The notes under the pieces: model-generated | Databases searched by the model: none | The model's input: the letters and a program-made list of their open reading frames with translations, nothing else | Told to the model about the DNA's origin: nothing | DNA from: Armatimonadota bacterium | GTDB taxonomy: Bacteria > Armatimonadota > Fimbriimonadia > Fimbriimonadales > Fimbriimonadaceae | Length of the DNA stretch: 64,000 nucleotides | Direction of reading: 5' to 3' | NCBI GenBank assembly: GCA_031400935.1 | Contig: JANNQV010000028.1 | Coordinates: forward strand, 186,001 to 250,000 | Shown here: positions 1 to 64,000 of the stretch, one piece after another | How positions within the stretch are numbered: the first letter of the stretch is position 1 | Layout: each line of letters opens with the position of its first letter | Position numbers and translations under genes: made by a program

Positions 1-653
1 TTTGCAGCGATCCGAGCGACTTCTTTCCACTGCTCGCCATTTAGCTTTTTGCCAAAGAGTTCATGATGAACTCGTTCGCTCAAAATCTCGATTCCGCCAC
101 CGGGGAGAGAATCCAAACCAGCTTCAATCAAATCCCGCAACGCATGTTCAATGGAAACTTTTCCGACTCTTGCGATTTCTACAATTTCAACCGCGGTAAA
201 GGCCTTGACATGAACTCCGGGCCGAGATTCTTTGACCGTTCGCACCAAGTCCATGTAGTACGAATATGGGAGCCGCGGGTTGATGCCGCCGACCATGTGA
301 ACTTCGGTGATGGGAATATCCTTGTGCCAATCGAGCCGCCTCATCACTTCGGGCATGTCGTATTCGTATGGGGTCGGCCCGCCCTTTTTGGCGTAAAAGC
401 TGCAGAATTTGCAGAACTTGTTGCAGATATTGGTGTAGTTGATGTGCTGGTTTCGTACCCAATAGGTCTTCCTTCCGTGCTTCCTTTCGCGAACGAGATT
501 CGCCATGTATCCGACGGCAGTCAAGTTGGGCGTGTTGTAAAGCCGAACTCCGTCTTCAAAACTGAGCCGTTCGCCGGCTTCGACTTTTCGGTATATGTCT
601 ATCAGTTCAGTTCCGACTGCTTTTTCAGAGGAGAGTTCGAGAAAGGATTGCAT
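1..653 (-). CDS. mqnE: Aminofutalosine synthase MqnE (CofH-family radical SAM); 3' end runs off the window
   Basis: Not in the ORF track because there is no stop in the window. Manual translation from ATG at 653 gives MQSFLELS...NQHINYTNICNKFCKFCSFY (CxxxCxxC)...EVHMVGG...HVKAFTAVEI...SLPGGGIEI. Confidence 0.85.
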   Translation of the reverse strand, partial: MQSFLELSSEKAVGTELIDIYRKVEAGERLSFEDGVRLYNTPNLTAVGYMANLVRERKHGRKTYWVRNQHINYTNICNKFCKFCSFYAKKGGPTPYEYDMPEVMRRLDWHKDIPITEVHMVGGINPRLPYSYYMDLVRTVKESRPGVHVKAFTAVEIVEIARVGKVSIEHALRDLIEAGLDSLPGGGIEILSERVHHELFGKKLNGEQWKEVARIAA

Positions 654-701
654 TACAGCACTAGGGTACCCGATGAGATTTCAATGATCGTTGAAAGTTG
701 C

Positions 702-1931
702 TCACGCCCCCTCAGGAAGCGCAGGAGGGCCACTTCCCCCTCCCAACGTCAAAGCCTTTGGCTGCCACACCCAGCCTTTGGTATCGCTGATCTCAACCTG
801 CTCCCTGCCAATCGCCATTGCACCGCCCGGAACGTATTGCGCCGCCGCTTCGCTGATTGCAATCCCTCCCGGAGGGGCGACTTTTTGCATGTGCGCTGCA
901 ATGTCAATCACCGAAGCAAAGTTAAGCTTTGTAATGTCTTCGCCAGCGGGGGCGTTGACCACTCCATAGTGAATTCCAGCCCGAAGTACAATGGGGCTCC
1001 CAATCTTGTTTTTGAAAGCATTTAGCTCGACGATTCCGCTCTGCATATATCGCGCCGCAGAATAGGCTTGTTGGGGGTGCTCGAAAGCGCAAGTGACTCC
1101 ATCGCCAGCGGTCGAATGGACTTTACCGCCGTACTTGGTAACGATCCACGAAACCCAATTGTGATACTCGGTGAACGTGTATTCTACGCTTAGCGAATCT
1201 GCGTTTTGTTTGAGTTGAGTCGAGCCAACAACGTCCAAACTCAAAAAAGAAATGGATTGCTCGCCTGATCTTAGCCGGTCTTGAAGGTCAACTAGCTGTC
1301 GTAAAAGATCTTGCCGCTCTGTTTGAGAATCCCTTCCTCCGATTTCCTTTTTCAACCTGGAGGCAATGGTTTGGATCGCTAACGCCCCCAACCCAAACCC
1401 GATGATAAATGGGAGGATCAATCCAGATGAAACTGTTTCGGTTCCTCGAAAAGCCAAAAGGAAGAGAGACCGAGTTACGAAGAAAACACCGCCGAACAAT
1501 GCCCCTGCAATTAACGCCGTTTTCGTTTCCCGACTAACGGCGAAGTTCCACAAAGCAGCAATCAAGATTGCTCCTGCCGCTACACCCATGAGGCCAAATT
1601 GATCGCCAAATTTTGAACCGACAACGTTCAAGAGTCCAAAATTAGTAGCTAAAATGCCGCTTCCAACATATCGGCGAGTGTCTGGGTCAAGCCCCAAAAT
1701 TGCGTGCCGAATCGAAGAAAGTAAGCCACGCTTTGTCTTGCCTTCGGGCATTCTGCCGACGATTGCTCGGACATGTTCAACGGGCAAGTGCGACAGTTCA
1801 GCGACAGCTGCAATGGCTTCATCGTCAAGTTCTGAACCCATTGACATGCGAAGCCGTTCAGCAAGCTCAAGCATGTGCACAACTTGATGCTCTGAAATGT
1901 CTTCTATGTGCTCAAGTGATTTTGTTTCCAC
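702..1931 (-). CDS. Membrane-anchored class III nucleotidyl cyclase domain protein
   Basis: About 4 TM segments and a coiled coil, then SLDVVGST / STAGDG / RAGIHYG cyclase motifs. Confidence 0.8.
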   Translation of the reverse strand: METKSLEHIEDISEHQVVHMLELAERLRMSMGSELDDEAIAAVAELSHLPVEHVRAIVGRMPEGKTKRGLLSSIRHAILGLDPDTRRYVGSGILATNFGLLNVVGSKFGDQFGLMGVAAGAILIAALWNFAVSRETKTALIAGALFGGVFFVTRSLFLLAFRGTETVSSGLILPFIIGFGLGALAIQTIASRLKKEIGGRDSQTERQDLLRQLVDLQDRLRSGEQSISFLSLDVVGSTQLKQNADSLSVEYTFTEYHNWVSWIVTKYGGKVHSTAGDGVTCAFEHPQQAYSAARYMQSGIVELNAFKNKIGSPIVLRAGIHYGVVNAPAGEDITKLNFASVIDIAAHMQKVAPPGGIAISEAAAQYVPGGAMAIGREQVEISDTKGWVWQPKALTLGGGSGPPALPEGA

Positions 1932-2098
1932 GAGTTTATTGTTAAGGGTTTAAAAAGACATTCATGCAGTTGCTTGAATCAAAAACGATTGAGAATACTC
2001 TTTAGTTTATAGCCGTACAAACTTACAAATGAGATTGTACTCGCCAGAATACGATTTCTAAGCACGGAAGGATGCGAATTTGCGTCTAGTTAGGAAAG

Positions 2099-3325
2099 AT
2101 GGACGAGCCAATAACCTCAAGGTGGGTCGGTTTTGCGTGGGGAATCATTGCCCTTTCGTTTGCCATGTTTCTCACCGGAGGAGCCCTTTCTAGCATCTAT
2201 CGGCCTCAACGAGCTGCTGTAGACGAGATATTTCGCCCTGCGATTGAAAGCGGTTTCTGGCATTGGATAGCTGGGTTTCATTATTGGGGATCGGCCTTTT
2301 TGCTTGTTGCCTCCGCATTTTCAATCGTTTGGCTGTTTTTAGCAGGATTCAGGAGTCGGGCTCGAAAATTTTGGTTCCCTTCGCTGTTATTCGCGTTAAT
2401 TTGCTTTTCCTTACAAGTAACCGGAAACGCGTTGCCGCTCGACCAGCATGACGTTCGAAGCGCAAACGTGGAAATCTCGATTGCGGCTCAAGCTCCTGTT
2501 GTGGGGCAAAAAATGGCGGAATTTCTTCGACAGGGTGCGACTTATTCTGATTCTACAACTCGACTTTGGTACGGATTGAGCATCGGTCTAGTCGTTGTGA
2601 TGGCGCTCGTTTGGCTTTGGCAGTTTGTTTTGCTTCGTTCAAAAACAGGAGCCAAGCTGGACATTTTTGACCGAGTTCTTGGCGCAATGGTTGTTGCCGT
2701 TCCAATTTGTCTTGCTGCAATGCTCCCGCGGGCAACGGGCGAGATTTACAATCAAGTAGATGCATCGTCTCTCGCGGCAAACCCAAGCTGGTACATACTG
2801 CCGCTGCACTGCTTGCTGGGACTTTTTGCTTCCATTTCTCCCAATTTGGGATGGGTGGGAGCCATGCTAATTCCCGGAGTCTTGACTCTGATTGCCCTGA
2901 CTGCACCACGTTGGGCACTTGCTTTTTCGCCCCGAAAGAGATTAGGGGTTGTTCTTGGATGTTCGGCAGTACTTGTATTGCTTATTGCTTTTTCAGGAGT
3001 AAATCCTGCTCCTATTTCGGGTGTTCAACCAGTTGAAATTGAAAGTGTAGGCAAATCTGGACCTCCAATTGACAACGATCTTGTCTTAATAGGGAGCAAG
3101 ATGTTTAAGAAAAACTGTACGGGTTGCCACGGCATCGAAGGACATGGGGCGACTGCTCCCGATCTCCGAATCATTTCCAAACGAATTCAAGATCCAAATT
3201 GGTACATGGACTTCATTCGCGATCCTAGATCAAAACGATCTGGTTCTACCATGCCAGGCTTCCCGAATTTGCCCATAGAAGAGCTAAAGGGATTGGCGGA
3301 CTGGGTTCGAAGCCGGAACCCGTAG
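2099..3325 (+). CDS. Cytochrome b-like membrane domain fused to a C-terminal cytochrome c
   Basis: TGNALPLDQ and NPSWY (PEWY-like) cytochrome b motifs; CTGCH heme-c motif and MPGF distal Met. Confidence 0.8.
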   Translation: MDEPITSRWVGFAWGIIALSFAMFLTGGALSSIYRPQRAAVDEIFRPAIESGFWHWIAGFHYWGSAFLLVASAFSIVWLFLAGFRSRARKFWFPSLLFALICFSLQVTGNALPLDQHDVRSANVEISIAAQAPVVGQKMAEFLRQGATYSDSTTRLWYGLSIGLVVVMALVWLWQFVLLRSKTGAKLDIFDRVLGAMVVAVPICLAAMLPRATGEIYNQVDASSLAANPSWYILPLHCLLGLFASISPNLGWVGAMLIPGVLTLIALTAPRWALAFSPRKRLGVVLGCSAVLVLLIAFSGVNPAPISGVQPVEIESVGKSGPPIDNDLVLIGSKMFKKNCTGCHGIEGHGATAPDLRIISKRIQDPNWYMDFIRDPRSKRSGSTMPGFPNLPIEELKGLADWVRSRNP

Positions 3326-3384
3326 GACTTTACGATTTGCCCGAATCGGTTTACAAGCTACATAGTATTCAACTCTTTCGGAAT

Positions 3385-3580
3385 CTCGCGCAAAGGTCGC
3401 TAAGGATCGCAGCAACAAATTGCATAACTCAGCGTGAAACAAAACAGGTTGAAAATATCTCGCCAACGAATGGCTCGCAAAGACGCTAAGAACGCAAAGA
3501 ATTGTTCCGATCCAAATCTTGTTCGATTGTGTGATCAGAGTTAATTTCCCTTTGCGAGCTTTGCGTCTTTGCGTGAAAGA
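3385..3580. repeat. Cluster of REP-like nonamer repeats (CTTTGCGNN)x3 in alternating orientation
   Basis: GCTCGCAAAGACGCTAAGAACGCAAAG at about 3473 and CTTTGCGAGCTTTGCGTCTTTGCGTGA at about 3550; same family as 18920-19290. Confidence 0.75.
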
Positions 3581-3614
3581 CAAAAAATTGCCTTTTCTCC
3601 CCAAATGGACAAGT

Positions 3615-4328
3615 CTACGGACAACCGTTCGGTGGTGGTGGCGGGGGGCCAGAAGCCGGACTGATTACTATGTTTGTAAGCAAGAGCACATTTGCACCCA
3701 CGGAAAGTGCTGGAAGTGGTGCCGTGCAGGTTGCATCGAGCATCGTGTAACGCTTTGAACTGTAGAGATACTGCTTGTAAAATCCAGAACTAATTGATGA
3801 AGACCTAATATGAAATCTGGTTGCCGTTGTAGGCACAGCGGCGGAGAACGAACCATTCGGTATCGTGGTTGCCGTAGCGACTATGGTGTTGCCGTTTTTG
3901 AACTCGACAATCGCATTCCCGATACCGCCAAATGTATTCCCGTCAACTACACGCCCTCTGACCGTAGCCGTTGTAGGGTCAACTGAAATAGCCGAAGTAT
4001 CGGAGCCGGTTACCCCGATTCTTGTTGCAGTTATCGTCGAAACCCCACTGGCAGGAGCCGTAAAAGTCGCAGTTCCAATTCCCGTCGGCGAAACAAGCCC
4101 GGCATCCGAACTCCACGATACATCCACATTCAAGAAATTCGCTTGAGCCTGAAGTTGAACAGTTCCACCTGCTCCAACATTTGCTGTTGAAGGATATAGG
4201 GACAGCGCACCGCCTCCATTCGTTCCATTGGTTCCTGTTGACCCACCTCCGCCGCAGCCAACACTTGAAATTCCAATGAGAATTCCAATAACAAGAAAAG
4301 CGCATATTGCGGGGAGGATGGTTCGCAT
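3615..4328 (-). CDS. Lipoprotein with Ig-like and carboxypeptidase-regulatory-like beta domains
   Basis: Lipobox SVG-C followed by a Gly-rich linker; VRGRVVDG motif; C-terminal PPPPPNGCP. Start moved to 4328 to avoid overlapping cdd. Confidence 0.7.
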   Translation of the reverse strand: MRTILPAICAFLVIGILIGISSVGCGGGGSTGTNGTNGGGALSLYPSTANVGAGGTVQLQAQANFLNVDVSWSSDAGLVSPTGIGTATFTAPASGVSTITATRIGVTGSDTSAISVDPTTATVRGRVVDGNTFGGIGNAIVEFKNGNTIVATATTIPNGSFSAAVPTTATRFHIRSSSISSGFYKQYLYSSKRYTMLDATCTAPLPALSVGANVLLLTNIVISPASGPPPPPPNGCP

Positions 4329-4377
4329 GAGAGTTGAAGTTACCTTACCGTTTGACCGCATGAGAACCCCAATCGGT

Positions 4378-4794
4378 TCATCCAAGTTCATCGGAGTGGA
4401 ACGAATCAGGGAAAATTGAAGCAAATTCGAATTCTCTTTGGAGTCCCGACTCATCAACGCACACAATTCTGCAATTTGTTGACGCGAACTCCGAAATCAC
4501 TTGGCGGCAAGCCCCGCATGGCGTTCCGCCGTCTTTTGTTGCAACGACAACCAAATCAATTTCAATCTCTCCAAAGAGTGCGACCGCAGTGCAAATTGCA
4601 CTTCTCTCGGCGCATTGACAGAGTCCAAACGAGATATTTTCGACATTGCACCCGCCGACAAGATGCCCCTCGCCATTCGCCTGAAAGCCAATCGCTGCGC
4701 CAACTGCATATTTGCTGTAGGGGTTGTATGCGTTCTGACGGGTTTGATTCGCTAATGCGACCGCTTCTTCGATCATATGAATATTTTTGTACAA
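4378..4794 (-). CDS. cdd: Cytidine deaminase (tetrameric type)
   Basis: AYNPYSKYAVGAA, GCNVEN, CAERSA and PCGACRQ motifs. Confidence 0.93.
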   Translation of the reverse strand: MYKNIHMIEEAVALANQTRQNAYNPYSKYAVGAAIGFQANGEGHLVGGCNVENISFGLCQCAERSAICTAVALFGEIEIDLVVVATKDGGTPCGACRQVISEFASTNCRIVCVDESGLQREFEFASIFPDSFHSDELG

Positions 4795-4799
4795 TTTCG

Positions 4800-6614
4800 T
4801 TAAAGAACGTTTCTAGAAACGGAAGGGGCGCCAGGCAGAATTACGTCCGCGACGGCGAACGATCTTCGAATATCTTGCAGGCAAACCTTAGCGCGATGTC
4901 CGATGTGTTCGTGCCCCTCAATAAGTTCTATATAATAGCCACTATCCGTCCAGCCGACGACCTTATTTGTGTTTTCAAACGAAGAACGCCGAACATTGCA
5001 TTCAACAACTTGTGCGCGTCGAAATCCCATTTGCTCCCCGTCTTGTTTCTCAATTGTGCTAGAAGTTATTTCGTATTCTTCGTATTCCATATCAAAGTTC
5101 GCACGAATATAGATACCTCTTCGCATTTCGTGTTCAAGGTTCTCGACATTCTCACCATCTGCCCCAATTAGAGCCTCAACCGCAGCTGGGTGACATTCGA
5201 CAAAGAACGCATTACCTGCATCGCCGATCTTTCGCCACATGTCTCGTTCGATCCAAAGCGAGACCGTTTCCTTGCTTGGGATTCTGCCTTGGCCTAAGCA
5301 CATTGGACAAATATCCGAAATCGCTTCCGTGACCGATTCGCCAGTTCGTTTCCTGGTGATTTCGACAAGTCCTAGCGATGAAACTCGTCCAATACGAGTT
5401 CTCGCTCGGTCTCTTGCTAGCTTGTTTGTAAAGTGGTCTAGAACACGTTTCTTATCGTCAACTGATTCCATATCAATGAAATCAATAACGATTATTCCTC
5501 CCATGTCACGCAGACGAAGCTGCCTGCAAACCTCGTCGGCAGCTTCCATATTCGTTTTTAAAATCGTATCGCTCAGCGAAGTCGTGCCAACTTGTTTGCC
5601 CGTGTTGATGTCAATTGCAGTCAGAGCTTCCATCTCGTCAACTACCAAGTATCCGCCCGCTTTCAGCCACACCTTATGTTGGAGTAATCGCTCTAGTTCT
5701 CTCTCAATGTTATAGGCATCGTAAATGGGTACATCTTTGTCATAAAGCGTTATTTTGTCGCGAAGTTCTGGTGCAACGACGCCAGCAACCATATTTACCT
5801 TTTCATATTCGTCAGGATCGTCAATGACCATTCGGTCAATTTCTTCTCCAAAAATATCCCGTACAGTTCGATAAAGCAGCGTTTGGTCTCGATGAACGCA
5901 CGCAGGCGCCCTATGCCGTTTTGCGTTTTGAAGTACCTGCCCCCATAATTGGACAAGATATATCGTGTCTTGCTTCAGTTCGGTTTCAGTTCGTCCTTCA
6001 CATTCCGAACGCATAATTAAGGCGAAACCTTCGGGGCAAATTCTATCTCCGATTCGGCGAAGTCTTTCGCGCTCGTTCCTATCCTCTATCTTGCGGCTGA
6101 CGCCAGCATGGCGCTGCGATTCAGGCATCAAAACGACATATCGGCCAGGCAGGGCAATTCGAGTTGAAACCCTTGCTCCTTTAGTGCCTCTTGGACCCTT
6201 GGTGACCTGCACCATGACATGTTGGCCTTGCTTTAGCAGATCCTTTATCTTCCTTCGGCGGAGTTCGCTGCGTTTCAATCCCGCAGGAGAATTATCTGAA
6301 TTGTCGTCTGGAACAATATCGGCTACATAGAGAAATGCATTTCTCTCTAGCCCAATATCCACAAATGCCGCGTCCATCCCTGGAAGCACGTTTTGTACGA
6401 TTCCCTTGAAAATGGAACCTACAACGCGCTCATCGCGTTCGACCCTGTATTCCATCAACTCGTTATCTTCGAGGACGGCTATTCGGGTTTCACGGTTAGT
6501 CACGTTGACCACAATGTCAACGGTAGGCGGTCGGTTGCTTGCTGGAACAGTTCTGGTTCGGCTTGTCGAGGTTCGAGTTGAAGTTCGTTTTATGTTTGTG
6601 CGCCCGTTGCGCAT
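4800..6614 (-). CDS. rng: Ribonuclease E/G family endoribonuclease
   Basis: VLPGMDAAFVDIG S1 domain, DINTG, LRLRDMGGIIVIDFIDM, CPMCLGQG zinc link. Confidence 0.93.
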   Translation of the reverse strand: MRNGRTNIKRTSTRTSTSRTRTVPASNRPPTVDIVVNVTNRETRIAVLEDNELMEYRVERDERVVGSIFKGIVQNVLPGMDAAFVDIGLERNAFLYVADIVPDDNSDNSPAGLKRSELRRRKIKDLLKQGQHVMVQVTKGPRGTKGARVSTRIALPGRYVVLMPESQRHAGVSRKIEDRNERERLRRIGDRICPEGFALIMRSECEGRTETELKQDTIYLVQLWGQVLQNAKRHRAPACVHRDQTLLYRTVRDIFGEEIDRMVIDDPDEYEKVNMVAGVVAPELRDKITLYDKDVPIYDAYNIERELERLLQHKVWLKAGGYLVVDEMEALTAIDINTGKQVGTTSLSDTILKTNMEAADEVCRQLRLRDMGGIIVIDFIDMESVDDKKRVLDHFTNKLARDRARTRIGRVSSLGLVEITRKRTGESVTEAISDICPMCLGQGRIPSKETVSLWIERDMWRKIGDAGNAFFVECHPAAVEALIGADGENVENLEHEMRRGIYIRANFDMEYEEYEITSSTIEKQDGEQMGFRRAQVVECNVRRSSFENTNKVVGWTDSGYYIELIEGHEHIGHRAKVCLQDIRRSFAVADVILPGAPSVSRNVL

Positions 6615-6744
6615 GATGGGATGCCCCCTGTAAATTCGCTTCGATCTTCGCCGAACGGTCAGTGGGCGAGAAATCGTGTAACCAAATTGTACCTATGTTC
6701 GGCTAAGACGTTAGTCCACCCAGCTTTGATTCGAAGTCAGGCAC

Positions 6745-7092
6745 TTACATTGCACAGGAGGTTGCACTTAAGGCGGGACTCCAATCTCCAGACAAATCCC
6801 TGACTGCCGACAAGACTTTTACAAGCTTTGCCCCATTTTCTGTTAGGGCATATTCGACATGCGGCGGCACTTCGGCAAAAACGGTTTTCTGCAAGATTCC
6901 ATCTTGCTCAAGCCGATTTAAGCATCGGTGCAAGGCCTTCGTAGTTAGGCCATCATATTCTTTTTCAATTCGCCCGGGACGACTCACACCCCTTCCAAGT
7001 GAGTCAAAAATTGCCAAAGACCATTTGCAACCCAAAATTTCGGTTATTCTGTTGTACGCTTCGGGATTTCCAGCAACTGCCTCGTCTACCAT
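6745..7092 (-). CDS. HxlR-family winged-helix transcriptional regulator
   Basis: KWSLAI...LEQDGILQKTVFAEVPPHVEYALTENG signature. Confidence 0.9.
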   Translation of the reverse strand: MVDEAVAGNPEAYNRITEILGCKWSLAIFDSLGRGVSRPGRIEKEYDGLTTKALHRCLNRLEQDGILQKTVFAEVPPHVEYALTENGAKLVKVLSAVRDLSGDWSPALSATSCAM

Positions 7093-7120
7093 AGCTGCAT
7101 TATAACAAATCTTGGAGCCA

Positions 7121-7159
7121 AACTGACAAAAAAGACAGTAACTGACATTTTTGTCAGTT
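7121..7159. promoter_or_regulatory. Tandem palindromic operator, probably bound by the HxlR-family protein
   Basis: AACTGAC-AAAAAA-GACAGT followed by AACTGACA-TTTT-TGTCAGTT, between the divergent regulator and cupin genes. Confidence 0.65.
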
Positions 7160-7220
7160 CTTGTAATTGCGAAATGCGCACTTCACAATATTCTTAGCGC
7201 AAGAGCGCTGGAGGATACAA

Positions 7221-7574
7221 ATGAACACTTTGAAACTAATTTTGGTTGCAATGGCAGCCTGCTTGACCGCAGTTGCCGGAACGCAGGACCCACACAAGGT
7301 CGGTCCGAATATTTATAAAACCAAATTGGAAAACGAGCGATGTCGTGTCTATGAAATCACATTTAAGCCAGGGGCCTCAATTGGAATTCATGCGCATCCT
7401 GATCATGTGGTATACGTCGTAACTGCTGGCACTTTGCAAATTACAGAGCAAGGAAAGGCTCCGATTAAGCTGGTTGGCAAAATAGGCGACACCTTTTTCT
7501 TGCCTGCTCAAAAGCATTCAGCAAAGAATATCGGCAAAACGACCATGAAAGCGCTTGTGGTCGAGTTGCGCTGA
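7221..7574 (+). CDS. Secreted cupin-domain protein
   Basis: GGAGG RBS before ATG 7221; signal peptide; HAHPDH and HSAKN cupin motifs. Confidence 0.85.
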   Translation: MNTLKLILVAMAACLTAVAGTQDPHKVGPNIYKTKLENERCRVYEITFKPGASIGIHAHPDHVVYVVTAGTLQITEQGKAPIKLVGKIGDTFFLPAQKHSAKNIGKTTMKALVVELR

Positions 7575-7578
7575 GCCA

Positions 7579-7729
7579 TTTGGAAGTCCGCGGGCTTGAC
7601 CGCGCCTTTCTTTGAAATTGGATAAAGGAAAATGGATTCGGGATAAAGTCAGATTCGACGCTTTTCTTTATCCCTTGTCCCGTGTCCTTACGTGGTTGAA
7701 AAGCACGGTCAAGCCTGCGCAGACCCAAA
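7579..7729. repeat. REPIN-like inverted-repeat element
   Basis: Arms of about 32 bp, TTTGGAAGTCCGCGGGCTTGACCGCGCCTTTC and GAAAAGCACGGTCAAGCCTGCGCAGACCCAAA, between convergent genes; related to 34510-34624. Confidence 0.7.
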
Positions 7730-7730
7730 A

Positions 7731-8354
7731 CTAACGCGGCTTCCCCCGAATCTCAAAACAATTCCTGCACCGAGCCTCGTAGCTCTCGGTAGCTCCGATA
7801 AGCACAATTGGATCATCCCACTTCACAGGTTTGCCATCAACCATTCGGTATGTGTGGCTTGCCGGTGCGCCGCATTTCATGCAAATCGCCCGAAGTTTGA
7901 TGACCTGATCTGCAGCAATCAGCAATTCAGCCATTGGCCCAAACGGCTGACGACGAAAATCTTGATCCAGTCCTGCGCAGATGACTTCGACGCCTTGATC
8001 AGCAAGCTCAACGCACAGATTCACGAGCGTTCGGTCGAAAAACTGGGCTTCTTCGATACAGACAACTTCGGTTTCTGGGTCTACAAGCTTTCTCAACTCC
8101 GCAACGCTCAGAGCCGGAATTGCTTCGTGCTGAACTCCCATGTGTGTGACAACCATTGTTTGGTGGTATCGGTCGTCAATCGCTGGCTTGAAAACTTGCA
8201 CCTTTTTCTTTGCGTAAAGTGCCCGGCGAGCCAGTCGAATCAGTTCTTCTGACTTGCCTGCAAACATCGAACCGCAAACAACCGTTAGCGAACCTAAAAT
8301 TCGCAACCGTTTTGAAGTGGTTTTGTTAGATTTCTTCGTTTTTGCTGCAGGCAC
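7731..8354 (-). CDS. tdk: Thymidine kinase
   Basis: GSMFAGKSEEL P-loop, IEEAQFF, GLDQDFR, YEARCRNC. Confidence 0.95.
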   Translation of the reverse strand: MPAAKTKKSNKTTSKRLRILGSLTVVCGSMFAGKSEELIRLARRALYAKKKVQVFKPAIDDRYHQTMVVTHMGVQHEAIPALSVAELRKLVDPETEVVCIEEAQFFDRTLVNLCVELADQGVEVICAGLDQDFRRQPFGPMAELLIAADQVIKLRAICMKCGAPASHTYRMVDGKPVKWDDPIVLIGATESYEARCRNCFEIRGKPR

Positions 8355-8358
8355 GACT

Positions 8359-8679
8359 CTATTCTCCTAAATCATCAACATCCAGTTCGTACATTTCTTC
8401 CATTTCGTCCGCCATATCGTCGTCCATTGCCCTTCCCATTTCCCGAACCATTTCGCGGGCTTCTGCTGGAGATTCGGGCTCGTTCATATTTTCCAAACGA
8501 TCTGCCATCTCGTCAACTCTTTGATCCTCTGTTCGGTACTTTGCAACTCGGCTAACAAGTTTATCGGCACTCGTCCCCGAGCAATGTGGGCATTCTAATT
8601 CACCAGAATCTGCGGTCATTCCTACCAAACTGGCAAATTTCTTTCCGCATTGATTGCATCGAAACTCAAAAATTGGCAT
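8359..8679 (-). CDS. FmdB-family zinc-ribbon protein
   Basis: MPIFEFRCNQCG...CPHCSG followed by an acidic tail. Confidence 0.85.
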   Translation of the reverse strand: MPIFEFRCNQCGKKFASLVGMTADSGELECPHCSGTSADKLVSRVAKYRTEDQRVDEMADRLENMNEPESPAEAREMVREMGRAMDDDMADEMEEMYELDVDDLGE

Positions 8680-8706
8680 GTTGTTTGGCAGTGCGCAGGC
8701 TCGAAC

Positions 8707-9669
8707 TCAAAGAATTCCACTCCTCAACAGATCTTTCAACACTAAGAGTCCCTCAACTTTTCCATCAGTTGCAATTGGCACTTCTCCAATCTTCCTTGGC
8801 AAATTCTGGAAATACTCTAGCGCTTCGACGGCAAGCAAATCAGAAGGAAGTGTTGAAGGCGAAGGTGTCATTAGCTCATTGGCAGGCGTCTCAAATGGAT
8901 TTGTGTGCTGTAAAAAGTGCCTTCGAAGGTCGCCATCGGTGATTAGCCCTAGAATCGCTTTGCCCTCATCTGCAACAATCGAAGCACCCGCACCGGCATG
9001 AGTAATGGACTTCATGACCTCAATTGCTGTCGTTTCTGGTCGGACGATAGAAACATCGGCACCAGTCCGCATTACATCGCCGACCTTCAACAACAAGCGT
9101 TTGCCAAGCGCCCCGCTTGGATGAAACTTTGCAAAATCGTCTTTGGAGAACTTGCGGCGAACCATTACCGCGACAGCCAGAGCGTCGCTTAACGCCAACA
9201 TTGCTGTCGTACTAGTAGTGGGGGCCAAATTGTTGGGACATGCCTCATCAGTTACGAATGTCTCGATTACTAAGTCGGCTAGACGTCCGGCAGAACTCTG
9301 CGGCCTGCCAGTCATCAAAATCACTTTTGCCCCGATGGTCTGGAGTGCTGGAAATAGGCGTACAAGTTCATCACTTTCGCCGCTATGGCTATACATTAGT
9401 ACAACATCGCTTGCTGTAACCATTCCCAAATCGCCATGAAGCGCTTCGCCCGCATGAAGAAACAGCGATGGCGTTCCGGTGCTTGAAAGCGTTCCGGCTG
9501 TCTTCTTTGCTATGTGACCTGACTTGCCGATTCCGCAAGCAATCACTCTTCCCTTGCATTCTAAAATCCAATCAATAGCTGTCGAATGAGAATTGTTCAG
9601 CTTTGACGCAAGGCCATCTATTGCTAAAGCTTCATGTCGAAGTGTTTGAGCAAGGATTTCTAGGCTCAT
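8707..9669 (-). CDS. kdsD: Arabinose-5-phosphate isomerase (KpsF/GutQ), SIS + CBS domains
   Basis: GIGKSGHIA, HGDLG, LAPTTST, FHPSGALG; start overlaps the arginase stop (ATGA). Confidence 0.92.
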   Translation of the reverse strand: MSLEILAQTLRHEALAIDGLASKLNNSHSTAIDWILECKGRVIACGIGKSGHIAKKTAGTLSSTGTPSLFLHAGEALHGDLGMVTASDVVLMYSHSGESDELVRLFPALQTIGAKVILMTGRPQSSAGRLADLVIETFVTDEACPNNLAPTTSTTAMLALSDALAVAVMVRRKFSKDDFAKFHPSGALGKRLLLKVGDVMRTGADVSIVRPETTAIEVMKSITHAGAGASIVADEGKAILGLITDGDLRRHFLQHTNPFETPANELMTPSPSTLPSDLLAVEALEYFQNLPRKIGEVPIATDGKVEGLLVLKDLLRSGIL

Positions 9670-10655
9670 CGAAGCGGCGCGCTCCTTCCCAAAATCGTCT
9701 TTCCAAAAAGGCTTGCAATCCATTCGACTGCAGTTTTGGCAGTCGCATTGTTTGTGTCAATGATTGGATTGATTTCAACCACGTCAAGGCCCGCAAGCGA
9801 ATAAGGCGAGTTCGGATGTTGGAGCAGTTCATGAAGCATTTCGCCCATTACATGCATTTCTCGATAAGTAAGTCCGCCTCGAACTGCAGTGCCTGTTCCG
9901 GGAGCAAGAAATGGGTCTAGCGAATCAACGTCAAAGCTAATCCACAATTTTTTAGCACCAATCCTCTTTAGCCAAGCATCAATTCGACTAACCATTTCAG
10001 CGATGCCATGCCGATCAATTTCGGACATGGTTGCCATATAACCGCCTTCCATGCTTCGGAAAAAATCCTTTTCTCCTTGGTCAACATCGCGAACGGCAAA
10101 CCATCCAACAGACTTGTTGTTAAGTGCAGGTTTGCCTACGATTTCTTGCTGCAATCGCGACCATTGTTCGTCAGCAACTCCCTTTTGGTACGGTCCAACG
10201 GCCCCTGATTCCATTGCGAATGGCAAGTCCATTAACGCGCCAAGTACCATTCCATGCAGATTTCCAGATGGCGACGTCGCGGGGGTGTTTATGTCCATGT
10301 GAGCGTCAATCCACAAAACGGCAAGGTCGCTTCCGAAAACACTTAGAGCACCGGAGACCGAGCCAATCGAATTGCTGTGATCGCCGCCAAGAACGATGGC
10401 CGTCGAACCTGTTTCGCAAGCCTTTTTCACAAGAGTTCGAATTTGCGAATAGTTGTCAAATGCGGGCTCAAAATTTTTCAGTCCGCCGATTACCGTGGAC
10501 TCTTCTTTCAAGGCAATGTCGCCGCGATCCAGCCAATCCAGACCTAATTCGGTAAGCAAGCTCGCAAGATTAGCAAGTCGGGCAGCGGCTGGGCCAAGGC
10601 GGCTTCCAGGCCGAAATCCGCATCCATCCCAAGGCGCTCCAATGATCTCAATCAC
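9666..10655 (-). CDS. rocF: Arginase
   Basis: GGDHS, WIDAHMDINT, SGNLHGM, SFDVDSLDP, VEINP. Confidence 0.9.
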   Translation of the reverse strand: MIEIIGAPWDGCGFRPGSRLGPAAARLANLASLLTELGLDWLDRGDIALKEESTVIGGLKNFEPAFDNYSQIRTLVKKACETGSTAIVLGGDHSNSIGSVSGALSVFGSDLAVLWIDAHMDINTPATSPSGNLHGMVLGALMDLPFAMESGAVGPYQKGVADEQWSRLQQEIVGKPALNNKSVGWFAVRDVDQGEKDFFRSMEGGYMATMSEIDRHGIAEMVSRIDAWLKRIGAKKLWISFDVDSLDPFLAPGTGTAVRGGLTYREMHVMGEMLHELLQHPNSPYSLAGLDVVEINPIIDTNNATAKTAVEWIASLFGKTILGRSAPLR

Positions 10656-10729
10656 GATTCGGAAGTGTACACGAGTCCGCCATTTGAAGGCTTCGAACGC
10701 GAACAGTCAGTTTTGAACTGGATTCAAGA

Positions 10730-13700
10730 CTATCGAACGATTCGCACAACAATTCGGTCCACTCTTTCTGTCCATCCATCAACTGCGCTTGTGTCAGCCG
10801 TAGGCACCCATAGAAGCCTAGCTTTGATTTGACCGGATGCTGAAACAAATCGGCTCGGATTGTTTGTGACATTTACAATGATTCGAGAATCTGAAATCGT
10901 TGATGCCCAAGCATCAACGTTAACCCAAGTGCCAGCAACTTGATCATAAAGCCGCACGATTTGTGTTAAGTCAGTTCTGGATGCACCCGTTTCGACAGCA
11001 ATATAAAGCTCAAGCACAGGCCCAGGAGTCGCTGCATAAGTAAGTTCGATATCTCCATTTGCGTCAAACTCGTCGTTCAAAATAATTACTGACAAGTTAT
11101 CGCTGGAAGCAAGATCAGCGACTGTGCCCCCGAACAGTAGCCCTCCCAAAACATTCATGGTGACCGGGGAATAGGTTTTGGGAAGGTCAAACTTCCACAT
11201 TCCTCGTCCGTATGTGGCAGCATACAGTGTTTGGAGCCCTGGTGCGATTTTTACGTCATTCGCTCTAACATTTGGCAGTCCCAACGGACGCGTTGCCGAA
11301 GTCCATGAAGCTCCGCCGTTTTCGGTCATGAATACGCCAAGGTCTGTACCTACGAACCAGGTTCGGTCAAAGTCAAAAATGTCAGAGCAGATTGATTGTG
11401 CAGGGACATTTGGCAATCCCGTAATTCCCGATCCGCTCACGTCGGTCCAAGTTCTAGCCGCTCCCGCCAAAGTGTTTGGACACTTCCAAACATGCCCAGA
11501 GCCCGTTCCAGAAACAGTAACTAATATCTCATTTTTGTTAGCCGGATTCGCTGAAATATGAGTAATTGTTCGGTTTGGCAGGCTCGTTAGGCCGATATTG
11601 ATCTGCGTCCAGGTAACTCCCTTGTCGGTAGACATCCAAACCTGACCGTCGCTTGCTCCGGTGTAAATTCTATTCGTGTCACCCGGCGCAATGGTGATTG
11701 CCCGCAGATTTCCAGAAGCACTCAAAAGCTGGCCGCCCAGCCTCGCCGTCCAAACTCCTGTCGCATCATCCCGACGCCACAGATAATTTGTGCCCGCGTA
11801 GAGCAAGTTGTAATTGTTAGGATCAAGGACGATTGGCGCAATGAACGCTTTCGAATCGCCGCCAGTGCTCGGAGTAATTGTCGTTTGGCTTGACCAATAG
11901 TTGCTCGTTCGATAGACTCCAAGCGACTGCGAAGTGGTGTATTGAATGTTCGGTGAAGACTGATTGATGCAGCTAAATCCGCCATCGCCGCCGCCGCAAT
12001 TCTCCCAATTGGCAAGGTCTCCAACAGAAGCCGGCGTAGCATTGTCTTGGGTGCCCCCAATCATGACGTTTGCATTAGAATTGTGAAAATCGGCTTTGTA
12101 GAACATGCTTACGCCAAGGTTTCGGTTCAAATATGTCCAACCTCCGTTGTTCGTCGCGGGATCGAATGTGTATCGGTACGCACCGCCATCGCCGCCAATG
12201 TAAACGCGATTCGGATTTGTCGGATCGGGAATGCAAAAGTGCTGATCGTTGTGAGTGAGTGCTCCAGCTACGTACGTTGGGCCGCCAATGGATCGCCAAG
12301 TTGCCCCACCATCGTAAGATTGAGCCGCATCAATCATGCCGACATAGATGACGTCTTGAGGACCAGGTCGCGAGGAGACATTCAGGTACCAGTTGTAGGT
12401 GCCTTGACTCCAAAAATAGTTGCTTGTTCCATTAGGAAATGTGCCCGTGATGTTGGTCCAGGTTACTCCTTGATTCACACTCTTGTGAACCTGGCGATCG
12501 GCGTTTACGACCATGTAAACAGTATCCGGAAACACCGGCGAAGCACAAACAGAAATTACAGAGTGATTGGTTGCCGCAGAAGCCAGAGTCGTCAGTTTCG
12601 TCCATGTCGCCCCTCGGTCAAGTGAGCGCCAAACATTGCCTCCAGTTCCTCCTCCGGAAACGTAGTAAGCGCGAACGCCATTTGTTGTGTTCAAAGCGCC
12701 AATCGAAACCTGCGACCAATTGAAAGCAGAATTGAGCACATTTGTCCATGACGTGCCGCCGTTCGTTGATCGCCACACGAACCCTGAACCCCCTGAACCC
12801 CTGCCGGTTGAAACTGTAACGATGTTCGGGTTTTCTGGGTCAATTGCAATGGAACTGACTGCGCGAGTGCCGAATTCTGGCCGTCCCAAATTCGTCCATG
12901 TCGCTCCGCCATCTAGCGACTTCATGATTCCAAATTGGTAGCCGATTCCTCCGGAATAGTCGCCGGTTCCCACATAAATGATGTTTCCGTTGGTTGGGTG
13001 CACGGCGATACTGCTAACGGTTAACCATTCCCAGCCGTCGGTGAGCGCAGTCCAATCAATGCCGCCGTTGGTTGACTTCCAAACGCCTCCCCATCCGCCG
13101 CCAAGATAAAGCGTATTTGGATTCGTAGGATCAACTGCCAATGCGTTCACTCTGCCATTGATCGGGCGAACTCCGTAATACGTCGAATAGGGGATATCTA
13201 GGTTGGTTGGGCCGACGAATTGCCACTGCATCGTGCCAAGCGAGTCGCCCAATCGCCCGTATGCTGGCGGCATTTGATCTCGCTGCACGACGCCTTCTTC
13301 ATAGGCTTTGTAGTTGACTCTGTTGTTGGGATAGGCTCGTTCTTCGAGCCAATAGCGATAGGCTTCGTAGTAACCAGTCTTGATTTTGTCCATCCTTTCC
13401 AAGGGTGGCAATCCGAGAATTTTCGCCATTTTTTCCCGGTCAGAATTGCGCCCTTTCATTTCCGCAATCGTTTTGTTGACTGCAGATAGCGAGTTCAAAT
13501 TGGTGTCATCCAAGTGACTCAACGCAGTTCCCTTTCGAACAAATAGGACGGATTTATCTTTGCGAATCGAGGCTAATTCTGCTGCTTCATCTGTTGTGAG
13601 GGACATTCGGAAAATCGAGTATTTTTCATCCGTTTCGATCAACTTGCCAAAATCGTTCAAGCGTGAAACAGTGGAAGCGAGCTTCCCTTTCTTTACGCCA

Positions 13701-13780
13701 ATGGACAACACAGATTGCGCCATCAGTTGGCTTGCCGCCAGTACCAAGGCAATCACGATAAATATTCGCTTTTGAAACAT
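10730..13780 (-). CDS. Secreted BNR/Asp-box beta-propeller protein (VPS10/xyloglucanase-like) with an uncharacterised C-terminal domain
   Basis: Signal peptide; many SxDGGxTW Asp boxes; GGTQDNA, GGDGG and ATYGRGMW motifs. Confidence 0.85.
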   Translation of the reverse strand: MFQKRIFIVIALVLAASQLMAQSVLSIGVKKGKLASTVSRLNDFGKLIETDEKYSIFRMSLTTDEAAELASIRKDKSVLFVRKGTALSHLDDTNLNSLSAVNKTIAEMKGRNSDREKMAKILGLPPLERMDKIKTGYYEAYRYWLEERAYPNNRVNYKAYEEGVVQRDQMPPAYGRLGDSLGTMQWQFVGPTNLDIPYSTYYGVRPINGRVNALAVDPTNPNTLYLGGGWGGVWKSTNGGIDWTALTDGWEWLTVSSIAVHPTNGNIIYVGTGDYSGGIGYQFGIMKSLDGGATWTNLGRPEFGTRAVSSIAIDPENPNIVTVSTGRGSGGSGFVWRSTNGGTSWTNVLNSAFNWSQVSIGALNTTNGVRAYYVSGGGTGGNVWRSLDRGATWTKLTTLASAATNHSVISVCASPVFPDTVYMVVNADRQVHKSVNQGVTWTNITGTFPNGTSNYFWSQGTYNWYLNVSSRPGPQDVIYVGMIDAAQSYDGGATWRSIGGPTYVAGALTHNDQHFCIPDPTNPNRVYIGGDGGAYRYTFDPATNNGGWTYLNRNLGVSMFYKADFHNSNANVMIGGTQDNATPASVGDLANWENCGGGDGGFSCINQSSPNIQYTTSQSLGVYRTSNYWSSQTTITPSTGGDSKAFIAPIVLDPNNYNLLYAGTNYLWRRDDATGVWTARLGGQLLSASGNLRAITIAPGDTNRIYTGASDGQVWMSTDKGVTWTQINIGLTSLPNRTITHISANPANKNEILVTVSGTGSGHVWKCPNTLAGAARTWTDVSGSGITGLPNVPAQSICSDIFDFDRTWFVGTDLGVFMTENGGASWTSATRPLGLPNVRANDVKIAPGLQTLYAATYGRGMWKFDLPKTYSPVTMNVLGGLLFGGTVADLASSDNLSVIILNDEFDANGDIELTYAATPGPVLELYIAVETGASRTDLTQIVRLYDQVAGTWVNVDAWASTISDSRIIVNVTNNPSRFVSASGQIKARLLWVPTADTSAVDGWTERVDRIVVRIVR

Positions 13781-13884
13781 ATTCCTAACCCTGTTAACAG
13801 GATAGCAGGCAGGACCGCAAAAGTTCGCAGTTTTTTCTCTGTTCCTTCACAAATCTGGTAAGAGGCACTCAAAGCATGCGCAGT

Positions 13885-13922
13885 CAACCGCCAACCAACA
13901 ACCAACAAACAACAAACAACAA
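13885..13922. repeat. Degenerate heptamer tandem repeat (CAA[C/A]CAA)n
   Basis: caaccgc caaccaa caaccaa caaacaa caaacaa. Confidence 0.8.
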
Positions 13923-13946
13923 CTCCAAAAATGGTAGCTTCCCTCT

Positions 13947-14654
13947 ATGCCGCCAAAACGCTACACCTGCCATCGAGCAGCAAGGCCATTGAGAATTGAT
14001 GGCAAGATTTCTGACGCGCAATGGGAAAACGCGCCTTGTACCGACGACTTCGTAGACATCGAAGGCGACAAAAAACCAGAGCCGCGGTTCCGCACAAGAG
14101 TGAAAATGCTTTGGGATTCGGAGTTTCTCTACATCGCCGCCGAAATGGAAGAGCCGCACGTTTGGGCGACGCTTACAGAGCACGATTCGGTGATTTTTCA
14201 AGACAATGATTTTGAAGTCTTCATTGATCCCGATGGCGATGCCGAGCGTTACTTTGAGTTCGAAATCAATGCTCTCAACACTGGCTGGGACCTGTATTTA
14301 GAAAAGGCGTATCGCGACGGCGGTTCGGCGGACAACAGTTGGGACATGCCGGGCTACAAATCGGCAGTTCATGTAAACGGAACACTAAACGATCCCTCCG
14401 ACATTGATATAGGCTGGACAGTCGAGATCGCAATGCCATGGGAGAGTATGAAGGATGGAGGAATGCCAGTACCCCCACATCCGGGCGATGTTTGGCGTAT
14501 CAACTTCAGCCGGGTTCAATGGCAAGTGGACATAATTAACGGCAAATATGTGAAGCGTCCAGGGCTGAAAGAAGACAACTGGGTTTGGAGTCCCCAAGGC
14601 GTGATTGACATGCACCAGCCCGAAATGTGGGGGTTTTTGGATCTGAGGGATTAG
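13947..14654 (+). CDS. Carbohydrate-binding family 9-like (CBM9/DOMON) protein
   Basis: IDGKISDAQW, DNDFEVFIDP, WTVEIAMPW, WRINFSRVQW. Confidence 0.88.
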   Translation: MPPKRYTCHRAARPLRIDGKISDAQWENAPCTDDFVDIEGDKKPEPRFRTRVKMLWDSEFLYIAAEMEEPHVWATLTEHDSVIFQDNDFEVFIDPDGDAERYFEFEINALNTGWDLYLEKAYRDGGSADNSWDMPGYKSAVHVNGTLNDPSDIDIGWTVEIAMPWESMKDGGMPVPPHPGDVWRINFSRVQWQVDIINGKYVKRPGLKEDNWVWSPQGVIDMHQPEMWGFLDLRD

Positions 14655-14862
14655 AGGGGACGAGATATTTTGTATTTTCGGACTTTGGATCGTGGAATTC
14701 GCCATCCGATAGCCGACAACAAACAACGAATTTCGGCATGAAATAGAATCGGCACGTCACCGGCACTACAACGAAATCCTGTCATAATTGCTAGTATCAA
14801 TAGCAGGAAAACTGACTTATACTGAATCGGAATAGTCCCATGAGAGTGGGACAGGAGAATTT

Positions 14863-15456
14863 ATGCGACATACAATATCAGTTTGCTTGGCGACAAGCGC
14901 TCTCATGGCGGTAGCGGCAACCGGCAACGCCTTCAATTTGCTTTCGAACCCCGGATTTGAAACAGGTTCGATTTCGCCGTGGTTTCAGGCCAGAGAATGG
15001 GGCACCAACGGCATAGGCCAGATTTGGCACGCTACTAACACGGATTCGAATACCGGTTCTTGGTCTGGCAAGGTCGAGTCTAACAAGGAGATTCGCCAGA
15101 ACTTTCTTGGCGGGCCAGTTTCAACCGCTTTGATTACAGCGGTTTCTGTTTGGGTTAAAGTGCCAGAAATATCGTCATTTGGAATCTGGCTGTACTATTC
15201 CGACGCTACAGAGGAAATGTCTATTCATACAGGCTCCAATGCCTGGGTCCAATACAATGTGACAGCGAATCTCGACGTTGGAAAGTCGTTGAGCGGATTC
15301 GGCGTAAACGGCTACAGTGGCGGTGGTCCTGCGGCGGACATCGTGTTTGCCGACGACGGCTTAGTGGAATCCGCTGTTCCTGAACCGGCAACACTTGCGG
15401 CTCTTGGTATTGGTGCAGTGGCGTTCGTTCGTCGCCGTAGGTCACTAAGCAAATAG
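14863..15456 (+). CDS. PEP-CTERM sorting-domain protein
   Basis: Signal peptide, NPGFETG, and C-terminal VPEPATLAALGIGAVAFVRRRR. Confidence 0.92.
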   Translation: MRHTISVCLATSALMAVAATGNAFNLLSNPGFETGSISPWFQAREWGTNGIGQIWHATNTDSNTGSWSGKVESNKEIRQNFLGGPVSTALITAVSVWVKVPEISSFGIWLYYSDATEEMSIHTGSNAWVQYNVTANLDVGKSLSGFGVNGYSGGGPAADIVFADDGLVESAVPEPATLAALGIGAVAFVRRRRSLSK

Positions 15457-15482
15457 TCGGCTCGAACTTAGCTTGAATACAG

Positions 15483-15512
15483 AAAGTGGAGTGCACCTTT
15501 GCACTCCACTTT
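15483..15512. terminator. Bidirectional intrinsic terminator
   Basis: AAAGTGGAGTGCA-CCTT-TGCACTCCACTTT between convergent genes. Confidence 0.8.
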
Positions 15513-15528
15513 TATGAGGGATCAACCC

Positions 15529-16050
15529 CTACCCACCCTTCGACAGCTTCATTTCCATAAACTTGAGCGGTTTGTCGTTCCCAGCGATAGTGACCTCACC
15601 AGATTCGAGCCACTCCCCCTTATCAGTAATCGTCATAGTGAACTTGATTTTCGGAGCCCCTTCTCGCACGATCTCCCACCAAAACCCTTTTTCGATAACA
15701 TGAAGCTCAAATTCGGAAGATGGCTGATTGAACAAGTGGGCTTGGAATCGGTACTTCTTGTTCGGAACATCGTAAGTGATAACTGCGAGCGTTTCGTGTA
15801 CCACCGCTTTTGTTTCGGGGTTGAAGAACTTTCCTTCGATTAAGAGTGCCTTGCCCTGGAGCTTCTTCTGAACAGTTTCGCCGCCAGTGTAGGTCACATT
15901 CTGGCCTGGGCCGGTCATTGAGAACCCACCTCCGCTCCATGAGCCAACGAGGAAATCGAGCTTTGCCATAGCTGCAATTTCTTCTGGTGAGGGACCGGCA
16001 GAGGGGCGCTGGGCAAAAAGAACAAGTGCGATTGAAGGGACTAGAACCAT
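15529..16050 (-). CDS. Secreted beta-barrel hypothetical protein (DUF1579-like)
   Basis: Signal-like N-terminus and LDFLVGSWSGGG motif. Confidence 0.7.
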   Translation of the reverse strand: MVLVPSIALVLFAQRPSAGPSPEEIAAMAKLDFLVGSWSGGGFSMTGPGQNVTYTGGETVQKKLQGKALLIEGKFFNPETKAVVHETLAVITYDVPNKKYRFQAHLFNQPSSEFELHVIEKGFWWEIVREGAPKIKFTMTITDKGEWLESGEVTIAGNDKPLKFMEMKLSKGG

Positions 16051-16117
16051 AGTTGATTATTGCATAGCTTCAAAAAATGGCCCTGGCGGCAATCCTAAAC
16101 ATCACGCCTTTGAACTC

Positions 16118-16582
16118 TTAACTTTCTCTAAACCTGTTAACGGAAATTGCAATTCGAAAAGTTGAGAACACAATGAGGTAGAAGAAAATGGACATTGGAA
16201 AGCTCTCTGGTACGAATACTGAATCTGGCATGTTTGTAATGCTCAGTTCTCTCCAAAAGAGCAAGAACGAAGCAATTGAAACTGCAACCAAATTGCCTCC
16301 TGAAATTAATGCAATTTGAGTGCCGCACCTGACAGCTTCATCAACCGAATCCCATTTGGCGTGATCGGAAAAGCTCCTAAGTTGAAATCGCGAAGTCTTG
16401 TAATGCATTAATGCCATCAGAGTCCCGATTACGCACCAGATTGCAACGGCGAGTTTGGGAAAAGCACCGTGTTTGGGAACAGCGTCAAGTGCGAAACAGG
16501 CTGCGTTGCCGACAACACTGGATACGATTAACCATAACCAGAACGAGATTGAAACAGTCTTAATGACTTTGAGAATGTTCAA
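16118..16582 (-). CDS. Hypothetical membrane protein with about 4 TM segments
   Basis: Hydrophobic ORF filling the gap between genes. Confidence 0.5.
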   Translation of the reverse strand: MNILKVIKTVSISFWLWLIVSSVVGNAACFALDAVPKHGAFPKLAVAIWCVIGTLMALMHYKTSRFQLRSFSDHAKWDSVDEAVRCGTQIALISGGNLVAVSIASFLLFWRELSITNMPDSVFVPESFPMSIFFYLIVFSTFRIAISVNRFRES

Positions 16583-16611
16583 GTTCTGCAGGAATTACTC
16601 CAATAGTTAGA

Positions 16612-16830
16612 TCAACTTGCAACTTTCACATAAGCTACAGTTGAACCCGGAGCTGGAACTTCTTCGCCATCTGATTTGGCTGATTCGATCCAAAGTTCAA
16701 TTGCTTCTCGGATGTGCTCAATCGCTTCTTCTCGATCCTTTCCCCAACTAACACAACCTGGCAGGTCGGGGGCGCTCACTGAATATCTGCCATCTTCTTC
16801 TAATTCCAAAATAATTGGATATTCTTTCAT
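16612..16830 (-). CDS. hicB: HicB-family antitoxin (short form)
   Basis: YSVSAPDLPGCVSWG...EAIELWIE...EVP. Confidence 0.92.
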   Translation of the reverse strand: MKEYPIILELEEDGRYSVSAPDLPGCVSWGKDREEAIEHIREAIELWIESAKSDGEEVPAPGSTVAYVKVAS

Positions 16831-17012
16831 AGTTTGATTCCTGCTTTCTTTACTATATCACGCAATGTCCCTTTCGGCAAATCGCCATGGTGCATTGGAA
16901 CTACAACTCGTCCGGTTCGTTCTGCATGTTTGAATACGGCGTGCGATCCGCGCTGACGATCCTTGTACCAACCCGCTTTCTCGACCAAGCTGACGACCTC
17001 TTTTGCTGTCAT
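16827..17012 (-). CDS. hicA: HicA-family mRNase toxin
   Basis: GWYKDRQRGSHAVFKH...VPMH...LPKGTL; ATGA overlap with hicB. Confidence 0.92.
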   Translation of the reverse strand: MTAKEVVSLVEKAGWYKDRQRGSHAVFKHAERTGRVVVPMHHGDLPKGTLRDIVKKAGIKL

Positions 17013-17083
17013 GCTTTTACGTTACCTTCGAATACTAAGTTCGAGAATCGCATGTATGTAAGGTTGTGATGCGCCCCCATCCT

Positions 17084-17149
17084 ATCCTTCCCCCGTCACG
17101 CTTCGTCTGTTCCCTTCGAAATTTAGAATTATGTGATGGGGGAAGGGAT
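17084..17149. repeat. REP-like inverted repeat (CCTTCCCCC/GGGGGAAGG type)
   Basis: ATCCTTCCCCCGTCAC ... GTGATGGGGGAAGGGAT. Confidence 0.6.
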
Positions 17150-17170
17150 CGTAGCGGGTAAAACTCACAA

Positions 17171-18904
17171 ATGCGAACGCTCGCCCTAATTGCCCTTGCA
17201 ACATTTGTCGGATTGGCTCAGGCCCGAATTGAATACACAGCCACAGTTGAACTCCCCGACAAGCTGAAAATCGAAATTCGAGTCCCAATCAAGGATGCGG
17301 TTACCAAGTTCCAAATTCCCAACTTTGCTCCTGGACACTATGTTTTGCTCAACAGCCCTGCCGATGTAAAAAACGTAACAGCAGAAGGGCCAGAAGGTAT
17401 AGAGGCAAAAGTTACGAAAGAGGATAACAACACCTATTCGGTAGCTACGCCTTCTCGTGGGATGCTCACTTTCCGATACCAAAAGACCGCACGAATCAAC
17501 GAGGGGGCGTTTCTTTGGCAAGGGCCGTACGAATACATGTATGTCCTAGGCCGAAAGGACGAAGCTTGCATGCTAACTTTCCAAGGGCCGGAGAATTTTA
17601 AGTTCGCGGTTTCGCTGGACCCAGCCGGAAACAACAAATATTGGGCTCCGAATTATGATGTTCTCGCGGATTGCCCCGTGACTGCGGGCGATTTGCTGAT
17701 GGACAACTACACGGTTGCTGGCAAGCCGCATTTTATCGTTCTTTATGGGGCAGCAAAGACAGATGTGGACCGCCCGAAACTCAACCAGATTTGCAAGTCG
17801 CTAACCGAAGAGCAAGTCAGATTCTTTGGCGGCGCACCATACAAAAGGTACATGTGGCATTTCAGGGTGAATGATACAGTTGATGGCGGCGGCGGGCTCG
17901 AGCACTTGAACAGCACGAATATCAGCCTAGCCAGCGGACTTGGCAATGGCGTGATCTCTGTTCTATCTCACGAATTCTTCCATTTGTGGAATGTGAAAAG
18001 AATTCGTTCGGCTCCGCTTGGACCATTTGATTATTTGAAGATTCCTAAGACCGGGGCGCTATGGTGGCTCGAAGGCGTAACCGATTATTATGCTGATATC
18101 ATCCTCGCTCGCTCAAAAGTGCTGCCAGAAGACAACTTTTGGAGTTCAATCGCTTCAAATGTTTACATAACCCGAGGAAACGAAAACAGGCTCAAGATCT
18201 CTCCGTATGATTCCAGTTTTCGGGTTGGAGAAGCCAGCGGCGGAAGGGGGAACAGCGCGGGTCTTTTGGTGAACTATTACAACACGGGCTGGGTTTTGGG
18301 ACTCTGTTTGGACTTAGAAATCAGGGATCGTACTAAGGGTATCCGATCACTCGACGACGTAACTCGCGCATTATTCGAGCTATGCAAGAACGACAAACCC
18401 GGCTTTGCCGAAGATGAAATTCGTAAGCTGCTCATTCGATTTGGTGGGCCAGAAATGGGGCCGATCTATGACAAATGGGTGATGCAGCCTGGAGAGCTTC
18501 CGGTTGAAGAACAGCTCGCAAAAGCTGGATTTCTTTATGAAGTGGCTCCTAGGCGCGTCCCAGACCTGGGCTTCTCGGCAACGCAATCACGAAGCGATGA
18601 AGCAATGAGAATCAATTCAGTTAAACCGTTTGCGAATGGACTTTTGAAAGTTGGAGACTTGATCGTTGAGATAAATGGAGTGGCTTGCGTTGGAAAAACA
18701 ACAAGGGCCATTCGTCAAGGGTACGATGCGGGACTTGCAAGGCAGTCGTTCTCCGATTCTGGAAAACTAAAAGTTAAGCGGGACGGGCAGGTTGTAGAAG
18801 TGATGATTTCGCCTGAAGTCTTGAAGTTATCGAGCTCTGTAGTGAAATCTGTTGCCTCGCCATCTGAGCAACATCTTAGAGTGCGGCAAAGCTGGCTAAA
18901 TTAG
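17171..18904 (+). CDS. M61-family glycyl aminopeptidase with PDZ domain
   Basis: GGGLEH, HEFFHLWNVKRIR, WLEGVTDYY, and a PDZ-like GDLIVEING. Confidence 0.92.
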   Translation: MRTLALIALATFVGLAQARIEYTATVELPDKLKIEIRVPIKDAVTKFQIPNFAPGHYVLLNSPADVKNVTAEGPEGIEAKVTKEDNNTYSVATPSRGMLTFRYQKTARINEGAFLWQGPYEYMYVLGRKDEACMLTFQGPENFKFAVSLDPAGNNKYWAPNYDVLADCPVTAGDLLMDNYTVAGKPHFIVLYGAAKTDVDRPKLNQICKSLTEEQVRFFGGAPYKRYMWHFRVNDTVDGGGGLEHLNSTNISLASGLGNGVISVLSHEFFHLWNVKRIRSAPLGPFDYLKIPKTGALWWLEGVTDYYADIILARSKVLPEDNFWSSIASNVYITRGNENRLKISPYDSSFRVGEASGGRGNSAGLLVNYYNTGWVLGLCLDLEIRDRTKGIRSLDDVTRALFELCKNDKPGFAEDEIRKLLIRFGGPEMGPIYDKWVMQPGELPVEEQLAKAGFLYEVAPRRVPDLGFSATQSRSDEAMRINSVKPFANGLLKVGDLIVEINGVACVGKTTRAIRQGYDAGLARQSFSDSGKLKVKRDGQVVEVMISPEVLKLSSSVVKSVASPSEQHLRVRQSWLN

Positions 18905-18919
18905 AGACTTTTCGATAAG

Positions 18920-19290
18920 GTTTTTGCGAGCATCCCTCCTTTGCGTGAGGCTCCGAGCAATCTGATTTCACGTGGTGGCCGCGGAGGAACGCAGAATAGT
19001 TCCGCGAACCTTTGCGAGCTTTGCGCCTTAGCGTGAGAATCTAATTTTGAAAACTATTGCAAGCCAAAACTTGGCTCGCGAAGACGCAAAGCGTGAATCT
19101 GCGGTTTTGGCAATGACGAGTCTATTTTACTTGTGTGTGTCAGAAATGACGCCGCGAATCTTTGCGGTCTAAATAGGAGATTTCAGTTCCAAGAATCTTT
19201 GCGAGCTTTGCGCCTTTGCGTGAGAATCCATTCGTGGAACCATTGGCAAGCTAATTTTCGGCTCTCAAAGGCGCAAAGCTCGCAAAGTAC
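18920..19290. repeat. BIME-like array of (CTTTGCGNN)3 REP units
   Basis: Forward units at 19010 and 19197; inverted units at about 19074 and 19261; higher-order period of about 187 bp. Confidence 0.8.
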
Positions 19291-19332
19291 GTATCGGCCA
19301 GAACGGCAATCGCAAATATTCGTTGAGGCGCA

Positions 19333-19358
19333 GGAACTCTTTTTCAGTATCTTGTGTT
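19333..19358 (+). promoter_or_regulatory. Putative autoregulated ECF promoter (SigR/SigH type)
   Basis: GGAAC-N18-GTT directly upstream of the ECF sigma gene. Confidence 0.6.
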
Positions 19359-19386
19359 GAACTCCCCGAAGGTACACTCCTAGCCC

Positions 19387-19953
19387 ATGCTGATCGGAAG
19401 GCGTAACGCCCGTGATGCCTTTGAACGGCAGGCTGAAATAGTGTTTCCTTCAGTTTTTGGCACCGCTTTGCGGCTAACAAAGTCGCGGGAAGATGCTGAA
19501 GACTTGGCGCAAGAGGCTATTGTGCGAGCGTATGATGCTTTTGACCGGTTCGATGGATCGAACTTCAAAGCATGGATGCTGCGAATTGTAACGAACTTGT
19601 ACATCAACAAGTACCGGCAAAGACAGCGAGGCCCACAGATCGCTTCGATTGATGATGATGCGATTTATGAACCGGCAGCTATGTCGGGTATGGAACCGGA
19701 TCATCAGGTCTTCGATGAACTTGTCGGAGAAGAAGTTGAGACAGCATTAGCGAATGTGCCGGAAGATTTTCGGCTCGCCGTATTGCTAAGTGACATTGAA
19801 GGGATGAGCTATCAAGAAATTGCCGATATAATGAACGTGCCGATAGGTACAGTCCGATCAAGATTAGCCCGAGGCAGGGCTATACTTAGACAGCAACTTT
19901 ACGAATTTGCAAAGCAAGAAGGGTACGTGAGAGAAGAGAGCAAAAATGACTGA
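19387..19953 (+). CDS. ECF sigma-70 factor
   Basis: DAEDLAQE, NFKAWMLRI, SYQEIADIMNVPIGTVRSRLARGR. Confidence 0.95.
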   Translation: MLIGRRNARDAFERQAEIVFPSVFGTALRLTKSREDAEDLAQEAIVRAYDAFDRFDGSNFKAWMLRIVTNLYINKYRQRQRGPQIASIDDDAIYEPAAMSGMEPDHQVFDELVGEEVETALANVPEDFRLAVLLSDIEGMSYQEIADIMNVPIGTVRSRLARGRAILRQQLYEFAKQEGYVREESKND

Positions 19954-20686
19954 TTACACCATTCTCCATGCCCTAGCAGACGGTGAGCTTAGCGGCCCAG
20001 ACAAGGCCACAGCCGAAGAGTTATTGCGAACCGATCCTATCGCGAACGCCGAGTTTCAAGCTACTGTTGCGATCAAGAAGACCATCGCATCCAAAAATCA
20101 AATTCACGTTGACCCAAAGAGCTGGCAAGCTGCAGTCGGTCGCATCAGCGAACTCGACAAACGTAAGAAGGCCGAAGGATTTGTCGGAAAATATGCCTGG
20201 GGAATGTGCACAATCATTTTTGCACTGATCCTCAGCACTGGGCTTATGCGGCACTTTAAAGGGAGCCCTGTTGGCACCGGAGACATCGCACAATACGCAG
20301 CAGCTCTACAACCATTTAGCCGCGACGTAAAGAATACCGGGCAAGACATGCGATCCTGGATTCGAGATGTGTCGTACGGTGCACCAATCCAAATTGATCC
20401 CGGATTCATGACGGTTCATCGCTATGCGCAGCGTATCGAGGAAAACCGAAGCACTACCTTTCTTCTGTGTTCAGATAGCATCGGCCCGATGACTCTAATC
20501 GTCGTGAAAGGCGCAAATGGAATTTCAGGCGCTGAGCAAATGGCCAAGCAGGGAAATTATCTGATCGGACAGATCGGAAACTCAAATTGCATTTGCTGGA
20601 GCGATTCGGGGTTTGTGATTACTCTGTTCGGAAACCGTCCTTACGAAGCATTAGCAAAAGTCGCTGAAGGCATCGCGCTTCGCTAG
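19946..20686 (+). CDS. Membrane-bound anti-sigma factor (non-ZAS)
   Basis: Overlaps the sigma gene; LHALADGEL anti-sigma N-terminus without HxxxCxxC; one TM segment and an extracytoplasmic domain. Confidence 0.75.
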   Translation: MTDYTILHALADGELSGPDKATAEELLRTDPIANAEFQATVAIKKTIASKNQIHVDPKSWQAAVGRISELDKRKKAEGFVGKYAWGMCTIIFALILSTGLMRHFKGSPVGTGDIAQYAAALQPFSRDVKNTGQDMRSWIRDVSYGAPIQIDPGFMTVHRYAQRIEENRSTTFLLCSDSIGPMTLIVVKGANGISGAEQMAKQGNYLIGQIGNSNCICWSDSGFVITLFGNRPYEALAKVAEGIALR

Positions 20687-20864
20687 CGGGCGTTTCCTTG
20701 GGAAGGGCCCTGTAAAATGATCAATTGGGGCGGAAGTAAATGTTAAACTGGTAGTCACGCTTGCGTCTCCTAATGACCTAATGATCCGATTCATCCAAGT
20801 CACCCATTTCACGAGGCATTCGTCCCGAATCTGAATTACGTTCTGGTATCCTTTTAGTTCGCTC

Positions 20865-20940
20865 AGGGGTATAGCTCAGTTGGTAGAGCGACGGTCTCCA
20901 AAACCGTAGGTCGCGGGTTCGATCCCTGCTGCCCCTGCCA
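20865..20940 (+). tRNA. tRNA-Trp(CCA)
   Basis: 76-nt cloverleaf; anticodon arm ACGGT-CTCCAAA-ACCGT; GGTTCGATC T-loop; encoded 3' CCA. Confidence 0.97.
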
Positions 20941-21164
20941 GTAAATTGAATCTAAAATTGCCAAATTTGGCCCTCTCACTGAATAGTCATTTTTAGATTT
21001 GTGTGCCTATAGTGTGCCGCTTTTTCCACAATGGGCCAAAAATTCAAAGGGTCTGAGCGGCCATTTGAACCATGAGTACACACCTCTTCATGGGTATATT
21101 CAATGTGTCGTTATACAAAACAGGTCGAACGCAATACTGGTGATCCCTGCAATGCGGCAACGGT

Positions 21165-21900
21165 ATGGAAAGTCGAATAAGACCGGCAATCGAGGACCAG
21201 TTCGGTCCCATACTCCTCGTTACAGAAACTTCAAGCCCGAATCCAGAGGATATTGAAAACCTTCTAGGTATCGATAAATTTGTTGTTTGCGATTTTTACA
21301 TTCAAGGCTGTGAAGAGTGGCCAAAAGAAAAGTGGGGCTACTAGCGAAACGGCATTTCCGTGATTGATCACCATGCCCCAGACAAGCGGTGGGAACGCCG
21401 AATCAGCAGCGGCAATCTTTCAAGGCGCTTTGTAGAGATAAGAGGAAGCTGCAAACTCGCAGTTATCAACCACACAGCTTGCGACAGCATCCTCTCCGCT
21501 GGAATCGCAACTGGAATTCTTGAGCCGTCGGATGCATATGACAAGGCGGTAATTGCCGCAGATCATACTTGCAGAGAAAACCAAATTGCAGATCTGCTTC
21601 AATCCATAACTGCCGAGCGCAACTTAGCGCTGTTCTTCGAATGCCTCAAAGACTTGGAGCAAGGCACTCCGATTCCGGAGCGGGCTAGAAACGTTCTCGA
21701 AGATCGAAGTCAAGAACGGCTCCTCGCAATGCAACTGGTGAGCAAGCGGCTGGTCGAGCGGGGAAAGCTCGCCTGCTTTGAATTTTAAACAAGAATTGAA
21801 GGAGAGCTCGTTTCTCCATTTGTTCCACGTTCATGGGCTGTTGTTGGCCCAAAGTTTCGATACCTAACTTGCGCTCGCATCACAAGGCTGCCAGGCTGAA
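21165..21900 (+). pseudogene. Interrupted DHH-like protein gene
   Basis: Frame from ATG 21165 has in-frame TAG (21342) and TAA (21786); contains VCDFY, IDHHAP and NHTACDS motifs. Confidence 0.65.
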
Positions 21901-21948
21901 TGAACCAATTCGGTGAAATCCCTGTTCAAATTGGGATAGAGTCTTCGA

Positions 21949-24708
21949 ATGTTGTGCTTAATCCTGCTAACGACCTTCTTGTCGCAAGCGCACCCAGTGG
22001 CCATGCCGCTGACAATGTCCACCTTGGTGGCGGCTGATCTACGGTGCGAGTATCAAGTGAACCCTATTGGGATAGATGCCGCGCGACCTCGGCTGGGTTG
22101 GAAGCTCATTGGTTCAGGCGACATCCGCGGTAGGCAGCAAAGCGCATTCCGCATCCTTGTCGCGAGCTCTTCAAAGCTCCTGGAGCAGAACACGGGCGAC
22201 CTTTGGGATAGCCAAAAGGTGGCTAGCGCCGAACAAAACCAGATTGGCTATTCTGGCGATGCGCTGAAGTCCTTGCAGGCATGTTATTGGAAAGTGCAGG
22301 TCTGGGAAGGCAAGACGCCGGGGGATTGGAGCAAGCCAAGTCGTTGGGAGATGGGGATATTAAAGCCAAACGACTGGGTCGGCAAGTGGATCAATGACGG
22401 CAAAGAGAACCCGAAATCGGATGCCGAGTTCTATGCTGACGATCCCGCGCCACTCTTCCGGAAGGAGTTCGCCGTGCAAAAGCCAGTCGCTAGGGCGCGG
22501 GTGGCGATATCTGGTCTTGGTTTTTACGAAGCAACGCTGAACGGCATTCGGATCGGGGATCATGTGCTCGATCCCGGCTGGACGAGGTTCGAGAAGCGGG
22601 TCGAATACAACATCTACGACGTGACCGCGCTGATAGCACTAGGAGACAACTGCCTGGGGCTCCAACTCGGAAACGGCTGGTTCAACCCGCTGCCGCTCAA
22701 GCTGTTCGGCAGCTTCAACCTCCGCGAGCACCTAGCGGTTGGACGACCGCGAGTCATCGCCCAACTGAGAATTCAGTATCGCGACGGCTCGGTGAAAACA
22801 ATTGCAACGGACCAGACCTGGAGGGCCGGCGAGAGCGCGATCCGCCGGAACAACATTTATCTCGGCGAGTGGGTTGACGCCCGAAAGGAGCCGCAGAGAT
22901 GGGACAAGCCGGGGTTCGACGACTCGAAGTGGCGCGCTCCAGGGCTTGCACAGGAAAGTCTTGGCCAGCTCGTCGCGCCATCTCAACCTCCGATCCGGGT
23001 CACGGCGAGATGGAACGCGGTGAAGGTTCGCGAGCAAAGGACTGGGGCCTATATCTACGACTTAGGTGTCAATTTTTCTGGATGGCTCAGCCTCAAGCTT
23101 AACGTTCCCAGGGGTACGGAAATCCATCTGCGTTACGGCGAACTCCTCTACCCGGATGGTGCCCTGAATCCAATGACGAGCGTCGCGGGGCAGATCAAGG
23201 GCTTCCGGCAAGGCACAAAGGAGAGCGTTGGCGGGCCAGGAGCGCCAGAGATTGCCTGGCAGGCCGACACCTACATCGCCCGTGGCGGCGGAGAAATGTA
23301 CACGCCGCGGTTCACCTTCCACGCGTTTCGTTATCTCGAGATCACTGGCTTGCCCGCGCAGCTTCCGCTTTCATCGGTGACAGCTTCACGACTGAACTCG
23401 GATGTCGAAGAGGTCGGTTCGTTCGAGTGCTCGAACCCGATGCTCAACGAGATCCAAGCCATGTGCCGACGCACGTTCTTGTCGAACATCTTCAGCGTCC
23501 AGTCGGACTGCCCCCACCGGGAGCGGCTGGGCTATGGCGGCGACATCGTCGCGACGAGCGAAGCATTCATGGCGAACTTCGCCATGTCCGGCTTCTATAG
23601 AAAAGCTGTGCGCGACTGGTCCGATAGTGCTCTGGCGGATGGCATGTTCACCGACACTTCGCCTTTCATCGGTATTCAATACTGCGGCGTTATCTGGGCG
23701 CTGGCACACCCGCTTCTGATCGACCAGCTCTACCGGCATTACGGTGATCGAAGGATAGGCGAGGAAGAGTACGCGGCCGCCAAGCGCTGGCTGAACCTGA
23801 TCGAGAAGAAGTATCCAAACGGCATCGTGACCGATGGTCTGAGCGACCACGAGGGTTTGGCGCCCGCCCCCGCTGACGCGATGGTGACACCAATGTACTT
23901 CTTCAGTGCAAAGCTCCTAGCCGCGCAAGCATTGAGGCTTAACCTTCGCACGGATGAATCTCATTACAAGCAACTTGCCGAGAAGATCCGTGGCGCGTAC
24001 CTCGCCAAGTTCGTGGACCCTGTCAATGGAAAGGTGGGGCCGGGAACACAGGCAAGCCAGTCGTTCGCGCTCTACACCGGCATCGTGACGGAGTCATTGC
24101 GCCCCAGAGTGTTCGCATATCTTGTGCGGGATATTGAGAACCACAGTAACCACCTCACCACGGGAATTCTTGGAACAAAGTTCATGCTGGACGTGCTTTC
24201 CAGAAACGGACGAGGCGACCTTGCCTACGCTATCGTGACTCAGCCAGATTTCCCAGGATGGGGTTGGATGCTGAAGAACGGTGCCACGACACTATGGGAG
24301 CATTGGGAGTTCAGCGACAACACATATTCGCATAATCACCCCATGTTTGGTTCCGTGAGCCAATGGATGATGAACTGGCTGGGAGGCATTCAACCAGCCG
24401 TGAACTCGGTTGGTTTCGACCAGATCGTGATTCATCCGCAAACGCCCAAGGGCCTTAACTGGGTCAGGTCGAGCTACAAGAGCATCCGCGGGAAGATTGT
24501 CAGCAACTGGATTCAGCAAGGAAAGGTCCTCAAGTTCGAGTTCGTAATTCCCATAAACTCGCGGGCTCGCATCTATTTGCCAGCAGAGTCGGCTGAGGAC
24601 ATTACTGAGGGCGGGCAGCCTTTAACGAGAATCCATCAAACAAAAGATCATTTGGTGAACTTTGCTGTCGGGTCGGGCCACTACTCCTTCGCGGTTCGAC
24701 GCCGATAG
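21949..24708 (+). CDS. Alpha-L-rhamnosidase (GH78)
   Basis: LRCEY..NPIGID, RFTFHAFRY, SDCPHRERLGYGGD, GATTLWEHW, SHNHPMFG. Confidence 0.93.
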   Translation: MLCLILLTTFLSQAHPVAMPLTMSTLVAADLRCEYQVNPIGIDAARPRLGWKLIGSGDIRGRQQSAFRILVASSSKLLEQNTGDLWDSQKVASAEQNQIGYSGDALKSLQACYWKVQVWEGKTPGDWSKPSRWEMGILKPNDWVGKWINDGKENPKSDAEFYADDPAPLFRKEFAVQKPVARARVAISGLGFYEATLNGIRIGDHVLDPGWTRFEKRVEYNIYDVTALIALGDNCLGLQLGNGWFNPLPLKLFGSFNLREHLAVGRPRVIAQLRIQYRDGSVKTIATDQTWRAGESAIRRNNIYLGEWVDARKEPQRWDKPGFDDSKWRAPGLAQESLGQLVAPSQPPIRVTARWNAVKVREQRTGAYIYDLGVNFSGWLSLKLNVPRGTEIHLRYGELLYPDGALNPMTSVAGQIKGFRQGTKESVGGPGAPEIAWQADTYIARGGGEMYTPRFTFHAFRYLEITGLPAQLPLSSVTASRLNSDVEEVGSFECSNPMLNEIQAMCRRTFLSNIFSVQSDCPHRERLGYGGDIVATSEAFMANFAMSGFYRKAVRDWSDSALADGMFTDTSPFIGIQYCGVIWALAHPLLIDQLYRHYGDRRIGEEEYAAAKRWLNLIEKKYPNGIVTDGLSDHEGLAPAPADAMVTPMYFFSAKLLAAQALRLNLRTDESHYKQLAEKIRGAYLAKFVDPVNGKVGPGTQASQSFALYTGIVTESLRPRVFAYLVRDIENHSNHLTTGILGTKFMLDVLSRNGRGDLAYAIVTQPDFPGWGWMLKNGATTLWEHWEFSDNTYSHNHPMFGSVSQWMMNWLGGIQPAVNSVGFDQIVIHPQTPKGLNWVRSSYKSIRGKIVSNWIQQGKVLKFEFVIPINSRARIYLPAESAEDITEGGQPLTRIHQTKDHLVNFAVGSGHYSFAVRRR

Positions 24709-24758
24709 CTTTCACTTCACCGCCCAGCTACGCAGATGTCTGACCGCTTGTCATCTTG

Positions 24759-26387
24759 CTACCTGAAAGTCTGGCGCGTTACGATCGGCACATAGCCAAC
24801 TCCGAGTCCTCGGGGTAGCTTGACCAGCAATGCGGGATCAAGGGACGCCAGAACTCCCTTTGTGGGAGAGGCCATGTATTCCCTTTTGGGAGTCCATTGA
24901 GCGTGAATTTTCTCTACGATCCGTTGGAGCCGAGCTTTCTCCTCTGGGCTCAGATCGGCATCCTGCAAGGACGGCTGGTCAACAAATCGGTACCAGTAGT
25001 AGGTCGCCACGCTCCCATCGGATAGATTTGCAGTGAATGGTCCTGCTTTGGGACCGGGCTTGTGCCAAACATCGTTCGGTCCTGGCGGCGAAATGTAGGT
25101 TTGACCGCCGCGCGGTGGCAAGAAATTAGCTGCTACCAGCCGAGTCTCGCTTGGGATGACCCGCTGCGTAATCGCATGCAATACCTTACCGTCCTGCCGG
25201 AAGTACTCTGGGAAGGACCCCCGCTTCGTCGTACCCTTCCAAGGCTCCATTGCGCTCTGCTTCCATCGGAGCCCGAACGTATTCGAGCTAAGCGTTGCGG
25301 TCTCCACCCAGTTTTCGATGCCGTGGATTGGAGAGTTATCAGAACCTTGCCGTACTGTCAGTGGACGGGCTCGAACAGTAGGGACACTCGCCCCTTTCAT
25401 GTCAAATTTCCCCGTTGGAATATCTCCACCAGCGATCCAATGTTCGACTTGGCTATAGAGCGCATCCTTGGAGTAATGGGTTAGCTGATGAATCAATATG
25501 GTATGCCCATCTTTGTCAACGGGAAACTGCAACTTGGGAATCTTGGTAAACGTTCCTCCGTTTGCATCTTTGGCAAGGAAGCTGGGGACTGTGTTTACTT
25601 CGATTGCTCCCCCCGTGACCAGTCCAGGCCGAGCATCCAGTCCACGTGCTACAGCAGGCGGATGAATGCGGGAGATTCGGCTCCATGTGGCAGGAGTATA
25701 AAAGGCAACCGGTCCCCTGAAGTTGGTGGTGTTGAGGAACATCGTCCAGGATTGATTCCCAGTAGGAACCTGCAACCCCGCCGTGGTCGTCTTCGCTTCT
25801 GTCAACGGCAATGCCATCCAAGCGTAACCAAGAAGTTCGCCGCAGGTCCCTGGGCGAAAGGTCAGCCCGTCGGGAGGTACGAGCAGGCATGGGCTGAGTT
25901 GGGCAATTCCCATTTGATCGGACTTCAATGCTCGCGTATCTCCAAAGCCCCAGCCAGGCGACGAAATTTCGTGGTTGTATCCGTTCGCGGTACCGTTCAT
26001 GCGGAACTTGGCAGTCGTGGACCCGAACCGAGTGCTGGCCCAAAATCCTAGCCCGCCCTCGATGGTCTGAAAAACATCCCGGTAGCTCGGCCCTCGCTCA
26101 GGCCAGTTATCCCGAGCGACCGTGCCTTTAGGCAAAAGGGGCCAGTCGACCTTGCGATTTTCGGGAACGATCCAGATTGAGGCAAGCCCGATTTGGAAAT
26201 CGCGGAGGGGCTTGTCGAGCAATGGCCAAGCCGTAGCGTACAGGCTCACGCCATAACTGTAAACTTCAGACGGTTCGGTCACGCTCATGCTGATGTAGCC
26301 CGCCAATCCCTGCGACTTGAGTTGAGGTTCCTGAGAGGCTCCCCAGCCCATCGAATAGTCCAATACAAATACGGTTGCTAATATCAT
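24759..26387 (-). CDS. Secreted hypothetical protein (542 aa)
   Basis: Long Trp/Gly-rich ORF starting 6 bp after the GH29 stop; FQTIEGGLGFW and YYWYRFVDQP segments. Confidence 0.8.
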   Translation of the reverse strand: MILATVFVLDYSMGWGASQEPQLKSQGLAGYISMSVTEPSEVYSYGVSLYATAWPLLDKPLRDFQIGLASIWIVPENRKVDWPLLPKGTVARDNWPERGPSYRDVFQTIEGGLGFWASTRFGSTTAKFRMNGTANGYNHEISSPGWGFGDTRALKSDQMGIAQLSPCLLVPPDGLTFRPGTCGELLGYAWMALPLTEAKTTTAGLQVPTGNQSWTMFLNTTNFRGPVAFYTPATWSRISRIHPPAVARGLDARPGLVTGGAIEVNTVPSFLAKDANGGTFTKIPKLQFPVDKDGHTILIHQLTHYSKDALYSQVEHWIAGGDIPTGKFDMKGASVPTVRARPLTVRQGSDNSPIHGIENWVETATLSSNTFGLRWKQSAMEPWKGTTKRGSFPEYFRQDGKVLHAITQRVIPSETRLVAANFLPPRGGQTYISPPGPNDVWHKPGPKAGPFTANLSDGSVATYYWYRFVDQPSLQDADLSPEEKARLQRIVEKIHAQWTPKREYMASPTKGVLASLDPALLVKLPRGLGVGYVPIVTRQTFR

Positions 26388-26393
26388 CTCAAA

Positions 26394-28109
26394 TCACTCC
26401 ACCGTCTTCATTTGGATCTCACGCAGGTTCATCGGCTTCCAGGCCTCGGCGACTGCACGGACCACAAGGGTGTTCTTCCCAGCCACGACCGGAAACGTGC
26501 CCAGGTCCACAGATCGGTAGGAATCGTACGAACCTGTGTTCGGGGACTCATATCGCTTCGTATTGTTGCCCAGCGTGATCGTGAATGCTGCTGTGACAGG
26601 CGCGGCGATCTCCGTGGTCAAACTCACGGTGCCCGCCCGTGCCGCCGTGAACGTCCACTCCGCGTAATCCCTCGGTTCCGTCCAGAAGCCGAGGTTGGGC
26701 TTTCCGCCGCGCTCTTCGGACTGAAGGCCGCCGTGCAACGTTGCGTCTTCGGGTTTTAAGGCGAGTGAGATGCCGAGCTTCAGGGTCAACTCAGGCTGGT
26801 TGATCTCGATTCCGCCCTTCACCACCAGAACGACCGTCGTTGAAACCTTGTCTGGCGCCTGTGCCGGCACGTCGATCTCAAGGCCATCCTTCGTGCTCCT
26901 CCAAATGAGTTTCTTCCCCCCGACCAATAGAGACGCGGAACCCACGTTGTTCTTCAGTCCGGGCACTAGCAGTTTGCCGTTCATGGGCCAATCGAAGACG
27001 TGGAGGTAGAGGGTGGCGCCGTCCTTTCCTAGAACCTTTGTGCTGCGGCCCCAGGGGAGCTTCTTGAACGGGCTAGCAGACGTGGCGTAAATGGCGGATC
27101 TGTTCCTCTTCATCCAAGCGCCGACCGTAGCAAGGCGTTCGACCGAAGGCGCCGGGATCTCGCCCAGCGACGTGGGTCCGACGTTTAACAGGAAGTTCCC
27201 GCCTTTGCTGGCAATGTCCACAAGAGTACGAATCAGGTTTTCGCTCGACTTCCAGTTGTGGTCAGTGCTCTTGAAGCCCCACGTGTCGTTCATCGTCATG
27301 CAGGTTTCCCAATCGCGTCCCGGATATCCGGTCGCCGGGACGAACTGCTCCGGCGTTTCCGTGTCGCCTTGGTATTGCCCAAGGCGGTTGTTGTAAATGA
27401 TGCCAGGCTGGAGTTTGAGGATAGGAAGCAGCAGGTCGGCGCGCTCCTTGGTCATCTCGTAGGGTGTGTCCCACCAAAGCACCGAGACCTTCCCGTACTT
27501 CGTGAGAATTTCCTTGACTTGCGGCACGGCGACCTTCTTAATATATTCAGTCATGTCGCGGTCTTGTTTCGGGTCCCAGTGTCCGCCCGCTGCCGAGCCG
27601 CCATTGTTCCAGTCTTGCGCTTGACTATAGTAGAAACCGAGCCGAATGCCATGCTTCTGGCAAGCCTTGGCAAGCTCTGCGAGCGGATCGCGTCCGAATG
27701 GCGTCGCCTTCACTATGTTCCAGTCCGAGGCCCTCGAGTCGAACATCGCGAAGCCATCATGGTGCTTGCTAGTGATTACGATGTATTTCATTCCGGCGTT
27801 CTTGGCAATCCGAACCCACTTGTCGGCGTCGTACTTGACCGGGTTGAACTCTCTGGCATAGGCACGGTAGCGGTCAACGGGAATCTTCCCTTGATGCATG
27901 ATCCACTCGCCGATCCCCCCAATCTCCTTGCCGTCGTAGACTCCTGCGGGTACCGAGTAGACGCCCCAGTGGATGAACATTCCAAAGCGCGCTTCTCGGA
28001 ACCATTTCATCCGACTATCTCGTTGAGTGGTCGTCTCAAATGCATGCGGGTCCGGGCTCGCCTGAGAGTGCATTGCAGAAAGAACGGAAAGGGCGATGAG
28101 CAGGCTCAT
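26394..28109 (-). CDS. Alpha-L-fucosidase (GH29) with a C-terminal CBM6/35-like module
   Basis: ARFGMFIHWG, ITSKHHDGF, WWD nucleophile, WETCMTMN, NFLLNVGP. Confidence 0.93.
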   Translation of the reverse strand: MSLLIALSVLSAMHSQASPDPHAFETTTQRDSRMKWFREARFGMFIHWGVYSVPAGVYDGKEIGGIGEWIMHQGKIPVDRYRAYAREFNPVKYDADKWVRIAKNAGMKYIVITSKHHDGFAMFDSRASDWNIVKATPFGRDPLAELAKACQKHGIRLGFYYSQAQDWNNGGSAAGGHWDPKQDRDMTEYIKKVAVPQVKEILTKYGKVSVLWWDTPYEMTKERADLLLPILKLQPGIIYNNRLGQYQGDTETPEQFVPATGYPGRDWETCMTMNDTWGFKSTDHNWKSSENLIRTLVDIASKGGNFLLNVGPTSLGEIPAPSVERLATVGAWMKRNRSAIYATSASPFKKLPWGRSTKVLGKDGATLYLHVFDWPMNGKLLVPGLKNNVGSASLLVGGKKLIWRSTKDGLEIDVPAQAPDKVSTTVVLVVKGGIEINQPELTLKLGISLALKPEDATLHGGLQSEERGGKPNLGFWTEPRDYAEWTFTAARAGTVSLTTEIAAPVTAAFTITLGNNTKRYESPNTGSYDSYRSVDLGTFPVVAGKNTLVVRAVAEAWKPMNLREIQMKTVE

Positions 28110-28292
28110 ATCAATACGCTACCCGAAACTGGAGGGATTCCTTGCGCGGCCTGGTGGACAGATCAATCTCCACAGTTTGTAGTCAGCCTTGCGTCAGCAA
28201 CTTATGCGCGGCATTTCGGTACAGAGGCGGAATGTTCGAATCGTGTCCTCCAACCTCTACCAAAACTTCTAGTCATTCACTACCCGTGCTCG

Positions 28293-30221
28293 CTAGCGAA
28301 TACTAACTGCCTGTCGAAAAGCGGCCTCTCCACCAACGATCGGCAAGCTGATTTTCGTTGCATCAAGATCAACCGTCAGTTTGGTACCAGCCTTTGGCCA
28401 AACCGTGAAATCCCGATCACTAGAGAGAATCATTAGAGCGATTCGCTTGCCAGCAGGGATAATCTGGTCGTCCGGTTGCAGGTCGAATGTGAGGGTCACA
28501 AACTCGTTCGGCTTCAAGGGGTTTCCAGGATACATCGAATGGTAATTGCCTCCCGTTTTAAGCGATTTTGCATTCTGAGGATCGGCCCAACCCCGCGTGA
28601 TGAGGTTCTGCGTTCCAATAGGCCCTTCAATCCAGGGTAATTGAACCAAATAGACTGACAGGTTTGCCGCGGGTGCACTCGAGGCAAGTCGAATGGTTAC
28701 CCGAGATGTTCCTGAAAGGTGAACCGGTGCTGCCAGTTCAGGCGTCGAGTAGATGAGCCGGTTTGGTGATTTACCAGATTGAGCAAGCGCAGGAGCACTG
28801 AATTCTACATCGTCAACCAGTTCTTCAATTCCCTGCTTGGAGCCTGCATGTGGCGCTAAGCTCCCTTGACTATTGCCACCCGCAGACAAGAAGAAAGTGA
28901 CCGGTGACGCATCGGGATTCGGGTAATCAGCGTACGAGATTGGGGTCGTGGCAGTCCCCCGAGGTGCGCCGGGCGCTCTCTCCCTCACAATATACGATTT
29001 TGGACCAAGTTCGACACCGTTTTTCACTCCGTAAAGGAAGCGAGTGAACCACTTGTTCATCAGTTCGAATGGGGGATCGCCGCCGTGTCCACCTTGGTGG
29101 AAGTATTGTACGAGCGGCACCCGTCCCTTGATTGCCTCGCTTATCCGGACGCTGTGCTCCGGCACCACGTTCCAGTCGTTAAAGGCATGAGCCATAAGGA
29201 CCGCACATTTGATGTTCTTCGTAAACCGAAGAAGGTCGCGATCAGCCCAAAATGAATTGTAATCGCCCGTGCGACGGTCGCGTCCCTTTACGAATTCGCC
29301 GTCGCGGTACAACTTGTTGCTCGTCTCGCGGCCAGCCAGGTCGCCGCTGTTAATAAAGTCATAGAGAGAGTCAATATCCTCGCCAAGCCAACCTCCTGGG
29401 TGCCGGACGAGTCCGTTGGACCGGTAGTAGTGGTAGTAGGAGGTGTTGGGTGCTACTGGAATGATAGCCTCGAGGCCCTTGACTCCAGTCGTAGCCGCCG
29501 CCAGCGGGATCGTTCCGTTGTAGGACGTGCCAGTCATTCCAACTTTTCCGGTGCACCAGGTTGCGTGCATTTCAATGTGGCCATCCGAAGTCGTGTAGCC
29601 CTTCGCGCGACCGTTAAGCCAGTCAATCACGGCCTTGGGAGCTAGACGCTCAGGTGCGCCTCCCACGGTAGGGCTCCCGCCGGACAGCCCTGTACCCGGA
29701 GCTTCCGAGTGAACGACGGCGAAGCCGCGAGGAACCCATGTAGCGACGAGGGAGTTTGAGACATTCTTTCGGTTCGCATCAAAACCAATTAGCGGGTGCG
29801 ATGTTCGCGGTGGCGGTTCTTCTCCAACTTCCTGCTTGACGTCCCAAAGAATCGAGCGACCACTGGCAGTACCGGCAAAATAAGGTGACGACTCGTAAAT
29901 TACTGGCACACGCAGACCTTCTGTCCCAGTTTGCTTTTGGCGCGTGACATCAGCATGCATGCGGTCTCTCTTTCCATCTCGATCAGAGTCAAACTCAGTC
30001 TCCACCCACAACTGTTCGCGGATCCATTCGCTAGCATTGGCGAACGCGGAGACGATTTGTGCTTGACCGTCTACGAATGCTGGCCTAGCGGTCAGATTCT
30101 GGGCCGAACTCGAAACGGACAGCACCCCGAATGCGACGACCCAGCTTCGCACTAGGAGATACCGAAAGTGAAATGGCGTGATAGTGGACATTGCGATTTG
30201 ATTATGAAACAGTGCCTGCAT
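28293..30221 (-). CDS. Xaa-Pro dipeptidyl-peptidase (S15, PepX/CocE family)
   Basis: AVIDWLNGRA, GTSYNG nucleophile motif, DWNV, HQGGHGG. Confidence 0.9.
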   Translation of the reverse strand: MQALFHNQIAMSTITPFHFRYLLVRSWVVAFGVLSVSSSAQNLTARPAFVDGQAQIVSAFANASEWIREQLWVETEFDSDRDGKRDRMHADVTRQKQTGTEGLRVPVIYESSPYFAGTASGRSILWDVKQEVGEEPPPRTSHPLIGFDANRKNVSNSLVATWVPRGFAVVHSEAPGTGLSGGSPTVGGAPERLAPKAVIDWLNGRAKGYTTSDGHIEMHATWCTGKVGMTGTSYNGTIPLAAATTGVKGLEAIIPVAPNTSYYHYYRSNGLVRHPGGWLGEDIDSLYDFINSGDLAGRETSNKLYRDGEFVKGRDRRTGDYNSFWADRDLLRFTKNIKCAVLMAHAFNDWNVVPEHSVRISEAIKGRVPLVQYFHQGGHGGDPPFELMNKWFTRFLYGVKNGVELGPKSYIVRERAPGAPRGTATTPISYADYPNPDASPVTFFLSAGGNSQGSLAPHAGSKQGIEELVDDVEFSAPALAQSGKSPNRLIYSTPELAAPVHLSGTSRVTIRLASSAPAANLSVYLVQLPWIEGPIGTQNLITRGWADPQNAKSLKTGGNYHSMYPGNPLKPNEFVTLTFDLQPDDQIIPAGKRIALMILSSDRDFTVWPKAGTKLTVDLDATKISLPIVGGEAAFRQAVSIR

Positions 30222-30339
30222 ATTGGTTTCTGATTGCAGCAGGAGGACCCCTGAGGGAATTGCTGTACTCCGACAACTTTGTGAGATTCGAAACGCTTCC
30301 TGAAATCTCGACCAATTTCGTCAACCCCTGAATTCGACT

Positions 30340-31443
30340 TCAGTGCACGTCAATTACTGGATCACCGAGTACATCCCGCCGAGGCGTGATTCCTAATCCT
30401 GGAGCCAAGGAGGCATGCATGGCTCCGTTCAAGCGTTGCGGAGCGCCTTCGGCAATGCTCACCGTTACATAACTGTTGAAATCTGTTGAAGTGAACCGGC
30501 TGGACTCCGGAGTGCTATGCGCCAAATGGGCAATCGCCGCTGTCACGATGTCTCCGCCCCAACTGTCCTCGATAGTCATTGCAATCCCTCGTGATACGCA
30601 CAAGTCCCGCACTTGGCGAGCCTTGCTGATGCCACCTAACTTGCTGATCTTGATGTTAACGACGTCCATGGCGAGGTCATTTTGAGCCCTCATCAGCATT
30701 TCCAGTGAATCAATGTTCTCATCAAGGATAAAAGGGTGATTGGTGTGTCTACGAACTGACAGACACTCTTCGTAGGTCTTGCATGGCTGTTCAATGTAAA
30801 CGTCAATATCTTTGACTGCATTCACTACTCGCATAGCTTCATGCAGAGTCCACCCAGTGTTGGCGTCTGCAACCAATCGGTCACCTGGTTCCAGTTTGGC
30901 TGAAACGGCACGGATGCGCTGAATATCAACGTCTGGATCGCCTCCAACTTTAAGCTGGAATCGCCTGTAGCCCTCGGCTCTATATTTCCCAACCTTCTCT
31001 GCCATCTCGTCAGGTGATTCCTGTGAGATTGCGCGGTACAAGGTGACATCCTGCCCTGATCGTCCACCAAGCAAAGTGCAAACCGGAAGACCTGCGACCT
31101 TTCCCAAAATGTCCCAACACGCCATGTCTATGCCTGACTTGACATAAGGGTGTCCTTGAAGGGCGGAATCCATTCGGCAGTTCAGGACGCTGATTTCGCA
31201 AGGATCGAAACCAATGAGGTGAGGTCCGAGTTCTAAAATGCCTGCCCGAACTCCGGCCGCATAGGCGGGCAAATAGAAAGGGCCAAGCGGACAGACTTCT
31301 CCCCAGCCCGTTACCCCCTCGTTCGTTTCAATCTCGATGACGGTGCTGTCGAACACAGAGACAGATTTCCCGCCCGACCATTTGTAACTTCCTTCGTAAA
31401 GAGGAAGGTCAATTTGATATGCGCGTATTGCTTTGATCACCAT
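30340..31443 (-). CDS. Mandelate racemase/MLE enolase-superfamily enzyme (cis-3-hydroxy-L-proline dehydratase / Hyp-betaine epimerase group)
   Basis: [44 protein letters not shown]. Confidence 0.85.
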
Positions 31444-31536
31444 TCTGAACCTATCTTAACCCAAAATAAAGCAGCTTTACCACTTGAGTGCCAAGGTGAC
31501 GAGTGGATTCCCATATTCGAGCAATGGTGCTAACCT

Positions 31537-34026
31537 ATGATTCTTATGCATCAAATGTGGTTGATATGTTTCGGGATCTTAGCATCAAGTTTGCAAGAAC
31601 TTCCCAGCACCCCAACTGCTGCACAATTGACTGTGAATAACAGGGCCATCAACCCATCAACACTTCTCTGGTTCTCTTCACCCGCGACAAAGTGGGACGA
31701 AGCCCTGCCGGTTGGAAATGGACGCCTCGGCGCGATGGTCTTCGGCACACTTGAAGAGGAGCGAATCCAACTGAATGAGAACACATACTGGTCGGGCGGA
31801 CCCTATTCGACGGTAGTTGCTGGAGGCCACAAGTCGCTTCCTGAGATTCAGCGTCTCGTTTTCGAAGGAAGAAACTTTGATGCTCACAACCTCTTCGGCC
31901 GAAAACTCATGGGCTACCCGGTTGAGCAACAGAAGTACCAAAGCCTAGCCAATCTACACTTGACGTTTTCCCACGGTGGGAAGGTAACCGACTATCAACG
32001 CGCGCTTGACTTGGAAACTGGCACTACGACAGTGACGTACATGGTCAATGGTGTCCAATATAGGCGCGAAGTTTTTTCATCAGCGCCGGACCAGGTGATT
32101 GTCGTACGACTTACTGCTAATCGCCCGGGATCTCTGAGCTTGATTGCCAATCTCCGGGGCGTTAGAAACCAGGCTCACTCAAACTACGGAACGGACTATT
32201 TTCAGATGGACGCTGTGGGCTCTGACGGACTCGCTGTTACTGGCAGGTCGGCTGACTATCTTGGCGTTGAAGGAAAGCTGAGGTACGAAGGGAGAGCAAA
32301 GGCAGTTTTAGAAGGCGGTTCAGTCACCACTCAAGGTGTTAATTTAGTGATAAAGGAAGCTAATGCGGTGACCCTAGTCTTTGTCGCCGCAACAAACTTT
32401 GTCAATTACAAAGACGTAAGCGCGGACCAACACGCCAGAGTGGAAAATTATTTGCTCAATTTGGATGGCAAATCCTACGATTCCTTGAAGCATACAGCGG
32501 TTCAAGACTATAAAAAGCTTTTTGACAGAGTATCGTTGAAACTTCCAACCACAGAAAATTCCTTCCTGACGACAACTGAGCGAAAGGCAAAGAACCAGAC
32601 CGAGCCGGACCCAAGCCTAGCTGCACTCGTGTACAACTTCGGCCGGTACGTGCTAATTTCCTCGTCTCGCCCAGGATCGCAGCCAGCGAACCTGCAAGGC
32701 ATTTGGAATGACGACATGAACCCAATGTGGGATTCGAAGTACACAACCAACATCAACACAGAGATGAACTATTGGCCAGCCGAATCAGCCAACTTGGGGG
32801 AGTTGACCGAGCCACTCTTCATGCTTATACGGGAGGTAGCAGATCAAGGTACGCGAGTCGCTAAGGAGCACTACGGCAAGCGCGGGTGGGTTTTTCACCA
32901 AAACACTGACTTGTGGCGTGTGGCGGCTCCGATGGATGGCCCGAGCTGGGGCACTTTCACAGTAGGCGGAGCATGGCTGTGCACCCACATTTGGGAGCAT
33001 TATCTATACACTCGGGACAAAGAGTTCTTAACGGCCAATTTCCCGCTGATCCAAGGCTCGATTCAGTTTTTCCTCGACTTTCTTGTCAAACACCCCAACG
33101 GCAAATGGCTCGTAACCAACCCCTCGACTTCACCCGAAAACTTCCCGGACGGCGGCGGCAATAAGCCGTTCTTCGATGAAACCACGGGGGCAGTGCTCCA
33201 GGGGACACAGATCTGCGCTGGGTCTTCCATAGATATGCAGATTCTGCATGACTTGTTCGGCTACTATTTGGAAGCTTCAAGGGAGTTAGGTGTGAATTCT
33301 CCATTGGTCAAAAAGGCCGAACTAGCGAGAGCCCAATTTGTTCCGCCTCAAATCGGAGCGAGCGGTGCGCTTCAAGAATGGTCAGACGACTGGACTTCGT
33401 TGGAGAAGAACCATCGCCATTTTTCACATCTTTACGGCCTGTATCCTGGCCGAATGCTCTGGGACAAACGAACGCCGGAACTCATCGAGTCATTCAAAAA
33501 GGTTTTAGAGGAACGTGGCGATGGCGGGACTGGCTGGTCACGTTCATGGAAAATGGCCCTCTGGGCGCGGCTAGGCGACGGCAACCGCGCCAATAAGGTT
33601 TTCAAGGGTTACCTAAAGGAACAGAGTTGCGCACAGCTGTTCGCATTGTGCGGCAAAGCTATGCAAGTTGATGGGACGCTGGGTGCAACTGCCGCGATCA
33701 CGGAGATGCTCATTCAGTCTCATGAAGGATTCATTCGCCTGCTACCCGCGTTGCCAAGTGAATGGAAGGACGGCGAGTTCAGCGGCGTCTGCGCCCGTGG
33801 CGGGTTTCAGCTAGATATACAGTGGGCAGAAGGCAAAGTCACCAAAGCAACAGTTTTCTCGAAAGCAGGAGAAATCTGCAGAATCAGAGTTGGTCAACCC
33901 GTCAAAATTTCTTGTGAAGGTCAGGCTGTCAAAACCAGACAGCTTACGGATGGAGTTGTCGAGTTCTCAACGCTTAAAGGGAAATCGTATGTGCTTCAAT
34001 CCCAACAGAATCTCGCTGGCTCTTAG
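31537..34026 (+). CDS. GH95 alpha-1,2-L-fucosidase family protein
   Basis: EALPVGNGRLGAM, PANLQGIWN, YTTNINTEMNYW, HRHFSHLYGLYPG. Confidence 0.93.
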   Translation: MILMHQMWLICFGILASSLQELPSTPTAAQLTVNNRAINPSTLLWFSSPATKWDEALPVGNGRLGAMVFGTLEEERIQLNENTYWSGGPYSTVVAGGHKSLPEIQRLVFEGRNFDAHNLFGRKLMGYPVEQQKYQSLANLHLTFSHGGKVTDYQRALDLETGTTTVTYMVNGVQYRREVFSSAPDQVIVVRLTANRPGSLSLIANLRGVRNQAHSNYGTDYFQMDAVGSDGLAVTGRSADYLGVEGKLRYEGRAKAVLEGGSVTTQGVNLVIKEANAVTLVFVAATNFVNYKDVSADQHARVENYLLNLDGKSYDSLKHTAVQDYKKLFDRVSLKLPTTENSFLTTTERKAKNQTEPDPSLAALVYNFGRYVLISSSRPGSQPANLQGIWNDDMNPMWDSKYTTNINTEMNYWPAESANLGELTEPLFMLIREVADQGTRVAKEHYGKRGWVFHQNTDLWRVAAPMDGPSWGTFTVGGAWLCTHIWEHYLYTRDKEFLTANFPLIQGSIQFFLDFLVKHPNGKWLVTNPSTSPENFPDGGGNKPFFDETTGAVLQGTQICAGSSIDMQILHDLFGYYLEASRELGVNSPLVKKAELARAQFVPPQIGASGALQEWSDDWTSLEKNHRHFSHLYGLYPGRMLWDKRTPELIESFKKVLEERGDGGTGWSRSWKMALWARLGDGNRANKVFKGYLKEQSCAQLFALCGKAMQVDGTLGATAAITEMLIQSHEGFIRLLPALPSEWKDGEFSGVCARGGFQLDIQWAEGKVTKATVFSKAGEICRIRVGQPVKISCEGQAVKTRQLTDGVVEFSTLKGKSYVLQSQQNLAGS

Positions 34027-34401
34027 ACTTCCATAATGTTCGGAAGATGAACTACAAACAAATCTCATTCATACATTGGTTGCCAAGAGAACTTCAGTAG
34101 TCTGATACCGCTTAGCAATTGTGATTGCTAAGTGCTGAATTGTCATGGAATGGAAGATCAGTCACTGTCTTGCACTTAATGTGTTCATTTGTTTCGATGC
34201 TGCAGTAAGAATCAGTAATTACTAGGAATTTCGTAAAACGCTGGTAAATTGGAAGAACTCATTTTTGATTGTGCGAATTGAGTGCCTATAGTGTGCCAAC
34301 TACGCCAAAGTGAACCTAGATCAGACAATCTCAACCAGCATCCTTTCAAACTGATTGAACCTAAAACGAACACATCCGAACAGAATCACTAGGTTCAATC
34401 T

Positions 34402-34448
34402 CGGTCTCCAAAACCGTAGGTCGCGGGTTCGATCCCTGCTGCCCCTGC
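34402..34448 (+). repeat. attR: displaced 3' fragment of tRNA-Trp
   Basis: Identical to 20892-20938; lacks the 5' half of the tRNA and the CCA end. Confidence 0.92.
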
Positions 34449-34509
34449 TGTTTTTTCGGACGACGCATTACAGCTAGAAATCAATTGCTCTGAGCTTGTG
34501 GCGAATGTA

Positions 34510-34624
34510 TTTGGGAGTGCGCCGGCCATGTCGGCGCTTTTTGAACACTTCAACATCTACTGTTGAACCTAGTTTCTTTTGGAATTCCAAGAAAAAGCGC
34601 CGACATGGCCTGCGCACTCCCAAA
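34510..34624. repeat. REPIN-like inverted repeat with 33-bp arms
   Basis: TTTGGGAGTGCGCCGGCCATGTCGGCGCTTTTT and AAAAAGCGCCGACATGGCCTGCGCACTCCCAAA, one mismatch. Confidence 0.85.
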
Positions 34625-34676
34625 CTAGGTTGAATCGAAGAGAATCGCGAAACAATTGATATAGAATGGTCTTTCC

Positions 34677-35234
34677 ATGCTGAACGTCGAATGTGTTTTA
34701 CTGACAGGCGGAAAGAGCCGTCGGATGGGTCAGAACAAAGCCGCCTTGGTGTTTGAAGGCGAGTCTATTTTGAACCGAACCAGGCGACTTCTTGAAAGCG
34801 AAAGTTTTCCAGTCACCGTTCTTGGACCGGAAGGAAAGCAAGACGCAAACCCATTTGCAGGCCCACTTGCCGCCTTGGCTGACTTTTCGCCTGAGGCAAA
34901 ATGGATATTTGTGGCTTCGTGTGATATGCCGTTATTTGATGCCCGAATTGTTCGTGTGCTCTATGAAATGGCAACTGGCTTCGATGCGGCAATCCCCTCT
35001 TTTGGTGGAACACTTCAACCCCTTTGCGGACTCTATCATAGTTCCGCACTGAAAATTGCGGGCAAACTTTCATTGGCTGGCGAATCGCGAATCATGACTT
35101 GGGTTTCCGGGCTCAACGTAATTGAAGTCAATGAGAAGAACATTTGCATTGCGAAACTCAATTCATACTGTGTTCGAAGTGCAAATACACCGGACGAATG
35201 GATGGACCTCTTGCGAATTGCGGATAAGCCGTAA
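34677..35234 (+). CDS. mobA: Molybdenum cofactor guanylyltransferase
   Basis: LTGGKSRRMGQNKA, GPLAAL, SCDMP, QPLCGLY, NTPDE. Confidence 0.9.
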   Translation: MLNVECVLLTGGKSRRMGQNKAALVFEGESILNRTRRLLESESFPVTVLGPEGKQDANPFAGPLAALADFSPEAKWIFVASCDMPLFDARIVRVLYEMATGFDAAIPSFGGTLQPLCGLYHSSALKIAGKLSLAGESRIMTWVSGLNVIEVNEKNICIAKLNSYCVRSANTPDEWMDLLRIADKP

Positions 35235-35252
35235 AATAGTCACAAGCAAACA

Positions 35253-37595
35253 ATGCACGCTCTAAAGGTCCTTGAATTCGATTCCATCTTGGCTCGACTC
35301 GCCAAACACTGCGAGACAGAGCTTGGTGCTGAACTGTCTACAAAGTTGTTGCCATTGTTCGGCGACGCCGAAGTTTGGAATTTGCAAGCCCAAACGTCAG
35401 AAGCTTACGTTCTTTTGGGTAAAGATTCTCCGCCATCTTTAGGCAGAGTCCTCGATCTTCGCCAAGCATTGATTCGAGCTGAAAAGGGCGGAGTTCTTGG
35501 CGTAGGAGAGCTATTTTGCATCGGCGAACTTCTTGCGTCCCTACGGGCAGCAAAGCTGTTTTTTCAGTCACGGCCTGAAAAATGCCCAATACTTCACGAA
35601 TTGGTTCAGTATTTTCCAGAAGAGCCCAAACTTGAGTACGATTTGCTCGATTCGCTAGAGTCAGACGGTGAAGTCAAAGATACTGCTAGCCCTGCACTCG
35701 CAACCCTTCGAAAGCGAAAGTTTCAGGCCTCCGCTCGAATTTTGGGAAAAATTCAAAGCTATGTCTCTGGCAAAGCTCGCGAATATCTGAGTGATCCCTT
35801 GTTTACGATTCGAGACGGGCGGTATGTCATTCCGGTTAAGTCGGAGCATCGTGCAAAGATCCGTGGAATTATTCATGACACATCAGGAACGGGTCAAACA
35901 GTCTATATTGAGCCCGACGATGTTTTGAAGGCAGGCAACGAACTTCGCGAAATTGAAGGTCAAGAGCGTGAAGAAATTCAGCGAATTCTCGCTGAATTTT
36001 CAGTTCGAGTCGGGCAGGTTGCATCAACAGCTTGTCCAGCGATTGTTAAGGCGGCTGATCTTGACCTCATACTAGCTAAGGCTCGTTTAGGCTTTGAAAT
36101 GGAGGCGTTGCCGCCCCGAAAGTCCAAATCTGCAAGCCTAAAATTGGACGGAGCACGACATCCTTTACTAGACAGATCCATCGTTGTTCCCGTCACGATT
36201 GAGGTAGGTCTAGACTTTGAAGGATTGCTCATAACCGGTCCAAATACAGGTGGCAAAACGGTAGCAATCAAGTGTGCAGGTCTTTGCGTTTTGATGGCGC
36301 AAAGCGGTCTTATGATCCCAGCCCGCGACTGCGAATTTGGAACATTTAGTCAGATTTGGGCGGACATTGGCGACGAACAAAGCATCGCTCAATCTCTTTC
36401 AACCTTCAGCGGGCATATCAAGAACATTGCAGAGGCACTACAGTCAGTTCGGCCAGGAGCTTTGGCGCTGTTTGACGAGCTTGGAGCCGGGACCGATCCC
36501 GCTGAAGGCGCCGCATTAGCCAAAGCTATTTTGCGAACCATGCAAGCAAAGGGTGCGCGAATCATAGCGAGTACCCACTACGGCGAACTGAAGGCTTTTG
36601 CCTATTCTGAACCAGGCTTCTTAAATGCTGCGATGGAGTTTGATGCCAGATCGCTTCGCCCTACTTATCGCTTAATGCTCGGAGCACCCGGCGCAAGTCA
36701 AGCAATGAAAATAGCAGAGCGGTATGGAATTCCAAGTGCTGTAATCGAAGATGCAAAATCGGCACTTGGCGATCAGCAGCAAGACATTGCTCAAATGATC
36801 GAGCAATTAGAACTGGCTCAAAAACTGGCTCGAAATGCTCAAAGTGAAGCTGATCGGAAGTCTGCCGAACTGCGGCAAGCCGACCAGCTCGCTGCGCAAA
36901 AACTAGCGGAAGCCAATGAAATTCGCAGAAATGTAAATCAACAGGCGAAGGACGAAATCGAAAACACGTTACGCGAATTGAGGCTTCAAGCAGCTGAAAT
37001 TTTTGATTCGTTAAAACATGGAACGGTAGATCAGAAGAAGATTGATGAGGCTCGAAAACAGCTAAAAACAGTTCAATCGTTGGGAGAAGAGGAAGCCGTT
37101 CGCTTTGAAATCCCTATCCTCAAGCCTGCGAAGTCCTTAAAGTTTTCGAAGGGCGTGACGGTACGAGTAGATGGTTACTCCCAGCATGGTGTTTTACTTG
37201 AAGAGCCGAAAAACCACAAAGCTTTGGTGCAAATTGGCGCGTTGAAATTGACAGTCGCAACTAGCAAATTAACAGCGTACGAAACGCCTACAGCTCCAAA
37301 TTATTCGCCGAAAAAGTCCAAAGCGAATATCCTACTTCAAAGGGCTGCTTCTGCCTCAACAGAAATCTCTCTGCGAGCGATGAGAGCCGAGGACGCATTC
37401 ACTGATTTGGAAAAATTTGTTGACGATGCCGTACTTGGAAGCCTTCACCGAATACGAATTGTTCATGGCAAAGGCGAGGGAATATTACGGCGAATGGTAC
37501 ATGACTATCTGAAGCGCCGAAAGGAAATCGAGTCGTTCCAAATGGCGGAGTCTGGTGAAGGTGGCGACGGAGTAACTGTTGCGTTTTTGAAATAG
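35253..37595 (+). CDS. mutS2: Endonuclease MutS2
   Basis: ITGPNTGGKT, DIGDEQSIAQSLSTFSGH, DELGAGTDP, Smr domain IVHGKGEG. Confidence 0.96.
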   Translation: MHALKVLEFDSILARLAKHCETELGAELSTKLLPLFGDAEVWNLQAQTSEAYVLLGKDSPPSLGRVLDLRQALIRAEKGGVLGVGELFCIGELLASLRAAKLFFQSRPEKCPILHELVQYFPEEPKLEYDLLDSLESDGEVKDTASPALATLRKRKFQASARILGKIQSYVSGKAREYLSDPLFTIRDGRYVIPVKSEHRAKIRGIIHDTSGTGQTVYIEPDDVLKAGNELREIEGQEREEIQRILAEFSVRVGQVASTACPAIVKAADLDLILAKARLGFEMEALPPRKSKSASLKLDGARHPLLDRSIVVPVTIEVGLDFEGLLITGPNTGGKTVAIKCAGLCVLMAQSGLMIPARDCEFGTFSQIWADIGDEQSIAQSLSTFSGHIKNIAEALQSVRPGALALFDELGAGTDPAEGAALAKAILRTMQAKGARIIASTHYGELKAFAYSEPGFLNAAMEFDARSLRPTYRLMLGAPGASQAMKIAERYGIPSAVIEDAKSALGDQQQDIAQMIEQLELAQKLARNAQSEADRKSAELRQADQLAAQKLAEANEIRRNVNQQAKDEIENTLRELRLQAAEIFDSLKHGTVDQKKIDEARKQLKTVQSLGEEEAVRFEIPILKPAKSLKFSKGVTVRVDGYSQHGVLLEEPKNHKALVQIGALKLTVATSKLTAYETPTAPNYSPKKSKANILLQRAASASTEISLRAMRAEDAFTDLEKFVDDAVLGSLHRIRIVHGKGEGILRRMVHDYLKRRKEIESFQMAESGEGGDGVTVAFLK

Positions 37596-37682
37596 GAGTT
37601 TGCACTTCATTATTTCACTTAGTATTGAATCCAAAACGGAAAGCATTAAATTTTTATATCAGTCAGAAATGCGGCGAAAAGT

Positions 37683-37865
37683 TCAGCTGCTTTTCTTCGA
37701 AATTCCAACGACAAACAATGCCAGAGCCGCTCCGGCTAAAACCGGCACCGCCGGTTGTTTCTGATTGATTCAGCCAGTTTTGCAAGCGATCATTAGCAGG
37801 TGATAACCAAATCCGACTATTGCGCCTATTATTGCTGTGAATATGTATTTAGATATTGGAGTCAT
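37683..37865 (-). CDS. Small two-TM membrane protein with in-frame UGA (candidate selenoprotein, DUF6132-like)
   Basis: MTPISKYIFTAIIGAIVGFGYHLLMIACKTG-UGA-INQKQPAVPVLAGAALALFVVGISKKSS; SECIS-like hairpin at 37740-37756. Confidence 0.65.
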
Positions 37866-37885
37866 TGGCTTGGTGATTGGCTTCC

Positions 37886-38320
37886 CTACTTCTTCCTTAA
37901 CAATGTGATAGAGGGTCCATCGGGAGCTGTAAGCGCAAATTCATCATTTCCGTTCCATTTCAATATCGCCAGTTGAGGTTTACCTTTTTGCGATTCGAAC
38001 TGCGATTTTATCATTGGCTCCATCTCTTTCGCAACCCCTGTTACAGACACCTCTTTGGGAGTCATCGTAATTTTGGTTTCCTCCGTTGATTTCCAGTCAC
38101 CCTTGATTGTGATTTCAGAAAAAAATGATCCGGCGGCCTGCGGAATGGGCACTTTCATGACCTGAACGAACGTGCCATCTGCATTCATCACTTGGTTTAG
38201 CTTGATTTTTTGCCCCATTTGACTGACTTCGCCTTCCCACGTGCCTACAAGTTTGTTGCCGACCTTACAACCGGAAAGCATAAGCAAGACAACCAAGAAG
38301 TGAACTGGGCACAGTTTCAT
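37886..38320 (-). CDS. Lipoprotein, lipocalin-like beta barrel
   Basis: Lipobox LSG-C; LVGTW and NADGTF motifs. Confidence 0.8.
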   Translation of the reverse strand: MKLCPVHFLVVLLMLSGCKVGNKLVGTWEGEVSQMGQKIKLNQVMNADGTFVQVMKVPIPQAAGSFFSEITIKGDWKSTEETKITMTPKEVSVTGVAKEMEPMIKSQFESQKGKPQLAILKWNGNDEFALTAPDGPSITLLRKK

Positions 38321-38391
38321 ATAACAAAGTGTATCCGCTTTTACCTGCCATTCACTATCTAAGGCACCGAATTACACAGTATTCTTTGTCC

Positions 38392-39141
38392 ATGAAGGAC
38401 GAGACGGCGATGACCAAGGCAGTTCGAAACTGGCTAGATCAGCTTGAATCTGTATACGGTCCGACCAGATTTCGATCCAGGTTTGACCCAATGGAAGAAC
38501 TCATTTCCTGCATTCTGAGTCAGCATACCAGCGACATAAATTCTTTCCCCGCCTTTTCCCGTCTGCGAGAGCAATTTCCAGATTGGGATGAACTTGCAAA
38601 GGCTCCTTTGGCTCAAATCTCAAAGGTTATTCAAAACGCCGGGTTAGCAAATCAAAAGGCGAAGGGGATAAAAGCTTGCCTTATTGAGATCAAGAATAGA
38701 ATTGGAAGCTATGACCTCTCTTTTCTTCGTGCGCTACAAATGCGTGAAGCTCGAATATGGCTTGAGAGCCTTCCTTGGGTTGGACCCAAAACAGCTTCCA
38801 TTGTCTTGGCATTTTCCTTCGGAATGCCGGCGATTCCTGTAGATACTCACATCTTTCGAGTATCAAAGCGCCTCGGACTGCTTGACCAAGGAACAAACGA
38901 AGGTAAATCGCACGACGCACTTCTCAAATTAGTGCCCGAAGACTGCGCTTTCCGGTTCCATTGCTTGCTGATTGAACATGGGCGAAAAACCTGTCGAGCA
39001 CGTTCGCCATTTTGTAGCGCCTGTGTTCTCAACCAAGATTGTCCTTCTGCAAATCGGAATTCAAGTGAATTGGATTCGAAGAATGAAAATGTCCTAAGGC
39101 AAAAGGTCGCCAAAAAACGTCAAATTACTAGAATCAATTGA
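38392..39141 (+). CDS. nth: Endonuclease III-family HhH-GPD glycosylase
   Basis: ILSQHTSD, VGPKTA HhH, PVDTHIFRV, CRARSPFCSACVLNQDC Fe-S motif. Confidence 0.9.
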   Translation: MKDETAMTKAVRNWLDQLESVYGPTRFRSRFDPMEELISCILSQHTSDINSFPAFSRLREQFPDWDELAKAPLAQISKVIQNAGLANQKAKGIKACLIEIKNRIGSYDLSFLRALQMREARIWLESLPWVGPKTASIVLAFSFGMPAIPVDTHIFRVSKRLGLLDQGTNEGKSHDALLKLVPEDCAFRFHCLLIEHGRKTCRARSPFCSACVLNQDCPSANRNSSELDSKNENVLRQKVAKKRQITRIN

Positions 39142-39271
39142 AGTTGCACACTACAGCTCATTTTCGGATCCATGCGTTAGGGTTTACTGCTATTTTGAAT
39201 CTTTGGTAACTGATGCCTTGCAACCTTTTTTCCCGCATATCAATATATTGTCTTGCTAGGCTGGCCAAGGT

Positions 39272-39976
39272 ATGAACTGGCTCGCAATTGCGCTTGGATT
39301 CGGAGCATATCTTTTAGGTTCGATTCCCGTTGGAGTGCTTGTCGCCAAATCTAAAGGCATTGACATCCTGAATACAGGAAGCGGCAGCATCGGGGCCACA
39401 AATGTTTACCGGACTCTTGGACGCGGCCCTGGATTTTTCGTATTTGTGCTAGACGTTCTAAAGGGACTGATTCCAGCCCTGCTCGCCAGAATTTGGTTTC
39501 ATGAGCCGATGTTTCCATTCGCAATTGGCCTCTGCGCAGTGATTGGGCATTCCCTCTCGCCATGGTTGAAATTCAAAGGCGGAAAAGGCATCGCGACGGG
39601 TGTTGGCGCCCTTTTAGGGAGCATCCCTCTTGTCGCCGTAGCTGGGCTTGCTTGCTTCTTATTCAGTGTTTTGTTGACACGGTACATCAGTTTCGGATCA
39701 ATTTTGGCAGCACTCTCTCTTGCCCCACTTGGCTTTGCATTTGGTTTGCCAATTTCAATGACAATTCCGCTTGCTATCCTCGGCTTGTTTGTCGTGTATC
39801 GTCACAAGTCAAACATAATTCGTCTAATGAACGGCACCGAGCCAAAATTCGATTGGAAAGGGGGAAACCCTTCCAGTAGCGATGAAAATGCGAATGGCAG
39901 TATGAAGTCCGATTTCGAATTGCAAGAAGCTGAAAGGACTAAAGACAGTACGGAGGAGCCTGAAGACCGTGCTTGA
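39272..39976 (+). CDS. plsY: Glycerol-3-phosphate acyltransferase
   Basis: [42 protein letters not shown]. Confidence 0.95.
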
Positions 39977-40772
39977 TCGCGTTACCGACAACCCATTTGC
40001 GTTCGCGACCGGATGCGCGGTATGGATTCCGTTAGCCATTTGGGTTGTAGTGCTTGTCGGTTGGATGATTACGGCTGAAATTGATGCAATCACAGGCATT
40101 TTGGGAATTGGATTGGCATTTGTCATTGGATATCTGGCACTTGATCCGCCAACCCCAATCTTGCCACCGTTGCTCTTTGCCACCGCAATTGCTACGTTAA
40201 TTCTAACTCCGATCGCTCAAGGCTTGATAAAAACCTCCGAAATGCGCTCTATTGATGTTGATGCAGTGGAAAAAGCATACGACCTTTTGACTGACCGTCC
40301 GCAAAATGAAGGAGCAAGAGTGCGAATGGCGCGGTGCCTTTTTAACCTCGGCTACGTAGCTCATGCGGTTGATATCGCAGAACAAGCCCTATCTAACGCT
40401 GATAAGAGAATTTTTCGTGAAGATTTGCATGTGCTCAACACCTGGAAACAAAGGTTGAATAGCCCGAGAATTCCTCCACTTCGCGCAATTGTATGCGTTC
40501 ACTGCGGAAAATCCAATATGCCTCATAAGATTTTCTGCGAGAGGTGTGGGGCGAGGTTCTTAGCAGATTATATTCGTGGCCGATTTCTGACGCCTGGCCT
40601 TAAAGCGAAGCTTTTGGTGGCTTGGCTAGGGGCGACTTTCTTGTTGGTAGGAGTTCCCTTGCTAGCAGCAATCCTTCCGCCGATTGGTGCTGTAGTTGGT
40701 ATTGCGATACTTCTGATCGTAGGCACATTGTTTCTGGTTTGGGCTTGGAAGAGAATTGAGCAAAAGCAATGA
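39969..40772 (+). CDS. Membrane protein with a TPR-like helical segment and a CxxC-CxxC zinc/rubredoxin ribbon
   Basis: Three N-terminal TM segments, a helical repeat, CVHC...CERC, two C-terminal TM segments; overlaps both neighbours. Confidence 0.75.
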   Translation: MLDRVTDNPFAFATGCAVWIPLAIWVVVLVGWMITAEIDAITGILGIGLAFVIGYLALDPPTPILPPLLFATAIATLILTPIAQGLIKTSEMRSIDVDAVEKAYDLLTDRPQNEGARVRMARCLFNLGYVAHAVDIAEQALSNADKRIFREDLHVLNTWKQRLNSPRIPPLRAIVCVHCGKSNMPHKIFCERCGARFLADYIRGRFLTPGLKAKLLVAWLGATFLLVGVPLLAAILPPIGAVVGIAILLIVGTLFLVWAWKRIEQKQ

Positions 40773-41842
40773 AACGAGTTGACCGCCTCATATTGAAAGA
40801 GCTTTTGGTCCCGTTTTTGATCGGAACACTTACGATCTTACTTTTGTTCCAGGCCAACCAGCTTATCTATCTGTTCAAGACTTATTCACCTACCGCAGTT
40901 CCTTGGTCGGCAACTGTTCAAATGCTGTTGTTCGATTCGCCTAAATGGCTTGCGATGTCCCTTACAATGGGCACATCATTAGCCACTGCATTGGCAATTT
41001 CTCGCCTGGCTCGTGAATCTGAAATCACTGCAATACGCTCAATCGGTGTCCCGATTTACAGAATCCTGATGCCTGTCGTATGTTTTGGCCTGGCTGCTTC
41101 TGTAGTGAGTTTCGTTGTGGCTGAGTACGTCCAACCAGTTGCTTCAAAAAGCTCCAAGAAGCTCGCTGCCGAATTGTATTTGAAAGCTGCTCTGCCAGAT
41201 TTCACTTCAAATGTCACGGTCAAGCTAAGCAACCGACTCGCAATTATTGGAACCGTCTCAAGAGTCGGCGACAAAACAGTGGCACTATCAAACATTTTGC
41301 TCTATGAGAAATCGAATGACGAACGGACCACGTTGACTATTTCAAAATCGGGTAGATACAGCGACGGTATTTGGCTTCTTGATTCGCCAAACGTGTGGAT
41401 TTTTGAAGGTGAAGATCTCCTCAGATTGTCAACGCCTGAGACAATGGAAATCTTGGAACCGATTACGATTGAGTCGCTGTTTGCTCCGTCGGAGCCAGAT
41501 GAGCAAACTAGCTCCGAGCTTCACAAAGGGCTTCTTGATGCACGAAAGCAAGGGGCGGACACCAGAAGGCTGGAAGTCGCGATAGCAAAGCGGATTGCAA
41601 TTCCGGCTTCATGTGCCGTCCTAGCATTGGTTTCTCCCATCTTTGCGATCCTATATTCTCGGTCAGGCGCTTTCATGGGAGTCTTACTGGGCGTGTTGGT
41701 TTCGATGGCATATTACAATGCGTTTATCATCTCAACCGAGGTTCTGGGTCCAAATGGCTTCTTGTCGCCATGGTTGGCGGCATGGCTGCCAAATATCGTT
41801 TTCATTGCTGCCGGAATGATCGGAGTTCGGAAACTCGAATGA
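40769..41842 (+). CDS. LptF/LptG-family LPS export permease
   Basis: DRLILKELLVPF, RLARESEITAIRSIG, LAAWLPN. Confidence 0.9.
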   Translation: MKRVDRLILKELLVPFLIGTLTILLLFQANQLIYLFKTYSPTAVPWSATVQMLLFDSPKWLAMSLTMGTSLATALAISRLARESEITAIRSIGVPIYRILMPVVCFGLAASVVSFVVAEYVQPVASKSSKKLAAELYLKAALPDFTSNVTVKLSNRLAIIGTVSRVGDKTVALSNILLYEKSNDERTTLTISKSGRYSDGIWLLDSPNVWIFEGEDLLRLSTPETMEILEPITIESLFAPSEPDEQTSSELHKGLLDARKQGADTRRLEVAIAKRIAIPASCAVLALVSPIFAILYSRSGAFMGVLLGVLVSMAYYNAFIISTEVLGPNGFLSPWLAAWLPNIVFIAAGMIGVRKLE

Positions 41843-44157
41843 GATTTAGTTTCCTTTTCTTAGCCGTTCTATTGTCTTCTTTGGTGCAAGCGCAAGTTTC
41901 GTTTGCTCCTGCCCTAAAACCATTGTTTCAAAAACTGACAAATGCGGGATTTTTGCAATCTACACCTCTTGCCAAACCCTTGCCAACGGAACCCGGCACT
42001 AAGCTGCCCGATCCTGTAATTACCGATCCAGAACAAGCTGGATCAGCTTCAGATCGCGAGATTCATATCATTAAGGCCAACACCAGATTTCTTGGAAATC
42101 TTGTGTTTCTTGATGGCGGCGTGCATATTCGGTACCGAGGCTACGACATCACTGCCGATTCAGTTCAGGGCGACCGATTGACACAAGTGTTCACCTTAGT
42201 CGGAGGCGCACAGCTGATTGGGAAGGACGCGGTGATCACAGCCGAATCCATAACGATGGATTTCAAGACTCGAACCTATTCCGTGTCTCAACACCGGGCC
42301 GTCCTCCACCCAGAATTGCTGGGAGGAAACGCAAATGGAGACGTGTTTCTGAAAGGAGAACGGGGGACCGGTAGCGAAACTTTGATTCGAACATTCGATG
42401 GATCACTAACAACTTGCGAACTCGATGTGCCGCACTACCAAATTGACGGCCGCGACATCGTGGTTCGACCTGAAAAGCGAATCATTTTGAGAGATACGAG
42501 GTTTCGAGTTCTGGGAAGGACTTGGCTTAGAATTCCGTACCTTTCCATTCCATTAGACACTCGTCGAGACCGTTACACACCTCAGATTGGACAAAGTCGA
42601 GACGAAGGTTACTTTATCAAAACCCTCTGGGGAATTCCATTGGAAGGTGACAGAGACCTAGATATCAACGTTGACTATTTTTCAAAACTTGGCGCAGGTT
42701 TGGGAGGCAGATACCGATTTGCCGGAGAAGCGAACCAAGGGTACCTAAAGGCATACGGCATTCTAGGAACGGACCCGACCGTTGAATTGTCTGGTGGATA
42801 TCGGCAATCATTTGGAGCAAACTTACTCTCAATCGAATCCAATTACCAACAGAGAAACTACCTGAATGCTCCTGAGAACACACTCTGGACTTCAAGGGCA
42901 AGCCTCCAGTTGCCAAACGGCCGAAACAACACGAGGATCTCGTTCTATCGGACATCAAACGAAGGCAACACATTTCAGACCGTTACGCAAACGGTCGGTA
43001 TTTCAGATGATCGAAGTTTCGGAAGATTGACTCGGTGGAACTTAGGAGTCAACTGGGTGCAGAATCGCTCCGAGTTTGTCTCCTCGTCTGTAAAGCGAGA
43101 ACAAGTTGAAATCAGTTTTAGAGGCTCTCACGATGTCAAAAAGGCGGTCGCTGAAATCGAATATCAGCGGACAATTCCCGTAGGCGATACAACAAATTTC
43201 TTTTCCTCAGCGGATAGGACTCCTGTGCTCCTAGTAAGGACAGATTCGAACCGCCTTTTCGGCCCAAAGTTCGCCAAGAATCTGCCATTTTCAACACAGT
43301 TATCAATAGGAGAATTTGCGAATTCCGCAACGACGTCCCGCATTGGAAGAGCACACTTTGATATCAATGTCAGTAAACCAGACGATTCAAGTTCAGTTCA
43401 ATCTTGGGGGGGGAATTTACGATTTAGGCAAAGCATGTATTCGGATAATACGGCGCAATATTCTGCAATCGTAAACAGTTCATTTAGGAGAGCGTTTAAT
43501 GAAAGAACGGCTCTGACTATTCGATACAATTATTCGAAACCAACTGGATTCACACCCCTTTCATTTGACAGGCTCGGCCAGTCTAACGTCGCTACAGCTG
43601 ATTTAAGCGCACACCCAAGCCGATCCTTTTCTATCGGAGTCCAAACAGGTTACGACTTTAGATTCAAAGAAAACAACTTGGATACTGCTTGGCAACAAGT
43701 TTCACTTCGCACTGAATATCGGCCCAATGATTCCATTCTAGCTCGAGGATTATCAACTTATGATCCGACGCTCAGCAAATGGTCAAACACTCGGATTGAT
43801 ATTTCGGTTGATCGTGGAAACGCCTTTTATGGCATTGGCGCACGTTATGATGGTATCCGTGGTACTTGGGGGAATTTAAATTTATTTGTAGATGGATTGA
43901 AACTTGGTAAGATCACTGCAAGTGCATTACTTAATTACAATGGATACACCAAGCAGTTTGATACTAAGCAGTTCTCGCTCATATACGATATGCATTGCAC
44001 AGAAGCAGTGCTGCAAGTGTTAGAAAGTAATGTTGGCTTCCGGCCTGGCCGCCAAGTGTATTTCTTCCTACGGATCAAAGCACTGCCATTCTCAACTCCC
44101 TTTGGAACTGGAACTCAGGGGCAGCCAATCGGAATCGGGACTGGATTTGGGAATTAG
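41839..44157 (+). CDS. LptD-like LPS assembly outer-membrane protein
   Basis: Likely start at ATG 41839 (ATGA overlap); OstA-like N-terminus, LTTCELDVPHY motif, beta-barrel C-terminus. Confidence 0.75.
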   Translation: MRFSFLFLAVLLSSLVQAQVSFAPALKPLFQKLTNAGFLQSTPLAKPLPTEPGTKLPDPVITDPEQAGSASDREIHIIKANTRFLGNLVFLDGGVHIRYRGYDITADSVQGDRLTQVFTLVGGAQLIGKDAVITAESITMDFKTRTYSVSQHRAVLHPELLGGNANGDVFLKGERGTGSETLIRTFDGSLTTCELDVPHYQIDGRDIVVRPEKRIILRDTRFRVLGRTWLRIPYLSIPLDTRRDRYTPQIGQSRDEGYFIKTLWGIPLEGDRDLDINVDYFSKLGAGLGGRYRFAGEANQGYLKAYGILGTDPTVELSGGYRQSFGANLLSIESNYQQRNYLNAPENTLWTSRASLQLPNGRNNTRISFYRTSNEGNTFQTVTQTVGISDDRSFGRLTRWNLGVNWVQNRSEFVSSSVKREQVEISFRGSHDVKKAVAEIEYQRTIPVGDTTNFFSSADRTPVLLVRTDSNRLFGPKFAKNLPFSTQLSIGEFANSATTSRIGRAHFDINVSKPDDSSSVQSWGGNLRFRQSMYSDNTAQYSAIVNSSFRRAFNERTALTIRYNYSKPTGFTPLSFDRLGQSNVATADLSAHPSRSFSIGVQTGYDFRFKENNLDTAWQQVSLRTEYRPNDSILARGLSTYDPTLSKWSNTRIDISVDRGNAFYGIGARYDGIRGTWGNLNLFVDGLKLGKITASALLNYNGYTKQFDTKQFSLIYDMHCTEAVLQVLESNVGFRPGRQVYFFLRIKALPFSTPFGTGTQGQPIGIGTGFGN

Positions 44158-44158
44158 A

Positions 44159-44944
44159 TTAACTGCTCGCGCTTCCATAACTCAGCAGCGACCTTTGCCA
44201 AAACCAGCGTGCAAGCAAAAACATCACAAGCGACCACAAAATTCCGCCTGCAATTACAACAGGTTGCGCGCCTGATTTCAGCTGCGATGCCGGAAAATGC
44301 GCCAGGAATGCTATCGGAACCGCATAGGTGAAAATCTTCTGCACCCAAGTCCCATAAATGTCTATCGGAAATCGGCACATTCCCATCGCCGTGTCGCTGA
44401 GCACCCACAGATTGTCAACCCGAACCCAATAGATTGCGAGCGTCATCATCATGAAGTTCAGGCTGTAAAAAATGAGGATCGAACTCGCCATTAACAAAGA
44501 AAATCCTACGATATCCAAGAGAGAAGGGTGGAATCCCGCAGTTATCGTTCCATACACAATCACGCCGATGGCCACTATAATCGCCCCTGTCTGGGCAATG
44601 TCGAACTTCCGCGTCGAAACCCAAAATTGCGAATCCACTGGTTTCGTAAGGACAAAATCGAGCGATCCCTGACGAATGCTTTCCGGAATTTCAATGACCG
44701 AAAAGAAGAAGCCTCGCATTACATGATCAAGCAAAAAAATCGTCCCAGCAAGTAAGAATCCTGCCCCTCGATTCCACCCACCGACACTATCTGTCTTGCT
44801 GTAAACCACAAGCAGAATCAAAATGAAGAATCCAGTCCAAGTAACGTTTTGTAGCAGTTTCGCAAAGAAATTTACACGAAACTCCATGTCCCGTTGAAGC
44901 GAGCTTTTCAGAAAAACACAATAAATGCGCCAAAGCCGGAGCAT
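44159..44944 (-). CDS. ABC-2 family transporter permease (DUF990-like)
   Basis: MEFRVNF, GSLDFVLTKPVDSQF, FPIDIY, C-terminal YGSASS. Confidence 0.88.
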   Translation of the reverse strand: MLRLWRIYCVFLKSSLQRDMEFRVNFFAKLLQNVTWTGFFILILLVVYSKTDSVGGWNRGAGFLLAGTIFLLDHVMRGFFFSVIEIPESIRQGSLDFVLTKPVDSQFWVSTRKFDIAQTGAIIVAIGVIVYGTITAGFHPSLLDIVGFSLLMASSILIFYSLNFMMMTLAIYWVRVDNLWVLSDTAMGMCRFPIDIYGTWVQKIFTYAVPIAFLAHFPASQLKSGAQPVVIAGGILWSLVMFLLARWFWQRSLLSYGSASS

Positions 44945-44973
44945 GGGCAAACGATACCCGCTATACTTTGCCC
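44945..44973. promoter_or_regulatory. Mirror-symmetric bidirectional promoter with back-to-back -10 boxes
   Basis: CAT-GGGCAA-ACGATA-CCCGC-TATACT-TTGCCC-GTG. Confidence 0.6.
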
Positions 44974-46899
44974 GTGCTTGCGGTTGCTATCACGATTTTG
45001 TTTTGCGCTCTTTCTATGGGAGTTGGCGATTTGATTGTCCGAAGGTGGACAGCGGATTTCGACCCAACAGCAAGACTTGGATTTGCGGGTTTTTTTGGTC
45101 TTGCAGCGGCTGGCGCTGTTTTGTTTCTGGGAGTCATTGCAAACGGGTACTTGAGCCAATTCGTTTGGGCGATGGCAATGATTGCAGCAGTTGTTGGCAT
45201 TTTGGGTTGGCGAAGCCTCTATCCATCGGTATCGCTCCAACTAGAAAAGGGGCCTTGGCTACTGGCCGGAGTTGGTGCCGGAATTGCCGTGCTTTTCGCC
45301 ATTATCTGCGCTGCAGGTCCAAGCGACTCCTTGGATTGGGACTCATTGGCATATCACCTGGCCGTTCCTAAACTTTGGCTGCAGCACGGGCAAATTGACC
45401 ATATCTCTTTTATCCACCATAGCAATTTCCCGTTTCTAGTTGATAATTTGTACCTGTTTGGCTTGCAATGGGGCGGTGCAGCAGGGGCCAAAGCGTTTTC
45501 GCCATGCTATGTGTTCTTCGGCTGTTTGACGATTTTTGGACTGGTGAGGCAATGGTTCGGAAAGCCGGCGGCATGGTGGTCAACCCTTGCCGTCATTGGT
45601 ATTCCGACGGTTCTATGGGAATCGGGAACTGCGTACATTGACGCTGCTCATGGAATTTGGGCTGGGCTTGGAATTCTGCTCGCCGCCAGATGGAGTGCAA
45701 CTCAAAACAAAAGCGAATTGGCTCTCGCTTGTCTCTGCCTCGGCTGTGCTGCCGCAAGCAAGTACACGGGACTTCAAACGGTTTTCGCAGTCAGTCTTTG
45801 CATTGCCCTGTTTCACTTAAGGAGCAATGGAGCGAGATTTTCAATTCAGAAAGCTGCGCTTGTTGGTGTGGTTTCAATTGCCATGGCGTCTCCATGGCTA
45901 TTTCGAAATGTTGTCAACACTGGAAATCCGGTGTTTCCATTCTTTTACGAGAAATTTGGTGGTAAGAATTGGGACCAGTTTTCAGCCGACATCTACCGAG
46001 ATGAGCAACAGACTTTCGGCGTGGGCCGAACGGAAACGGGCCGCGATTGGGGCCAAATCGGCCATGCCGTTTTAGGACTTGGCTTCCAACCGGGGCGGTA
46101 CACAAATCCTCGCCAAACCGAAGGCGGCGGCTTTCCAACAGGTGCACTCGGATTCGTCTTTTTGGCCTCTGGAATTGCTTGGTGCCTATCTGGAAAAGTC
46201 AAACGGTTTGAGGGATTTGTTCTTGCCTCAGTTGGAATCAGCTTTTTGATGTGGTTTGCTCTAAGCCAGCAAAGCCGGTATATGGTGAACGTTGCTATAC
46301 CACTAGCTGTGTTAGTTGGTCCTGCTGTTGTTCGATTGCAAATTGGTAAACTACTTGCCGTTTTGACCGCATCGCAGCTTGCTTATGGCCAATGGATGGT
46401 GTACGAAATTGCGGTAAAAGCCAAGCTGCCAGTCGTATTGGGACAGAAGTCTGTTGAAGAATTTCACAAGACAAACGGTCCGTCCTTTGCTCTGTCGGCT
46501 CCTAGAATCAATGAATTGGTGAAAGACGGACGTGTTGCCTTGTTTGACGAGGTTTTTGGCTTCTATCTCGATGTTCCTTACTTTTGGGCGAATCCTGGGC
46601 ATAGCACAGAGATTCCTTATGCGTCTTTGACTACTGAAGCCAATTTCGCTTCTGCAATGAAGGCTCTTGGAATTACCCATTGCTTCATCAATTTGAGCTT
46701 GATGGCAACTGAAAATCGGACCAAGTTCTTAGCGGATTGCGGGCTCCAGCCGGGCTCAGGCTATTCGCCGGCAGAACAGGATTCAATGATGAAAGACCCT
46801 CGGTCGAAGTGGCCGATCTTGTTTGCAGAAGCTGTCAAGGCTGGTGCGATTCAACCGGTGGAGAGTGGTCCGGGTGGGATTCTGTTTCAGCTTCGATAG
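44974..46899 (+). CDS. GT-C fold (ArnT/PMT-like, GT39-related) membrane glycosyltransferase
   Basis: Polytopic; WDSLAYHLAVPK, AYID, KYTG, NTGNPVFPF motifs. Confidence 0.75.
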   Translation: MLAVAITILFCALSMGVGDLIVRRWTADFDPTARLGFAGFFGLAAAGAVLFLGVIANGYLSQFVWAMAMIAAVVGILGWRSLYPSVSLQLEKGPWLLAGVGAGIAVLFAIICAAGPSDSLDWDSLAYHLAVPKLWLQHGQIDHISFIHHSNFPFLVDNLYLFGLQWGGAAGAKAFSPCYVFFGCLTIFGLVRQWFGKPAAWWSTLAVIGIPTVLWESGTAYIDAAHGIWAGLGILLAARWSATQNKSELALACLCLGCAAASKYTGLQTVFAVSLCIALFHLRSNGARFSIQKAALVGVVSIAMASPWLFRNVVNTGNPVFPFFYEKFGGKNWDQFSADIYRDEQQTFGVGRTETGRDWGQIGHAVLGLGFQPGRYTNPRQTEGGGFPTGALGFVFLASGIAWCLSGKVKRFEGFVLASVGISFLMWFALSQQSRYMVNVAIPLAVLVGPAVVRLQIGKLLAVLTASQLAYGQWMVYEIAVKAKLPVVLGQKSVEEFHKTNGPSFALSAPRINELVKDGRVALFDEVFGFYLDVPYFWANPGHSTEIPYASLTTEANFASAMKALGITHCFINLSLMATENRTKFLADCGLQPGSGYSPAEQDSMMKDPRSKWPILFAEAVKAGAIQPVESGPGGILFQLR

Positions 46900-46947
46900 G
46901 AGGAACAGTTTGACCTCGATATTGCTTCAAACAGGTATCCTCTCAGA

Positions 46948-47904
46948 GTGAAATACCGACGGCTTGGCAACTCAGGACTCAAGGTTAGCGAGGTCGCTTT
47001 AGGCGGCTGGCTCACGCAAGGAAGAAGCATTGACGACGCGACAACAGAGATCATCGTCCATAAAGCCTACGATCTGGGAATCAACCTTTTTGATACAGCT
47101 GATGTTTACAATATTGGCGAAGCCGAAAAAGCTCTGGGAAAGGCCATTGTTGGACTCAGTAGGCAATCCCTCGTTATCGCCACAAAATGCTTTTGGCCGA
47201 TGTCCGAAGACGTGAACGACCGCGGCCTTTCGCGCAAGCACATTTTTGAATCGGTAGAAAACTCTCTCGTGCGAATGGGCATTGACTACATTGACCTCAT
47301 GCAGTGCCATCGCTACGATGAAACTACGCCAGTCGAAGAAACCGTTCGAGCCATGGGCGACCTCATTCGTCAAGGCAAAATTCTCTATTGGGGAGTTTCT
47401 GTTTGGACCGCACCCCAAATCGCGGATGCTTGCCAAATCGCAGACTCTCTGAACATTCCCCGGCCAATCAGCAATCAGCCGCCATACAGCATGTTGAGGC
47501 CCGAAATCGAGGATGCCGTTTTGCTCGAATGTGAAAAGCAAGGAATAGGGCAAATTGTCTTTTCTCCGCTGGCACAAGGCGTACTAACTGGCAAATACCT
47601 TCCTGGCAAACCTCTTCCTGAAGGTTCGCGCGGGGCCGACGATAAATCCAACACATTTATGGCGGATGTGTTGACAGATTCAACCCTGGAACGAGTTCAG
47701 AAGCTAAAAGCGTTCGCAGAATCAAAGGGATGCACAGTCGGCCAATTTGCTTTGGCGTGGTGCCTCAGACAATCGAATATCGCTTCGGTAATCGTCGGGG
47801 CAAGTAAAATTGACCAGATTGAAGAAAACGCGGCTTGTACAGATATCGAACTCAGTGCCAGCGACTTCGAAGACGGAATGAAGATTCTTCAGGGGATCCA
47901 CTGA
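46948..47904 (+). CDS. Aldo/keto reductase (Kv-beta-like)
   Basis: YRRLGNSGLKVS, FDTADVY, GLSRKHI, SPLAQGVLTGKY. Confidence 0.93.
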   Translation: MKYRRLGNSGLKVSEVALGGWLTQGRSIDDATTEIIVHKAYDLGINLFDTADVYNIGEAEKALGKAIVGLSRQSLVIATKCFWPMSEDVNDRGLSRKHIFESVENSLVRMGIDYIDLMQCHRYDETTPVEETVRAMGDLIRQGKILYWGVSVWTAPQIADACQIADSLNIPRPISNQPPYSMLRPEIEDAVLLECEKQGIGQIVFSPLAQGVLTGKYLPGKPLPEGSRGADDKSNTFMADVLTDSTLERVQKLKAFAESKGCTVGQFALAWCLRQSNIASVIVGASKIDQIEENAACTDIELSASDFEDGMKILQGIH

Positions 47905-47931
47905 TAAAGGTCGCATAAAAAGCAAAACGAA

Positions 47932-48447
47932 ATGAGCGATTCTGAAAATTCTCAATTTGAAACATCTATTCCAATCGCAGAAACTGCTTTTGAAAAGCGG
48001 CGCGGGATTCGACATGTCGAGATTCGCTCAGGCTATGCTCAAGTTCATGTCACCCAGTTAAAAGTACCGATCTCCGAAACAAGATTAGACATTCTGCAAG
48101 CGGTGGGCAACGCAGAAATTTCTGTTGATTTTCTAAAATTCACACCGACAGGTGTAAGCTTCATGGTGCAAGACCTTGTCGCTGAAAAAACAACACGTAT
48201 CTTAGAGAATTTTGGAGCCATGTTTTCCCTAGCCGCAAATCGGCATATCGTCACGGTTCATGCTGTAAACATGCGCGACGAGCAAGGCTTAATAGCCGAT
48301 GTCATGGCACACGCCATTCGGTCTGGCGCGAAGCTCGAACACATTACAGATATGCATGACAGAATGCTGATCGTCGTCGCCGCCGAAGAATCGGAGCTCC
48401 TCCGCGCCGCTTTGCAAGAGCTTGCACAGGGGAAAAATGGCAATTAA
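47932..48447 (+). CDS. Stand-alone tandem ACT-domain protein resembling the aspartokinase regulatory region
   Basis: GIRHV...ISVDFLKF...IVTVHAVNMRDEQGLIA; overlaps the lysC start. Confidence 0.75.
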   Translation: MSDSENSQFETSIPIAETAFEKRRGIRHVEIRSGYAQVHVTQLKVPISETRLDILQAVGNAEISVDFLKFTPTGVSFMVQDLVAEKTTRILENFGAMFSLAANRHIVTVHAVNMRDEQGLIADVMAHAIRSGAKLEHITDMHDRMLIVVAAEESELLRAALQELAQGKNGN

Positions 48448-49798
48448 AGTGCTGAAGTTTGGAGGCACAAGTGTCGCTACACCCGAGGCTCGAAAGCTAT
48501 CTGCGATGCGGGTCATTTCGGCAGTGCAGCAAGGCTATTCGCCAGTTGTCGTTGTGAGTGCAATTGGGCGACGAGGAGCGCCGTACGCGACCGACACGCT
48601 TTTGCAAATGATCCGTGAAATTGACCCCGATGTAGAACCAGACGCGCGGGAAGTTGACCTGTTAATCGCATGCGGCGAAATTCTCAGCGCAGTTGTTTTT
48701 GCACATACGCTAAAAACTCTCGGCCAGCCTGCCCAAGCGTTTCGAGGAGGTCAAGCGGGAATTCGGACAGATGGAGTTTTTGGAAATGCCAGAATCATGG
48801 CCATTCATCCGGTCAGCCTACTTCGAAGCATCGAAAAGGGATTTGTGCCAGTGGTTTGCGGCTTTCAAGGAATCTACGTTCCTCCCGAAGGCGGCCCCGG
48901 AGGTGAACTCACTACGCTGGGCCGAGGAGGGAGCGATACGACTGCTGCCGCATTGGGAGCAGCATTAAAGGCGGAGTCGGTAGAAATTTTGACCGACGTT
49001 GACGGCGTAAAAGTCGCGGATCCTGACGCAGTTCCCGATGCGGCAACGTTAAGCCGAATCACTTATGACGAGGTTGCAGAAATCGCTCACCTTGGCGCAC
49101 GGGTAGTGCATCCTAGAGCCGCCGAAATCGCAATGAGCTACCAAATTCCACTTTGGATCAAGAATACATTTTCAGATAATCCTGGCACGGAAATAGTGAC
49201 CCGTGGCGAACTTGCAGAACGGCGACTTACTGGGGTCGCACATACGGGACAGTTGGTATATTTATCGTTCCACTTGGAGTCCATTCCAGATAGTCACCGT
49301 ACCAATTTGGAAAGCCGGATTTTTGAGATGATGGCGCGTTACGACATTAACCTCTATATGCTCAATTTGAGCCCTCTTGGAACGGGTTTTGCAGTTTCCC
49401 GAACGCAATTTCCTATGGTTCAAGAGCTTCTCGATGCACTAGTGATTCCGCTTAAAGATGGCGAACAACCAATTGTTGTGCTCATGCAACTCGGCAATAC
49501 AGAATCACAGGCAGTTACAACTCAACGAGAATTGTTAGCATCTCTTGGCAAAATCCATGTGGTTCCGGTGGAGCAAACCGAAGGCTGCACAATGGTTTCA
49601 CTAGTTGCAGCGAGCCAAATGCCAAGACCCGCACTTTTTGTCTCTGTGCTCAGAACGCTCCATGAAGCAAAAATCCCGGTCCTGCAAACCGCAGACAGCG
49701 ATTTATCCATCTCAGTTTTGGTGCCAGAAGCAGAATGTTATCGCGCCGTTCGATTGATACATGATCGCTTTGAGGGAGACGCCGGAGCCCTTCTGTAA
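48437..49798 (+). CDS. lysC: Aspartate kinase
   Basis: KFGGTSV, VVVSA, TTLGRGGSDTTA, GARVVHPRA. Confidence 0.92.
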   Translation: MAIKVLKFGGTSVATPEARKLSAMRVISAVQQGYSPVVVVSAIGRRGAPYATDTLLQMIREIDPDVEPDAREVDLLIACGEILSAVVFAHTLKTLGQPAQAFRGGQAGIRTDGVFGNARIMAIHPVSLLRSIEKGFVPVVCGFQGIYVPPEGGPGGELTTLGRGGSDTTAAALGAALKAESVEILTDVDGVKVADPDAVPDAATLSRITYDEVAEIAHLGARVVHPRAAEIAMSYQIPLWIKNTFSDNPGTEIVTRGELAERRLTGVAHTGQLVYLSFHLESIPDSHRTNLESRIFEMMARYDINLYMLNLSPLGTGFAVSRTQFPMVQELLDALVIPLKDGEQPIVVLMQLGNTESQAVTTQRELLASLGKIHVVPVEQTEGCTMVSLVAASQMPRPALFVSVLRTLHEAKIPVLQTADSDLSISVLVPEAECYRAVRLIHDRFEGDAGALL

Positions 49799-50619
49799 TG
49801 CAGATCGAATTGCCGACCAATCGTCCGGCAATTATGGGAATCCTCAATGTAACGCCCGACAGTTTCAGCGACGGCGGACTGTTTTTTGAACCAGAAATCG
49901 CCATCAAACGCGGCCTCCTGATGATCGGCGAAGGTGCCGACCTTATAGACATTGGGGGTGAATCAACACGCCCTGGCGCAAAGTCAGTTAGTATCGAAGA
50001 AGAACTGAAGCGTGTGCTGCCAGTTGTATTCGAACTCGCAAGACGAGGAGCTAGCGTTTCTATTGACACAACAAAAGCTGAAGTTGCAAGAGAGGCAATT
50101 TCTGCAGGAGCAAAGATTGTAAACGATGTTTCTGGACTTCGCGATCCAGCAATGATCGAAGTCTGTGCAGAAGCTGGTTGCACCGTTTGCATCATGCATA
50201 TGCAAGGGAAACCGGCAACAATGCAATCCAATCCACTTTACGGCGATGTTGTGCGGGATGTAAAAGAATATCTGTTTCATGCTGCAACGCTTGCCGAAAA
50301 AGAGGGCGTGAATAAAGATCGAATTTGGATAGATCCCGGCATCGGTTTCGGCAAAACTGTTGAAAATAATTGCGAGATTTTGAAGAGGCTCGATGAATTT
50401 GTTCGACTTGGCTACCCGGTCCTAGTGGGCGTATCGTGCAAGTCGTTTCTTGGCAAAATATTGGGATCAGAAAGCTCCCCGCTCCCTGCTGATCAACGAT
50501 TAGAAGCGACTCTTGCTGCCCAAGTTGTAGCTCAAACAAACGGCGCACGGATTTTGAGGGTTCACGACGTTTTGGCGGCAAAAAGGGCATCTGTGATCTG
50601 TTCGGCGATTTCGAGCTAG
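49798..50619 (+). CDS. folP: Dihydropteroate synthase
   Basis: MGILNVTPDSFSDGG, GGESTRPG, DPGIGFGK, RVHDV. Confidence 0.96.
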   Translation: MQIELPTNRPAIMGILNVTPDSFSDGGLFFEPEIAIKRGLLMIGEGADLIDIGGESTRPGAKSVSIEEELKRVLPVVFELARRGASVSIDTTKAEVAREAISAGAKIVNDVSGLRDPAMIEVCAEAGCTVCIMHMQGKPATMQSNPLYGDVVRDVKEYLFHAATLAEKEGVNKDRIWIDPGIGFGKTVENNCEILKRLDEFVRLGYPVLVGVSCKSFLGKILGSESSPLPADQRLEATLAAQVVAQTNGARILRVHDVLAAKRASVICSAISS

Positions 50620-50625
50620 TTTGAA

Positions 50626-52113
50626 TCACACTTTCTGCGTTTTCCATCGCCCACGCTTGAAGAGAATCATGCTCAAGATTCCCTGAACAAATTGAGTTGC
50701 GCTCATTGCTATCCAAGCCCCTCCAGCCCCCAATCCTAGCCCAAATGGCAATTTCCAATCAACAGCACCAAACGAAACAGTTGTCCCTGCGCCTAATGCC
50801 AACAGAATCGCCATTGGCACCCTGAGTCCCCAAAGGGAAAACAGCGTAATCCAAAGTGGTGTCTTAGTATCGCCCGCTCCCTGCATGGCTCCGAGCATGA
50901 CCATGGCATACGCAAATCCAACTTCTGTAATGCAAAGGTATCGAAGCAACACGGTCGCTTGGTGAGCGATGACCGGCTTTCCGACGATCATCAATTCCGC
51001 AATTTGAGGCGCAAAAATGAAAATGGGAACGCTCAACATCCCTGTGACAAGTGCAGCATGATGGGCCCCAAGCCAAGCGATTCGTTCTGCGCGGTCTGGC
51101 CGCTTCATTCCCAAACTTTGTCCAACCAAAGCTGCAACAGCCATCGAAAGTCCAAAGCTCGGCATGAACATGACTGATTCTATGGCAAACCCTGGTCGCA
51201 TTGCCGCAACTGCGTTTCCAGCATCCGAAGAGAACTTCAGCACAACGGTGAAAACCGCAAGCGAGGCAACTCGAAGGACAGCCATGACAGCCGTAGGAAA
51301 AGCTATGCGAACAACTCTGCGAACATACGACATCATGGGTACGGTCAATTTGAGCATATTCCCCAAAGGCGTCTTTCCAGAATAAATTAGATAGCCAATT
51401 GCACTGATCCATGCCGAAATCGAAAGAGCAGTGGCGGATCCTTGCAACCCCAAATTGAATCCAGGAATCCCGATTCCGCCGGGCCCCTGACGTGGCGGAA
51501 AGATCAAGATGAAATTCAACAGAATGTGCAGGAGTATTTGAATTCCGGAAATTACCATCGGGCTCTTGGTGTCGCCGATCCCACGCATCGAACCTGCTAG
51601 CGACTGGATGATATAGATTGCTGGCAACCCAAGAACGTAGATTCCCAGGAATTGAATCATCAGCCGCTTCCCTTCGGTTTCTCCATTTGGAAGAAACAAG
51701 TTCGCAGTAGATGGAGCAGCTAAGAATCCAACCACGGCAAGCAAGATTCCGCAACCGATTGCAACCATTACAGACTGCTTGCAAGACCGCCGAAACTCCC
51801 CAAGTTCTCCTGCGCCATAAGCTCGGCTCACTAGGGCTGTAGAAGCGGTCCCAACTGCCATGGCAAGGCTAAAAAGCAGAAACTGGATATTCGTGATTCC
51901 GCCATAAGCAACCAAAGCTGAGCGCGGCAAATGCCCGATAAATGCAGAATCGAGAAGGTTGTTTAGAACGCCAAGAGAGTTCAGCAAAACCGCCGGCCAA
52001 GCCAATTCCCAAAGGGTTCTGGAAAAATTTTCAGGCTGGTCGTCGGTCAATTCCTGCGAAACTTCAAGCTCGACGGATTGGGACAATAGAAGTTCAGGGT
52101 ACCGAAGTGGCAA
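50626..52113 (-). CDS. MATE-family efflux transporter
   Basis: LAWP...DSAFIG, RGIGDTKSP, QGAGDTKTP; 12-TM pattern. Confidence 0.92.
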   Translation of the reverse strand: MPLRYPELLLSQSVELEVSQELTDDQPENFSRTLWELAWPAVLLNSLGVLNNLLDSAFIGHLPRSALVAYGGITNIQFLLFSLAMAVGTASTALVSRAYGAGELGEFRRSCKQSVMVAIGCGILLAVVGFLAAPSTANLFLPNGETEGKRLMIQFLGIYVLGLPAIYIIQSLAGSMRGIGDTKSPMVISGIQILLHILLNFILIFPPRQGPGGIGIPGFNLGLQGSATALSISAWISAIGYLIYSGKTPLGNMLKLTVPMMSYVRRVVRIAFPTAVMAVLRVASLAVFTVVLKFSSDAGNAVAAMRPGFAIESVMFMPSFGLSMAVAALVGQSLGMKRPDRAERIAWLGAHHAALVTGMLSVPIFIFAPQIAELMIVGKPVIAHQATVLLRYLCITEVGFAYAMVMLGAMQGAGDTKTPLWITLFSLWGLRVPMAILLALGAGTTVSFGAVDWKLPFGLGLGAGGAWIAMSATQFVQGILSMILFKRGRWKTQKV

Positions 52114-52117
52114 CTAT

Positions 52118-52208
52118 TGTGGCTCGACCGTCCCGGTCGAGTGTGCCATTGGCGTCCCGCTCATTTCCGAAATGACCGGACTTCCTCGACCGGGACGGTC
52201 AAGCCACA
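52118..52208. repeat. REPIN-like element with 24-bp palindromic arms
   Basis: TGTGGCTCGACCGTCCCGGTCGAG ... CTCGACCGGGACGGTCAAGCCACA, one mismatch. Confidence 0.85.
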
Positions 52209-52241
52209 TTGCGAGAAGGGTACAACAATGACCTAGATTCT

Positions 52242-52913
52242 ATGAAATACGAAATATTGCATCAACCTTCGTTCTCTGTTGCACGGCTCATGCTGGAGCC
52301 AGGAGACACGATTCGAGCCGAATCTGGCGCTATGGTCAGCATGTCGCCAACTGTCACGATGGAAGCCAAGATGCACGGCGGCATTGGAAAAGCCATTGGA
52401 AGACTCTTTGGCGGTGAAAGCCTTTTTCAGACAACTTTCACTGCAACCCATGGGCCTGGCGAGCTACTTCTTGCACCGACTTTGCTTGGCGACATCGTTC
52501 CTGTTCAGCTTTCTAACACCGGGATGATGATCACGAGCGGATGCTTTCTTGCCAGCGAACTTTCTGTAGAACTAGAAACCAAAGCTAACTTTAAGAACTT
52601 TTTTGCAGGCGAAGGTTTGTTCTTGTTACGAGCTTCTGGGCAAGGATTTGTTCTCGTTTCCTGCTTTGGCGCGATTTACGCCGTTGATTTGCAACCAGGC
52701 CAGCCGTATATTGTAGATACTGGGCACATCGTTGCTTTTAGTGATTCCATGCAATTTGAAGTGCGAAGAGCCGCCAAGAGTTTGATCGGTTCGTTCACAT
52801 CCGGCGAAGGATTCGTGGCCCACTTTTCTGGTCCGGGCCGCCTTTATGTTCAAACACGATCACCGCAAGGATTTGGTTCTTGGATGTCTCAATTTGTTCC
52901 GAGGGGTTCGTAA
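52242..52913 (+). CDS. TIGR00266 / AIM24-family protein
   Basis: AESGAMVSMS, GGESLF, GEGLF, VDTGHIVAF, GPGRLYVQTR. Confidence 0.92.
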   Translation: MKYEILHQPSFSVARLMLEPGDTIRAESGAMVSMSPTVTMEAKMHGGIGKAIGRLFGGESLFQTTFTATHGPGELLLAPTLLGDIVPVQLSNTGMMITSGCFLASELSVELETKANFKNFFAGEGLFLLRASGQGFVLVSCFGAIYAVDLQPGQPYIVDTGHIVAFSDSMQFEVRRAAKSLIGSFTSGEGFVAHFSGPGRLYVQTRSPQGFGSWMSQFVPRGS

Positions 52914-53377
52914 TGTTGAAATCGTTTTTTCTTCTTTTGCTGACCGCTGGAACCATTGGATGCGGTACGTCTCCGGTTCCCCACCTTTCGTTTGAATCAC
53001 TAGATCAAAAAGGCAAAGTTGTTAAACTTAGCGATCTTCGCGGAAAAGTTGTTCTCTTAGACTTCTGGGCAACTTGGTGTGGGCCCTGTAAGGAATCAAA
53101 GCCCTTTATCGTGGAATTGCACGACAAATACAAATCAAAAGGGCTGTTCGTGGTCGGATTATCAAACGAGAGACGAGCCGTCGTTGAAAAGTTTGAAGAA
53201 GAGGAAACTTTAAAGTACCCAGTATTTCTAGATAACGACAATTCGGTAAATATTACTTTGAATGTCGGAGCCTATCCAACAGTCATAATTTTTGGCAAGG
53301 GTGGCGAATTGCTCTTTGAAGGGCATCCCGATGAAAAAGAGGAAATCCTTCGAATTCTCGAAGAGCATTTGAATTAA
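52913..53377 (+). CDS. TlpA-family thiol-disulfide oxidoreductase lipoprotein
   Basis: LDFWATWCGPC, cis-Pro AYPT, lipobox TIG-C. Confidence 0.92.
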   Translation: MLKSFFLLLLTAGTIGCGTSPVPHLSFESLDQKGKVVKLSDLRGKVVLLDFWATWCGPCKESKPFIVELHDKYKSKGLFVVGLSNERRAVVEKFEEEETLKYPVFLDNDNSVNITLNVGAYPTVIIFGKGGELLFEGHPDEKEEILRILEEHLN

Positions 53378-53393
53378 CAGTCTCAATTGAAAC

Positions 53394-54800
53394 TCAAAAT
53401 TCCGCGCTGCCAGGAACTCTGTAATATGGAATAACATCCCTGATGTTCTTCATTCCTGTGACATACATCAACAACCTTTCAAGTCCTAATCCGAACCCAG
53501 AATGAGGCGCACTTCCAAATTTCCTTAGGTCTAGATACCACCAATAGGCTTCTAGTGGCAGCCCCATTTCTGCGATTCTTCTTTCCAGTACATCAAGCCT
53601 TTCTTCTCGTTGAGAACCACCGATTATCTCGCCTATTCTCGGAGCTAATACGTCCATTGCTCGAACCGTTTTGTTGTCGTCGTTCAATCGCATGTAAAAC
53701 GCTTTGATGTCTTTGGGGTAATCCGTTAGAATGACGGGTCGGCCCACTTTGACTTCCGTAAGCCACCTTTCATGCTCGCTTTGCAAGTCGCATCCCCAGA
53801 AAACTGGATATTCGAATTTCTCTCCGCTCGATTCCAAAATCTTGATCGCCTCCGTGTAAGGCATTCTCTCAAAAGGCGATTCCACCACGTGTTTTAGAGT
53901 GTTGAGAAGTTCGGGTTCGATGCGCTGGTTGAAGAAGTCAAGGTCTTGGCCACAGTTATCTAGGGCATATTGAATTACGTATTTCAGGAATTCTTCGGCG
54001 AGGTTCATGTTGCCTTCGAGAGAGCAAAACGCTTGTTCCGGCTCGACCATCCAAAATTCGGCGAGATGTCTTGCTGTCGAACTATTTTCAGCACGAAACG
54101 TCGGACCGAAAGTGTAAACATTAGTCAGTCCTAGAGCCAAAGTTTCTGCTTCAAGCTGCCCTGAAACCGTGAGAAAAGCTGGCTTGCCAAAAAAATCATC
54201 TTTGTAGTCTTTGCCGCTAAGGTGAGGAATAGGGCTCCCATCTGCTCCCATTCCTGGTTCCAAGAGTGTCGAAACCGCGAACATTGAGCCTGCGCCTTCG
54301 GCGTCGCTCGCCGTGATGATTGGAGTGTGAATGTAATGAAATCCATGCTCGTGAAAAAACTTGTGGATGGCAAAACTGATTTGTGCTCGAACGCGAAAAA
54401 CGGCACCAAACGTGTTTCCGCGAACACGAAGATGTGCAATTTCTCGCAAAAACTCAAACGATGCCCCTTTCTTTTGGAGTGGATATTTTTCGGGATCGGC
54501 TTCGCCAAAAATCCCCACGCCCGTTGCCAAAAGTTCAGTTGGCTGCCCTGCTGCTGGAGACTCCACCATAGAGCCATCGAACCGAACGCATGCGCCAGTC
54601 GTTATCTTCTTTAAGGTCTCGGCTGAAATGGAACCTTCATTTACTACAACTTGCAGATCGCGAAAGCAGGATCCGTCGCTTACTTGCACAAAGCTGATTC
54701 CCTTACTGTCTCGCCGAGTCTTCACCCATCCGAATGCCTGCGCCTCGGTTCCTGGCGCAAGGTCGAAGAGGTCTTTGATGTATTGGCGACGAAAGTCCAT
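53394..54800 (-). CDS. asnS: Asparagine--tRNA ligase
   Basis: [40 protein letters not shown]. Confidence 0.96.
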
Positions 54801-54869
54801 GGGTTCAAATTGTACCGGAGCGACAGATTGATTCAACGGTAAGCTATCCAATCCCGTAGAGTATCGGTA

Positions 54870-55097
54870 ATGGCAGTCTGGAATTTGCTAGAAAAGTTGT
54901 GGATCAAGTTGAATCGGACTTCGAAGACTTGCCACTGTTGCGGGCCGAAAAATGTGAGTTATGCCCACTACGGGGAGTTAGTGTGGTGTTGGCAAGACTG
55001 GCTTCTTATGTGCACTTGCCTTTGGGTCATTGCTTTGCCATGGTTCCTCTTCTTTAGAAAGCGAGACTACAAATGTCTTGATTGCAATGCTCATTGA
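54870..55097 (+). CDS. Small LITAF-like zinc-ribbon membrane protein
   Basis: CHCC - hydrophobic hairpin - CLDC; TAGAGT box 7 nt upstream of the ATG. Confidence 0.55.
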
Positions 55098-55152
55098 GAA
55101 TAGAAATTCGTGCTTCAATTCGGCTCCATCCCTGCAAAACTACGTGCAACTC

Positions 55153-55160
55153 GCCGATAA
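55153..55160 (+). promoter_or_regulatory. Putative sigma-28 (FliA/WhiG) -10 element
   Basis: Exact GCCGATAA; only a weak (G)CAAA at the -35 position. Confidence 0.45.
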
Positions 55161-55206
55161 AAAAAGTGAACTACTGCAATCGCAGTTAGGGAGTCGAGAC
55201 ACAAGT

Positions 55207-55476
55207 ATGGGTTACAGCCGCACGAATCGAGGAGATCAGACGGTCAGCATTAGTGTTGCTGGGCGAATCACAGCAATCGAAGTTCACACGCTTCGGTATT
55301 GGGAAAAAGAGTTCGCCGACATTTTGCATCCGATTCGAACCGAAGGTGGTCAGCGACGCTATCGCCCTGAGGATATTCAAACTGTATTCGTAATCAAGCG
55401 ACTTCTTCGTGACGAAATGTTTAGCATCGCCGGTGCAAAAAGGCACTTGGCAAACCAGTTTCGAGTAGCAGCGTAG
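55207..55476 (+). CDS. Short MerR-family HTH protein
   Basis: HTLRYWEKEF, RTEGGQRRY, FSIAGAK; GGGAG upstream of ATG 55207. Confidence 0.88.
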   Translation: MGYSRTNRGDQTVSISVAGRITAIEVHTLRYWEKEFADILHPIRTEGGQRRYRPEDIQTVFVIKRLLRDEMFSIAGAKRHLANQFRVAA

Positions 55477-55510
55477 CATTGCCGTCCCGGCAATGAACTC
55501 CGGAGCCACT

Positions 55511-57571
55511 ATGTCAAATTCTCATTCTGCTATCGTTCAATCTCAATCGCTATTTTCGGCGCGTAAGTATCAAGAAGCCCTTCAAGCTATTGAATTAGCC
55601 GTAACAACTGACCCAAAAGTGGGTGAACTTCAGGCTGAACTTGGACGCATACTTTGCTATTTTCAGCGAGAGAATGAGGCAGTAGATTGCCTTGAGAAAG
55701 CTTGGCCTGCATCCGGTTCCAAAGAACTTGCGGGGATTCTTGCCAACTATGTGAACTCCCGCAAAGAACTGACCCAGCGATTGGACCTACCAGACAGTAA
55801 AGGCGATGAACTCTGGAATCGAATGCAGCCATTTTGGCCCGCTTCGCCTGAGTTTGTTGGCAACAAAATTTCGGCAATTCTCATCGTCAAGAACGAGGAG
55901 AATCACCTTGAGCGATGTCTTCAAAGCATTCAAGGCGGCGTTGACGAGATTATTGTCGTTGATACAGGTTCAACCGACAAAACCGTCGAGATCGCCGAGT
56001 CATTTGGCGCGACAATCGGACACTTTGAATGGTGCAACGATTTTTCAGCAGCGAGAAACTACTCTTTGGGACTTGCCACTGGAGATTGGGCTCTCTGGAT
56101 TGATGCTGATGAGGCTGTAACACCAGAAAGCTGGAATCCGATCTATGAAGCCGTAGTTCGTCCTCACTTCGGAGGCTATTTCACCAGAATCGTCAATTTT
56201 ACAGACGAAAACGAAACGACCGAATACACTCACGCGCCAATTCGGCTATTCAGGATTGATCCGCGTGTTCGATTTACGGGTTCGATCCATGAGCAGATTT
56301 CTCCAGCGATTGATGCTCTAGCTTGGCCGACGGCACATCTGGACAAAGTCACGATTCACCACTTCGGATACAAACCAAGCGAAATCGAAGCGAAAGACAA
56401 ACTGAACCGCACAATTGACATGCTGCAAGTCGAGATTGAGAGGGAACCTAATGATTCTTTTCATTGGTTTAACCTTGCAAATGTTTATTCGGTAGCCAAA
56501 CGATATTCAGATTCAGTTGATGCTGCGAAAAAGTGCATCTCACTCATGGAGCCAAACCACATGTTCGCTTCATTGACGTATCAACTTCTGGCTGGCGGTC
56601 TGAATTCTGTGGACCAAGCCGACGCAGCAGTTGATGTAGCGCTTGAAGCAAAGCAGGCGGGCTGTTTCACCATTCTTAACCAATTTGAGCTTGCTCATTC
56701 TTACCTGTTGCTTCGCAAATTTGAAGAAGGCTTGGTAGCCATCGAAGCTTGCATGAATATGCGTTGGCTCGATGACATGACTGGCGACAGAGGTATTACG
56801 ACACACAAAAGTCATGTCTTGAAGGGACAAATTTTGTGCGAATTGAACCGCTTGGAAGAAGCAGAAACCTGTATTGACTTTGCACTTGCTATTGACCCTG
56901 CCTTTGGACTTTCAAAATTCGCAAAAGCAGTTATTCTGGAACGCAAGGGCAAACATGACGAAGCAGAAAATTGGTTCAAAAACTGTCTTTCAGACCCATC
57001 TGTCGCATGGCAATCTCTTAAGGGCTTGGGGCGAATCTCTAGTGAAAACGAGAATTGGACCGAAGCCAAAGATTATTCTTGGGCAGCATTGGAGGCTCGG
57101 CCAAATGACAAAGAAGCTTGGATCATTTGGGCAAAAGCATTGGAAGCCATCGGTGATCTTGCATTAATGATCGAGGCATATCAAGCTTACACCGAGAAGC
57201 ACGGCGACCATGCAGACGTTTTGACGAATTGGGGACGGTCTTTGGAGTCGCAAGGCGACCTGCCTGGAGCTGTTGAAAAATATCTGCTTTCTACTGAGGT
57301 GGACCCAACTTGCTCAAACGCTTGGCTCAATTTGGGCGATCTCTTGTTCAAAGCGGGTAGCTTTGGCGAAGCCGCAACGAGCTATCAAAATGCGTTGCAA
57401 ATCGAGCCTGTTCAGCCTGAAGCCTGGTTTTGCTTGGGCAATTGTTGTGGAAATCTCAACGTTTGGGAGGCTGCGGTTTCTGCATACAATCAAGCATTGA
57501 CGATTGATCCGGATCATACTGGCGCTGCGCACAATTTGGAAGTTGCTAAAGGCGAATTGACTGCGGCGTAA
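55511..57571 (+). CDS. GT2 glycosyltransferase with TPR repeats
   Basis: IVKNEE, VDTGSTD, DFSAARN, IDADE, IHEQ, HFGY; multiple TPRs. Confidence 0.92.
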   Translation: MSNSHSAIVQSQSLFSARKYQEALQAIELAVTTDPKVGELQAELGRILCYFQRENEAVDCLEKAWPASGSKELAGILANYVNSRKELTQRLDLPDSKGDELWNRMQPFWPASPEFVGNKISAILIVKNEENHLERCLQSIQGGVDEIIVVDTGSTDKTVEIAESFGATIGHFEWCNDFSAARNYSLGLATGDWALWIDADEAVTPESWNPIYEAVVRPHFGGYFTRIVNFTDENETTEYTHAPIRLFRIDPRVRFTGSIHEQISPAIDALAWPTAHLDKVTIHHFGYKPSEIEAKDKLNRTIDMLQVEIEREPNDSFHWFNLANVYSVAKRYSDSVDAAKKCISLMEPNHMFASLTYQLLAGGLNSVDQADAAVDVALEAKQAGCFTILNQFELAHSYLLLRKFEEGLVAIEACMNMRWLDDMTGDRGITTHKSHVLKGQILCELNRLEEAETCIDFALAIDPAFGLSKFAKAVILERKGKHDEAENWFKNCLSDPSVAWQSLKGLGRISSENENWTEAKDYSWAALEARPNDKEAWIIWAKALEAIGDLALMIEAYQAYTEKHGDHADVLTNWGRSLESQGDLPGAVEKYLLSTEVDPTCSNAWLNLGDLLFKAGSFGEAATSYQNALQIEPVQPEAWFCLGNCCGNLNVWEAAVSAYNQALTIDPDHTGAAHNLEVAKGELTAA

Positions 57572-57610
57572 CGCCGTGTCCAAAAATTGCTACTTCTATC
57601 CTTTCAAACA

Positions 57611-57659
57611 CATGGGACATATGGGACCCATAGGACATATAAGTCCTATATGTCCTATG
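57611..57659. repeat. Nonamer repeats (CATAGGACA-like) forming a 13-bp hairpin; possible bidirectional terminator
   Basis: CATAGGACATATA-AGTCC-TATATGTCCTATG preceded by two more nonamers; lies between convergent genes. Confidence 0.7.
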
Positions 57660-57676
57660 TTCGGACCAGCTTGGAC

Positions 57677-60600
57677 TTATATCACGCCCTTCTCCCTCAA
57701 TTTCGGATAATGGCATGCCTTGAACTTTTTGCCGCTTCCACAAGGACAGGAGTCATTCCGGCCGACCTTTGACCAATCTTGCTTTGACTCGTCGAACGAG
57801 ACGCTTGAACCAATCGCTGCCATCGCAGGAATCGAATCGCCGGCTTCCATTCGAACCATTGCAGGCGCTTCATCGGCAGACTCTTCAGATTGCTGAGCAT
57901 CTTGAACCTGAATCTCCGCCCGAAAGATCATTCGCACCGCTTGATCACGGATCTGTTTGAGCGTGGTTTGGAAGAGGTCAAAAGTCTCTCGCTTGTAAGC
58001 AACTAGAGGATCGGTTTGGCCGTATCCTCTTAGGCCAATGCCTTCGCGGATGTACTCGACCATCTGCAAATGCTCCATCCACTTGTCGTTAACGGCGCGA
58101 AGCATGACCTGCTGTTCGAGCGAAGCCATAATCTCGTCACCATATCGCTCGGCTTTTTGTTCATACGCAGCCATCGCAAATTCTGTGCATTTGTCAATGA
58201 GTTCATCGCCCACTGGAATCGCTCGAAGATCGTCTACCGATGCAAAATCAACAAGCGGGAAAAGTCCATTTAGGTCTTCGTACAGAAGGCCGTGATCGTA
58301 ATTTCTTCCTTCGTTTTCATCTATTACCCAGGCGTCGTTAACGATGTCCGTAATCATCTGTTTGATGAATTCCACGAGGTCTTCGCGAACGTGCTTGCCG
58401 AGCAAGACTTCGCGCCTCATGCCATAAATGTGCTCGCGCTGAGCGTTCAAAACGTCGTCATATTCGAGTACATGCTTTCGAGCTTCAAAATAGTGGTTTT
58501 CTATTCGCTCTTGCGTTTTCTCTATCATTCGGCTCAGGAATTTTGCGTTCACTTCTTCCATTGGCGGCCATGCCTTGAGCAGTGGATTTTCGAGCATATT
58601 CGCGTTGAAAATCTTCCAAAGCTGGTCTTCGAGAGACACATAGAACCTGCTCTCGCCAGGGTCGCCTTGTCGGCCCGATCTTCCTCGAAGCTGGTTGTCA
58701 ATTCGGCGGCTTTCATGCCGTTCTGTGCCAAGGATATATACTCCGTCAAGTGCTCGAACCACTTCAGCAACCTCTCGTCGTTCTTGGTCGCTCAATGGAA
58801 GTGGAGGAGCAGCACGTTCCTTACCACCGCGACGGAAGCTAGAAAAAGTGGATTCGTATTGTTCCAAAAGAGGGTCGCCATCTGAATCTCTCGCTCGAAC
58901 GATCTGCTCATCTTGAATTCGTCCGCCAAGCAAAATATCTACGCCACGGCCAGCCATATTTGTTGCAATAGTCACAGCGCCTTTTCGACCAGCTTCAGCG
59001 ATAATTAGCGCCTCTCGCTCATGGAATTTTGCGTTTAAGATGTTGTGCGGAATACCGTGAGTCAGCCCTTCTTCCAAGTACGATTTGTTTTCGCTTGTCA
59101 GCTTCCATTGTTCGAGCGCCCAGTCCATATTTTCTTGTGAAAATGCCTCACCGCTAAATCCAATCTTGCTCGCGAAATTTGCTAATGCCTTTCGGTCTTG
59201 GTCAGCGAGAGGAGTATTCGTGATTTCAATTACATCCTTCACAATGTCCTTGGGGACATCCTTTTTGACTTCCAAATGGTATCGAAGCCTTTGCGACAGC
59301 ACTAATTTCTGCAAAAGGTCGGTCGTCAAACGTGTTGACATAACTTCCGACATTTCGATAGAACGAGTGCCGATTAGAACGGGTTGCTGCTTGGAATACA
59401 AACGCAAGACGTCCCAAGTAATCGCGCGAAACTTCGCTTCAAGCGTCTTGAAAATGATGTCGCCGTGATCAATTCGGATCATAGGGCGATGTGTCGGAAC
59501 GCAGACCACATCGAGGCCGTAAATTTTTCGAAATTCGTCTTCTTCTGTTTTCGCTGTACCCGTCATTCCAGCGAGTTTTTCGTAAAGTCGGAAGAGATTC
59601 TGGAAAGTGATAACTGCAACGGTTTGGCTCTCACGCTGAACAGTTACGTTTTCCTTAGCCTCAAGCGCTTGATGAAGTCCATCGCTCAACCGCCTTCCAA
59701 ACATGAGCCTGCCGGTGTTTTCATCAACTAGTACAACTTCGTTACCGCGAACTACATAGTCCACATCTTTGTCAAAAAGCGCGACTGCTTTTACGGCAGC
59801 ATTGACGTGATGCAAAATCTTTGGATCGCTCGCGATGTTGTCAATCTCCATCGTCTCTTCGACAAGGTCCATGCCATCTTCAGTAAGTGAAACCGAATGG
59901 TTTTTCTTGTCAGCTTTGTAGTGAGTTTCGTTTTCAAGCTTCTTTGCGATTTCATTGATGTGCTTGTAAAGCGAGACATCCTCGTTGCTTGCGCCCGAGA
60001 TAATGTGTGGTGTTCTGGCCTCGTCAATGAGGATCGAGTCAACTTCGTCAACGATTGCGTAATGAAGTTCTCGCATCGAAAGTTGCGAAATATCGAACGC
60101 CATATTGTCGCGAAGATAGTCGAATCCAAACTCATGGTTTGTGCCATAAACAACGTCGCATAGATAGGCTTCTCGACGTGAACAAGAAACCAGATTCATA
60201 TATCTTGGATCGCCGAGTTGGTCTGCTCCAGGAACATAAAGGTAGCTCCCGCCGAGCTCTTCTGTGTCTTCGCCTTGGCCCTGAATAATGCCAAGCGATA
60301 TTCCGAGAAAATGGAAAATGGGACCCATCCAGACTGCGTCACGACGAGCTAGGTAATCGTTGGCGGTAACGAGATGCGCTCCGCGGCCCGTTAAGGCATT
60401 TAAGATCAGCGGTGCAACTGCAGCAAGGGTCTTTCCTTCGCCCGTTTTCATTTCGGAGATTCGGCCTTGGTGGAGCACCATGCTGCCAACATGCTGAACG
60501 TCAAAGTGACGCATTCCGAGTGTGCGACTCGAGACCTCACGGACTACGGCAAACACTTCCGGAAGTAGTTGGTCTAAGGTCTTGCCTGTTGCAATTTGCT

Positions 60601-60745
60601 CTTTGAAGGAAGGGCCTTTGGCTCGCAATGCATCATCGTCGAGGGCAGATATCTCGGTTTCAAATGCGTTGATTTGCGCCACGATTGGAAGCAGCATGTC
60701 AACGTCTTTCTTGCTAGTGTCGAATATTTTTCGTAGGAAATTCAT
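57677..60745 (-). CDS. secA: Preprotein translocase ATPase SecA
   Basis: EMKTGEGKT, DEVDSILIDEARTP, ATNMAGRG, RRIDNQLRGRSGRQGDPG, CPCGSGKKFKACH. Confidence 0.98.
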   Translation of the reverse strand: MNFLRKIFDTSKKDVDMLLPIVAQINAFETEISALDDDALRAKGPSFKEQIATGKTLDQLLPEVFAVVREVSSRTLGMRHFDVQHVGSMVLHQGRISEMKTGEGKTLAAVAPLILNALTGRGAHLVTANDYLARRDAVWMGPIFHFLGISLGIIQGQGEDTEELGGSYLYVPGADQLGDPRYMNLVSCSRREAYLCDVVYGTNHEFGFDYLRDNMAFDISQLSMRELHYAIVDEVDSILIDEARTPHIISGASNEDVSLYKHINEIAKKLENETHYKADKKNHSVSLTEDGMDLVEETMEIDNIASDPKILHHVNAAVKAVALFDKDVDYVVRGNEVVLVDENTGRLMFGRRLSDGLHQALEAKENVTVQRESQTVAVITFQNLFRLYEKLAGMTGTAKTEEDEFRKIYGLDVVCVPTHRPMIRIDHGDIIFKTLEAKFRAITWDVLRLYSKQQPVLIGTRSIEMSEVMSTRLTTDLLQKLVLSQRLRYHLEVKKDVPKDIVKDVIEITNTPLADQDRKALANFASKIGFSGEAFSQENMDWALEQWKLTSENKSYLEEGLTHGIPHNILNAKFHEREALIIAEAGRKGAVTIATNMAGRGVDILLGGRIQDEQIVRARDSDGDPLLEQYESTFSSFRRGGKERAAPPLPLSDQERREVAEVVRALDGVYILGTERHESRRIDNQLRGRSGRQGDPGESRFYVSLEDQLWKIFNANMLENPLLKAWPPMEEVNAKFLSRMIEKTQERIENHYFEARKHVLEYDDVLNAQREHIYGMRREVLLGKHVREDLVEFIKQMITDIVNDAWVIDENEGRNYDHGLLYEDLNGLFPLVDFASVDDLRAIPVGDELIDKCTEFAMAAYEQKAERYGDEIMASLEQQVMLRAVNDKWMEHLQMVEYIREGIGLRGYGQTDPLVAYKRETFDLFQTTLKQIRDQAVRMIFRAEIQVQDAQQSEESADEAPAMVRMEAGDSIPAMAAIGSSVSFDESKQDWSKVGRNDSCPCGSGKKFKACHYPKLREKGVI

Positions 60746-60755
60746 TTTTTATCTC

Positions 60756-60849
60756 AGGGTATGGGGTTTAGGGTGCAGGGTACTGGGCGGGGGCTTTCGG
60801 AAAGAAACGCAGACTTTAGTCTGCATCTGGATCACAGACTTTAGTCTGT
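60756..60849. repeat. Heptamer repeats plus two CAGACTTTAGTCTG palindromes in the secA leader
   Basis: agggtat ggggttt agggtgc agggtac; GCAGACTTTAGTCTGC (60809-60824) and ACAGACTTTAGTCTGT (60834-60849). Confidence 0.75.
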
Positions 60850-60912
60850 AAAATCCGCGCAAATACGAATGAGCGCTAGAAAATCGAGCGACACAGAAAC
60901 AATGTCGCCGAA

Positions 60913-61278
60913 CTAAGCCGGCCCAGCACGATTCGGATGAATCCTTGAAGCGACGACTGAAGCCAAACGCTCTGTCCGAATAGGATGAATCTGAATCCGG
61001 ATGAGGGATTCAGAAATCGGTTCTGAATCTTGCGAATTTGTTTCTGTATCAAACCATTGAATCAGCAAATTCGTAACTGTCGCGATTCGTCGCGACGTTT
61101 CAATTGCGATCGCATCCGAATCAAGATCGTCCGAATTCTCAATACAACGCTTGCCCTCAAGTCGCGGGTCGCAAAGTAGGGCCAAAGCTTCCGTAAACTG
61201 GCTCGATGCAATACCACGATCTATTCCAAGTGAACCTTGGAGGATTAGAATCAGCAGTGCAGGCAAAAATGGAAGCAT
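60913..61278 (-). CDS. Candidate SecM-like secretion-monitor / ribosome-arrest peptide upstream of secA
   Basis: 121 aa; hydrophobic N-terminus MLPFLPALLILILQG; C-terminus HPNRAGPA-stop; same strand, 167 nt upstream of secA; TATAAT upstream. Confidence 0.7.
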   Translation of the reverse strand: MLPFLPALLILILQGSLGIDRGIASSQFTEALALLCDPRLEGKRCIENSDDLDSDAIAIETSRRIATVTNLLIQWFDTETNSQDSEPISESLIRIQIHPIRTERLASVVASRIHPNRAGPA

Positions 61279-61575
61279 TTTTCTTCTTCCACTATTATAG
61301 ACGGGAATCGTTCGTAATTGAGCGTATTTGGGACCAATTGTTGTCAATTATCAGTTCTCGGATATCAGTCAAAAGTGGATCGGAAGGCAGATTTCGTAGC
61401 CGTATTTTCGGTTTCGAGAGCCAACCTGATTTACACTTTGTGCAAATTTAGCGGCAACAATGACAATGTCAACAACCTGCCAGCAACTTGCAAACCACTT
61501 GCCAAACACATGCCAAATTTCCATACGATGAAGCTTCCAGTCCAAAAAGCCGATCATGTATACTAGGATCGCTGC

Positions 61576-61665
61576 GGAGAGATGGCTGAGTGGACGAAAG
61601 CGCCCGCCTGCTAAGTGGGTAAGGGGTTAAACCCTTCTCGGGTTCGAATCCCGATCTCTCCGCCA
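61576..61665 (+). tRNA. tRNA-Ser(GCT)
   Basis: 90 nt with long variable arm; anticodon arm CCCGC-CTGCTAA-GTGGG; GGTTCGAATCC; 3' GCCA. Confidence 0.96.
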
Positions 61666-61729
61666 TTCTGATTTGTATGGAAGGCAATGAGGCTTGCAAG
61701 TAGATAGCAGGTTGTACACAAGTCGCCGC

Positions 61730-61778
61730 CAACACCCGACATCCAACACCCGAAACCCAAAACCATAAACCTAAAACC
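61730..61778. repeat. Degenerate heptamer tandem repeat
   Basis: caacacc cgacatc caacacc cgaaacc caaaacc ataaacc taaaacc. Confidence 0.75.
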
Positions 61779-61779
61779 C

Positions 61780-62769
61780 ATGCCCCCACGAATCCTGCCC
61801 GCATTACTCGTTACAGCCCTCGCGTTTTCGAGCGGATACAGCCAAACGCTGCAAGAATATGTCGCGTTGCGAAAGAAACACGGAATCAAGGTTGCCTTTG
61901 AAGTTTCAGCACTTGATGTCTTGATCGGAACAAAGACGATTGAAATTGCCGGCGTTATCAAAGGCTCATTTTCGATAAGCGGAAAAACAACCTATTTACT
62001 CGAACGATTGGACGAAAGCACCGTTGACATCGAATCAAAAACACCGATTGCATGGCTTCAGGGCAACGAAGTGCATTGCAGACTCCTTATTCGGGCTTCG
62101 AGGCAAACTGAGACGTCGTCGCTTCATGCTGAACTCCTCGGAGCCGCTCCCGAAGCAGACATTGCTCGCTTGGAAGCTCTTGCCAGACCCAAAACTCCGA
62201 CAAAAATCAATCACCCGACGACCAAGCCGCCACTTTCAGGTCCGATCGGCAAGGGGCAACCTGTTGCAGCTAATTGGACGCTCAGTGACACAGAACTTAT
62301 CAGAAGCTATGGTTCTTACATTAAGGGCTATAACAAGCGCTTAACCGACGAGCAAGCAATCGTAATCGCACAGGGAATCATTGGTTTCAGTAAACGCTAT
62401 GGCGTTGACTCTCGCCTCATTATGGCAATGGTGTTGGTCGAAAGCGGCTTCAATCCAGACAGCCGAAGCAAACCTGGCGCGATGGGATTGGGACAATTGA
62501 TGCCTGGTACAGCTCAAAGCCTCGGGCTTTCGAATGCTTACGATCCGATGCAGAATTTGTATGGCACGACACGTGTCATTCGTGGCCATATTGACAAGTA
62601 TAAAAAAATTACTGGTAACGACTACGAATCGTTGATTTTGGCGTTGGCAGCGTACAACTCAGGCTCGGGCACCGTGCGAAGAAACAACTATCAAGTCCCC
62701 CCGTATCGCGAGACCCAGAACTACATCCGAAAGGTGATCGGGGCTTATCGCCGGTTTTTGGGTTATTGA
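61780..62769 (+). CDS. Secreted lytic transglycosylase (SLT domain)
   Basis: VESGFNP, GAMGLGQLMPGTA, LAAYNSG, ETQNYI. Confidence 0.92.
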   Translation: MPPRILPALLVTALAFSSGYSQTLQEYVALRKKHGIKVAFEVSALDVLIGTKTIEIAGVIKGSFSISGKTTYLLERLDESTVDIESKTPIAWLQGNEVHCRLLIRASRQTETSSLHAELLGAAPEADIARLEALARPKTPTKINHPTTKPPLSGPIGKGQPVAANWTLSDTELIRSYGSYIKGYNKRLTDEQAIVIAQGIIGFSKRYGVDSRLIMAMVLVESGFNPDSRSKPGAMGLGQLMPGTAQSLGLSNAYDPMQNLYGTTRVIRGHIDKYKKITGNDYESLILALAAYNSGSGTVRRNNYQVPPYRETQNYIRKVIGAYRRFLGY

Positions 62770-62776
62770 GCAGGAA

Positions 62777-63328
62777 TCAGTCCTTCAAAATCCTGCCATA
62801 CCCGTCATACTTCAAATTGCCACTTAGAATGAGTACGCCATCTATCAGCGGCCAAAGCACTCCAACGCCGGTACAAAGAGTAACAAATAGCTGAATGACT
62901 CCAATCGCCGCATAGCCAAGATACATCCTTCCGACGCCTGGAAGCACGATGTTCAATATCCCACCTGCGACCTTCGACTTGTCGCTTCGCAGCGCAGGAA
63001 AATTGCCCATAGGAGACATTGCCGGATACGAATCTTGATATGGTGAAGGCGATCCGTAAGGTTGATAGCTCCCAGATGCTTGAGGCTGCATGACTGGAGG
63101 AGCAGTTCGTGGCATATTTGGCGGCGGAGGAGGCGCCATCATCGCAGGTGCAGATGCGAATTTCGCCTTCAAATCTCCGACGTGATCGGCAGGGAGCCAT
63201 TGCGGCATTCCGGTGCACCAGATATATGTTTCGCGCACCACAACGCCCCCTTCAATCAACTCTTCCATTTGATCGAGGGTGAGCGGACCAAGTTGCCCGT
63301 AATGCCCAATGTAAAACCAATCCGCCAC
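62777..63328 (-). CDS. GYF_2 (DUF4339) + proline-rich linker + TM2/NINE domain protein
   Basis: WFY...QLGP...IWCTGMPQW; KSKVAGGIL...GVGRMYLG. Confidence 0.85.
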   Translation of the reverse strand: MADWFYIGHYGQLGPLTLDQMEELIEGGVVVRETYIWCTGMPQWLPADHVGDLKAKFASAPAMMAPPPPPNMPRTAPPVMQPQASGSYQPYGSPSPYQDSYPAMSPMGNFPALRSDKSKVAGGILNIVLPGVGRMYLGYAAIGVIQLFVTLCTGVGVLWPLIDGVLILSGNLKYDGYGRILKD

Positions 63329-63501
63329 GTGTTGCTGTTACCTTACGACCATTGTATCTTGAGGGATGCAGGTTTTTGGGGCAATGTAGGGATTTTGGGA
63401 GTTTCGGAAGTGATTTCCTAGAACTCGATCATCACAAACTCCACGCAATGCATCTACAGATGGCTCAAAAGTAGAAATGAAACGGGCATTGAGCGACTTC
63501 G

Positions 63502-64000
63502 CTATTCTTCAGGAATGCACAAACACGAAGACGTGATTTTCGTATCTGCCTTTGCCCAAGTCCTTTGAAACTTTGCCAGAGTTATCGAAGCGTCGGCTGC
63601 CTTCCCTAGTGCTTCTTGGCACTTGCTCAAACCAAAAAGCGACCAACCATTCTTGGGAAGGTTCTTTAGGTCTTGCCAGAAGATCTGTTCGGCCTCTTTG
63701 TAGCGCTTCTCCCTCAGGAGCAATGCTCCTAATGTGTGCCGGACGGGTTGAATCCAATCTGGCGGTTCAGAATACCGTAGGGCATCCTCGGCTTGAACAG
63801 CCTTTCGCAAGGTTGATACCGCCATGTCTACATAGCCTTCGGCCACCAAAATCTCGCCAATCATCAATAGGTTTGCAACATTCAGAAGATCGCTTGCCTT
63901 GTTGTTCCCAAACATCGCCTCGGCGAGAACTTTCTTTCTAGCTTCGTCAAAAAGCAGTTGTTCAGCCCTTGCCTCAAACGGCATACTTTTTGCAGCATAG
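63502..64000 (-). CDS. TPR-containing protein, 5' part outside the window
   Basis: EDALRYSEPPDW, PKNGWSLFGL, C-terminal SSCLC. Confidence 0.8.
   Translation of the reverse strand, partial: YAAKSMPFEARAEQLLFDEARKKVLAEAMFGNNKASDLLNVANLLMIGEILVAEGYVDMAVSTLRKAVQAEDALRYSEPPDWIQPVRHTLGALLLREKRYKEAEQIFWQDLKNLPKNGWSLFGLSKCQEALGKAADASITLAKFQRTWAKADTKITSSCLCIPEE

Follow-up and report, generated by a model that had tools for sequence, protein, structure and literature searches.

A gene hidden by an in-frame UGA

On the minus strand of the window (the whole stretch of 64,000 nucleotides of Armatimonadota DNA analyzed here), an open reading frame extends from an ATG at 37865 to its own TGA stop at 37685-37683 and encodes 60 amino acids, with a cysteine at residue 28 and an in-frame TGA at codon 32 (37772-37770). 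The ATG begins 20 nt past the stop, at 37886, of an upstream putative lipoprotein gene that is common to a same-genus genome and is found at no other homolog locus. This 60-codon gene was hidden by its in-frame UGA. A sequence-only reading of the DNA had proposed the frame, the position of the UGA, the four-residue spacing between cysteine and UGA, and the coordinates of a stem and loop just downstream, all of which were verified on the sequence. The features of the locus are as follows.

37886..38320, minus strand: putative lipoprotein gene, located upstream; its LSGC lipobox was recognized in the sequence
37683..37865, minus strand: coding sequence of 60 amino acids with UGA very likely read as selenocysteine and a TGA stop; divergent DUF6132-related protein (homologs, profile match)
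37785..37859, minus strand: predicted helix 1, residues 3-27 (AlphaFold model, conservation, hydropathy)
37782..37784, minus strand: Cys28, the partner cysteine, at -4 here and at -6, -5, +3 or +4 in relatives
37770..37772, minus strand: codon 32, an in-frame TGA proposed to encode selenocysteine (every aligned homolog has either TGA or Cys here)
37740..37756, minus strand: putative SECIS hairpin with a 7-bp stem, within the Q-P-A-V-P-V codons; GGU triloop at 37749-37747 (+21 to +23)
37701..37751, minus strand: predicted helix 2, residues 39-55, with the basic tail KKSS after it (AlphaFold model, hydropathy)

A weak hint of expression comes from a freshwater-sediment metatranscriptome, in which a 261-nt contig spans 37639-37899 with three differences, covers just this gene and derives from a close relative. 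No other contig in 20 kb matches from end to end, and this one represents one study available as strandless contigs from a run that was itself found using this stretch. A promoter scan at the locus gave results at chance level, and an Rfam scan over the locus gave no match.

Homologs with TGA or cysteine at codon 32

A protein search of 61 related genomes returned 24 matches including the window's own, of which 19 have TGA and five have TGC or TGT at the column of codon 32, while a profile search of 301 genomes of the phylum returned 35 matches. The match in genome G211 (L061/L182) was dropped as spurious. With six duplicates (L032, L034, L035, L039, L040 and L042) and one spurious match removed, the close-homolog set comprises 40 loci, with TGA at the column in 30 and a cysteine codon in ten. 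As had been expected of a true selenoprotein family, every close homolog has either TGA or Cys at this column and aligns past it.

The selA gene is present in all 30 genomes with the TGA form and was found in none of the ten with the Cys form, which are 97-100% complete. One genus holds both states, with two TGA-containing, selA-positive genomes and six Cys-containing, selA-negative genomes. Because the homolog genomes are kin, no p-value is given for this link. A short tree implies six changes between TGA and Cys, with only one independent pair on well-supported branches, leaving few independent events behind the selA link; the protein tree, built from 51 columns, is too weak to polarize the changes.

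Twenty-two further genomes of the same family yielded one more TGA form, which also has the hairpin. The other 21 gave no homolog, and since ten of these are selA-positive, the gene is not needed for selenocysteine use. Two TGA-form genomes (G307 and G350) contain selB, with no selA over the cut-off. In a class of spirochaetes (122 genomes), the gene occurs in 23 genomes and carries TGA in seven, all with selA. Thirteen of the 16 Cys forms from this class are also in selA-positive genomes, and the strict selA rule is therefore limited to the host's lineage rather than being family-wide.

Existing annotation is affected by the UGA as well. Gene callers cut the family at this codon, Pfam misses it in the host's lineage, and 19 of 61 database representatives stop just before the Sec/Cys column.

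A conserved hairpin downstream of the UGA

A stem of seven base pairs, AACCGGC-GGT-GCCGGTT (37756-37740), starts 13 nt after the TGA and places its loop at +21 to +23. Taken alone, this hairpin is unremarkable, with a fold z of -1.76 and equally good folds in 17 of 200 shuffles. Under loose rules, a stem of at least 7 bp with a GGN triloop follows 105 of the 108,820 genomic TGAs. The frame is, moreover, short and hydrophobic, and the window protein gives no matches in a single-sequence protein search. Features of this kind could belong to a pseudogene or a chance frame, or to a gene whose product is a 31-residue peptide ending at the UGA. These possibilities are very improbable given that the same TGA, with conserved coding sequence beyond it, recurs in 30 genomes from many genera, that other relatives have Cys at the column, and that the hairpin is frozen at synonymous positions.

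Thus, the hairpin by itself is within chance, but its conservation exceeds chance. In 29 of the 30 TGA forms, a stem of 5-9 bp carries a 3-nt loop at +21; in the remaining one, the loop lies at +18. No stem as long as 5 bp occurs at this site in any of the ten Cys homologs, although one retains a 4-bp remnant. TGA forms have therefore retained the hairpin, as the sequence-only reading required of a functional element, and Cys forms have lost it.

Codon choice beneath the stem is equally constrained. Among the 29 TGA forms aligned without an indel (L051, which has a one-codon insertion, is excluded), Pro+6 is CCG in 29 of 29, Ala+7 is GCG in 26 of 26 and Pro+9 is CCG in 28 of 29. In the ten Cys forms, each of these prolines is encoded by three different codons. 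Glycine codons upstream or elsewhere in TGA forms use all four endings, and the second hydrophobic helix beyond the hairpin has free synonymous sites. In a gap-free alignment of 19 loci, 90% of stem cells are paired, compared to 22-52% in slid controls. Covariation is thin, with one inner compensatory change from C-G to U-A and four of the seven pairs never varying.

The bacterial SECIS consensus calls for a loop of 3-9 nt, a stem of 4-16 bp, G among the first two loop positions, a spacing of 16-37 nt and an energy of at most -7.5 (PMC13188914). The element at this locus falls within these ranges, having a 3-nt loop that begins with G, a 7-bp stem, 20-nt spacing and a predicted energy of -10.2 kcal/mol. 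A lower helix that includes the UGA itself had also been proposed; it does appear in the predicted fold at this locus, but it is not conserved, and the UGA is paired with the 3' side at p>0.5 in only three of the 30 TGA forms.

Predicted folds place the same G-G/U-U/C triloop after the UGA of the host selD gene and of three other UGA frames in the host genome. Seven distant TGA forms from Armatimonadota have no such triloop hairpin, and the spirochaete TGA forms that were folded (L066 and five others, excluding L068) have stems of 4-5 bp or longer with a GUA loop. The hairpin would give the phylum a short, sharply defined SECIS that already points to further unlisted selenoproteins.

Selenocysteine machinery in the host genome

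The genes whose presence had been called for, selA, selB, selC and selD, are accounted for in the host genome (95.6% complete), which encodes selA (452 bits), selB (361 bits), selD (354 bits) and tRNA-Sec (66 bits), all above curated cut-offs. The selD gene itself carries one in-frame TGA, downstream of which an 8-bp stem is capped by a GUU triloop. The anticodon of the host tRNA-Sec is UCA, and that of the tRNA-Trp in the window is CCA.

The occurrence of in-frame TGA in many relatives might also arise if UGA were read as Trp, Gly or Cys under an alternative genetic code. The chance of this is negligible, as the gene's own terminator is TGA, tRNA-Trp has a CCA anticodon and a tRNA-Sec with a UCA anticodon exists, and the column holds Cys in homologs and never Trp or Gly. 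Even taken together, a pseudogene and another code account for a very small share of the probability. We conclude that the gene is real and that its product is very probably a selenoprotein, and the combined sequence evidence makes SelB-dependent insertion of selenocysteine at codon 32 highly likely.

Other in-frame TGA frames with downstream hairpins were noted in the host genome. L188 (G000:C28:4354-4971, plus strand, outside the window) has a signal-peptide-like start and the motif C-P-L-TGA, after which a long stem ends in a GUU triloop, and is a candidate for an uncatalogued CxxU selenoprotein with no Pfam or NCBIfam family. Three similar-looking exported proteins, L184 (C18:104731-105912), L185 (C18:77859-78998) and L183 (C17:122438-123679), contain GHPxGCT-U-NNG (GGC-U-QNG in the third) at the TGA, with hairpins after it and no family match. 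Another frame, L186 (C17:138778-139854, minus strand), reads SGHT-U-ANMDH with a hairpin and belongs to no family, whereas L189 (C31:2031-3023, minus strand) combines DCG-U and a GUU/GGU-type triloop with a discoidin-like glycan-binding domain. An exported thioredoxin-like protein, L187 (C25:65210-66196, plus strand), has the motif W-U-G-A-C and a GGU triloop hairpin, and reads as a UxxC selenoprotein of known type.

A divergent relative of DUF6132

A resemblance to DUF6132 had been proposed in the sequence-only reading. The window protein itself has no match to Pfam DUF6132 (PF19628) at the gathering cut-off of 23.2 bits, but the link is recovered by profile comparison and through bridging members. 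DUF6132 matches are weak in seven of 24 close homologs (best E 0.0025), and a search with a profile of the close homologs brings up proteins annotated as DUF6132, at E about 4e-4. Comparison of the two profiles with hhalign gave 97.9% and E 4.9e-13 over 56 columns, full length and in the same register, with a template of only six rows, three of them selected TGA forms. As a lead only, the Atlas clusters nearest to a Cys homolog, at 0.89, are DUF6132.

Five TGA forms (L056, L060, L064, L067 and L068) score above the Pfam cut-off and serve as bridges; L064, from Armatimonadota, is nearly identical to its same-phylum homolog L056. When 185,579 species genomes were scanned for the pattern, nine matches emerged, of which four are real (one from Armatimonadota, two from Spirochaetota and one unclassified), with selB in all four genomes and selA in three. 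Canonical DUF6132 proteins with TGA in place of the same Cys occur in other Armatimonadota and in Spirochaetota. The remaining pattern-scan matches, L062, L063, L065, L069 and L070, are chance frames and were dropped.

On these comparisons, we assign the window protein to a DUF6132-related subfamily and not to the Pfam family itself. The Cys forms of Pfam DUF6132 are likewise 52-62 amino acids long, with two Gly-rich hydrophobic segments and a common register (GxGY at -14 to -11, Cys or Sec at 0, and Pro at +6). The window family differs in having Sec for the second Cys and a partner Cys at -4 or +3, as opposed to mostly -5, and its gene neighbors are different. The window loop reads INQKQPAVP rather than PLTSNP, and C-x3-U-I stands in place of the C-x4-C-P motif, both of whose cysteines are found at each of the 80 canonical loci.

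Some DUF6132 proteins are named 'YtxH domain-containing protein' by NCBI, and NCBIfam 20.0 gave nothing over cut-off for 24 close members, seven distant TGA forms and two canonical proteins. A tblastn search of plasmids with a canonical member found no matches. Fusions of DUF6132 to thioredoxin were seen in none of 80 metagenome loci, 23 spirochaete loci or two Atlas look-ups made with Cys homologs.

DUF6132 (PF19628) is absent from the 2026 catalogue of 119 selenoprotein families (Table 1, PMC13188914), and the present family would therefore be an addition to the bacterial selenoproteome. DUF6132 was likewise not found in the searched passages of the deep-Sep paper (PMC12013277), the BSepDB paper (PMC13326102) and the preprint by Haft and Gwadz. 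A full-text literature search for DUF6132 returned one unrelated paper. Known CxxU and UxxC bacterial selenoproteins (PMC13188914) share with this family a UGA at a Cys column, a nearby Cys, Cys-containing homologs, and a SECIS just downstream inside the coding region. Those proteins are mostly soluble and of thioredoxin fold, whereas the window protein is predicted to be a 60-residue helical hairpin, and its family has no fixed motif spacing.

A movable partner cysteine between two predicted helices

An AlphaFold model (mean pLDDT 76, pTM 0.47) comprises two helices, spanning residues 3-27 and 39-55, and a connecting loop that is modeled with less certainty. In helix 1, G14, G18 and Y21 are conserved, and H22 and M25 are typical of the subfamily. 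Conservation of the coding sequence continues past the UGA, with Pro+6 and Pro+9 in 29 of 29 TGA forms. A PDB sequence search gave one match at E 0.8 and no solved relative, and Foldseek with the predicted model found none under E 5.

The Sec/Cys column is invariant among 53 aligned members, 52 of which have exactly one partner Cys. None has two, and the TGA form L025 has none. The partner lies at +3 in 25 members, -5 in 11, -4 in ten, +4 in five and -6 in one. The CxxxU motif originally described is accurate for the window protein, where Cys is at -4, but as a family signature it is only one of five arrangements, with UxxC being the commonest (25 of 53). The natural Sec/Cys pairs within one genus, along with these five spacings, provide a ready series for testing selenium in a membrane.

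Lysine plus arginine residues average 2.6 at the ends and 1.6 in the loop, weakly favoring an arrangement with the ends inside and the loop outside. The thioredoxin encoded beside L057 has a hydrophobic N-terminus, which would fit an outward loop. A periplasmic loop is likely, as these sequence features weakly suggest.

Gene neighborhoods and possible functions

Canonical Cys loci were surveyed as the best 80 of 370 metagenome matches to one query, a biased sample of kin. A YgaP-like membrane protein is encoded by the next gene at 49 of these best 80 loci (70 with room), and a thioredoxin just upstream at 24 (65 with room). Genes for an RND membrane-fusion protein (26 loci), ArsR (13) and rhodanese (11) are also nearby, as are cytochrome bd genes. 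All of these are sulfur- and thiol-stress genes. Redox-type neighbors of Sec forms include a thioredoxin at L057, a CsoR-type repressor and OsmC at L060, and OsmC at L030, which is the one exception among the host locus and its close relatives, all otherwise lacking redox neighbors.

Selenocysteine usually marks a reactive residue, and a DUF with no assigned function thereby gains its first catalytic clue. In the explanation we consider best, SelB likely reads the hairpin and inserts selenocysteine at UGA codon 32, and the product would be a two-helix membrane protein with Sec32 and Cys28 in its loop. These residues would form a reversible selenium-sulfur redox pair that, at the membrane surface, accepts either an oxidant or a sulfane-sulfur atom and is reset by a thioredoxin-fold partner. 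As a whole, this account of a membrane-surface Sec32/Cys28 redox pair is reasonably probable. Chances are roughly even that, in a redox or sulfane-sulfur relay, Sec carries out the attack and the movable Cys resolves the bond. A more elaborate version is doubtful; in it, a fixed catalytic Sec works with a resolving Cys that has repeatedly switched sides, the relay serves exported selenoproteins, and the lineage keeps Sec whenever it can be made. Several of the exported selenoproteins that such a relay would serve are uncatalogued candidates in the host genome.

Sec32, Cys28, His22 and Met25 could instead form a membrane-surface site for binding or handing off a soft metal such as Cu(I), Ag or Hg. 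Close homologs have His at -10 in 27 of 39 cases and Met at -7 in 34 of 39; genes for a CsoR/RcnR-type repressor, ArsR and RND efflux lie near canonical members; and a MerT-like selenoprotein has already been catalogued. We regard a metal site as unlikely, however, as canonical DUF6132 proteins lack these His and Met residues and the ten-position range of the partner Cys would suit proximity more than fixed geometry. No MerT-type family (PF02411) is present among the matches listed, nor is PF04143; at E up to 1, the listing covers 25 of 26 families matched by 24 members. NF033936 and NF040733 are likewise missing from the matches listed for these members.

These four are catalogued membrane selenoproteins, namely PF02411 (putative mercuric transport), YeeE/YedE (PF04143), SO_0444 (NF033936) and SaoP (NF040733), which resemble the present family in having Sec in a membrane protein with possible metal or sulfur handling. 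We take them to be larger transporters than the window protein.

A role connected with heme was considered because a HemN/HemW-type radical SAM gene directly follows 24 of the 40 close loci, and at no fewer than nine of 23 loci the stop of the gene, judged by eye, runs into a plausible start of hemW. The protein could then be an accessory that binds or receives heme, or readthrough of the UGA could feed the overlapping hemW start so that selenium tunes HemW; UxxCH occurs in some members, and a Cys-Pro pair in canonical ones. This arrangement is missing from the host genome, its genus and the distant Armatimonadota loci (0 of 7), hemW is absent from the recurring neighbor clusters of canonical loci, and Cys forms keep the linkage. 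Moreover, argS is also a frequent neighbor (13 of 47 loci), suggesting plain ancestral gene order. A heme or hemW function is accordingly rated improbable, and the selenium-sulfur redox pair remains our preferred reading.

The YgaP-like domain (PF11127) of the membrane sulfurtransferase YgaP is also a two-helix membrane unit with Cys-Pro. It is not homologous to the window protein by the scans run. Its gene is the commonest neighbor of canonical DUF6132 and is found in the host genome elsewhere, fused to a rhodanese-like domain (by eye).

Two other gene arrangements were observed. In the spirochaete locus L066 (1044-2833), arsR-hgcA-hgcB is divergent from the Sec-DUF6132 gene, and the encoded HgcA and HgcB (mercury methylation) score above NCBIfam cut-offs; the arrangement is not in the related spirochaete L068. 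In the host genome, the rhodanese-like protein fused to the YgaP-like membrane domain (L192, G000:C14:33444-36608) is unlinked to the gene described here and is followed by a metallo-beta-lactamase-fold/rhodanese protein, by eye a putative persulfide-handling pair.

Follow-up and report, generated by a model that had tools for sequence, protein, structure and literature searches.

A short open reading frame (uORF) precedes secA in the Fimbriimonadaceae genome studied here, and very probably belongs, though unlisted so far, to uA_RQH_Fimbriimonadales, a published family of arrest peptides encoded upstream of secA (Fujiwara, Tsuji, Yoshida, Takada, Chiba 2024, Nat Commun 15:2711, PMC10987492); by analogy with the members studied there, it is very probably itself an arrest peptide. 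This judgement covers identity and arrest function jointly, and the step by which an arrest would act on secA lies outside it. The sequence-only reading of the window (the whole stretch of 64,000 nt that was analysed) had proposed an independent SecM-like secA monitor outside the Enterobacterales; the core of that proposal is supported, but the monitor is not new, since the family was published and tested in 2024, with arrest data both in vitro and in vivo in the parts of the paper drawn on here, and for the same reason the locus carries no weight as the discovery of a new secretion monitor. The present analysis shows the family to be near-universal in Fimbriimonadaceae, where it occurs in all 39 of the nearest relatives with usable DNA, as against five genomes in the paper.

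The uORF and its genomic setting

The uORF and the elements that define its setting are as follows.

57677..60745, minus strand: secA, 1022 aa (Pfam SecA_DEAD, 1.5e-117, with P-loop_SecA, SecA_SW, SecA_PP_bind and SEC-C)
60746..60912, minus strand: spacer between uORF and secA, 167 nt, strongly structured on folding except for its last ~34 nt
61278 (ATG)..60913, minus strand: uORF, 121 aa plus stop (TAG, 60915-60913), from the open reading frame; probable uA_RQH_Fimbriimonadales member
61234..61278, minus strand: signal-like hydrophobic N-terminus MLPFLPALLILILQG, codons 1-15, without a basic n-region (Kyte-Doolittle profile and family alignment)
60930-60919, minus strand: R117-A118-G119-P120 core, of which R, G and P do not vary in the family
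60924-60922 and 60921-60919, minus strand: predicted stall codons Gly119 (P site) and Pro120 (A site), by analogy with the toeprints of RQH members
61445..61472, minus strand: promoter-like TTGACA-16-TAAATT, a consensus match 167 nt 5' of the uORF start

The uORF and secA lie on the same strand, 167 nt apart. A 121-aa frame at 61278-60913 with RAGP at 60930-60919, then Ala and the stop, and a spacer of that length (60912-60746) had been described beforehand, and the sequence agrees on each point. The peptide begins with MLPFLPALLILILQG and ends HPNRAGPA, RAGP being residues 117-120 of the 121, and the 13 residues ahead of RAGP are ERLASVVASRIHPN. The hydrophobic N-terminus and acidic segment noted in the sequence-only reading are both present: residues 1-13 form the top 13-residue Kyte-Doolittle window (mean 2.7), with no basic residues in the n-region, and the middle of the peptide (residues 45-90) holds 11 D/E against 2 K/R. 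The N-terminal segment aligns with the N-terminus of the family (hhalign), and the distance from signal to arrest site is about 100 residues (residue ~17-21 to Gly119), the family criterion being more than 30. A Pfam scan of the uORF found no family at E ≤0.1 and, up to E 1, only DUF1297 (E 0.24). The promoter consensus scan gave one site upstream of the uORF against 1.5 expected in shuffled sequences, and none in the spacer, and so provides no evidence for a promoter.

When all stop-to-stop frames of at least 60 aa in the whole genome were searched for R[AD]GP within the last eight residues, a single one of 19,699 was found, and it is the uORF. With this sole occurrence and the uORF-secA synteny in 39 of 39 nearest relatives, the RAGP of the uORF is not attributable to chance. 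Motifs of this kind are strongly depleted in the proteome: in a crude set of 2,064 ORFs RAGP is observed once against 16.0 expected, and RAPP and RGPP are absent (9.6 and 8.7 expected); RDGP is observed three times against 9.1 expected.

Relationship to the published family

According to the text of the 2024 paper, uA_RQH_Fimbriimonadales has five members, all with RDGP and with Gly in the P site, in a group whose RAPP-like motif near the C-terminus is (R/Q/H)-(A/G/D)-(P/G/S)-(P/G) (PMC10987492). Toeprints of RQH members are reported there to place the P site at the third motif codon, and their arrest to be Arg-dependent; within the family, Arg- and Pro-dependent arrest is documented for one peptide, the tested 131-aa RDGP representative, in heterologous systems: it arrested efficiently in Bs PURE, less so in Ec PURE, and efficiently in E. 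coli in vivo, for which an R124A control was built (PMC10987492). The supplement gives the SignalP-6.0 call 'SSio 1-20..22' for the five members (PMC10987492). A further paper reports that RAGP supports arrest in the ApdP and ApcA contexts, and that arrest depends on the region N-terminally adjacent to the core (PMC12992588, in the portion used here). Compared by eye, the tested representative reads the same as the uORF of relative locus L021 and, over the part compared, also as that of L061, and two of the five published sequences match the uORFs of L021 and L039. In a full-text search of the literature, RDGP or a Fimbriimonadales secA arrest peptide appeared only in the 2024 paper and preprint.

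The locus shows several of the properties by which the family is defined: a short same-strand ORF before secA without a Pfam family, a conserved C-terminal RAPP-like motif, a spacing of more than 30 residues, a Fimbriimonadales host and homology to the published members. As in those members, the uORF precedes secA in Fimbriimonadaceae, has the homologous N-terminus MLPxLPALLLLLLxG.., carries R-x-G-P 0-7 residues from the stop about 100 residues beyond the signal-like segment, and is of similar length (roughly 92-138 aa). It departs from them in having RAGP in place of RDGP, and in its pre-core residues, which are IHPN here as against QRS, RRS or VRD (QRS-RDGP in the tested representative); the conserved Arg two residues ahead of the core Arg, invariant in 13 RDGP members, is Pro. 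Its spacer is 167 nt, compared with 78-134 nt in the published rows, and its secA start region has no predicted masking. The studied genome is not among the five given for the family in the published rows. A profile-profile comparison of the uORF with the 13 RDGP members, its own genus left out, gave 96.2 % and E 2.2e-9 over residues 1-38 only (hhalign), and pairwise BLASTP against the tested 131-aa representative was not significant (E 19). The pre-core divergence, this BLASTP result and an N-terminus devoid of a basic n-region count against the reading of the uORF as a family member that arrests.

Conservation and selection across the Fimbriimonadaceae

All 39 nearest relatives whose upstream DNA was usable (SecA identity at least 62 %) carry the uORF ahead of secA, and in a motif-aware census anchored on SecA it was found at 39 of 43 such loci with SecA identity of at least 59 % (31 RDGP, 8 RAGP), the four loci that lack it being the most distant ones (59-61 %). 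The nearest public SecA relatives, at 60-71 % identity, carry the titles Fimbriimonadaceae, Fimbriimonadales or Armatimonadota. Of 147 other genomes in the same family, 62 are matched by a profile of the uORF alignment (A1); of 53 in the four other families of the order, none is. The uORFs at 30 of 30 loci compared read ML(P)xLPALLLLLLxG...[ST]R[DA]GP with a stop after 0-7 further residues, a distance that holds throughout the family, and at 29 of these the secA start is 58-180 nt 3' of the uORF. Conservation had been proposed as a check on the sequence-only reading, and the outcome favours it: M1, P6, A7, L13 and G15 are invariant in A1, R, G and P of the core are invariant in the family alignments (A1 and A3), and the middle of the peptide diverges.

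Between the studied genome (G000) and a sister species of the same genus (G001) the uORF has a dN/dS of 0.154 at a dS of 0.63, the two other frames giving 1.3 and 2.8; the uORF is under purifying selection, and both RAGP and the signal-like segment have been kept over this distance. Among 50 distinct family uORFs the core is RDGP in 41 and RAGP in nine, and on the SecA tree the second motif residue requires seven changes between Asp and Ala, at least three of them forced by well-supported branches. This natural Asp/Ala series could serve for studying the contribution of the residue adjoining the invariant Arg.

The spacer and the secA start region

Several further elements lie between the arrest codons and secA.

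60915..60929, minus strand: 5' arm of a predicted long-range helix, from the arrest codons to the first base of the stop (pair probabilities 0.81-1.0)
60888..60908, minus strand: hairpin GCGACA-(9 nt)-TGTCGC, 4 nt past the stop and 16 nt past the first base of the Gly codon
60800..60849, minus strand: twin-hairpin dispersed repeat (nhmmer)
60780..60796, minus strand: 3' arm, AAGCC...GCCCAGUAC, of the predicted long-range helix, -51..-35 relative to the secA AUG (folding)
60746..60779, minus strand: C/A-rich, G-poor leader before the secA start, predicted unpaired, without a strong SD (folding)

The spacer folds with an MFE of -68.1 kcal/mol compared with -41.9 ± 3.7 for 200 shuffles (z -7.1), and its last ~34 nt are predicted to be unpaired in both the MFE and the centroid structure. 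Spacers in the family range from 58 to 180 nt and exceed 102 nt at six of 50 loci. The predicted opening energy of the secA start region (-18..+5) is 2.2 kcal/mol for the free RNA and 2.5 with a stalled ribosome, and in the sister species this region is predicted to be open too (0.8 to 1.1 kcal/mol); the sequence-only reading had doubted that SD unmasking operates here, and the folding agrees with it. That reading was also right that no clear SD precedes secA, yet this is usual in the genome, where SD-like words seldom occur upstream of genes in the crude set (GGAG 14 %, AGGA 15 %), and the TACCCT that it had pointed out 10 nt ahead of the secA ATG is present. The long-range helix, considered as a conserved switch, was rejected, its probability being near 1 in the studied genome and the helix unformed in the sister species.

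The hairpin next to the uORF stop lies where the sequence-only reading had placed it. Its GCGAC/GTCGC stem and its spacing are kept in the sister species, while its loop and the T-run that follows are not, and with the T-run missing there it was rejected as a conserved intrinsic terminator. By sequence geometry, ~60909, the foot of this stem, is as far as a ribosome would extend when Gly occupies its P site. The twin hairpin consists of ACAGAC-TAAA-GTCTGT, the linker GATCCAGAT and GCAGAC-TAAA-GTCTGC, followed by GTTTCTTTC; nhmmer finds seven copies in the studied genome, of which five stand just past stop codons, a terminator-like placement. At the same place in the sister species there is a twin hairpin with compensatory changes in its stem, and stems of that type are dispersed in that genome. 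An Rfam search of 60000-62000 (E up to 1) returned a tRNA, a plastid 3'UTR family overlapping the tRNA and below gathering, and a sub-threshold snoRNA in the spacer, where no match reached gathering.

Across the family the predicted picture differs. At 50 loci, placing a ribosome footprint on the arrest site reduces the energy predicted for opening the secA start region by a mean of 1.79 kcal/mol; with control footprints of the same size moved upstream by 36 and 72 nt the mean reductions are 0.05 and -0.11 kcal/mol; a drop of at least 3 kcal/mol is seen at 12 of 50 loci with the arrest-site footprint and at one and none of 50 with the controls, although the p-values of this comparison overstate, since the loci compared are related. 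These predictions support SecM-like unmasking of the start site in roughly one quarter to two fifths of the family members, and not in the studied genus, which thus offers a natural setting in which to ask how the output of an arrest peptide may be rewired. Pairing between the uORF tail and the start region was dropped as evidence. Across loci cognate pairs average -13.6 kcal/mol and non-cognate pairs -10.4 (none of 10,000 permutations as low), but the within-locus controls were not significant (upstream window with start region, p 0.26; tail with secA coding sequence, p 0.12), so that the difference is largely a composition effect; at the studied locus the value is -7.2 kcal/mol, which 59 % of the non-cognate pairs equal or better.

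Proposed mechanism and alternatives

We infer that the uORF and secA are co-transcribed, and that the N-terminal hydrophobic segment would target the nascent chain to Sec once it is about 100 residues from the peptidyl-transferase centre. Going by the tested family representative and SecM, the ribosome would stall when Gly119 occupies the P site and Pro120-tRNA the A site, and pulling by an active translocon would release it, so that the duration of the stall would report Sec capacity. For many relatives the folding suggests a mechanism like that of SecM, in which a stem covers the secA start region until a stalled ribosome opens it. For the locus studied here we propose, tentatively, that the stall nevertheless increases SecA by rearranging the highly structured leader, to which the long-range helix across the arrest codons, the hairpin next to the stop and the twin-hairpin element belong; the effect would be on access to a standby site, on transcript read-through or on stability, and not on the start codon itself. 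This output step is the weakest part of the proposal: the start region predicted to be open in both species, a uORF tail without specific complementarity to it and a long-range helix missing from the sister species all count against it. A further reading, which we consider unlikely, is that the genus kept the sensor (signal and RAGP arrest) and swapped the output module, the ancestral stem masking the secA start being gone. The leader of 167-180 nt would then carry a conserved hairpin exactly at the leading edge of the stalled ribosome and a REP-like twin-hairpin element, its stems evolving in concert with the other copies in each genome, and secA would be controlled through read-through, stability or a trans-acting hairpin-binding factor and not by unmasking of the ribosome-binding site.

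It seems rather unlikely, though the chance is appreciable, that the arrest peptide was kept while its link to secA translation was lost or much weakened in the genus. The masking stem would have been disrupted when the spacer grew to 167-180 nt and gained the twin-hairpin repeat, and secA would be translated constitutively from an open C/A-rich leader, the uORF being retained for another reason or for a residual weak coupling. Such a loss would fit a start region that in both species is predicted to be open whether or not a ribosome is stalled, a uORF tail without complementarity to it, spacers that in both species belong to the six longer than 102 nt, and the dispersed repeat in each; but the whole uORF has a dN/dS of 0.154 and has kept RAGP and the signal-like segment at a dS of 0.63, which argues for continued function, the stop-adjacent hairpin is conserved together with its spacing, and the in-silico folding is compatible with effects on a standby site, transcription or mRNA decay. 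An ordinary small secreted or membrane protein, in which RAGP and the position next to secA are incidental and no arrest is programmed, is very improbable: purifying selection does extend over the whole peptide, the middle included, as for a folded protein, but family members have only the N-terminal signal-like segment and R-x-G-P invariantly in common and differ in the middle, secA follows the uORF in all 39 nearest relatives, the motif is always 0-7 residues from the stop and is otherwise avoided in the proteome, and the tested family representative arrests Arg-dependently, going by the text on RQH members in PMC10987492.

Attenuation, which the sequence-only reading had suggested, we regard as improbable. 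The stop-adjacent hairpin, or the twin hairpin with its T-rich tail, would be a terminator, and a stall at RAGP would block it and allow secA to be transcribed. The TnaC-tnaA leader is the model of an arrest peptide that acts on transcription termination, not by masking a ribosome-binding site; TnaC stalls at its own stop codon and blocks an adjacent Rho site. An attenuated secA would resemble it, although the C-rich, G-poor stretch is here more than 100 nt from the stall site. The consensus scan does flag the hairpin at 60909-60887, followed by CGATTTTCTA, as terminator-like, the stalled ribosome would reach the foot of its stem, and five of the seven twin-hairpin copies are placed as terminators might be. 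However, the T-run after the first hairpin is replaced in the sister species by AGTTAATAGAGG, which leaves attenuation at this hairpin unsupported; folding with the stall constraint applied still yields the hairpin, and the stall would thus not prevent it; the twin hairpin is 66-115 nt past the stall site, beyond what the stalled ribosome could reach; and the scan gave five terminator-like sites against 1.8 ± 1.7 expected, the twin hairpin not among them.

Comparison with other arrest peptides

The uORF shares with the SecM of E. coli and other Enterobacterales its place upstream of secA on the same strand, a putative N-terminal export signal, an identical RAGP core near the C-terminus and the stall expected at Gly (P site) and Pro (A site). 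Of the SecM motif FxxxxWIxxxxGIRAGP only RAGP is present, as the sequence-only reading had observed of the missing FxxxxWIxxxxGI; the uORF also differs in having one residue between RAGP and the stop, in lacking a Pfam SecM match and any detectable sequence relationship, and in that no stem is predicted here over the ribosome-binding region of secA. ApdA, ApdP and ApcA are likewise candidate monitoring substrates with a signal or TM segment, a C-terminal R-A-P-P or R-A-P-G core and a stall with the third residue in the P site, but they lie upstream of secDF2 or yidC2 and not secA, occur in Actinobacteria and Alphaproteobacteria, and have Pro at core position 3 (Sakiyama et al. 2021, NAR 49:1550, as cited in the 2024 paper). 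B. subtilis YwcI is upstream of sacT, is not Sec-related and has no export signal described in the account given by Fujiwara et al. (2024), unlike the uORF, but it too is a short peptide, with RAGP at residues 88-91 of 100, and its stall is Pro-dependent with Gly in the P site.

The uORF and its constraint

The putative arrest-peptide gene upstream of secA (the uORF) is encoded on the same strand as secA, and every element described in the sequence-only reading was recovered at its reported position. The principal features of the locus are:

61576-61665, plus strand: tRNA-Ser(GCT), upstream of the uORF on the other strand
61278 (ATG) to 60915-60913 (TAG), minus strand: uORF, 121 aa, reading MLPFLPALLILILQG...SRIHPNRAGPA-stop
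60930-60919, minus strand: RAGP codons of the uORF
60908-60888, minus strand: stop-adjacent hairpin GCGACA/TGTCGC, beginning 4 nt after the stop
60849-60800, minus strand: twin-hairpin element, a dispersed repeat
60929-60915 with 60796-60780, minus strand: predicted long-range helix between the arrest codons and the spacer (pair probabilities 0.8-1.0)
60745, minus strand: start of secA, 1022 aa, with SecA_DEAD, P-loop_SecA, SecA_SW, SecA_PP_bind and SEC-C domains

The spacer between the two genes is 167 nt long, and a TACCCT is placed 10 nt before the secA ATG. Hydrophobicity of the peptide (13-residue windows) peaks at residues 1-13, and its middle is acidic, with 11 D/E against 2 K/R in residues 45-90. 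The uORF is a real coding gene under constraint: between the window's genome (G000) and a sister species of the same genus (G001) it is 85 % identical, with a dN/dS of 0.154 at dS 0.63, as against 1.3 and 2.8 in the other two frames; the corresponding value for the secA N-terminal region is 0.021. The upstream synteny differs within the genus (window 61279-61700 compared): G000 has a 300-nt gap together with the divergently oriented tRNA-Ser(GCT), and in G001 an ORF on the same strand extends into the start of the uORF (loci L002 and L018).

The motif is rare in this 2.97-Mb, 67-contig genome, in which the window is C28:186001-250000. Of 19,699 stop-to-stop frames of at least 60 aa, the window uORF is the only one whose last eight residues include R[AD]GP. 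RAPP-like tetrapeptides are strongly depleted in a crude proteome made up of 2,064 long ORFs (RAGP 1 against 16.0 expected, RDGP 3 against 9.1, RAPP 0 against 9.6, RGPP 0 against 8.7), which fits the avoidance of RAPP-like motifs by bacterial proteomes described in the accessible text of PMC12992588.

Distribution among relatives

When 41 related genomes, G000 among them, were searched with the peptide, full-length or N-terminal matches were found to small ORFs directly before secA in G001, G020, G008, G007 and G019, which end respectively in NRAGPC, SRDGPLLS, SRDGPF, TRAGPLSA and SRDGPFAG. The sequence-only reading had proposed to test for a conserved N-terminus and terminal motif around a diverging middle, and exactly this pattern is seen in the six-sequence alignment, where solely M1, P6, A7, L13, G15, R117, G119 and P120 are invariant. 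The uORF directly before secA is conserved and under selection; its N-terminus resembles a signal, and its R-x-G-P core is invariant.

Within the family, 62 of the 147 other genomes gave a match to a profile built from the six uORFs; in the four other families of the order none did (0/3, 0/1, 0/29 and 0/20). All 30 fetched loci encode a hydrophobic N-terminus and then [ST]R[DA]GP, 0-7 residues and a stop, with secA 58-180 nt downstream in 29 of them (in the exception, L043, the pattern search missed secA). We also took a SecA-anchored census of 78 public loci. At SecA identities of at least 59 %, the 43 loci whose upstream DNA spans 400 nt or more (7 others were too short) comprise 31 with an RDGP uORF, 8 with an RAGP uORF and 4 with none, the last being the most distant (59-61 %). 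The uORF is therefore present in 39/39 usable loci with SecA identity of at least 62 %, and the profile search undercounts it. Record titles of the nearest SecA relatives give Fimbriimonadaceae, Fimbriimonadales or Armatimonadota.

Below 59 % identity, the 26 usable loci (2 more were too short) include 18 with no uORF, 5 with a different uORF ending RAP-stop, 2 with an RAPP end and 1 spurious case. The RAP-stop uORFs (MLFQTLLQLNIL...ATPALAGW...FPHAxRAP-stop; L103, L105, L107, L109 and L110) end exactly at RAP, 99-162 nt before secA; the uORFs of L112 and L119 end in SPRAPPA and SRAPPRG. SecA is 46-48 % identical in these contigs, whose titles give Armatimonadales, Capsulimonadaceae or Armatimonadota. 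The supplement of Fujiwara et al. (2024; PMC10987492) lists three o__Armatimonadales secA uORFs, among which the RAP-stop group may fall.

A Fimbriimonadaceae-type secA with a family uORF also occurs in public MAG records bearing the titles 'uncultured archaeon', 'Methanoregulaceae archaeon', 'Synechococcus sp.' and 'Archangium gephyra' (L046, L054, L062 and L099). The first three nest within the Fimbriimonadaceae-type clade of a SecA tree built without L099, and the four titles suggest errors of binning or labelling.

Relationship to a published arrest-peptide family

The screen of Fujiwara et al. (2024) covered more than 30,000 GTDB genomes and sought, upstream of secA, secDF and yidC, uORFs that combine a localisation signal at the N-terminus with a conserved motif at the C-terminus. 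According to the portions of the paper and supplement available (PMC10987492; file 9), their family uA_RQH_Fimbriimonadales has five members, all with RDGP and with Gly in the P site; their spacers measure 78-134 nt, and SignalP-6.0 assigns them signals from residue 1 to 20-22. In every RQH member it is the third codon of the motif that occupies the P site on stalling (section 9). By eye, two members read the same as the L021 and L039 uORFs, and the uORF of L061, a public record, matches the 131-aa member over the end stretches compared. This 131-aa sequence matches the tested construct (residues 20-131, with an R124A control), and arrest was reported in the same portions to be efficient in Bs PURE and weaker in Ec PURE, and in vivo efficient in E. 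coli and weaker in B. subtilis. Regulation of the downstream gene is demonstrated there only for a secDF uORF of another order. Our full-text literature search for RDGP arrest peptides or Fimbriimonadales secA arrest returned only this paper and its preprint.

Aligned by hhalign with 13 RDGP members from outside this genus, the window peptide matched over residues 1-38 (96.2 % probability, E-value 2.2e-9); pairwise BLASTP against the tested representative was not significant. The uORF is homologous to a family in which the tested representative was reported to arrest ribosomes. The hhalign match, synteny, motif, spacer of about 100 residues and taxon together indicate that the family's bioinformatic definition extends to it, its N-terminus being signal-like by hydrophobicity and homology. 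SecM family membership was ruled out, the peptide having neither a Pfam match nor the FxxxxWIxxxxGI element that belongs to SecM. The core of the earlier view, a SecM-like Sec monitor, is supported but not its newness, the family having been published and tested in 2024. The leader in this genus is atypical.

We place the uORF, on sequence grounds, as an unlisted member of uA_RQH_Fimbriimonadales carrying a recurrent RAGP variant. Among 50 distinct family uORFs 41 have RDGP and nine RAGP, and on the SecA tree this character requires seven changes, at least three of them forced by well-supported branches, so that the second motif position has switched between D and A repeatedly. In this tree the two species of the window's genus form a well-supported pair, and the locus nearest to them (L040) has RDGP. 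According to the available text of PMC12992588, arrest can be supported by RAGP in the contexts of ApdP and ApcA, and the region N-terminally adjacent to the motif matters. The usual residues before the core are QRS or RRS, whereas the window uORF has IHPN and is missing the Arg that stands two positions ahead of the core Arg and is invariant in the 13-member RDGP alignment. We consider it very probable that the window uORF is a family member that arrests and monitors Sec: the ribosome would stall at Gly119/Pro120, Sec-dependent pulling would release it, and the stall would feed back on SecA.

Output at the secA start

Forcing a 31-nt ribosome footprint at the arrest site of 50 loci made the secA start region (-18 to +5) easier to open by prediction: its opening energy fell by a mean of 1.79 kcal/mol, as against 0.05 and -0.11 kcal/mol for control footprints of the same size placed 36 and 72 nt farther upstream (paired Wilcoxon 2e-5 and 2e-4, significance that is overstated because the loci are related). 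Drops of at least 3 kcal/mol occurred in 12/50 loci, and in 1/50 and 0/50 with the controls. In many short-spacer members the minimum free energy fold pairs the post-RDGP codons and stop with bases just before the secA AUG.

At the window locus the start region is predicted to be open already (2.2 kcal/mol free, 2.5 stalled), as in G001 (0.8 and 1.1). The 188-nt leader is predicted to be very structured (z -7.1), its last ~34 nt being unpaired, and the long-range helix is not formed in the G001 prediction. We think it rather unlikely that coupling to secA has been largely lost here. Attenuation at the stop-adjacent hairpin had been proposed from the sequence. The foot of this hairpin is 16 nt past the first base of the Gly codon, where a stalled ribosome would be expected to have its leading edge, and the hairpin is still predicted to form under the stall constraint; in G001 its stem and spacing are kept but not its loop or the T-run after it, and terminator-type attenuation seems to us distinctly improbable. 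The likeliest output, at somewhat less than even odds, is that the stalled ribosome remodels the leader and still raises SecA; the remaining probability falls to other mechanisms.

In the ~50-nt twin-hairpin element the first hairpin has a 6-bp stem and a TRAA loop; a 9-12 nt linker leads to the second, which is followed by a T/C-rich tail. No Rfam match was found for it. There are seven copies in G000 by nhmmer (the others at C28:87869-87918, C28:80165-80213, C20:69452-69501, C8:2827-2876, C14:41145-41194 and C54:13995-14044), five of the seven directly 3′ of stop codons. The architecture is unchanged in G001, but both stems show compensatory changes (CAGAC/GTCTG to CGGAA/TTCCG), and this genome-specific variant is found there in the secA leader and four other places (L124-L128), with no matches to a reversed control pattern. 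The stems thus evolve in concert within each genome, which suggests that the repeat is REP-like or serves as the site of a binding factor that co-evolves with it.

Leaders that are C/A-rich, G-poor and repeat-like (ACCC/AACC units) are a habit of this lineage and may be of an SD-independent type. They also precede secA in relatives; in the crude G000 set SD words are infrequent genome-wide, and 70 of 2,038 genes have at least 40 % C at -60 to -10. One such leader lies directly before secA (60746-60808, minus strand), and a similar one (61720-61779, plus strand) directly precedes a 329-aa signal-bearing gene at 61780.
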